Positions 1-34,853 of a DNA stretch of 34,853 bases are shown in pieces. A program made the translations under genes and the position numbers. The stretch spans positions 1-34,853 of the forward strand of contig QHTP01000037.1 in assembly GCA_003220855.1 (NCBI GenBank), read 5' to 3'. The notes beneath the pieces are model-generated. The model saw only the letters and a list, made by a program, of their open reading frames with translations. It was not told the origin of the DNA and searched no databases. Source of the DNA: Gemmatimonadota bacterium. GTDB lineage: Bacteria; Gemmatimonadota; Gemmatimonadetes; Gemmatimonadales; GWC2-71-9. Position 1 is the stretch's first letter, and each line of letters starts with the position of its first letter.

Positions 1-408
1 GTTGAAGGTCGGCCAGCGCGTGCTCCCGATCCCCACGTCCACGAAATCCACGACGCCGCGCGCGCTGCGGACGCGATCGATCACGTTGCCGACCGCGCCG
101 GCGCACACCAGCGCGAGCGCGACGATTCGAAAGCGGTCGCCCGGGCGCGTCGCCAGGACCATGGACCGCAGCACGAACAAGGCGACCAGGGCGAGCCCGA
201 AGAAGATCCAGCGCGAGTAGGCGCCGAGGCACAGCCCGAACGCCGCGCACTGGTTGAAGACCAGCCGCAGCTGCACGTAATCGCCGGCGAGTGGGATGGG
301 CCGCGTGGGCGCGAGCCACGCCTCCGCGAGCAATTTGGTGGCGAGGTCCGCGACGACGACCGCGGCGGCCGTTGCCCAGAACACGCGCCGATCAGCGACG
401 CTTGCCAT
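1..408 (-). CDS. lspA: Signal peptidase II (lipoprotein signal peptidase), 3' end runs off the window
   Basis: Not in the ORF track. Manual minus-strand translation from ATG at 408 gives MASVADRRVFWATAAAVVVADLATKLLAE...VFNQCAAFG...GAVGNVIDRVRSARGVVDFVDVG...WPTFN, with the DxxTK, NxGAAF-like, GNxxDR, VVDF and FN motifs of LspA. It lies downstream of ileS, the usual position. Confidence 0.93.
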   Translation of the reverse strand, partial: MASVADRRVFWATAAAVVVADLATKLLAEAWLAPTRPIPLAGDYVQLRLVFNQCAAFGLCLGAYSRWIFFGLALVALFVLRSMVLATRPGDRFRIVALALVCAGAVGNVIDRVRSARGVVDFVDVGIGSTRWPTFN

Positions 409-814
409 CTTCCTCCTTGGCCTTGCACTTGATGCAGAGCCGCGCATGCGGGAGCGCGTCGAGCCGCTCGAACAGGATGTCCTCCCCGCATTGCTCGCAC
501 TTGCCGAACTTGTCGGGCGTCTGATACAGGCGGCGCAGGGCCTGGTTGACGTGCCAGAGATAGCGGCCCTCCTGCGAGGCGAACAGAAACGCCTTCTCGC
601 GCTCCATGGCGTCGGTGCCCTGGTCCGCCATGTGGAACGAGTAGCTCGAGAGATCGCCGTCCGATGCCTGCAGGCTCGAGTTGAACGACTCGTCGTAATA
701 GCCGAGCTCTTTCATCACGCGGGCCCGCTCCTCGAGCAGTCGCTTTTCGAGGTGGGTCAGCTGTTTCTTGCTCAGGCCACCCTTGGTCGTCTTGGCTTTC
801 GATTTCGTCGGCAT
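392..814 (-). CDS. TraR/DksA family C4 zinc-finger transcription factor (YteA-like)
   Basis: Coiled coil with tip HMADQGTDAMERE, followed by CEQC...RLDALPHARLCIKC zinc finger. Confidence 0.9.
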   Translation of the reverse strand: MPTKSKAKTTKGGLSKKQLTHLEKRLLEERARVMKELGYYDESFNSSLQASDGDLSSYSFHMADQGTDAMEREKAFLFASQEGRYLWHVNQALRRLYQTPDKFGKCEQCGEDILFERLDALPHARLCIKCKAKEEDGKRR

Positions 815-3800
815 TATCGCGTACCGCCCTTTCGTCCGTCATGGCGCCGGATCGCAATCGTCACCCGGCGCGCTTCGATGTCCAATTCTCGTGTCACGTC
901 CGCCTCGTCGAACACGGCGCCCAGCACCACCTTGCGGGCCAGGGTCTCGCCCTCGACGAAGTTCTGAAAGGCCGACACGGCCGCCACAATGTCCGCCGCG
1001 CCGGCCACGCTCAGCTCGATGCGGGTGGTGTACTCATAGCCCGCTTCCTTCCGCAGCCGCTGGACGCGATGCACGAGCTCACGTGCCAGGCCCTCCTGGA
1101 TCAGGTCCTCCGACAACCGCGGGTCGACGGCGACGACGTACGGACCGTCGGCCTGGACCGCCCAGTCGCTCACCACCTCGCGTGTGACCACCACGTCCTC
1201 GGGGTGGAAGGCGAACTCCCCCGCCTGCACGGGGTCCCCATGTTCGAGCGCCGCGAGCTGCTCCGCCGTGAGCTGCGACACCAAGGCGGCCGCCCGGGGC
1301 GTCTCCTTGCCGTACCGCTTCCCCAGGCTGCGGAACTCGGGCTTCCCTTTGAGCCGCACGAGCTCGTGGTCGGAGCCCGCGACGTCGACGGCCTTGGCGT
1401 TCACTTCCGCGGCCAGGATATCTAACAGGTCGGCAAAGGCCGGGCCCTTCACGGCCGTCGGGACGGCCACCTGGAGCCGGGCCACGGGCTGGCGCACGTT
1501 GAGCTTCCTGGTCTCCCGCGCGGCCCGCGCCAGGGACGCCAGGCGGCGATGGGCCGCCATGGCCTCGAGCAGCTCCGGCTCGCGTCGCCCCTGATCGGCC
1601 GGGAACGGCGCCAGATGCACCGAGGTTCCCGTGAGCGAGCGGTGCATCCAGTCCGCGATGAACGGCGCCACGGGCGCGAGCAGCCGGGCCGCCGTCACGA
1701 GCACCTCGTGCAGCGTCGCCAACGCGACCGGGTCGGCCGCCCGGTCCGGGGCCCAGAAGCGCGGTCGGTTGGTGCGGACGTACCAGTTGGAGAGGTCGTC
1801 CACCACGAACCCCATGATGGCGCGCACGCCGGTCGTCACGTCGTAGTCGTTCCACGCTGCGCGCGCCGCCGCGACCACCTCGTCGAGCCGGGCCAGCACC
1901 CAGCGGTCGGTGAGGGGACGGCCGGCCACCGGCGGGCCACCGTCGGACGGCTTCCAGTCGCCCGCATACTGCGCGAAAAAATTGTAGGTGTGGCGCACCG
2001 TGTTCAGGAACCCGCCCGCGACATCGGGCACCTGGCGCCGGTCGAACCGCTTGGGTAGCCACACCTGGCTCTGACCGAGCAGGTACAGGCGCACCGCGTC
2101 CGCGCCGTATTCCTCGATCACTTCCCAGGGGTTCACGACGTTGCCGCGGCTCTTCGACATCTTCTGGCCGTGCGCGTCGAGCACCAGCTCGTTCACGATC
2201 ACGTTCTTGTACACGAGCGAGTCGAAGGCCGCCACGCCGATCGCCAGCAGCGAGTAGAACCAGCCGCGCGTCTGATCCACCCCCTCGCAGATGAAGTCCG
2301 CGGGGAAGTGCGCCTTGAAGTCGGCCTGGTGCACGAACGGGTAATGCCACTGCGCGTACGGCATCGCGCCCGAGTCGAACCAGGCATCGATCACCTCGGG
2401 CACCCGCCGCATGGTGCCGCCACACGTGCGGCAACGCCAGGTGTACCGATCGATGGTCGGCTTGTGCGGGTCGAAGTCCGCCGGCAGCCCCTTCCCCCAG
2501 CGCTCCGCCAGGTCGGCGAAGGAGCCGATCACCTCGCGGTGCTCGGCCTCCGCATCGCACTCCCACACGTTCAGCGGCGTGCCCCAGTAGCGGTCGCGCG
2601 ACAGCGCCCAGTCGACGTTGTTCTCGAGCCACGCGCCGAACCGCCCGCTCCCGACCTCCGGCGGGTGCCAGCCGACTTGCGCGTTGACCTCGAGCATGCG
2701 GCTCTTCACCGCCGTGGTGCGCACGAACCAGGAGCTGCGCGCGTAGTAGATGAGCGCCGAATCGCAGCGCCAGCAGAACGGGTAGGTGTGCGTGTACGGC
2801 AGCGTCTCGAGCCAGCGACCCTCGCGCTTCAAGCGCTCGATGATCAGCCGGTTCGTCTCCTTGTCGGTCACGAGCCTGCCGTTGATCTCGTCCCAGCGGG
2901 TGCCCTGGAACGTGCCATCCGGGGCCACTGGGTTCACCATGGCGAGCCCGTATTGCTGCGCGGCGGCGTAGTCGTCGGCGCCGAAGGCGGGGGCCATGTG
3001 CACGAGCCCCGTGCCCTCCTCCGCCGACACGAAGCCTCCCGCCACCACGACGGCCCGCTGCCCCTCCTGCGGCAGCGGCATGACGTCGAACGGGCGCACG
3101 TACTTGAGGCCCACGAGCTCGCGCCCCGGGTACCCGGCCACCCGCGGGGCCGCCGCCAGCGGCTTGCCGCCCACGTGCACGTGCGTCGCGCGCTCGACCG
3201 CCGCGACGTAGCGGATCCCGTTGACCTCGTACTCGCCGTACTCCAGGTCGGGATGGACCGCCACCGCCACGTTCGAAAGCAGGGTCCAGGGCGTCGTGGT
3301 CCAGATGACCAGTTGGCGGTTCGGGTCGCTCGCCAAGGGAAAGGTGACATACACCGAATTGGTCTGGACCTCTTCGTAGCCCAGCGCCAGCTCGTGCGAC
3401 GACAGCGCCGTCCCGCAGCGCGGGCAGTACGGCAGCACCTTGTGTCCCCGGTACAGCAGCGCCTTGTCGTGCAGCCGCTTCAGGAGCCACCACACCGTCT
3501 CGATGTATTCGGGCGTGTACGTGATGTAGGGATGCTCGTAATCGAGCCAATACCCGACGCGCTCCGAGAGCGACTCCCAGTCCGTCTTGTAGGTGAAGAC
3601 GCTCTCGCGGCACAGCTGGTTGAACTTCTCGACACCGTATGCCTCAATCTGCTTCTTGCCGGAGATCCCGAGGGTCTTTTCGACCTCGATCTCGACGGGC
3701 AAGCCGTGCGTGTCCCAGCCCGCGATGCGCGTGACGCCCTGCCCCAGCATCGTGTGGTAGCGGCACACCAGATCCTTGATCGTGCGCGCGAACACGTGGT

Positions 3801-3972
3801 GGATGCCCGGCCGCCCGTTGGCCGTGGGCGGCCCCTCGTAGAACACGAACGGCGGGCCGTACCGGGCGGCCTCCTGCGTTTTCTGGAACAGGCGCTCGTG
3901 CTTCCAAGCCGCGAGCAGCTGCTTCTCCAGCGCGTCGGGCGAGAGCTTGGGATCGAACAGCCGGTACGCCAT
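814..3972 (-). CDS. ileS: Isoleucine--tRNA ligase (IleRS2-like type)
   Basis: Motifs EGPPTANGRPGIHH, GWDTHGLPVE, WTTTPWTL, DWALSRDRYWGTP and KMSKS. True start is MAYRLFD at 3972, overlapping the punA stop; the ORF-track extension to 4455 is spurious. Confidence 0.97.
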   Translation of the reverse strand: MAYRLFDPKLSPDALEKQLLAAWKHERLFQKTQEAARYGPPFVFYEGPPTANGRPGIHHVFARTIKDLVCRYHTMLGQGVTRIAGWDTHGLPVEIEVEKTLGISGKKQIEAYGVEKFNQLCRESVFTYKTDWESLSERVGYWLDYEHPYITYTPEYIETVWWLLKRLHDKALLYRGHKVLPYCPRCGTALSSHELALGYEEVQTNSVYVTFPLASDPNRQLVIWTTTPWTLLSNVAVAVHPDLEYGEYEVNGIRYVAAVERATHVHVGGKPLAAAPRVAGYPGRELVGLKYVRPFDVMPLPQEGQRAVVVAGGFVSAEEGTGLVHMAPAFGADDYAAAQQYGLAMVNPVAPDGTFQGTRWDEINGRLVTDKETNRLIIERLKREGRWLETLPYTHTYPFCWRCDSALIYYARSSWFVRTTAVKSRMLEVNAQVGWHPPEVGSGRFGAWLENNVDWALSRDRYWGTPLNVWECDAEAEHREVIGSFADLAERWGKGLPADFDPHKPTIDRYTWRCRTCGGTMRRVPEVIDAWFDSGAMPYAQWHYPFVHQADFKAHFPADFICEGVDQTRGWFYSLLAIGVAAFDSLVYKNVIVNELVLDAHGQKMSKSRGNVVNPWEVIEEYGADAVRLYLLGQSQVWLPKRFDRRQVPDVAGGFLNTVRHTYNFFAQYAGDWKPSDGGPPVAGRPLTDRWVLARLDEVVAAARAAWNDYDVTTGVRAIMGFVVDDLSNWYVRTNRPRFWAPDRAADPVALATLHEVLVTAARLLAPVAPFIADWMHRSLTGTSVHLAPFPADQGRREPELLEAMAAHRRLASLARAARETRKLNVRQPVARLQVAVPTAVKGPAFADLLDILAAEVNAKAVDVAGSDHELVRLKGKPEFRSLGKRYGKETPRAAALVSQLTAEQLAALEHGDPVQAGEFAFHPEDVVVTREVVSDWAVQADGPYVVAVDPRLSEDLIQEGLARELVHRVQRLRKEAGYEYTTRIELSVAGAADIVAAVSAFQNFVEGETLARKVVLGAVFDEADVTRELDIEARRVTIAIRRHDGRKGGTR

Positions 3973-4778
3973 CAGTTGAGGCGCTCCAACACGCCGCGCA
4001 CCAGCGCCGTGAGCTTGGGCTCGGCGCCGCGCGCCACGGCGATGATCTGCTCCACCGACGTGGGGACCAGCGCGTCGGGCAGGCACTGGTCGGTGATGAT
4101 CGACACCCCGAGCACCCGGACGCCCAGGTGCACTGCGGCGATCACTTCCGGGACCGTGCTCATGCCCACGACATCGGCGCCGAGCGCGCGGAGCATGCGG
4201 TACTCGGCGCGGGTCTCGAGACTGGGACCCGCGACGGCGACGTAGACGCCCTCGCGCAAGGTGAGGCCGCGCTCCAGGGCCACCGCGCGCGCCAGGGCGC
4301 GCAGGCCGGCGTCGTAAGGCTGGGACATGTCGGGAAACCGCGGGCCCAGCCGGTCGTCGTTGGGCCCGACGAGCGGGTTGTCGCCCAACAGGTTGATGTG
4401 ATCGGCGATGAGCATCAAGTCGCCCGGGCTCCACAGGGGATGCATCCCGCCGCACGCGTTCGACACGATCATGGTGCGCGCGCCGAGCTGCCGCAGCACG
4501 CGGACCGGGAAGACGATCTGCGGGAGCGTGTATCCCTCATAACGGTGGAACCGCCCCTGCATCGCCATGACGCGCCGCCCGGCCAGCGTCCCCACCAGCA
4601 GCGACCCGGCGTGGCTCTCCACCGTCGACAGCGGAAACCCGGGGATCTCCCCGTAGGGGATCCGCGTCTCCACGCTCACCTCGTCGGCGAGTCCCCCGAG
4701 CCCGGTGCCGAGGATGATCGCGACGTCCGGGACGAGCTGGGTCCGCGCCTGCACCGCGCGGACCGCATCCGCGATCAT
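3972..4778 (-). CDS. punA: Purine-nucleoside phosphorylase (trimeric type)
   Basis: Motifs ILGTGLG, QGRFHRYEG, NACGG, GPSLETRAE and GMSTVPE. Confidence 0.95.
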   Translation of the reverse strand: MIADAVRAVQARTQLVPDVAIILGTGLGGLADEVSVETRIPYGEIPGFPLSTVESHAGSLLVGTLAGRRVMAMQGRFHRYEGYTLPQIVFPVRVLRQLGARTMIVSNACGGMHPLWSPGDLMLIADHINLLGDNPLVGPNDDRLGPRFPDMSQPYDAGLRALARAVALERGLTLREGVYVAVAGPSLETRAEYRMLRALGADVVGMSTVPEVIAAVHLGVRVLGVSIITDQCLPDALVPTSVEQIIAVARGAEPKLTALVRGVLERLN

Positions 4779-5248
4779 CCGTCCCGTTGACCGTCCAGCG
4801 CGCGGAGCTCGGCGAGCTGCCGCTCGAGCAGCGCGCGGAATCCGGCCACGTACGCCTGGAACTGGCGCTGCACGTCCGCGCTCTGGCGCTCGACCTCGCC
4901 CTGCGAGGCGCGCGCGCCGTCGAGGATCCGCTGCGCTTCCGCCTGGGCCTCGCGCACGATCACCTGCGCCTCCCGCGCCGCCCCCGCGCGCGTCTCCTCG
5001 CGCAGCTGTTGGGCCGCCACCAGCGCCTCGTTCATGGCGCGCTCGCGGTCGCGGTACACCCGCAGCTGCTCCCCAAGCGCCGCCACGCGCTCCTCGAGCA
5101 CGGCCTTCTCGCGCAGGATCCGCTCCAGCTCGTCGGCCACGCGGGCGCGAAAGTCCTCGACGCCGACCGGCTCGTACCCGCGCAGGCTGCGCCGGAACTC
5201 CTGCTTCCGGACGTCGAGCGGGGTGAGATGGAACGCGGGCTCGCTCAC
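4775..5248 (-). CDS. DivIVA domain-containing coiled-coil protein
   Basis: GTG start at 5248 overlaps the yggS stop. LTPLDVRKQEFRRSLRGYEPVGVEDF is the DivIVA N-terminal motif, followed by a long coiled coil. Confidence 0.9.
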   Translation of the reverse strand: MSEPAFHLTPLDVRKQEFRRSLRGYEPVGVEDFRARVADELERILREKAVLEERVAALGEQLRVYRDRERAMNEALVAAQQLREETRAGAAREAQVIVREAQAEAQRILDGARASQGEVERQSADVQRQFQAYVAGFRALLERQLAELRALDGQRDG

Positions 5249-5943
5249 GGCGTCGTCGCCTCCCTCAGACCGAACAGGACGGTACCCAAGCGGATCACCG
5301 TTGCCCCCTCCTCGACCGCCGTGCCGTAGTCGGCGGACATCCCCATCGAGAGCGTCGGCAGCCATAGCCCCTCCTCCTGCAAAGCGTCCCGCAACTCGCG
5401 CAGCCCACGGAACGTGCGCCGCTGCACGTCCGGAGCATCGGTGAACGGCGCGATCGTCATCAACCCCTCGAGCATCAGATGCGGCAACGCGGCCAAGCGG
5501 CGCGCCACCGCCGGCGCCTCCGCCGGCGCGCACCCGCTCTTCTGCGCCTCCCCCGCCACATTCACCTGCAGCAACACCCGCTGGCGCGCGCCCTGCGCCG
5601 CCGCCCGCTGGTCCAGCTCCTCCGCCAGTGCGGCCGAGTCCACCGAGTGCACCAGCGCGAACCGCCCGGCCACGAGCTTCGCCTTGTTGCGCTGCAGGTG
5701 CCCGATCAAGTGCCACGTCGCCCGGCGCCCCGCCGGCGTGTCGAGCTTCTCCAGCGCTTCCTGCACCCGGTTCTCGCCCACGTCCGCGAGGCCCGCGCCC
5801 AGCGCCGCCTCCACCGCGTCCAACCCGAAGCCCTTCGTCACCGCCACGATCGTCACCGGGTGCGTCCGACCGGCGATCGCCTGCCGCCGAGCGATCTCGG
5901 CCCGTACGTGGGCCAGGCGCTCGGGGAAGGCCCCAAAATTCAT
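5245..5943 (-). CDS. yggS: PLP homeostasis protein, YggS family
   Basis: Motifs IVAVTK, GENRVQE, WHLIGHLQRNK, GLMTI, LSMGMSADY and RLGTVLFG. Confidence 0.95.
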   Translation of the reverse strand: MNFGAFPERLAHVRAEIARRQAIAGRTHPVTIVAVTKGFGLDAVEAALGAGLADVGENRVQEALEKLDTPAGRRATWHLIGHLQRNKAKLVAGRFALVHSVDSAALAEELDQRAAAQGARQRVLLQVNVAGEAQKSGCAPAEAPAVARRLAALPHLMLEGLMTIAPFTDAPDVQRRTFRGLRELRDALQEEGLWLPTLSMGMSADYGTAVEEGATVIRLGTVLFGLREATTP

Positions 5944-5951
5944 AACCGCAA

Positions 5952-5980
5952 AAATTAGCCCAGCGCGCTTATTGAAACAA
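5952..5980 (-). promoter_or_regulatory. Putative sigma70-type promoter for yggS (TTGTTT-17-TAATTT), 8 nt before the ATG
   Basis: Minus strand reads TTGTTT CAATAAGCGCGCTGGGC TAATTT TTGCGGTT ATG. It is an AT-rich patch in the intergenic gap with no SD. Confidence 0.55.
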
Positions 5981-5988
5981 TCGGGGGG

Positions 5989-6789
5989 TCAGCTGGCGGC
6001 AGCGGTAACTCGTTCGCCGCCTTCGAGGTGCGCGATGGCGCCCGAGAGGAGATCGCGCACCTGCTGCGGCGTGAGATGGCGGTGCAGCAGCCCGTGACTG
6101 GCCACCGAGATGGTCGAGGTCTCCTCCGAGACCACGAACACGGTGGCGTCGGTCTCTTCGGACAGGCCGAGTGCGGCGCGGTGGCGCGTCCCGAGCGACT
6201 TGTCCGCGACCTTGAACTGGGTGAGGGGGAGCACGCAGCCGGCGCCGATGATGCGGTCGCCCCGCACCAGCACGGCACCGTCGTGCAAGGGGGAGTACGG
6301 AGTGAAGATCGTGGTGAGCAGATCGGCGGAGACCTTGGCCTCCATCGGGACTCCGGAGGAGATGAACTCCTCGAGCCCGATGTCGCCCTCGACGGCGACG
6401 ATGGCGCCGGTGCCGGCGCGCGACAGCCGGTCCATCGCCTCGGCGATCTCCTCGGCCACCGACTGGCGCTCGCTCTGCGAGAAGCGGCGCATGAGCCGCG
6501 ACTGGCCGAGACGGGCCAGGGCATTCCGCAGCTCGGGCTGGAACACCACCACGGCCGCGAACGCCCCGAACGTGAACACGTACGAGAGCAGCGCGCTGAT
6601 CATCGTGAACTTGGCGAGCAGCGACGCGAAATAGGCGATCGACAAAATCATGACGCCGACCACGATCTGCATCGCCCGCGTCCCGACCAGGAACAGCAGG
6701 AAGCGGTAGATCACGAACGCGACGAGCAGGATCTCGACCACGTCCGGCCAGAACCGCGGGATCAGGAACCGGTAGGCTTCGAAGTTCAC
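5989..6789 (-). CDS. cdaA: Diadenylate cyclase CdaA/DacA (membrane-anchored DAC domain)
   Basis: GTG start at 6789 overlaps the folP stop. Three N-terminal hydrophobic segments, then VVFQPELRNAL, PLHDGA, GTRHRAALGLSE and VSEET. Confidence 0.93.
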   Translation of the reverse strand: MNFEAYRFLIPRFWPDVVEILLVAFVIYRFLLFLVGTRAMQIVVGVMILSIAYFASLLAKFTMISALLSYVFTFGAFAAVVVFQPELRNALARLGQSRLMRRFSQSERQSVAEEIAEAMDRLSRAGTGAIVAVEGDIGLEEFISSGVPMEAKVSADLLTTIFTPYSPLHDGAVLVRGDRIIGAGCVLPLTQFKVADKSLGTRHRAALGLSEETDATVFVVSEETSTISVASHGLLHRHLTPQQVRDLLSGAIAHLEGGERVTAAAS

Positions 6790-7952
6790 GTTGCGCTCGT
6801 CGTCGCGCCGGCCACCCGCAGCGCCTCGCAGGTGAGCGCGGCGTCGTGGACCCGGAACAGGCGTGCCCCGCGCTCCCACGCGAGCGCGCACGCCACCGCC
6901 GTGGCGCGGTCGCGATCCTCGACCGGCCGCCCGGTGGCGGCCCCGAGGAAGCGTTTGCGCGACGGCCCCACGGCTACAGGATACCCCAAGCCGACCACGG
7001 TTGCTAGCTCGTCGAGCAGGCGAAAGTTCTGCTCCGGACCCTTCGCGAACCCGAACCCCGGATCCACCACGATCCGCTCGCGCGGCACGTCGGCCCGCTC
7101 GGCCCGCGCCGCCGCGGCGCCCAGCTCGGCGGCGACCTCGACCGCCACCTGCCGGTACAGGGCGAGTCCCTCCATCGTGTCGGGCGTCCCGCGCATGTGC
7201 ATGACGATCACGCCGGCTCCCCCCTGCGCCACTACGCGCGCCAGATCGGGATCGAAGGCCAGGCCCGACACGTCGTTGATCACCGCGGCCCCGGCCGCGA
7301 GCGCCGCGCGCGCGACGGCCGCCTTGCGCGTATCCACCGATATAGGCCCCAGCCCGCGACGCGCCAGCTGCTCGACCACCGGCGCCACCCGCCCGATTTC
7401 CTCGGTGCTGGCCACGGGCGCCGCGCCGGGCCGCGTCGACTCGCCGCCGACGTCCAGCAGCTCGCACCCCTCCGCCACCAGCCGTTCGGCCTGCGCCACC
7501 GCGCGATCCACCGTGGAGAACCGGCCGCCGTCCGAAAAGGAGTCGGGCGTCACGTTCACGATGCCGATCAAGACCGGATGGTCGAGGGAGAGCGTGCGCC
7601 CGACGATCTCCCAGCGGCGCGGCGGATCGGCGTAGCTCGCGAGGAAACGGCCCAGCTCGGGCGCCAGGCGCTCGAGCCCCGGCGGCACCCGGTCGGGGCG
7701 CGCCAGCGGCGCCAGCCGGCTGGCCGCCGCGCTCACGAGCGCCCATCCCTCGCCGGTGAGCACATCGGCACCGGCCTTCGCGCCCCAGCGCACCAGGGCT
7801 TCGCGCTCGGGCTCGGTGACGTCCTCGAGCAGGACGACGAGGGACTGGAGGCCCGTGGCGGCGAACCACGCGGGCTGGGCGTCCCAGCCCCGCGCCGCGA
7901 GCGCCGCACGCACGGCTTCGGGAGTGTGGGCGGCGAGCGGGGTGAGCTTCAC
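6786..7952 (-). CDS. folP: Dihydropteroate synthase with an N-terminal extension of about 120 aa
   Basis: Motifs NVTPDSFSDGG, DVGGESTRPG, INDVSG, DPGFGFAK, SRKRF and RVHD. Confidence 0.95.
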   Translation of the reverse strand: MKLTPLAAHTPEAVRAALAARGWDAQPAWFAATGLQSLVVLLEDVTEPEREALVRWGAKAGADVLTGEGWALVSAAASRLAPLARPDRVPPGLERLAPELGRFLASYADPPRRWEIVGRTLSLDHPVLIGIVNVTPDSFSDGGRFSTVDRAVAQAERLVAEGCELLDVGGESTRPGAAPVASTEEIGRVAPVVEQLARRGLGPISVDTRKAAVARAALAAGAAVINDVSGLAFDPDLARVVAQGGAGVIVMHMRGTPDTMEGLALYRQVAVEVAAELGAAAARAERADVPRERIVVDPGFGFAKGPEQNFRLLDELATVVGLGYPVAVGPSRKRFLGAATGRPVEDRDRATAVACALAWERGARLFRVHDAALTCEALRVAGATTSAT

Positions 7953-7969
7953 CGCACCAGTCTCTCGTG

Positions 7970-9142
7970 CTACGACGCGCGCAACGCGCTGACGATGTTG
8001 AGCCGCGCCGCCCGCACCGCCGGGAGGAAGCCGCCGACGACGCCCATCACCACGGCGAAGATCAGGGCGCCCGTGACGACGCCCGGCGACAATGCGAACC
8101 CGAAGCCGATCTCCGAGAAACTCTGGAAGTTGACGACCGAAATCCGCTCGAAAGAGAGGAGCGCGGCGAGCGCGACGCCGAGGGCACCGCCCACGAGCGC
8201 CAGCAGCACGGACTCGACCAGGAACGCTCCCAGGACGCTGCGTCGCCTGAACCCGAGGGCCCGCAGCGTGCCCACCTCGACGGTCCGGTTCGCGACCGCC
8301 GCGTACATCGTGATCATCGCCCCGATCATCGCGCCGAAGCTGAAGATCGTGGTCACGATGATCCCGAGGGTCCGGATGAACATGGCGAGCGTCTTCGACT
8401 GTTCCTGGTAGTAGTCCCGCTCGTGTTTGAGTTCGACGTACTGCATGCGGGGATCGGCCTGGAGTCGGGTCTTGAGCTGGTCGAACCCGCCGGGCTGGGC
8501 GAGGCGGAAGGTGACGGACGAATACACCGGGCGCCCGAACGCCTGCATGAACTGGTCGACGTCGCCCCAGATCTCCGAGTCGAAGGCCGTGCCACCCGCA
8601 TCGGTGATGCCGACCACGGTCCAGCGGTCGCCACCGAAGGCGAGCGCTGCACCGAGGGCCACGCCCTTGAAGAGCGTCGCGATGCCCTTCCCCACCACGA
8701 CTTCGTGCGTGCCGAACTGGAAGGGCCGTCCCTGGACGATATGGACCCCGGGCCGAAGCTCCAGCGCGCGGTTCGACACGCCCCGAATCGACACGTTGCC
8801 GAGCGCGTTGCTCTTCTTCTTGTAGAGGTCGATGACGAGGATCACTTCGCGCGACAGGACGGCGCGATCTTCGGTCCCCCGCGCCACGCCGGTCTCGGCT
8901 TCGAGCACGTCCGCCGTCGCCCGGTCGACCTGACTCGAGAGCTCGGACGTGGCCGAGCGCCTGAGCACGATCACGTTGTCCGCTGCGCCGGTCTCGACGA
9001 GGGTCGCTTCCAGGCCCCGGGCGAGCATGAGCACGCCGGCGAACACGAACACGACGAGCGCCACGCCGCCGACGGTGAGCGCGGTGCTGAGGCGGCGGGC
9101 CCAGAGGCTCCGCCAGATGTATGAGAACGGGATCCGCATCAT
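7970..9142 (-). CDS. ABC transporter permease (MacB/FtsX family)
   Basis: N-terminal TM, large extracytoplasmic domain, AVANRTVEVGTLRALGF motif and C-terminal PAVRAARLNIVSALR. Confidence 0.9.
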   Translation of the reverse strand: MMRIPFSYIWRSLWARRLSTALTVGGVALVVFVFAGVLMLARGLEATLVETGAADNVIVLRRSATSELSSQVDRATADVLEAETGVARGTEDRAVLSREVILVIDLYKKKSNALGNVSIRGVSNRALELRPGVHIVQGRPFQFGTHEVVVGKGIATLFKGVALGAALAFGGDRWTVVGITDAGGTAFDSEIWGDVDQFMQAFGRPVYSSVTFRLAQPGGFDQLKTRLQADPRMQYVELKHERDYYQEQSKTLAMFIRTLGIIVTTIFSFGAMIGAMITMYAAVANRTVEVGTLRALGFRRRSVLGAFLVESVLLALVGGALGVALAALLSFERISVVNFQSFSEIGFGFALSPGVVTGALIFAVVMGVVGGFLPAVRAARLNIVSALRAS

Positions 9143-9149
9143 GGCCGGG

Positions 9150-10316
9150 CTATCCCACCGTCCGCAGGCCGACGACGATCGGCATGCGCACGACCCGGTT
9201 CGCGGGGATGGCCGCGGCGGCGAGCCCGGCGAGGAGCGCCGCCCCGATCCCGAGCGCCATCGTGATGGGCGCGACGTTGATCACAGGGAAGAAAGTCGGG
9301 AGCGCCTGCGCGAACCCTTTCACGATCGGGAACGTGAGGAGTAGCCCGAGCACGCCGCCCGACAGCGAGATCACCAGCGCTTCGCCCAGCACGAAGCCCG
9401 CGAGCTGGCGCCCCGAGAAGCCGAGCGTCTTCAGGACCGCGTACTCGCGGGTCCGCTCGCGGACCGACATGACGATCGTGTTCGCGAGCACCAAGAGAAT
9501 GATCCCGACGATCACGACCGAGATCACCTGCAGCGACGTAATGATCGCCGACGACATCTGGACGAAGCTCTGTTGGAACTCGCGCTCACTTTCGGTCTTG
9601 GTCGGCGAGCGCGAGTTCACGAACTGCGTGTCCACCGCCGCCGCGACCCGCGCCATCGCGTCGGGCGACCCCACACGCAGGACGTACCATCCGGCGTCCA
9701 CCGGTCGACCGGGCTCGCGCTGGCGGACTTGCTCGAAGAGGTAGTCGTACTGGAAGAACATTTGCGTCTCGTCGGTCGACGGGTCGCGACCCGTGTAGAT
9801 CCCCCGCACCACCCACTGCCAGCGACCGGGGAAGATGTCGCCCTCCATCGTGATCACGTCGCCGAGCTTGAAGCCGTGCTGCTGGGCCAGCTTGCGGCCG
9901 ATGACGCAGGCGTTGCGCTCCTTCTTGAACGCCGCCAGCTGGTCCGGCGGCAGCTGGAACTCCGGGTAGAGGCTGAAATAGTTCTCGGGGTCGACCGCGA
10001 ACCGGGGCCAGAAGTTCTTGAAGTCGTTCGGGTCGCCGTACACGCCCCCGAACCAGTTGGCCCACGAGACGCCCGTGACGCCCGGGATCCTGGCGATCTC
10101 GTCCCGGTACGGCAGCGGAATCGGGAAGATCAGCGACACCCGATGGCGGGTGATCATGCGATTCGTGGCCGCTCCCGTGACGCCCGCGTTCCAGGCCCCC
10201 ACGATCGTGCGGATCAGGCCGAATGCCATCACCGCCGTGGCGATCCCCACGATGGTGAGCGCCGTGCGCAGGCGATGCCGGAAGAGATTCTTGAAGACGA
10301 GTCGCAGCAGTTTCAC
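9150..10316 (-). CDS. ABC transporter permease (MacB/FtsX family)
   Basis: Motifs [31 protein letters not shown] and C-terminal [15 protein letters not shown]. Confidence 0.9.
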
Positions 10317-10326
10317 GGCTGGCCCC

Positions 10327-11001
10327 TCATTGCAGTTCGCCCTTGTCCAGGTGGCGCACGAGGTGCGCGCGCTCGGCGGCGTGCGGGTCGTGCGTCACCA
10401 TCACGATGGTCTTCTTGAATTCCTTGTTCAGCCGCTCGAGCAGCGTGAGCACCTCTTCGGCGGACTTGCGGTCGAGGTCCCCCGTCGGCTCGTCGGCCAC
10501 GAGAATCGTGGGATCGGTGACGATGGCCCGCGCGATCGCCACCCGCTGCTCCTGGCCGCCCGAGAGCTGACGCGGATAGTAGTCCATCCGGTCGGCGAGG
10601 CCGACGAGCGCGAGCGCCGTCTCGACATGCTTCTTTCGCTCGGCCTTGGACAGGGACGTCAGGAGCAGCGGCAGCTCGACGTTCTCGAAGGCCGTGAGCA
10701 CCGGGAGCAGGTTGTAGAACTGGAACACGAAGCCGATGTGCGTGGCGCGCCACTGGGCGGGCTGCGGCTCGCTGAGCTTCGTGACGTCAGTGCCGGCCAC
10801 CGAGACGCTCCCGGCATCGGGCCGGTCGATCCCGGCGATCAGGTTCAGGAGCGTAGTCTTGCCGGACCCCGAGGGGCCCATCAAGCCGAGGAACTCGCCC
10901 TCGGGGACTTCGAGTGTGATGTCGCGCAACACGGGGATCTCCAAGCTGTCGCGCCGATAGGACTTCGAGACCCCGCGGACCTGGACGATCGAATCGGGCA
11001 T
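10327..11001 (-). CDS. ABC transporter ATP-binding protein (LolD/MacB-like)
   Basis: Walker [10 protein letters not shown], signature LSGGQEQR, Walker [10 protein letters not shown] and H-loop VTHD. Confidence 0.95.
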
Positions 11002-11009
11002 GAGCTCCT

Positions 11010-12197
11010 CTACTGCACGGTGACTTTGGCCCCGCCGCGCAGGCGGGCGCCGACGCTGTCGACCACCTGAACGCCGGGACGCAATCCCTCGCGGATGGCC
11101 ACGGACGACCCGAGCTGCCGGCCCGGGACCACCGGCAACTCCACCGCGCGGCCGTGCTCCACGACGAACACGACGCTGCGGCCGTTCCGCTCGACCACCG
11201 CGGCGCTCGGGACGACGAGCAGGGCTTGCGTGTCCGCCGCCGCGCGCGACGGGCGCGGCAGGAAATGCACCTTGGCGCTCATCTCGGGCAGCACGCGCGC
11301 GTCGTAGGAGCGGAAGGCGACCTTCACCTGGACCGTCGCTTTGGCTCGGTCGGCCGTCGGTACGATCTTGGCGACGACCGCCGGGTAGCGAACGTCGGGA
11401 TACGCGTCCAGCACGACCTCGCAGGGCTGGCCCGGACTCGTCGCCTCGAGGTTCGACTCGGCGACGTCGGCCTCCACCTGGAGCGAGCGCAGATCGGCGA
11501 TCGTGACCACGGCGCTCTTGGAAAATGCGCTGGCGGCGAGCGGCGCCACCACCTCGCCGACGTCCGCATTCTTGGTCAACACGGTGCCATCGAACGGCGC
11601 GCGGACGACGGTATTCTCGAGTGCGACCTGCGCGCCCTCGACCGCCGCCTCCGCCGAGACAATCCCGGCCCTCACGCGCTCGTAGCGCGCTTCAGCGGCG
11701 TCCAGGCTCGCCTGCGACGAGAACCCGCTGTCGCCAAGCAGCCGCTCCCGCGCCAACGACCGCTCGGCGTCGTGCAGCTCGGCACGGCTGACCTGAACGT
11801 TCGCCTGGGCCTGGGCCAGCTGGGCCCTGACGTCCGCGTCCTCGATGCGGGCGATCACCTGCCCCGCCCGCACCCGATCGCCCTCAACGACGCCGAGGTA
11901 GACGAGCCGGCCCGTGCCCTTGGACGCGACGGCGGCCTTGCGCTGGGCCACGACGTAGCCACTGGCGACGAGCACGGCGCCCGAGCGCATCGGCGACACC
12001 ATGGTCGCGGGCGTCAGATGCACGGGGAGCGCGCGGTCGAGCGCGCCGCCCGCAATCACCGCGGCCGCCGCGAGGAGGACGGCGGCGGGCAGGGCGATGG
12101 TGAGCCAGCCCCGGGACCGGCGGGGGGTTGCCGCCGGGGCAGGCTCGGGTGAGCGGTTGATGCGCAGCGCGGCGAGGTCGGCGTTCTTCGCTTCCAT
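11010..12197 (-). CDS. Periplasmic adaptor / membrane fusion protein (MacA/RND type)
   Basis: N-terminal TM, lipoyl halves (VVEGDRVRAGQVIARI; VRAPFDGTVL), helical hairpin and beta-barrel segment. Confidence 0.92.
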   Translation of the reverse strand: MEAKNADLAALRINRSPEPAPAATPRRSRGWLTIALPAAVLLAAAAVIAGGALDRALPVHLTPATMVSPMRSGAVLVASGYVVAQRKAAVASKGTGRLVYLGVVEGDRVRAGQVIARIEDADVRAQLAQAQANVQVSRAELHDAERSLARERLLGDSGFSSQASLDAAEARYERVRAGIVSAEAAVEGAQVALENTVVRAPFDGTVLTKNADVGEVVAPLAASAFSKSAVVTIADLRSLQVEADVAESNLEATSPGQPCEVVLDAYPDVRYPAVVAKIVPTADRAKATVQVKVAFRSYDARVLPEMSAKVHFLPRPSRAAADTQALLVVPSAAVVERNGRSVVFVVEHGRAVELPVVPGRQLGSSVAIREGLRPGVQVVDSVGARLRGGAKVTVQ

Positions 12198-12206
12198 GGC
12201 CGTACA

Positions 12207-12215
12207 ATCCTAACA
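12207..12215 (-). promoter_or_regulatory. Putative extended -10 promoter (TGtTAGGAT), 9 nt upstream of the adaptor gene ATG
   Basis: Minus strand reads TG-T-TAGGAT-TGTACGGCC-ATG. No SD and no convincing -35. Confidence 0.4.
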
Positions 12216-12321
12216 CCTCGCGCAACCAGGCGACGCACCCTTCCCAGCCCGACGAGGCCGCGATGCTCGTCGTGCGTCACCTCCAGTCGAATGGTCTAGG
12301 GTCCTTGGGACTCGCTCGGGC

Positions 12322-14310
12322 TCACGCCCCGGCGGGTTCGGGAGGCGGGCTCCCCAGCACCGGGCCGCGTGTCGCGGCCGGCTTGTCTCGCGCCGTGCCT
12401 TCGGGCGAAGCGGCGGCCGGGGGCGTCGACGCGGGCGCCACTGGCGGCAGCGGCTTGCCGGCCATCACGAGGTCGACCTCCTCGCGATCGAGCGTCTCAC
12501 GCTCGAGCAGCGCGGCGGCGAGCCGGTCGAGCTGGTCGCGGTGCTTGGTGAGGATGTCCCTCGCGCGCTCGTACGCTTCGCCCAGCAGCCGCTTCAGCTC
12601 GGTATCCACCAGCTCGGCGGTGCGCTCCGAGACCTCGCGGCGCTGCACCACTTCCCGCCCCAGGAAGATCTCGGCTTCACGGTCGCCCACGGCGATCGGC
12701 CCCACGACGTCGCTCATCCCGAACTGCGTCACCATGCGGCGCGCCATTTCCGTGGCCTGCTGGATGTCCGAGTACGCGCCGGTCGTCACCTTGTCGGCGC
12801 CGAACACCAGCTCTTCGGCCACGCGCCCGCCGTACGACATGGCGAGCTGACCCAGCAGCCACTGCTTGGTGACGTTGCGCCGGTCCTTCTCGGGGAGGAA
12901 AAACGTGATCCCCAGCGCCCGGCCCCGCGGCACGATGGTCACCTTGTGGATCGGATCGATGCCCGGCACGCTGAGCCCGACGAGCGCGTGCCCCGCCTCG
13001 TGAAACGCCGTGAGCTTCCGCTCTTCTTCGGTCAGGACCATGCTCTTGCGCTCGAGGCCGAGCATGACCTTGTCCTTCGCGTCTTCGAGGTCCTTCATGT
13101 CGACGACGGGCTTGTTGCGCCGCGCCGCCAGGAGCGCCGCTTCGTTCACCACGTTCGACAGCTCGGCCCCGGACAGTCCCGGCGTCCCCTTGGCGATCCG
13201 CTCGAGGTTCACGTTCGCCCCGAGCGGGATCTTGCGCGTGTGGACGCGCAGGATCTGCTCCCGTCCCTTCACGTCGGGCATGTCCACGACGATCTGGCGG
13301 TCGAACCGCCCGGGGCGCAGCAGCGCGGGATCGAGGATGTCGGGACGGTTGGTGGCGGCGAGGAGGATCACGCCGTCGTTCGACTCGAAACCGTCCATCT
13401 CCACGAGCAGCTGGTTGAGGGTCTGCTCGCGCTCGTCGTGCCCACCGCCGAGCCCCGCGCCGCGGTGCCGCCCCACGGCATCGATCTCATCGATGAAGAT
13501 GATGCAGGGCGCGTGGGCCTTGCCCTGCTCGAACAGGTCGCGCACCCGCGACGCGCCCACACCTACGAACATCTCGACGAAGTCCGAGCCCGACATCGAG
13601 AAGAACGGCCGCCCCGCCTCCCCCGCGACCGCCTTGGCGAGCAGCGTCTTGCCCGTTCCCGGAGGGCCGATCAGCAGCGCCCCCTTGGGAAGCCGCCCGC
13701 CCAGCCGCTGGAACTTCTGCGGGTCCTTGAGGAAATCGATGATCTCCTCGAGCTCCTGTTTCGCTTCGTCGGCGCCGGCCACATCGGCGAAGGTGACCTT
13801 CGGCGTGTCTCCCGCCAGGAGCTTCGCCTTCGACTTGCCGAACGCGAACGCGCGGTTTCCCCCCTGCTGCATCTGCCGCACCATGAAGATCAGCAATCCG
13901 ATGATGAACAGGTACGGCAGGAAGCTGAAGAGAAACACGCCGAACGACTGCTTCTCCTCGCGCGCCCGCACGTCTACGCCCTTCTGCCGCAGGGTGCCCA
14001 CCCAGGCGTCGGTGGACTCGAACGGCAACAGCATGGTGAAGTGCTCGGCCGTATGCCGGCCGATCGTGACTGGGGTGCGGAAGTCCCCTTTCACCTGCTG
14101 GCGGTCGGTGATCTCCACCGCGGAGAGGTTTCCCTTGTCCAGCTGCTCCGTGAACTGCGGCGTGTACGACAGCTCCACCGCTTCTTGCCGACGGTTCGAA
14201 GCGAACTGCACGAGGAAGATCGACCCCACGATCAGCAGCGCCCAGAACGACAGCGTCCGCAGGGTGCGGGCCCAGCTGAATTCGCGCGGCGGCGGGACGC
14301 GGTTCGCCAT
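12322..14310 (-). CDS. ftsH: ATP-dependent zinc metalloprotease FtsH
   Basis: Start MANRVPPP at 14310 overlaps the hpt stop. Two TMs, [27 protein letters not shown] and HEAGH. Confidence 0.97.
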
Positions 14311-14864
14311 CAGGTCAGGCTCGCCACGTAGGGGAGGTGTCGGAAATTCTCGGCATGATCGAGCCCGTACCCCACGAGGAACACGCGGGGGGCGTCGAAC
14401 CCGACGAACCCCGCCTCGAGCTCCAGGTGCGGGGCCAGATGCTTGTGAAGCAATGCACAAATCTCCAGACTCCGGGGGGCACGCTCCCGCAGCAAGCTCA
14501 CCAGCCGGTTGAGCGTCTTCCCGGTATCCACGATGTCCTCCACCAGCAGGATGTGCTTACCCCGCAGCTCCGTTTCCGGATCGTACAACAGCCGCACGTT
14601 GCCGCTCGAAATCGTATCGCCGCCATAGCTCGCGGCCACCAGGAAGTCTACCTGGAGCGGCCGCTCGATGCGGCGCACGAGATCGCTCAAGAAAATGAAA
14701 CTCCCCTTGAGGAGGCCGAGCACGAGGAGCTCGCCGTCGGGGTACGCTGCGGTGATCTCCTGGCCCAGCTCGCGGACGCGACGCGCGATCGTCTCCTCAT
14801 CGAAGACGATCCGCTTGAGCTCACGCCCGCCGGTCTGCTTGAGGCTCGTCGTGCTTGGTAACAT
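14310..14864 (-). CDS. hpt: Hypoxanthine phosphoribosyltransferase
   Basis: Motifs [26 protein letters not shown] and VGYGLD, with tilS-hpt-ftsH synteny. Confidence 0.95.
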
Positions 14865-16188
14865 CCACTCGTACCGCCGGGGTTCCTGGCCGCGGGAGAT
14901 CGGCAGCGCTCCGGCAGATTCCGGGGACCCAGAGAATGGTTTCGCCGCGCGCGACGATCGGATACTGTGCCCGATCGCTGCGCGGCACCCGCGCTTCCAT
15001 CAGGAGGCGCCGCACGGGTCGATGCCCGAGCGCGCCGAGCGGCACCAGTCGGTCGCCCGGGCGCGCGGGCCGGACTTCCCAGTCGCCGCCCGCGATCCAC
15101 GTCGTCCAGTCGCCGCGACGCAACCGGGCGGGAGCGCGCTGTGCCGACCATTCGACCCGGAACGGGCCGAACTGCGCACGGCCTCCCACCTGCCCCGCGA
15201 CCACCTCCACAACCTCCCGAGCCTCCCGCGTATCCGCGCGCCTCACACGGACGCGATCGAATGCCACCTCCGCCGCCCACCCGCCACCGAGCGCCTGGCC
15301 CCGCCCCGACGGACGCCGCGCGAGCCGTACCAACTGACGCGCCCGGCTTGGGCCCAAGACCAACCCCGCGCGACGCGCCGCGGCCCGCAACACCGCTACG
15401 GCCAATGCGTTATCATAGCCCGCCAGCCCCCCCCGAGCAACGTCGAAGCCGTCCTCCCGCAGCCGCAGCTCGAGATCGGGCAGGTGGCGCAGCACGCGAT
15501 CCCAGGCACGTCGCTCGAGCGCCGCCGCCCGGCCGGCGCGAGCCAGATCGTCGCGGACGCCCGCGCCCAGTCGAGCGGAAACCAGCGGCAGCACCACTGT
15601 GCGGACCCAGCTCCGCAGGTGCTTGGGGTCGCGGTTCGCCGGATCGTCGTGCACCGGCAGGCGCCGTGCGGCGACGTACTCGACCAGGTCGTTGTGCGTG
15701 AACGCCAGCAACGGGCGAACCAGTCCGCCCCGTGCGCGGGCCGGCATGCCGGCGAGCCCGGCCGGCCCGCTTCCCCGCAGCAGTCGCAACAGAACCGTCT
15801 CGACCTGGTCGTCGCGGTGGTGAGCCGTCACCACATAGCGCGCCGCACGGCGCCGCTGCACCTCGGCGAGCCATGCGTAGCGCGCCCGCCGCGCCGTGGT
15901 TTCAGTGGCGCCCGGACCGAGCCGTAACTCCCCGAGCTCGAACGGCAGCGCGTAGTGTTGCGCGAGAGCCGCGACCGCCTGTGCCACCGTTCGGCTCTCC
16001 GCCTGAATCCCGTGGTCAGCGTGCGCGACCACCAGCGAAACACCGAGCTCCGGAGCGAGGGTGTGCAACAGGTCGAGCAGCGCGACCGAGTCCGGCCCCC
16101 CGGACACCGCCACCACCGCGGTCCCGCCGACGGCAAAGAGGCGGCGGCGGGCGAGGTGATCGCGCAGGCGCGAGAGCATCGGGGTCAT
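14821..16188 (-). CDS. tilS: tRNA(Ile)-lysidine synthetase
   Basis: Motifs AVSGGPDSVALL, ARRARY, TAHHRDDQVETVLLRLLRGSG and RPLL, plus a C-terminal TilS_C-like region. Start is at 16188 or 16179. Confidence 0.94.
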   Translation of the reverse strand: MTPMLSRLRDHLARRRLFAVGGTAVVAVSGGPDSVALLDLLHTLAPELGVSLVVAHADHGIQAESRTVAQAVAALAQHYALPFELGELRLGPGATETTARRARYAWLAEVQRRRAARYVVTAHHRDDQVETVLLRLLRGSGPAGLAGMPARARGGLVRPLLAFTHNDLVEYVAARRLPVHDDPANRDPKHLRSWVRTVVLPLVSARLGAGVRDDLARAGRAAALERRAWDRVLRHLPDLELRLREDGFDVARGGLAGYDNALAVAVLRAAARRAGLVLGPSRARQLVRLARRPSGRGQALGGGWAAEVAFDRVRVRRADTREAREVVEVVAGQVGGRAQFGPFRVEWSAQRAPARLRRGDWTTWIAGGDWEVRPARPGDRLVPLGALGHRPVRRLLMEARVPRSDRAQYPIVARGETILWVPGICRSAADLPRPGTPAVRVDVTKHDEPQADRRA

Positions 16189-16231
16189 ACCATAGTATAA
16201 ATGATAGGCGGGGCCGCCGCGGCGCTGCGTC

Positions 16232-16260
16232 TTGCCGCGCGCCCGCAAGGTCCCGAGAAT
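16232..16260 (+). promoter_or_regulatory. Putative sigma70-type promoter (TTGCCG-17-GAGAAT), 6 nt before the flavin reductase ATG
   Basis: TTGCCG at 16232-16237, 17-nt spacer, GAGAAT at 16255-16260, ATG at 16267. No SD. Confidence 0.45.
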
Positions 16261-16266
16261 AGGGCC

Positions 16267-16875
16267 ATGCCAAACCTGCAGCCCGATCAGATCTATCAGT
16301 TGCTGCGCCACTTGACCTCGCCGGTCGTGGCGCTCACCTGCCAGCGCGACGGCAAGCGCAACGGCATGATCTCAGACAGCGCCGCGCGGGCTTCGATCGC
16401 CCCCACGGTGCCGCGGCTGTCCGTCTACATCCACAAGTTCAACTTCAGCCACGACCTGATCTTCGAGACCGGGCGCTTCGTGCTGCACCTGCTGCGCGAC
16501 GATCAGTTCGAGCTGATCCACCGCCTCGGCTTCGTGAGCGGCCGGGCGCGCGACAAGCTGGCCGGCATCGCGCACCGGCCCGGCACGCTCGGCGCGCCGG
16601 TGCTGGACGACTGCTACGCGCATTTCGAGTGTCGCGTGGTGAACGTCATGGACACCGGCAGCTCGACCTGCTTTCTGGGCGACGTCGTGGCGGTGGGCCA
16701 CGGCGCGGCCCAGCGCCTCACAGGCGACGTGATGACGGCCGCCTTCTTTCGCGCCAACATGCCGGCGGAGTGGCGCTCCGAATACGAGGCCCTGCTGCGC
16801 ACGGCGCAGGCGTACGCCACCGAGCGCTCGCGCGACATCCGGCCGGTTATCTGGACGGGCCTCCAAGAGCGATAG
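16267..16875 (+). CDS. Flavin reductase-like (DIM6/NTAB, FMN split-barrel) protein
   Basis: SPVVALT...NGMISDSA...PRLSVYI...GRFVLHLL...GFVSGRARDKL...GAPVLDDCYAHFECRV...TCFLGDVV matches the flavin-reductase fold pattern. Confidence 0.85.
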   Translation: MPNLQPDQIYQLLRHLTSPVVALTCQRDGKRNGMISDSAARASIAPTVPRLSVYIHKFNFSHDLIFETGRFVLHLLRDDQFELIHRLGFVSGRARDKLAGIAHRPGTLGAPVLDDCYAHFECRVVNVMDTGSSTCFLGDVVAVGHGAAQRLTGDVMTAAFFRANMPAEWRSEYEALLRTAQAYATERSRDIRPVIWTGLQER

Positions 16876-16895
16876 AGCGAGTTCGTGTCGAGCGC

Positions 16896-18827
16896 TTACG
16901 GCTCGACGATATCGATGGTCTGGCCGGCCATGATGGGACCGGCCACGCTCTGTCGTCGACCCGATGGCCAGCGCACTTCGATCGCCCCGGCGTGGTCGGC
17001 GTCCGCGAGGCCGAAATAGAGCGGCAGATCGCTCTGCGAGAGGTATCCCGACTTGCCGTCGAGCAGCTTCAGGATCCGGCGCCCGTCGGGGAGCACGACG
17101 GTCACCAGCGCGCCGAGTCCCTCGCGGTTGGAGCGCGTGCCCCGCAGTCGGACCTGGAGGAAGTGGACCGGGTGTCGTTGCGCGAGATCGCTCACCAGCA
17201 CCTGCGGCCCGGCGTTGAACTCGTTAGTGACGATGTCGAGATCGCCATCGCCATCCAAGTCGAGTGCGACCGCCGAGCGTGTGCCGCGCGAGGCCATCAT
17301 GGTCAGGTGGCCTGCGGCATCAATCCGACACGCTCCGCTCATGGACTCGGGGTGGGCGCAGGCGCTGCACAAGGGGTGGCCCCGGTCCGCGCCCTCGCAC
17401 TCGAGCGTGAACCAGACCTGCTGTGTGCCGTGTGGCCGCGGCTCGACGCCCAGCACGAATTCGCTCGGGAGGAAGCGGTGGCCTCCCTCGTTCAAGAGGA
17501 CGGAGTTGACCCCGTATCGGTAGGGGAAGTTCATGCTCGCCGCGATGAAGATGTCGTCCCATCCGTCGGCATTGAAGTCGTCCACGCTCGGTCCCCAGGG
17601 CCAATACGTTTCGACCCCGACCGCGTCGGACACTTCGTCGAATCGGCCGCCCCCGCGGTTCGCGAACAGCGCGTTTCCGAAGATGAGGCCGCCCTTCCCT
17701 TTCGGGAACAACTTACCGGACACCTGCGACGAGTCGTCCTTGCGCATCTCCCCCGCCCAGTCGCCGGCGCGGAGGTCGACCCACATGTCCGCGTGCATGC
17801 TGGTGGTGAAAACGTCGAGCCGACCGTCGCCATCGAAGTCGAACACCTTTACGCCCATCGACCCCCAGGAGGTCTTCGGGAAATACTGCGCGGTCGCGTC
17901 GCGAAAATGTTTCCCGCCTTCGTTGAGCCAGAGGTGACTCCCGCCTTGCATATCGAGCACGTACAAGTCGGGGAAGCCGTCGTCGTTCACGTCGAACGCC
18001 GTGGCATCGCCGCTCCAGCTCAAATCGACCAGCCCGACCTCGTGACTCACGTCCTTGAACCGGTTCCCGCCCAGGTTGTGGTAGAGAATGCTCGCTTCGG
18101 CGCGCTCGGGGTGGAGATGGCCGGTGAAGGCGTCCTCCAGCGCGACATAGTAGCCGCCCGGCCCGCGCTGGTTGCTGGTGTACACCCCCACGTTCGTCAC
18201 GAACAGATCGAGTAATCCGTCGCCGTCATAGTCGAAAAACACCGCGCCGGAGGAGTGACCCACGTAGCCCACGCCCGCCTGCGCGGTGATGTCGCGAAAC
18301 GTCCCGTTGCCGAGGTTCTCGAACAGCCGATTCCCGTGGCGCACCGTCGTGACGAACAGGTCGGGATCGCCGTCGTTGTCGATGTCGGCGAACGCGCAGG
18401 CGACCGCGATGTCGTCCGGCATGGCCAGTCCGGCTCGCGCGGTGACGTTCACGAAGCGGCCGTTGCCGACGTTCTTCCAGAGCTCGTTGGTGCCGAGTTG
18501 CGTCACGAAATAGAGATCGGGGAGACCGTCGCCGTCGACGTCCGCGGCGCACAGGCCGCTCCCGTGGTCGTAGTGCGCGAGCTTGTAGGCTTTGCCCGCG
18601 TCGTCGACGACGCGGTTCTCGAACGTGATGCCGCTGGCCTCTCTGCGATCCGTGAAGCGGAAGTCGTGAACCACCTGCGAGTGGGCGGCCAGCTCGGCTT
18701 CCTGGCGCGCCCGCTCGACCAGCCACGTCGGTGTTCGGGAAGAGCGGCACGAGACCGCGAGGAGCGCGAGCGCTGCGACGAGTGCGCCGCGGCTGGTTCG
18801 GCACGTCCCGTGGACAAGCGTGGTCAC
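16896..18827 (-). CDS. CRTAC1-family lipoprotein (FG-GAP/VCBS repeats + C-terminal ASPIC/UnbV domain)
   Basis: Lipobox-like LLAVSC. Seven DxDxDGxxDL-type repeats. C-terminal NREGLGALVTV...GKSGYLSQSDLPLYFGL...IEVRWPSG. Confidence 0.9.
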   Translation of the reverse strand: MTTLVHGTCRTSRGALVAALALLAVSCRSSRTPTWLVERARQEAELAAHSQVVHDFRFTDRREASGITFENRVVDDAGKAYKLAHYDHGSGLCAADVDGDGLPDLYFVTQLGTNELWKNVGNGRFVNVTARAGLAMPDDIAVACAFADIDNDGDPDLFVTTVRHGNRLFENLGNGTFRDITAQAGVGYVGHSSGAVFFDYDGDGLLDLFVTNVGVYTSNQRGPGGYYVALEDAFTGHLHPERAEASILYHNLGGNRFKDVSHEVGLVDLSWSGDATAFDVNDDGFPDLYVLDMQGGSHLWLNEGGKHFRDATAQYFPKTSWGSMGVKVFDFDGDGRLDVFTTSMHADMWVDLRAGDWAGEMRKDDSSQVSGKLFPKGKGGLIFGNALFANRGGGRFDEVSDAVGVETYWPWGPSVDDFNADGWDDIFIAASMNFPYRYGVNSVLLNEGGHRFLPSEFVLGVEPRPHGTQQVWFTLECEGADRGHPLCSACAHPESMSGACRIDAAGHLTMMASRGTRSAVALDLDGDGDLDIVTNEFNAGPQVLVSDLAQRHPVHFLQVRLRGTRSNREGLGALVTVVLPDGRRILKLLDGKSGYLSQSDLPLYFGLADADHAGAIEVRWPSGRRQSVAGPIMAGQTIDIVEP

Positions 18828-18841
18828 GCCTTGGCTCCTAG

Positions 18842-18915
18842 TAGCGGCGGTCGGACTCGAACCGACGACCCGCGGATTATGATTCCGCTGCTCTAACCAG
18901 CTGAGCTACGCCGCC
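18842..18915 (-). tRNA. tRNA-Met(CAT), elongator type, no encoded CCA
   Basis: Minus strand GGCGGCGTAGCTCAGCTGGTTAGAGCAGCGGAATCATAATCCGCGGGTCGTCGGTTCGAGTCCGACCGCCGCTA folds as a full cloverleaf with CAT anticodon and TTCGA T-loop. Confidence 0.96.
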
Positions 18916-19171
18916 GTAAGTGCAGCAGAACAACCTAGCGTAGCACACTCGGCGGCGGCAGTACCGGCGTAGGCGAGCACAGATTTGGCTTGATCCACAC
19001 AAGTGCCAGATTCACTTGAGCTTACGTGATCGCGTGACGGGCCACACAGCCCCCCCGGCCGCGCTACGCGAACTTCGTGTTGCCCGGTGGGACTAGGGGA
19101 AATACCCACCACCTGGCTGTTGCTGAGGCCGCAGCGCCCCTCCTCAGCCCTACTGGACTAGGAGAGACACT

Positions 19172-19759
19172 GTGAACCGAGTACTCGTGGTCCTTCTCGC
19201 CTTGGTCGCCACGCCCGCTGTCGCGAGCGTGGCCCAGGACAATCCAGCCAAAGGCGCGCCTCGTGCCGCCGGGTCGCTGGACAATCCGGGGCTGGGCCAC
19301 GACGCGGCCCACTGCGCGATGCGTGCGGCGCTGCACCCGGGTGCAACCATCAACAAGTGCCCGGTGGCGGATCCGCCCCCGCCTCCGCAGCCGCCCCCAC
19401 CTCCGCCTCCTCCGCCTCCGGCGCCGTCGCCGACCTGCGGGAGCGCCCCGGCAGGTGGTGGAACGGTGGAGATCGACGGCCAGGTGTACGTTGACGCCTC
19501 GCCGTGGTCTGGCCTCGCGAACTGGTGCATCCAACTCACCGGTCCGGTGTCGGGCGCGGTGACGACCGACGCTTCGGGGAACTATATCTTCTCGGGCCTG
19601 CCGGCCGGCACCTACACGGTCTGCGAAGTGCTGCAGACCAACTGGCACGAAACCTTCCCCTCGAGCGGGCCCGGGTGTGCGGGCGGGTTCGGGTACAGCA
19701 TCACGCTCATCGACGGGAGCGGCGCCAGCTTCATCGACTTCGCCAACTTGAGTCCGTGA
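19172..19759 (+). CDS. Secreted protein: signal peptide, polyproline linker and SdrD-B/Cna-B-like domain
   Basis: GTG start with AGGAG SD. Sec signal MNRVLVVLLALVATPAVA, Pro tract, then IDGQVYVD...TTDASGNYIFSGLPAGTYTVCE...DFAN, an SdrD-B-like pattern. Confidence 0.75.
   Translation: MNRVLVVLLALVATPAVASVAQDNPAKGAPRAAGSLDNPGLGHDAAHCAMRAALHPGATINKCPVADPPPPPQPPPPPPPPPPAPSPTCGSAPAGGGTVEIDGQVYVDASPWSGLANWCIQLTGPVSGAVTTDASGNYIFSGLPAGTYTVCEVLQTNWHETFPSSGPGCAGGFGYSITLIDGSGASFIDFANLSP
19372..19419 (+). repeat. CCN trinucleotide run encoding PPPPPQPPPPPPPPPP
   Basis: Read directly from the sequence. Confidence 0.85.
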
Positions 19760-19782
19760 GGATGGAGTAGGTCAGAGCGCAT

Positions 19783-19820
19783 ACGGCCGGCGTCGAATCG
19801 ACGCCGGCCGTTGTGTTTTT
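19783..19820 (+). terminator. Rho-independent terminator
   Basis: Perfect 13-bp stem ACGGCCGGCGTCG/CGACGCCGGCCGT with loop AAT, followed by TGTGTTTTT, starting 24 nt after the stop of 19172..19759. Confidence 0.85.
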
Positions 19821-19985
19821 GCCCAGATATAGAGATAAGAAGGAAGCAGCATCCGGGCCGTCGCAGCTCGACTCCGTTGACCCAACGAGACACCCGTTGC
19901 GTCGAAGCCACACCTCTCCCCGCACGGACCCGGAGATATCCCTACACGCCTGTACCTCGACCACGCCGACGCGGTGCGACGCTTG

Positions 19986-20005
19986 CATACCCTTAGGAGG
20001 GTATG
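19986..20005 (+). promoter_or_regulatory. Hairpin sequestering the SD and start codon of 20003..20776
   Basis: CATACCCT-TAGG-AGGGTATG is a perfect 8-bp stem. AGGAGG spans the loop and 3' arm, and the ATG is paired. Confidence 0.55.
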
Positions 20006-20776
20006 AGGATATTACGCTTTGCGCTGCTCGCCGCCGTGGCTGTCGGCTGTCATTTCGACAAGCTGTTCCAACCCGCCGGCGGCGGGCGGGCGCCGCCATA
20101 CGGATCGCAGCGAGCCCATCTGAAGTTCACGGCTCCACCTCACAGTGCGATGCAGGACAGTACGATCAAGCCGCCGGTCCAAGTCACGGCGTTAGATTCA
20201 GGCGGAACCGTCGTGACGAGCTTCTCCGGGACCGTGAGCATCGCGATCGGCAACAACGGCGGCGTGCTGCAGCCAGGGACGCTTGCGGGTTCTGATCACG
20301 TAGCCGCCATCGGGGGCGTGGCCACGTTCAGCGATTTGCGCATCGACCAGATCGGCACGGGGTATACACTCACCGCGACGGCATCCCCGCTCGCGGGGGA
20401 TATGAGCGACGCGTTCGACATCACCGCGACCCCGCCGCCCTCGGGCCAGGCGACGAAGCTCGCGTTCGTGGGACAGCCGACCAACACGGCACCAGGTGCG
20501 ACGATCTCGCCGCCCGTGCGAGTCGCGGCGGTGGACGACCAGAACAATATCGTGACTACGTTCAGCGGCGGCATCACGATCGCGATCGGCCACAACGGCG
20601 GTTTGCTCAAACCAGGTACCTTGAGCGGCACGCTGCTCCAACCCGCCGTAAACGGGGTCGCTACTTTCGCGGACCTGAGCATCGACCAGGCGGGGACCGA
20701 CTATTACACGCTGGTGGCAAGCAATCCTCAGCTGGGCAATATGGAGAGCGTTCACTTCTTGGTCCCGGTGCTGTAA
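20003..20776 (+). CDS. Lipoprotein with two tandem ~100-aa Ig-like beta-sandwich repeats
   Basis: AGGAGG SD and lipobox AVAVGC. Repeats LKFTAPP...PPVQVTALD...IAIGNNGG...GTLAG...GVATFSDLRIDQIGTGYTL and LAFVGQP...PPVRVAAVD...IAIGHNGG...GTLSG...GVATFADLSIDQAGTDYYTL. Confidence 0.8.
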   Translation: MRILRFALLAAVAVGCHFDKLFQPAGGGRAPPYGSQRAHLKFTAPPHSAMQDSTIKPPVQVTALDSGGTVVTSFSGTVSIAIGNNGGVLQPGTLAGSDHVAAIGGVATFSDLRIDQIGTGYTLTATASPLAGDMSDAFDITATPPPSGQATKLAFVGQPTNTAPGATISPPVRVAAVDDQNNIVTTFSGGITIAIGHNGGLLKPGTLSGTLLQPAVNGVATFADLSIDQAGTDYYTLVASNPQLGNMESVHFLVPVL

Positions 20777-22371
20777 TGCGCTGTCCCCAGTGTTTCCTCG
20801 CCGACATCCCCGAAGGGGCACGCACCTGTGTGCTGTGCGGCTTTTCGCCGGACGCCCAGGGAAGCGGCCATGCCGCGCGGGGCCGCCGCGCCACTCCCGC
20901 CGCTCGGTCCACGCCGACGGACCCGCACGGCCCACACGCGCCGACGGCCGTGGCGGAAGAGGTCGACACCGTCCCGACGGAGCTCGACGCGCGGCGCGAG
21001 CTGTCGACGGAATTTCGCATCGAAGCGCTGCTGCAAGGGTTGCCGGGGCCAATTGTCTATCTCGCCTGGGACGGCGCCGATCGGCCGGTGACGCTCAAGG
21101 CCGTCGCGCGCCAGCACCTGGGACCGGCGGCGGATCGGTTCGCGCGCGCCGCCGAAACGGCCATGCAGCTCGAGCACTCGCACATCCTCCCGCCGTTTCG
21201 GTTCGGCGGCAGCGAGCAGTTCGTGTGGTACGCCACGAAGCGTGTCGACGGTCGCTCGCTCGAGAGCATGCTCGAGACCGTCGGCTCGCTGGAGCTCTCG
21301 ACCTGCGTCCGCATCCTAGAGCAGGTGGCGAGCGCGCTGGACCACGCGCACCGGCGGGGATTGGCGCACGGGGGTCTGCGTTCCGACTGTGTGATCGTCG
21401 GCGCGAACGAGTGGGTGCAGGTGAGCGACTTCATGGTGGGGGGGGTGTTCCAGCTTCCGCCCGACGAAGTGCGCGCGAGCGAGCCCGGACCACGCGCGGA
21501 TCAGTACGCGCTGGCGGCGCTCGCGTACGAGTGCCTGACCGGAACGCCGGCGCGCGACGCGCCACCGCTCTCCAGGTTGCTCGACGGCCGCAGCGACATT
21601 CCCCTCCACGTGTCGCAGGCGCTGCGCCGGGCCGTGAGCAGCCGGCCCGCCGAGCGGTTTCCGACGGTCCTCGACTTCGTCACGGCGCTCGGCGGCCCCA
21701 CGGCCACGGCCGCGGCCCCGGCTCCCGCCCAGCCGCCGTCCTGGTTCGAGGGGGCGCCACAGCGGAGCCCGCGCGCCCCGGTCGTGATCGTGGCCGACGA
21801 AGACGAAGACGACGAAGAGCTGGAGCGTCCGCCGCGTCCTCCCACGCGCCGGCGGGGACGCCTCGTCGCCGCCGCCGGCCTGGTGATCCTCGTCGGCGGC
21901 GCCGCGGTCTGGCTCGGCACCTCATCCGCGCCGGCGTCGCAGACCAGCGCCTACGACATGGGCCGTCCGCCAGACCCGGCGCCGCAGCCGGCGGTCGAGA
22001 CACCCCCGCCCGAGCCGCCACGCGAGACAGCGCGCCGCCGAGCGGAGCCCGCGCCGGTCAAGCGGACACCCGTGGTACGGCGGACGACACCAGCCGTGTC
22101 CCCACCGCCGCGCCGCGTCGAGCGGCCAGCCCAACGCCCAGCCCAACGCCCCTCTGAGCCGGCGCTGCTGTCGGTCAACTCGGTCCCCTGGGGGAGCGTG
22201 TACGTCGACGGTCAGCCGGTGGGCAACACGCCACAAATCGACCTCCAGGTGGCAGCCGGAGCGCATCGGCTGCGGGTTGAGCGCGACGGGTTCCGTCCCT
22301 ATGAGCGCCTGGTCGAGCTGGCTCCCGGCCAGCGGCTGCGGATCACGGACATCGCCCTGGTGGAGCGCTAG
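20776..22371 (+). CDS. Membrane Hanks-type Ser/Thr kinase-like protein (probable pseudokinase): zinc ribbon + kinase fold + TM + Pro-rich linker + PEGA domain
   Basis: CPQC...CVLC at the N-terminus. Kinase subdomains VYLAWD, VTLK, LEHSHI, ASALDHAHRRGLAH, VSDF, ADQYALAALAYECLTG and RPAERF. TM LVAAAGLVILVGGAAVWL. PEGA-like SVNSVPWGSVYVDGQPVGNTP...GAHRLRVERDGF. Confidence 0.85.
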   Translation: MRCPQCFLADIPEGARTCVLCGFSPDAQGSGHAARGRRATPAARSTPTDPHGPHAPTAVAEEVDTVPTELDARRELSTEFRIEALLQGLPGPIVYLAWDGADRPVTLKAVARQHLGPAADRFARAAETAMQLEHSHILPPFRFGGSEQFVWYATKRVDGRSLESMLETVGSLELSTCVRILEQVASALDHAHRRGLAHGGLRSDCVIVGANEWVQVSDFMVGGVFQLPPDEVRASEPGPRADQYALAALAYECLTGTPARDAPPLSRLLDGRSDIPLHVSQALRRAVSSRPAERFPTVLDFVTALGGPTATAAAPAPAQPPSWFEGAPQRSPRAPVVIVADEDEDDEELERPPRPPTRRRGRLVAAAGLVILVGGAAVWLGTSSAPASQTSAYDMGRPPDPAPQPAVETPPPEPPRETARRRAEPAPVKRTPVVRRTTPAVSPPPRRVERPAQRPAQRPSEPALLSVNSVPWGSVYVDGQPVGNTPQIDLQVAAGAHRLRVERDGFRPYERLVELAPGQRLRITDIALVER

Positions 22372-22373
22372 CC

Positions 22374-23420
22374 GTGTCCCGCGTCCTGACCGTTCTCGCG
22401 ATCCTCGTCGCCGCCGCGTCCCGCGTGCCCGCGCAGTCGGCCGACGATCTGTTGCAGCAGGGCGTGCGGGCCTATCAAAGGCTCGAGTACGACGCCGCGG
22501 TGGCGCTCTTGCGCGAGAGCCTGCTGCGCCGGGAGCCCGCCGCGCTGGCGGACTCGCAGCGGGCGCGGGCCCTGTCGTATCTCGCCGCGACTGAGCTGTT
22601 CCAGCAGCAGCGCGATTCCGCCTCGGCCGCCTTCCGCACTCTCGTGCGCCTCGACCCGCGCTACCGACCGGACGAGCTCATTTTCCCGCCGCAAGTTACC
22701 AACCTGTACGAGGAGGTCCGCCGCTCGACCAAGGTCCTGAGTGTGCAAGTCCCACCCGTCACCGAGCTGCACGCGCGCCTCGAGTGGTTCACCGCTCGTG
22801 TGGTCACGACGTCGGTGCAGTCGGTGACGGCGACGCTGGCGCGCGACGACGGCACGCCAGTGCGCACGCTGTACGACGGACCGGTGGCCGACAGCCTCTC
22901 GTTGAAATGGGACGGCCTCACGGCGGGCGGAACGCTGCCGGCGGAGGGCCGTTACGTGTTGCATGTGGCGCCACGCCCGGCGCTGCAGGACGGGCCGCGT
23001 CCGCTCCAAGTCACGCTCGACATCACTCAGGTGGCGCCCGACACGCTGCCCTGGCCGGCGCCGAGCGGGCCAGCCCTGCTGCCGGAGCGCACGTCGGCGG
23101 GGCCGGCGCTGGGCTCGCTCGCGGCGGGGGCCCTGGCGGGCGGCGCCGTGGTCGCGCTTCCGTCGCTGTTCGGCCGCAGCGGCGAGGCTACGGGGGCCCG
23201 ATTCGCGGTGGCCGCCGCAGTCAGCGTCGCGGGGCTGGTGGGCTTCTTCGCGCACCAACCCCGGCCGATCGACGCCAACATCCGCGCCAACGCCCCCGCG
23301 CGCGCCGACTGGCAGCGCCGTGTCGAAGGGGTGCAAGCCGAGAACGCCAAGCGCCGCGGGCAAGCGCGCCTGCTCATTCGGGCCGGACCGGTCACGGTCG
23401 CCGAGAGGGCCCCGTCATGA
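22374..23420 (+). CDS. Exported protein with TPR-like N-domain, FlgD-Ig-like domain and C-terminal hydrophobic segments
   Basis: Signal peptide. Helical LQQGVRAYQRLEYDAAVALL...ALSYLAA...AFRTLVRLDP. FlgD-like DGTPVRTLYDG...LKWDGLTAGGTLPAEGRYVL. Two Gly/Ala-rich hydrophobic stretches near the C-terminus. Confidence 0.7.
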   Translation: MSRVLTVLAILVAAASRVPAQSADDLLQQGVRAYQRLEYDAAVALLRESLLRREPAALADSQRARALSYLAATELFQQQRDSASAAFRTLVRLDPRYRPDELIFPPQVTNLYEEVRRSTKVLSVQVPPVTELHARLEWFTARVVTTSVQSVTATLARDDGTPVRTLYDGPVADSLSLKWDGLTAGGTLPAEGRYVLHVAPRPALQDGPRPLQVTLDITQVAPDTLPWPAPSGPALLPERTSAGPALGSLAAGALAGGAVVALPSLFGRSGEATGARFAVAAAVSVAGLVGFFAHQPRPIDANIRANAPARADWQRRVEGVQAENAKRRGQARLLIRAGPVTVAERAPS

Positions 23421-24079
23421 TGAAGGGCGGCCTAAGGGCGCTCGCCGGTACGTGCGCGCTCGTGCTGGCGGCGTCGGCGGCGTCCGCGCAGCGCCGGCCC
23501 ACCATCTCGCTGCGGGCGGACGCCTTCATGATGTGGGTGCACAGCGACACGGGCCTCGCCCGCACGTCGCTGCGCGGTCCCGGGTTCGGCGGTGAGGGGC
23601 GGATTGGCGTCAACGGGCTGCTGTTCGGCCTGGGACTGATGCAAGGTCAGCTCAAGCCCGGGGGCGTCACCGGTGGGGGGGCGTCGCACGTCGACCTCGT
23701 GCAGGGAACCGTGTTCGTGGGCGGCCGGCTCTTGCCCTGGCTCGAGATGACCGCCGGGCCCGTGGTGCGGGCGTACGTGACGGACTCCACCACCGAGCGC
23801 TGGGTGTTCTGGCAGGCGCGGGCCCGCGTGGACGCCCCGATCGTGGTGGGGCAACTCGCGAGCTATCTCGAAGTGTGGCGGGCGCTCGCGTCCGAGGTGA
23901 ACCTGCCCACCGGGGCCGGCCGGATCCAGGGTGGAGAGGCCGGCGTGGTGTTTCAGCCGCCGCAGCAGCGAATCTGGCTGCGGCTCTCCTACCGCATGGA
24001 CGACGCGCTGCTCGGCGGGCCCAGCGGCAACGAAACGCTCGAAGCGATCACGCTCTCCGGGGGTATTGTCATCCCCTGA
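23417..24079 (+). CDS. Hypothetical exported protein, predicted outer-membrane beta-barrel
   Basis: ATGA overlap with the upstream stop. Signal peptide ending ASAASA-Q. Alternating amphipathic Gly/aromatic strands (GFGGEGRIGV, WVFWQARARVD, IWLRLSYR, ITLSGGIVIP). Confidence 0.65.
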   Translation: MMKGGLRALAGTCALVLAASAASAQRRPTISLRADAFMMWVHSDTGLARTSLRGPGFGGEGRIGVNGLLFGLGLMQGQLKPGGVTGGGASHVDLVQGTVFVGGRLLPWLEMTAGPVVRAYVTDSTTERWVFWQARARVDAPIVVGQLASYLEVWRALASEVNLPTGAGRIQGGEAGVVFQPPQQRIWLRLSYRMDDALLGGPSGNETLEAITLSGGIVIP

Positions 24080-24085
24080 CGGGCG

Positions 24086-26418
<2,333 letters not shown>

Positions 26419-26422
<4 letters not shown>

Positions 26423-27390
26423 CGGCCGGGAAAGTGGTCGAAGCCGGAGGGAGGCGTGATCCGTCGTCCGTTGTCCGCGGTCCGGACGCCGTGGCCCGCG
26501 GTGCAGGCGCCGATGCGCGTGAGCGGCAGTCCGGTGGCACGACGAAACGCGCGGGCGCCGGCTTCGCCGAACGCTCGCGGCATGGCCACCAACAGCTCGT
26601 ACTCCTCGCCGCTGCGCGCCGCCGCGAGCGGCGTCACGCCGGGCCAGCACGGCAACCGCTCGAGCTCGAGCTCGACGCGCACGCCCGACGCCGCGGCGAG
26701 GTGCCCCGCCTCCCCCGCCAGCCCGTCGGAGACATCGATCATGGCCCGCGCTCCGCGCCGCGCCAGCCAGCGTCCCGCGGCGATCCGCGCCACCGGGCGG
26801 GCGAAGCGGCGCCGTACGGCCGGAGCGAGGTGGCGCCCGGCTCGGAGCGCGGCCAGCGCGAGTCCCGCGCCACCAAGCCGCCCCGTCACCCACAGCCCGT
26901 CACCCGGGCGCGCGCCGCTGCGCCGCACGGGCCGCTGGGCGACGCCGAGCACGCACGCGTCCACCAGGTAGCGAGCAGATCGCACGAGATCGCCGCCCAG
27001 CAGGTGCGCACCGACGCTGCGGGCGGCGGCCCCGACGCCGGACATGATCTGGACCGCGGGTGAAGCGTTGCCGGAATGGCGTTGCCGGTTGCCCGGCACC
27101 CCGAGCGACACGAGCACGCCGAGCGGGGTCGCTCCTTCGGCCGCCAGATCGGAGAAGGCCGCGGCGGTCGCGCGCCACCCGATCTCGCGGAACGAGAGCC
27201 AGTCGGTGCGGAAGTGCACGCCCTCGAGGGAGAGGTCGATGCTGAGGGCGAGGGTGCGCGTCCCGATGCGGATCAGCGCGCAGTCGTCACCCAAGCCGCG
27301 TCCGGCGGCGCCGAGGCTCGCGAAAATGGCGCGCAGGCGATCGAACTCTCCACCCGGTCCCAGGCGGAGCGCCCCGCCTCCAGGGCTCAC
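26419..27390 (-). CDS. thiL: Thiamine-monophosphate kinase
   Basis: Motifs GEFDRL, GDDCA, EGVHF, SDLAAEGATP, GGD, DVSDGL, GEEYEL and GFDHF. GTG at 27390. Confidence 0.93.
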
Positions 27391-28910
27391 GCCGTCTCCG
27401 GCGGCTCCAGCACCGCCAGGACCGGGGGCCCATGCGGCTGCGGGCTCGCCCACGCCCGCCAGATTTCGGGCAGTGCGGCGAGCACGTCGGCGGGCCGCAG
27501 GCTGCGGGCCGTCCACTGACGGGCGCCGTGCTCCGCGGCGCGGCCCAGGGCGTGCGCGCCGAGCGCGGCGGCCTCGGGCCCCGCGCTGCCGCGCGCCAGA
27601 AACGCCCCGATAAAGCCGGCGAGCAGGTCGCCCGAGCCGCCAGTGGCGAGCCCGGGGTTGCCGCTCGCCACCACGTGCGCCGGTCCGCGCAGGTCGGCGA
27701 TCACGGTCGGCACGCCCTTCAGGACGACGGTCCCCTTGACCCGCTGCGCGGCTTTGGCCGCGGCGGCCCAGCGGTCGTTGGCCGCCTCATCGGCGAGCTG
27801 ATCGCCGAATTGGGCGCGGAACTCCCCCAGGTGAGGGGTGAGGACCACCGGTCGCTCGGCGGGGCCGTGGAACAGCGACAGGGCGTCCGCATCGAGCACG
27901 GTCGGCACGGGGCGACGACCCAGCACCGCCTGAAGAAACGGCAGCCGCGGCGGCTCGCGGCCCAGACCGGGCCCGACCACGAGGGCGTCGGCCCATTCGA
28001 GCGCGTCCGCGGCCTCGGCCTCGAGGTCCGGTCCGAGGGCGGACTCGACGGTCAGGACGTCGGGCAGGCTGGCGCGCGCCGCGGCGATCGTCTCCGGCCC
28101 CGCGACGAGTTTCACGAGTCCCGCACCGGCGGCGAGTGCGGCGCGCGCCGCGTGGAGCGCGGCGCCGGTCATCCCGCTCGAGCCACCAACCACGGTGACC
28201 CGGCCGCGGTCGCCCTTGTGCATCGTGGGCGCAAGCTTGGGAAGCCGCGCCCCGGCCCAGAGATCGCTGACGAGCACGGGCCACGCGGGATCGGGCGGCG
28301 GGAACCCGATGTCCACCACGATCAGCTTGCCGCACCACTCCCGGGCCAGCAGGTGCCCCCGGCGCGCACCGCCGAAGGTGATCGACAGCGACGCGCGCAC
28401 GGGACCGTGCGCCTCCCCGCTCGAGAGGTCCAGCCCGGTCGGCCCGTCCACGGCGACGATGGGAGCGCCGTAGGCGACGAGCCGCTGGGCCAGCGCGAGT
28501 ACGTCGCCCCGGGCCGGCCCCGTGGCGCCCGTGCCCAGCAGCGCATCCAGCGCGACGGCCGCGGCGGGCCACGGCTCGTCGCGCCCGATCTCGCGCACGC
28601 CGTCCACGCGCGCCAGCGCGCGGTTGTCGATCGCATCGTCGGTCTTGGGGTCGAGGGCGGCCACCCACACCGGCACGCCGCCCGCGTGCAGCGCCCGCGC
28701 CGCCACCCAGCCGTCGCCCCCGTTGTTGCCGGCGCCGGCGACGACGAGGGCCCCGCGGGCGAGCACCGCGGGGTACTCGCGCAGCAGCACGTGGGCGACG
28801 GCGCGTCCGGCGGCCTCCATCAGGACGCGCGAGGGAATGCGGTACTGGGTTCGGGCGGCCGAATCCCACCCCGCGGCTTCGGTCGCGGATAGCACGGGGA
28901 TCGGGTTCAC
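27387..28910 (-). CDS. nnr: Bifunctional NAD(P)H-hydrate epimerase/dehydratase (NnrE-NnrD)
   Basis: Motifs LMEAAG, GAGNNGGDG, DALLGTG, HKGDRG, GPGLG, LTPHLGEF and ATGGSGDLLAG. GTG at 28910. Confidence 0.93.
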   Translation of the reverse strand: MNPIPVLSATEAAGWDSAARTQYRIPSRVLMEAAGRAVAHVLLREYPAVLARGALVVAGAGNNGGDGWVAARALHAGGVPVWVAALDPKTDDAIDNRALARVDGVREIGRDEPWPAAAVALDALLGTGATGPARGDVLALAQRLVAYGAPIVAVDGPTGLDLSSGEAHGPVRASLSITFGGARRGHLLAREWCGKLIVVDIGFPPPDPAWPVLVSDLWAGARLPKLAPTMHKGDRGRVTVVGGSSGMTGAALHAARAALAAGAGLVKLVAGPETIAAARASLPDVLTVESALGPDLEAEAADALEWADALVVGPGLGREPPRLPFLQAVLGRRPVPTVLDADALSLFHGPAERPVVLTPHLGEFRAQFGDQLADEAANDRWAAAAKAAQRVKGTVVLKGVPTVIADLRGPAHVVASGNPGLATGGSGDLLAGFIGAFLARGSAGPEAAALGAHALGRAAEHGARQWTARSLRPADVLAALPEIWRAWASPQPHGPPVLAVLEPPETA

Positions 28911-29731
28911 GGGATCACCACCCCTCCGTAGCCCACCACGGCCTCCTCGTCCCCCGTCACCATCCCGGAGTGGCTGTAATGCACCACCGTAGCCTCCCGG
29001 GCCCCGAGCGCCCGAGCCGCGACGAGCACGGTGGCGGTGGGCGCCCGGCCGCACATCGAGATGCCTTCGCCGCGGCAGCGACCCAGCAGCTCCGCGCCGT
29101 CGAGGGCGGTCACCGCCTCGAGCGCCCGCCGGTCCTTGCGCTCCGAGACGGCGGCCGGCTCATAGTGATTCAGGTCGCTCGACGCGAGCAACAGCACGGG
29201 CTGCGGCCAGCGTCCCACCAGTCCCGCCAGCGCCTCGCCCAGCTCGAGGCAGCCCTGCCACGCCTCCCACGCGAGCACCAGCGGCACGATGCGCACGTCG
29301 GCGCGCCGCAGCAGAAGGAACGGCAGCTCCACCTCCACGGCGTGCTCCCCGACGTGGGCCGCGTGGTCCGCTCCCACGAGGGGCGAGGCGGCGACGAGCG
29401 CCCGCGCGAATTCCTCGTCGACGCCCACGTCACCCAGCGGCGTGCGAAACGCTCCGGCCTCCCACAGCGACGCCCCGCCCGGCGCGCGGCAGACGCCCGT
29501 GTGATTGGGCGCGAGGATCACGACGAGCGGCGGGACCTCGAGGCGCGCGAACACGTGCGCCGCCGTGAGCCCCGAGTAGAGATAACCCGCGTGCGGCGCG
29601 ACGGCCGCGCGCGCCGGCGCGGGCCGCGCCACACCCACCGAATCGAGCAGCTCCCGCACGGTGCGCTCGAGCTGCGCCGGCACTGCAGGGTAGAAGCGCC
29701 CGCTCACGGCGGGCGCGCGCACGGCGTCCAA
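28907..29731 (-). CDS. amrB: AmmeMemoRadiSam system protein B (MEMO1 family)
   Basis: Motifs RAPAVSGRFYP, PHAGYLYSG, PNH, EHAVEVELPFL, SSDLNHY, SMCG and VVGY. Confidence 0.92.
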   Translation of the reverse strand: MDAVRAPAVSGRFYPAVPAQLERTVRELLDSVGVARPAPARAAVAPHAGYLYSGLTAAHVFARLEVPPLVVILAPNHTGVCRAPGGASLWEAGAFRTPLGDVGVDEEFARALVAASPLVGADHAAHVGEHAVEVELPFLLLRRADVRIVPLVLAWEAWQGCLELGEALAGLVGRWPQPVLLLASSDLNHYEPAAVSERKDRRALEAVTALDGAELLGRCRGEGISMCGRAPTATVLVAARALGAREATVVHYSHSGMVTGDEEAVVGYGGVVIP

Positions 29732-29733
29732 GC

Positions 29734-29931
29734 TTACTTGAAGCTCTGGCCGATCGCCCGACCGAAGGAGATCTCTCCGTTATCGATGCGGATGTTGAAC
29801 CCGCAGTCCGGGTTCGTGCAGACCCAAGCCTTGTACGTAATCGGCGCCCCGTCGCGACCATAGTCCGACAACGGGATCAGGAGACCTTGCTGACACTTCC
29901 GGCAGGCGGGCCATTCTTTCACTTCCTCCAT
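29734..29931 (-). CDS. Small (65 aa) zinc-ribbon hypothetical protein
   Basis: ATG at 29931 with purine-rich GAAGGGGG upstream. CRKC...LIPLSDYG...YKAWVCTNPDC. It fills the operon gap. Confidence 0.8.
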   Translation of the reverse strand: MEEVKEWPACRKCQQGLLIPLSDYGRDGAPITYKAWVCTNPDCGFNIRIDNGEISFGRAIGQSFK

Positions 29932-29962
29932 GCGGCACCCCCTTCGCCCGATACGACGCCCG

Positions 29963-30349
29963 CTACCCGCGCTCCACACCGGGCCAGCGGTAGCCGGTGC
30001 GGAACACCTCGGCGAAATCGTACACCCGCTCGAAGTCCTCGGGCTTGTCGCTCGGCTGGCGCGCCAGCAATCCGACGTCGATCAGCGTGAAGACGATGCG
30101 GCCGAGGTCTTCGGTGCTGGTGATACCCCAGTGCGCGAGGACGGTCGGCGCGAGCAGGCCGAATTGGTCGAGTGCGAAGTCGCGGCACGACCAGGCGAGC
30201 TCGGTCCCGGAGAGGTGGCGACGCGCCGGGAGCTTCCCCTGGGCGTACTCGAGCGCCGCCAGCACGAACAGGTAGCCGCGCTCGGGGTAGCGCCCCTCGT
30301 GCTGCCCGATGCGGGCGAACGCCTCCTCCAGCGTGGCGAAGTCGCTCAC
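29963..30349 (-). CDS. Minf_1886-like (TIGR04138-like) conserved hypothetical protein
   Basis: GTG at 30349 overlaps the lon stop. RYPERGYLFVLAALEY...RHLSGTEL...ALDQFGLLAPTVLAHWGITSTEDLGRIVFTLID. Family recognised from memory. Confidence 0.78.
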   Translation of the reverse strand: MSDFATLEEAFARIGQHEGRYPERGYLFVLAALEYAQGKLPARRHLSGTELAWSCRDFALDQFGLLAPTVLAHWGITSTEDLGRIVFTLIDVGLLARQPSDKPEDFERVYDFAEVFRTGYRWPGVERG

Positions 30350-32592
30350 GGCCGGGCCTCCGTCGGGCCCGAGGGCCGGGCCCGCACGGCCACGGGCCGG
30401 GTGGGACGCGGCTCCAGCAGGGCGAGCGCCAGCACCTCGTCGATCGTCTCCACGGGCGTGATCTCGAGCAGCTGCTTCACCTCGTCGGGGACGTCCACGA
30501 GGTCGTTCTGGTTGCGCGCCGGCACGAGCACCATCTTGACGCCGGCGCGCGCCGCCGCGGTCAGCTTCTCCTTGAGGCCGCCGATCGGCAGGATGCGGCC
30601 CCGCAGCGTCAGCTCGCCGGTCATCGCCACGTCGTGCCGCGCCGGGCGGCGGCACAACAGCGACGCCAGCGCCGTGGCGATGGCGATCCCCGCCGACGGG
30701 CCGTCCTTGGGCACCGCCCCCGCGGGCAGGTGCAGGTGCACGTCGGTTTGCGTGAACGCTTCGAGCGGAATCCCCAACGGCCCGGCGCGGGCGCGCAGCA
30801 GACTCCAGGCGGCCTGGGCCGATTCCTTCATCACGTCGCCCAGCTGGCCGGTGAGGGTGATCAGCCCCTTGCCCGGCATCTGGATCGCCTCGATGAACAT
30901 GATGTCGCCGCCCACCGGCGTCCACGCGAGTCCGGTCGCGACGCCGACTTCGGGGGTCCGCCCCGCCACCTCGCTCTGCACCTTGGGCTGACCGGCATAC
31001 TTCTCGATGTTCTTGGCGGTGATCTTGACCACGGCCGCGCGTCCCTCGACCACGTCGAGCGCGGCCTTGCGGAGCATGCCCTGGATCTCGCGCTCCAGCT
31101 GGCGCACGCCGGCCTCGCGCGTGTATTCGGCGATGAGCCGCTCCAGCGCGCCATCGGCGATGCCGGCGCGCTCCGCCGTGAGCCCCGTCTCGGTGAGCTG
31201 GCGCGGGAGCAGGTAGCGCTTGGCGATCGCCAGCTTCTCGCCCGGGGTGTACCCGGGCAAGGTGAGCACCTCCATGCGGTCCAGCAGGGGATCGGGGATC
31301 GGCGCGAGGCTGTTGGCGGTGGCGATGAACATGACGCCCGACAGGTCGAACGGCACCTCGAGGTAGTGGTCCACGAAGCTGCCGTTCTGGGCCGGGTCGA
31401 GCACCTCGAGCAACGCGGCGGTCGGATCGCCGCGCACGTCGGCGCCCATCTTGTCCACCTCGTCGAGCATCAGCAGCGGGTTGCGCGTCTCGCAGCGCTG
31501 CAGCGCGTGGATGATGCGTCCCGGGAGCGCGCCGACGTACGTGCGGCGGTGGCCGCGCACCTCCGCCTCGTCGCGCACGCCGCCGAGCGACACGCGGGTG
31601 AAGCGGCGGCCCAGCGCCTCCGCGATGCTCTGGCCCAGCGATGTCTTGCCCACGCCCGGCGGCCCGACGAAGCACAGGATGCCGCCACGCGCCGCCCGGT
31701 TGAGCGTGCGCACGGCGAGATATTCGAGGATCCGCTCTTTGACCGTCTTGAGATCGTAGTGGTCACGATCGAGAATGTCGCGCGCGGCCTTCAGGTCGAG
31801 CCGGTCGTCCGAGGTGCGGCTCCACGGCAGGGTCGCGAACACTTCCAGGTAGGTGCGCGCCACGTGGTACTCGGCCGACTGGGGCGACATCTGCCGCAGC
31901 CGCTTGAGTTCGCGCTCCACCACCTTGGTGGCCTCCTCGGGCAGGCCGGCCGCCTCGAGCCGCTGGGCCAGCTCGGTCAGCTCGTCGTCCGCGTCCTCTT
32001 CGCCCAGCTCCTGGCGGATGACGCGCAGTTGTTCGCGCAGCACGTACTCGCGCTGGTTCTGGTCCAGCCGCGTCCGCACCTTTTCCTGGATCTGGCTGCC
32101 GACCTCGAGCACCTGCAGCTCCTGGCCCAGCAGCTCCGCCAGCCGCTCCAGCCGGTGGTTCACATCGTCGATGGCCAGCAGCTCGGCCTTGGCGGGGAGC
32201 GCGAGGTCGAGGTTGGCGGCCACGAAGTCGGCGAGCTTGCCCGCGTCGCTGATGCCGACGAGCACCTCGTGCAGCTCTTCGCCCAGATAGGGGGCGATGT
32301 CGATGACGCGGGAGAACTGGGCGTGCACGGTGCGCTTCAGCGCCTCGGTGCGCGCGTCCTCCGGCTGGGCGTCGGCGAACGTCTCGTAGGCCGCTACCAG
32401 CCAGTGCTCGGCGGGCGTGATCTCCTGCAGCCGGGCGCGCTCCAGGCCCTGCACCATGACCCGCACCGAGCCGTCGCCCAGCTTGAGCATGCGCACGACG
32501 GTGCTGAGCGTGCCGACCTCGTACAGCTCGTCCGCGCGGGCATGCATCACGGCCCCCTCGGGGGGCTCGGTCCCGCCCAGCGGTTTCACCAC
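30346..32592 (-). CDS. lon: Lon protease (endopeptidase La); native N-terminus disrupted, original start probably GTG 32615 in another frame
   Basis: Motifs DHYDLKTVKERILEYLAV, GPPGVGKTS, RGHRRTYVGALPG, LDEVDK, PKDGPSAG (catalytic Ser) and GGLKEK (catalytic Lys). The ORF-track extension to 32943 overlaps hsp20 and is spurious. Confidence 0.9.
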   Translation of the reverse strand: MVKPLGGTEPPEGAVMHARADELYEVGTLSTVVRMLKLGDGSVRVMVQGLERARLQEITPAEHWLVAAYETFADAQPEDARTEALKRTVHAQFSRVIDIAPYLGEELHEVLVGISDAGKLADFVAANLDLALPAKAELLAIDDVNHRLERLAELLGQELQVLEVGSQIQEKVRTRLDQNQREYVLREQLRVIRQELGEEDADDELTELAQRLEAAGLPEEATKVVERELKRLRQMSPQSAEYHVARTYLEVFATLPWSRTSDDRLDLKAARDILDRDHYDLKTVKERILEYLAVRTLNRAARGGILCFVGPPGVGKTSLGQSIAEALGRRFTRVSLGGVRDEAEVRGHRRTYVGALPGRIIHALQRCETRNPLLMLDEVDKMGADVRGDPTAALLEVLDPAQNGSFVDHYLEVPFDLSGVMFIATANSLAPIPDPLLDRMEVLTLPGYTPGEKLAIAKRYLLPRQLTETGLTAERAGIADGALERLIAEYTREAGVRQLEREIQGMLRKAALDVVEGRAAVVKITAKNIEKYAGQPKVQSEVAGRTPEVGVATGLAWTPVGGDIMFIEAIQMPGKGLITLTGQLGDVMKESAQAAWSLLRARAGPLGIPLEAFTQTDVHLHLPAGAVPKDGPSAGIAIATALASLLCRRPARHDVAMTGELTLRGRILPIGGLKEKLTAAARAGVKMVLVPARNQNDLVDVPDEVKQLLEITPVETIDEVLALALLEPRPTRPVAVRARPSGPTEARP

Positions 32593-32615
32593 GGCAGGAC
32601 TGGCAGACGATCCAC

Positions 32616-33080
32616 TTACTGCACCCGGACCGACTGTGGCCCCGACAGACGGGCCGGCAGCTTGGCGAGCCACACTTCGAGAAAGCCCTGCTCGTAGGTC
32701 GCGCGGATGCTTTCGGGGTCCACCGGGACGGGCAGGCGGAACCGACGCTCGAAGGGGCCGACCTGCACCTCCATCGCGTGGTAGTGGGGCTTCCCCTCGT
32801 TGCGCCGGGCCTGGCGCTCTCCCGCGATCGTGAGGATGCCGTCCGCGTACTCGACCGTGAAGTCTTCGGAGCGCATGCCCGCGATGTCCATGTAGACCAC
32901 CAGCGCGTCGTCGGTCTCGAAGATGTCGGTGGGTGGCTTCCATTTGGCGGAGGCGACGAAGCCCACGGGACGGCCGTGGGCGACTTCGTTGAAATAGACC
33001 TCGAGCTCCTCGGCCGGATGCACCGTGAGCGAGCCCGAGCCGCGGGAGGGGCGCCCCGACGAGCCGCTGCTGTCAGCCAT
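32616..33080 (-). CDS. Small heat-shock protein, Hsp20/alpha-crystallin family
   Basis: [23 protein letters not shown]...GILTIAGER...[10 protein letters not shown]...[16 protein letters not shown]. Confidence 0.92.
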
Positions 33081-34353
33081 GGGACGCCGCCGCGGTGGCG
33101 CGGGCCGGTGCCGCGTACAGGGGGAACTGCTTCGTCAGCTCGCGCACGTCGGCCTTGACCCGCGCGATGGTGCTGTCGTCCTGCTTGGTGAGCACGGTAT
33201 CGATGAGTGTCGCCACGGTGTGCATCTCCGTCTCGGTGAACCCTCGCGTCGTCACGGCCGGTGTGCCGATCCGGATCCCGCTCGTGACGAAGGCCTTCTG
33301 CGGATCTCCGGGAATCGTATTCTTGTTCACGGTGATGCCCGCCCGGTCGAGCAGCTCCTGGGCCTCCTTGCCGGTCACCTGCTTGGGCCGGAGATCCACG
33401 AGCATCAGATGGGTGTCGGTGCCCCCCGAGACGATGGCGTAGCCGCGCTCCACCAGCGCCGCGGCGAGCGCCTGCGCGTTCTGCACCACCTGCCGCGCGT
33501 AACGTTTGAATTCGGGAGTATTGGCCTCGCCCAGGGCCACGGCCTTGGCGGCAATCACGTGCTCGAGCGGTCCGCCCTGGAGTCCTGGGAACACCTGCTT
33601 GTCCACGTCCTTGGCGAACGTCTCCCGGCACAGAATCAGGCCGCCCCTCGGGCCCCGCAGCGTCTTGTGGGTGGTGGTCGTCACGATGTGGGCGTGCGGC
33701 ACGGGCGAGGGATGGATTCCCGCGGCGACGAGACCCGCGATGTGGGCCATGTCCACGACGAAGATCGCGCCCACTTCGTCGGCGATATTGCGGAGCGCCG
33801 CGAAATCGATGACGCGGGCGTACGCGGATGCCCCCCCGATCAAGAGGCGCGGCCGCTCGCGCCGCGCGATGTCGCGCACCTGATCATAGTCGATCCGGCC
33901 CGTCTCCTCACGCACGCCGTAATGCGTCGCCCGGAACAGCGTGCCCGAAAAGTTCACCGGCGCGCCGTGCGTCAGGTGGCCGCCGTGGGGCAGCGCCAGC
34001 CCGAGCAGAGTGTCGCCCGGCTTGGCGACCGCGAGGTAGGCGGCCATGTTGGCCTGCGCCCCCGAGTGCGGCTGCACGTTGACGTGCTCCGCCTTGAACA
34101 AGGCCCGGGCGCGGTCGATGGCGAGCTGCTCGACCTCGTCCACCACTTCGCACCCGCCGTAGTAGCGCTTCTTCGGCAGTCCCTCGGCGTACTTGTTGGT
34201 CAGGGCAGTGCCCATCGCCTCCATGACGGCGACGGAGACGAAGTTCTCGCTCGCGATCAGCTCGAGCCCGTGCTCCTGCCGCTCCACCTCGCGGCGGATG
34301 AGCTGGGCGACCGTGGGGTCCGCCTGGGCGAGCGGGGTGCGCCGGTCGATCAT
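33073..34353 (-). CDS. glyA: Serine hydroxymethyltransferase
   Basis: Motifs [39 protein letters not shown] and [12 protein letters not shown] at 34353. Confidence 0.97.
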
Positions 34354-34787
34354 GAGTCGATCTTGGCCACGCGCCGCTCGTGGCGCCCGCCCTCGAACGC
34401 GGTGTCGAGCCACGTGTGCAGGATTTCCAACCCTTCCTCCCCGCTCACGAAGCGCGCGGGCAGCACGAGCACGTTCGCGTCGTTGTGTTTGCGCGCCAGC
34501 TCCGCGATCTCCGGGCTCCAGGCCACGGCTGCCCGCACGCGCGGGAACCGGTTCGCCACATAGGCCATCCCGAGCCCCGTGCCGCAGGTCAGTACTGCGC
34601 GGCGCACTTTCCCGGTGCTGACGGCCTCCGCCACGGGGCGGCCGTAGTCGGGGAAGTCGTCGGCCGGGTCCATCGATTGCGGGCCCACGTCCACCGGGTC
34701 GTAGCCGAGGCGCTTGAGTTCGTCCACGATCTGCCCCTTCAGCTGGAAGCCGGCGTGGTCGGCGCCGACGTAGATCCGCTCGGACAC
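34350..34787 (-). CDS. rpiB: Ribose 5-phosphate isomerase B
   Basis: Motifs GADHAG, CGTGLGM, HNDANVL and [10 protein letters not shown], with rpiB-glyA synteny. Confidence 0.95.
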
Positions 34788-34790
34788 AGT

Positions 34791-34853
34791 TCAACCTCGA
34801 GGATAGAGACCGCGCGCGACGAGGATCCGCTGGATTTCACTGGTTCCCTCATA
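34791..34853 (-). CDS. C-terminus of an acyl-CoA dehydrogenase (partial)
   Basis: Manual translation [20 protein letters not shown] contains the YEGTxEIQR signature. Confidence 0.8.

Follow-up and report, generated by a model that had tools for sequence, protein, structure and literature searches.

A co-inherited envelope gene module of Gemmatimonadota with a Hanks-type pseudokinase and a predicted outer-membrane barrel

Do four neighbouring genes whose predicted products reach from the cytoplasm to the outer membrane make up one system, and if so, of what kind? The question is raised by a Gemmatimonadota contig of 34,853 nucleotides (the window, by which we mean the whole stretch of DNA analysed). 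An earlier note on this DNA had described a run of four tightly coupled plus-strand genes, lying between a terminator and a convergent ftsB, and had proposed that their products form a single envelope-spanning scaffold or signalling conduit acting by binding rather than phosphorylation. The ORF listing and direct reading bear out this layout, with four plus-strand ORFs, here called A to D in order, occupying positions 20003-24079:

19783..19820, forward strand: intrinsic terminator of the preceding gene, the upstream boundary of the module (13-bp stem with 11 GC, 3-nt loop, T-run)
19995..20000, forward strand: AGGAGG, Shine-Dalgarno-like, just 5' of the gene A start (direct reading)
20003..20776, forward strand: gene A, predicted lipoprotein of 257 aa with two Big_1-like Ig repeats (ORF, lipobox, internal repeat)
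20776..22371, forward strand: gene B, 531 aa, zinc ribbon, pseudokinase, transmembrane (TM) helix, Pro-rich tether and PEGA domain (ORF, profiles, alignment)
22374..23420, forward strand: gene C, 348 aa, signal peptide, TPR, Ig, membrane hairpin and tail (ORF, alignment, AlphaFold2)
23417..24079, forward strand: gene D, 220 aa, precursor of a predicted 10-stranded outer-membrane beta-barrel (ORF, structure model)
24086..24400, reverse strand: ftsB/divIC, convergent, the downstream boundary and outside the module (DivIC PF04977, E 4.9e-11)

All three junctions are as they had been described. A and B share a TAATG overlap (20774-20778), B and C are separated by two nucleotides (TAG-cc-GTG, gap 22372-22373), and C and D overlap in ATGA (23417-23420); overlapping or abutting starts and stops are also seen in relatives. 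A terminator scan found 2 terminator-like sites where shuffled sequences lead one to expect 1.9; what speaks for the one at 19783-19820 is thus its strong stem and its location rather than the site count.

The linkage is not peculiar to this contig. D lies directly 3' of C in 19/20 loci of clades 1-3 and in 9/9 clade-4 loci. Scanned independently, the genomes of 185,579 species gave 51 loci, one of them without room downstream, and D comes directly after C in all 50 that could be assessed. A PEGA-bearing gene is found directly 5' of C in 20/20, 9/9 and 43/47 loci. At most five C matches occur per genome, falling into four clades in this sample, and the order recurs in these four diverged paralogue clades amid different genomic surroundings. 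For B, C and D alike the tree resolves as (clade 1 + clade 2), clade 3 and clade 4, and this congruence at clade level indicates that the B-C-D set was duplicated as a block, giving at least four clades. Values of dN/dS run from 0.08 to 0.58 across all four genes. At E<=1e-30 the C family counts 451 cluster representatives (50% identity); its full-length relatives were found in Gemmatimonadota only, mostly in one order, and the confirmed module relatives are all Gemmatimonadota MAGs. Judged by sequence, the four genes are inherited together as an operon-like envelope module, and this module is confined to Gemmatimonadales-level lineages.

B is missing from 4 of 47 loci and from the clade-2 copy in the window's own genome, and in three loci (L064, which is the G009 locus, L089 and L092) it is cut down to a TM-PEGA protein; the protein upstream of B-C-D is variable, as described below. 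Because the kinase, intact in two clades, is truncated at some loci and missing at others, only C-D, rather than the whole four-gene set, qualifies as the invariant core, and a function centred on the kinase cannot be the core function, as some copies dispense with B.

Gene A was expected to encode a lipid-anchored tandem-Ig protein, and the sequence agrees:

20003..20050, forward strand: signal peptide and lipobox (Cys16), followed by conserved C-H-F-D-K-L-F (sequence, orthologue alignment)
20120..20428, forward strand: Ig-like repeat 1, residues ~40-142 (internal repeat)
20450..20764, forward strand: Ig-like repeat 2, residues ~150-254 (internal repeat, weak Ig light-chain matches)

Orthologues keep both the lipobox Cys and the motif that follows. 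Both halves of A match the same target stretches within its own genome, as an internal repeat would, residues 116-225 weakly match Ig light chains (E 0.015), and language-model similarity on Atlas features likens A to Big_1 clusters at 0.92. We thus read A as a putative lipobox protein carrying two Big_1-like Ig repeats; its dN/dS is 0.27-0.40. The corresponding protein in relatives ranges from 126 to 1772 aa and is of Big_1-like, Big_2 or Big_3_5 type. Among clade-3 upstream genes the ORF listing shows 126-aa lipoproteins and one 1772-aa protein, and the clade-4 upstream protein matches Big_2 (E 5.2e-8). A C-[HG]-F-x-[KD]-[LV]-[FL] motif after the lipobox Cys is common to the upstream lipoproteins of clades 1 and 3. 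A lipobox or Ig-repeat protein lies immediately upstream in 25 of the 38 assessable loci when two queries are used, and these queries found no Ig protein there in the other 13. This variation in size and type is cargo-like and suits a display role for the Ig protein better than a sensory one.

Gene B had been taken for an inner-membrane protein with a cytoplasmic zinc ribbon and kinase fold and a periplasmic PEGA domain, and profiles and alignment recover each of these parts:

20782..20847, forward strand: N-terminal CxxC...CxxC zinc ribbon, residues 3-24 (alignment)
21007..21705, forward strand: Hanks-type pseudokinase domain, residues ~78-310 (partial Pkinase match, alignment)
21862..21918, forward strand: single TM helix, residues 363-381 (hydrophobic stretch, aligned across clades)
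21919..22146, forward strand: Pro-rich periplasmic tether, 76 residues, 26% Pro (composition)
22168..22347, forward strand: C-terminal PEGA domain, residues 465-524 (PF08308)

B is thus predicted to be a single-pass membrane protein with its zinc ribbon and kinase domain in the cytoplasm and its tether and PEGA domain outside the membrane. The Cys pairs of the ribbon are common to the clade-1 rows and most rows of clades 2 to 4 of the B alignment, three clade-2 rows (L028, L029 and L033) being without it; a clade-4 paralogue matches Zn_Ribbon_1 (E 1.3e-5), and the window copy gives a weak match to UPF0547 (E 0.32). The tether is 35-97 residues long with 17-32% Pro across 16 aligned proteins. 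The PEGA profile PF08308 scores 45 bits (E 1e-11), above its gathering score of 20.8, and this domain has the lowest dN/dS in B, 0.08-0.19.

The kinase domain of the window copy matches PF00069 over residues 94-222 only (E 3.3e-8, 33.7 bits against a cut-off of 31.7), which supports a kinase fold and not activity; the clade-4 paralogue matches Pkinase at E 1.6e-49. In an alignment of kinase motifs from 16 rows covering clades 1-4, VAIK Lys108 and DFG Asp218 are invariant (16/16), DFG reading D-F-M in the window copy. The catalytic-loop HRD is H-G-G in the window copy and its two closest orthologues and H-R-D in clades 3 and 4; the metal-binding Asn of that loop is Cys in the window copy and Asn in clades 2-4; and the Gly-rich loop has degenerated to G-L-P-G-P-I-V-Y, compared with G-G-M-x-x-V in clades 3 and 4, which keep every canonical kinase motif. 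Across the clades HRD decays stepwise, to HAD or HGA, then to HGG, followed by deletion. Lacking the catalytic Asp, the loop Asn and a proper Gly loop, the window copy is by its motifs catalytically dead, and by the same measure its genome carries both active-type and dead copies. Action by binding rather than phosphorylation is therefore possible for the window's paralogue clade, but not for the family as a whole, as two sister clades retain all kinase motifs. Where present, the pseudokinase domain is under purifying selection (dN/dS 0.15-0.39), and a fold so maintained yet unable to catalyse suggests a scaffold or allosteric role in the window copy. B also matches the PADLOC anti-phage kinase PD-T4-6 (E 1.8e-28), but over the kinase domain only, where any Hanks-type domain would score so, and B in the window copy has lost its catalytic residues; A, C and D had no PADLOC match in that comparison. 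By eye, none of the listed ORFs of the inspected module loci appears to encode an FHA protein, a phosphatase or an obvious substrate.

For A, C and D no Pfam, NCBIfam or PADLOC model scored above threshold, and the named matches of C and D are all "hypothetical protein". C had been taken for an exported protein with TPR, FlgD-like Ig and membrane segments:

22374..22433, forward strand: signal peptide, ending at invariant Ala20-Gln21 (invariant columns; model helix 2-15)
22440..22727, forward strand: TPR-like helical domain, residues 23-118 (five helices, pLDDT >90)
22737..23033, forward strand: FlgD-like Ig sandwich, residues 122-220 (AlphaFold2, Foldseek)
23100..23252, forward strand: two-helix membrane hairpin, residues 243-266 and 274-293, with a short Gly/Ser/Thr-rich loop (alignment, model)
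23271..23399, forward strand: conserved tail, helix 300-328 and strand 332-342 (alignment, model)

The AlphaFold2 model (pLDDT 85.7) confirms the predicted TPR and FlgD-like Ig domains, to which the Pfam matches TPR_2 (E 0.025) and FlgD_ig (E 0.0026, 18.1 bits against a cut-off of 27) are both sub-threshold. By structure the TPR domain matches PilF (Z 11.8, rmsd 1.3) and BamD (Z 11.0), and Foldseek matches the Ig domain to FlgD (3osv, E 8.3e-4). This domain fold, Ig/Fn-III-like, is all that residues 122-220 have in common with the flagellar hook cap. We considered and rejected C as a FlgD, since the FlgD N-terminal region and a flagellar context are missing and the N-terminal half is TPR; the NCBIfam FlgD model gives 18.3 bits against a cut-off of 230. 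The tail helix carries invariant Asn302, Asn306 and Asn324. In a natural variant, L035, the hairpin alone is deleted and the tail kept, and strand 332-342 is modelled as paired (pLDDT ~91), the Ig domain being the sole sheet in the model. Both observations fit a topology in which C is held in the inner membrane by the hairpin with both ends periplasmic, as we infer. Since a linker of only ~20 residues joins the periplasmic part to the membrane, C would probably not reach the outer membrane unaided.

The suspected outer-membrane barrel, D, has a signal peptide:

23417..23488, forward strand: D signal peptide, residues 1-24, then nearly invariant Gln25 (sequence, alignment, model)

D is confidently modelled as a barrel of 10 strands (pLDDT 90.5), and its top Foldseek matches are all outer-membrane barrels. 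The closest fold is OpcA (Z 20.6, rmsd 2.5, 185 aligned), followed by Dot/Icm porin I (Z 19.6), pOmpT (Z 19.0) and the designed TMB10 (Z 16.1). The likeness to OpcA, OmpT/Pla and the Legionella Dot/Icm "porin I" is one of predicted fold only, with sequence identity of 7-9%. At E<=1 Pfam returned just a weak Porin_4 match (E 0.014), and neither Pfam, NCBIfam nor a D-family profile run against the PDB placed D in a named outer-membrane protein family. The last residue of the D family is often not aromatic; an aromatic C-terminal residue is the usual barrel-assembly signal. Barrels of this small kind, OpcA and OmpT among them, function as anchors, adhesins or enzymes and not as channels.

No described system matching the four-gene set was found in Pfam, NCBIfam, PADLOC, the PDB or the literature searched, in keeping with the earlier note, which knew of no named system of this composition. 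Partial likenesses are nevertheless instructive. When the membrane is damaged, TagQ, a lipoprotein, and TagR, a periplasmic protein, act on the Hanks kinase PpkA of Pseudomonas (PMC13713981). That envelope-state sensor of the P. aeruginosa H1-T6SS, in the TagQRST-PpkA threonine phosphorylation pathway, resembles the module: each has a lipoprotein, a partner in the periplasm and a Hanks-type kinase of the inner membrane with an outward domain. Where that pathway has TagR and TagST, the module has a dedicated outer-membrane barrel and a TPR-Ig hairpin protein; its external domain is PEGA, and the kinase of the window copy is dead by its motifs. No sequence relation between the two was found, and the T6SS sheath gene PF05943 (TssC/VipB) was detected in the E. 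coli positive control and in 0/5 module-bearing genomes (four at least 96% complete; G000 76%). B also resembles the PASTA-type receptor Hanks kinases (NCBIfam NF033483), with a cytoplasmic kinase, one TM helix and an external binding domain; its best NCBIfam matches are receptor-type kinases (E 3.2e-19 and 9.2e-18, scores far below the cut-offs). Unlike them, however, it bears PEGA on a Pro-rich tether, has lost catalytic residues in the window clade and is obligately linked to two dedicated envelope proteins. Inverse autotransporters (intimin/invasin) combine a Big_1 passenger and a barrel in one chain; we rejected this assignment, as in the module passenger and barrel are encoded apart, by A and D, with two other genes intervening, and D has 10 strands.

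What, then, might these genes do together? That they are unrelated neighbours sharing a transcript by an accident of a compact genome is very unlikely given the linkage counts, and it sits badly with an order that recurs in four diverged clades in different surroundings and with gene trees congruent at clade level. The main rival to the reading that we prefer is a lipoprotein or adhesin display system resembling Slam and T11SS, with the Ig (lipo)protein as cargo, C as a membrane-anchored TPR chaperone or receptor, D as the outer-membrane insertion or translocation partner and B as a dispensable regulator. According to PMC5449769, Slam has a periplasmic TPR domain fused N-terminally to a predicted 14-stranded outer-membrane barrel, is encoded beside its lipoprotein substrates and has homologues reported in Proteobacteria. 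This offers a precedent for TPR and barrel beside a lipobox gene, here A. The Ig proteins found upstream, among them those of other kinds in clades 3 and 4, differ in length and in Ig type while C-D stays constant, C-D persists without B, and the post-lipobox motif common to clades 1 and 3 is what one would expect of a sorting or recognition signal. Against this, the TPR and barrel are separate proteins in the module, with C anchored in the inner membrane; D has 10 strands where that account of Slam predicts 14, no DUF560 match (Pfam, E<=1), and a size that makes it an improbable conduit. Further difficulties are the 13 loci in which the two queries found no Ig protein and the presence in the set of an ancestrally active receptor-type kinase, foreign to Slam systems. 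We therefore consider display unlikely, if worth keeping in view.

Somewhat less probable still is a plain structural tether, in which C-D and the PEGA domain of B link the membranes or organise a patch of outer membrane, with no part in signalling or export, and the kinase is a leftover in the window clade. The invariance of C-D, the stepwise decay of the kinase across clades, the affinity of D to OpcA and OmpT and the low dN/dS of PEGA within B would all suit such a role. A leftover, however, should not be under purifying selection as the pseudokinase is, two clades keep their kinases fully intact, and up to five C matches per genome in diverged sets are unexpected for a plain tether.

The reading that we favour, at somewhat short of even confidence, is that the module is an envelope sensor or scaffold. 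Its products are predicted to lie in the cytoplasm, inner membrane, periplasm and outer membrane, and linkage together with this topology suggests a physical scaffold or conduit. The PEGA domain of B, on its long tether, would extend towards the barrel D and the lipoprotein A, and C, held in the inner membrane by its helical hairpin, would be an inner-membrane co-receptor, so that events at the outer membrane could be coupled with the kinase domain in the cytoplasm. Ser/Thr phosphorylation would be the output of ancestral and sister copies; in the window copy the pseudokinase may instead serve as scaffold or allosteric partner. Paralogous sets with different upstream Ig proteins might then have different input specificities. 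Several observations weigh against this reading: some copies do without B, no FHA protein, phosphatase or evident substrate was seen among the listed ORFs, the upstream Ig proteins vary as cargo would, the link of C to the membrane is short, and the last residue of D is often not aromatic. A bolder and more doubtful version would make this an undescribed class of trans-envelope receptor, in which the D barrel and the Ig lipoprotein A are read by the tethered PEGA domain of a Hanks kinase with C as obligatory co-receptor, duplicated into at least four specificities per genome, some sets having become a phosphorylation-independent pseudokinase switch.

Gemmatimonadota abound in soil, and their envelope biology is, to our knowledge, almost unstudied. 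C and D represent two uncharacterised families in strict synteny with a receptor kinase, and the active, degenerate, truncated and missing kinases among related genomes form a natural series for the study of pseudokinase function. Should display prove to be the true role, the module would extend Slam-like logic outside the Proteobacteria, assembled from split parts. If instead its products assemble into a complex, this would connect an outer-membrane barrel with a Ser/Thr kinase, a new coupling of the outer membrane to Ser/Thr signalling; we know of few links between the outer membrane and Hanks kinases so far, TagQR-PpkA being one.

Four adjoining genes on the plus strand, here called A, B, C and D, lie on contig C218, one of the 365 contigs of a 76% complete assembly, in sequence of about 70% G+C. 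The features of the locus are as follows.

19783-19820, terminator of the preceding gene: 13-bp stem with 11 GC pairs, and a T-run
19995-20000, AGGAGG, read in the sequence
20003-20776, plus strand, gene A: open reading frame of 257 aa
20776-22371, plus strand, gene B: open reading frame of 531 aa
22374-23420, plus strand, gene C: open reading frame of 348 aa
23417-24079, plus strand, gene D: open reading frame of 220 aa
24086-24400, convergent, DivIC/FtsB homologue (E 4.9e-11)

The junctions described in the earlier note (TAATG between A and B, a 2-nt gap between B and C, ATGA between C and D) are exactly as claimed, and the terminator and the convergent ftsB that it placed on either side are there as well. 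Behind the DivIC/FtsB gene is what we take, from its translation, to be enolase. The terminator ends the gene of a small secreted protein (19172-19759, plus strand) containing a Pro/Gln stretch of about 17 residues and, at E about 1.7e-5 and so below the cut-off, weak matches of SdrD_B and CarboxypepD_reg-like type. Further upstream, 16896-18827 on the minus strand encodes a 643-aa lipobox protein full of D-x-D-G-D-G-type repeats, presumably FG-GAP/VCBS-like; this protein also adjoins the module in the congener G009 (locus L024, 9074-10990).

Matches to C were found in 30 of 41 related genomes, with up to five per genome, and fall into four paralogue clades, the window copy belonging to clade 1. 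Among 20 loci taken from clades 1-3, a B-type gene directly precedes C at all 20 and a D-type gene directly follows it at 19. The exception, L035 (4680-7861 on contig C1 of G026), has no D after C; its C protein lacks only the two hydrophobic helices and retains the conserved tail, and its B protein carries a tandem pair of PEGA domains together with a very long linker rich in Pro and Ala (763 aa). In clade 4, B is followed by C at nine of nine further loci, and the open reading frame after C in each case matches the 214-aa candidate barrel of locus L045 (E <= 1e-94). These nine frames, missed by tblastn with the window D, match the D profile at E <= 1e-24, the profile itself including the L045 sequence. 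An independent scan of one genome per species (185,579 species), with a clade-1/2 peptide pattern blind to clades 3 and 4, gave 51 confirmed loci, all from Gemmatimonadota, Gemmatimonadales or "uncultured bacterium" MAGs, some of them coinciding with loci already fetched. D follows C at 50 of the 50 scan loci with room downstream, and a PEGA domain directly precedes C at 43 of the 47 with room upstream. The linkage counts bear out the expectation that the gene order is conserved in relatives, and they exclude chance adjacency.

The window's own genome carries further copies. Contig C128 (L041, 35-4171) holds a clade-2 set of two Big_3_5 Ig proteins, C' and D', without B; contig C65 a Big_2 lipoprotein, B' and C'; and contig C250 a PEGA-ending protein, truncated where the contig stops, with C'' and D'' behind it. 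Trees of B (careful search) and of C and D (quick searches) each split clades 1 and 2 together from clade 3 and clade 4, and the set was therefore duplicated as a block; clade 1 branches within clade 2 or as its sister. Rows left out of the trees were B proteins below 400 or above 600 aa, C proteins below 330 aa and D proteins cut by contig ends, and the B row of L037 labelled clade 3 is the B of a second, adjacent clade-1-like module. L037 (6312-13271) has two modules back to back, with a clade-3 set on the minus strand (lipoprotein, kinase with motifs intact, C and D) and a clade-1-like A and B on the plus strand. Flanking genes differ between the clades, and the unit is therefore confined to the three or four genes.

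The set is narrowly distributed. Of 201 genomes sampled from the phylum, 61 contain a full-length match to the C profile, a tally that includes three genomes flagged unpublished (G205, G181 and G085), which contribute to the counts and to no other claim; the counts by family were 48 of 97 in f1, 4 of 38 in f2, 2 of 3 in f3 and 1 of 1 in f5. Families outside the window's class gave partial-domain matches only. Against 1.84 billion cluster representatives, the profile found 8609, 1375 and 451 matches at E cut-offs of 1e-3, 1e-10 and 1e-30, respectively, and almost every one of the top 150 has a length of about 350 aa. Nearly all source names in the C and D families are "hypothetical protein", two JGI rows bearing generic domain names (TPR repeat protein; flagellar hook capping protein FlgD), and every named source organism is a Gemmatimonad MAG. 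The window stretch itself turns up in metagenomes of soil and rhizosphere from 17 studies, and the source sample of the window may be among the best of them; the 20 runs listed, none of them RNA, are all soil or rhizosphere metagenome DNA.

The suggestion that the last protein is a beta-barrel has held up well. The model of D (pLDDT 90.5) consists of a signal helix and ten antiparallel strands, and its best fold matches are 10-stranded outer-membrane barrels: OpcA (Z 20.6, rmsd 2.5, 185 aligned), the Legionella Dot/Icm "porin I" (Z 19.6), pOmpT (Z 19.0) and a designed 10-strand barrel (Z 16.1). The top 50 Foldseek matches are all outer-membrane barrels; a PDB profile search with the D family returned no hits at all. 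The usual signal for barrel assembly is an aromatic last residue, but in the D family this position is taken by Pro, Arg, Trp, His or Phe and is not consistently aromatic (window D C-terminus, 24062-24076).

Protein C was modelled at a mean pLDDT of 85.7. Behind a signal helix, residues 23-118 form five TPR-like helices and residues 122-220 an Ig sandwich; a pair of long hydrophobic helices comes next (243-266 and 274-293), and the protein closes with a helix at 300-328 and a final strand at 332-342. Its TPR part resembles PilF (Z 11.8, rmsd 1.3, 78 aligned) and BamD (Z 11.0), and its Ig part FlgD (Foldseek E 8.3e-4); a whole-chain fold search gave domain-level matches only, with no solved chain matching the whole. 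As a lead only, a Myxococcota TPR cluster resembles C at 0.85 by language-model features. In both C and D the signal peptide runs up to a conserved Ala-Gln or Gln. Since there are two membrane helices, the N-terminal domains of C and its tail should be on the same, periplasmic side. This topology fits the final strand, modelled as paired (pLDDT about 91) in a protein whose model has no sheet other than the Ig domain, and it fits the L035 variant, which keeps the tail without the hairpin. With a link of only some 20 residues between its Ig domain and the membrane, C is probably confined to the vicinity of the inner membrane. The loop between the helices (residues 267-273, window 23172-23192) is Gly/Ser/Thr-rich in all four clades, and no other part of C would face the cytoplasm and the kinase; that the loop is a kinase substrate is pure speculation. 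Three C-family rows are unusually long, and none appears to be a true gene fusion: P0386 and P0390 look like frameshifted read-throughs and were rejected, and P0242 (563 aa) is a family member that has three tandem copies of the TPR module ahead of its Ig domain and hairpin.

Gene A encodes a hydrophobic leader followed by a cysteine in lipobox context, and this Cys and the following H-F-D-K-L-F are kept in orthologues. The two halves of A are homologous to each other. By language-model features, A adjoins Big_1 (invasin/intimin-type Ig) clusters of Gemmatimonadota (0.92, 195 shared features); phmmer gave weak matches to Ig light chains (E 0.015) and nothing stronger. A motif directly after the lipobox Cys, C-[HG]-F-x-[KD]-[LV]-[FL], is common to the upstream lipoproteins of clades 1 and 3 (window 20048-20074; L038 at about 9839, L039 at about 5197, L037 at about 9878), with a single instance in the 76%-complete genome. 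In the 51-locus scan, and with two queries only, an upstream A-type or Big_3_5-type Ig protein was found at 25 of 38 assessable loci.

Protein B combines an N-terminal CxxC...CxxC zinc ribbon, a partial Pfam match to a kinase domain (residues 94-222, E 3.3e-8), one hydrophobic helix (363-381), a 76-residue stretch that is 26% Pro, and a PEGA domain (E 1e-11); among the B proteins aligned, the Pro-rich tether of the PEGA domain is 35-97 residues long. In an alignment of 16 B proteins, clades 3 and 4 keep all Hanks motifs (G-G-M-x-x-V, Lys, alpha-C Glu, H-R-D, Asn, D-F-G, S/A-P-E). Clade 2 has H-A-D or H-G-A, and clade 1 has H-G-G (H-G-A in L023 and L027), a degenerate Gly loop and Cys in place of the catalytic-loop Asn (Ser in L023); the window protein has D-F-M, with Lys108 and Asp218 kept. 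Pfam kinase scores agree with the motif states, a clade-4 paralogue scoring 1.6e-49 against 3.3e-8 for the window B. The earlier note supposed that the system acts by binding rather than phosphorylation. That is a fair reading for the window copy, whose H-R-D, catalytic-loop Asn and Gly loop are lost or degenerate, but it does not extend to the module; with the motifs kept in clades 3 and 4, the binding-only reading fits this copy as an apparently derived state of what would ancestrally be a kinase receptor. Among the window's close relatives the dead domain shows no decay, its dN/dS being 0.15-0.39.

B can also be reduced or missing. At the same chromosomal place in G009 (L024, 8042-8635; L064 in the scan), where the FG-GAP-like neighbour of the window is also found, it is a 197-aa TM-PEGA protein without zinc ribbon or kinase domain, and gene A is missing; in the scan, this locus, L089 and L092 have PEGA without a kinase domain. 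B is absent entirely from four clade-2 loci and from the clade-2 copy of the window's own genome. In that genome, some 30 stretches on about 30 contigs match the B kinase domain by tblastn, and at least two PEGA-bearing kinases, on contigs C312 and C72 (the latter by tblastn match only), have no C-D following.

That no known system has such a composition agrees with the libraries (Pfam, NCBIfam, PADLOC, PDB) and literature searched. A, C and D stay below the threshold of every Pfam, NCBIfam and PADLOC model: NCBIfam has no match for A or D and two sub-threshold rows for C (TssQ_fam, 20 bits against 65; FlgD, 18.3 against 230), and PADLOC has none for any of the three. Among the papers listed, literature searches on the PEGA domain with kinases gave no such system, and those on Gemmatimonad protein kinases or PEGA nothing relevant.

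A Slam-like display system for Ig lipoproteins would also fit the locus: the upstream Ig proteins vary in size and type, clades 1 and 3 have the lipobox-adjacent motif in common, and B is dispensable. Slam, as described in PMC5449769, joins a TPR domain in the periplasm to a DUF560 barrel of 14 predicted strands and is encoded beside its lipoprotein substrates. D, however, has 10 strands and is not a DUF560 protein, so the likeness is one of logic, not of membership. A structural tether is a further possibility. A T6SS regulator like TagQR-PpkA (PMC13713981) is unlikely: a search of five carrier genomes, of which four are at least 96% complete, found TssC in none.

In the sensor arrangement that we propose instead, D, perhaps with lipoprotein A, would form the outer-membrane end, the PEGA domain of B would be a mobile reader, and C would be the inner-membrane partner setting the state of B. 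At 35-97 residues, the Pro-rich tether could be long enough to reach the outer membrane. A three-chain complex prediction of B (355-531), D (26-220) and C (22-348) scored 0.54, and a control with D replaced scored 0.68, so the prediction carries no weight on either side of the question of binding.

The comparisons show a real, conserved, multi-copy and lineage-restricted envelope set, for which the libraries and the literature searched contain no described counterpart. It brings known folds together in a new way and includes two unnamed families. By its proposed function, we would place it among the envelope-linked Hanks-kinase sensor modules.
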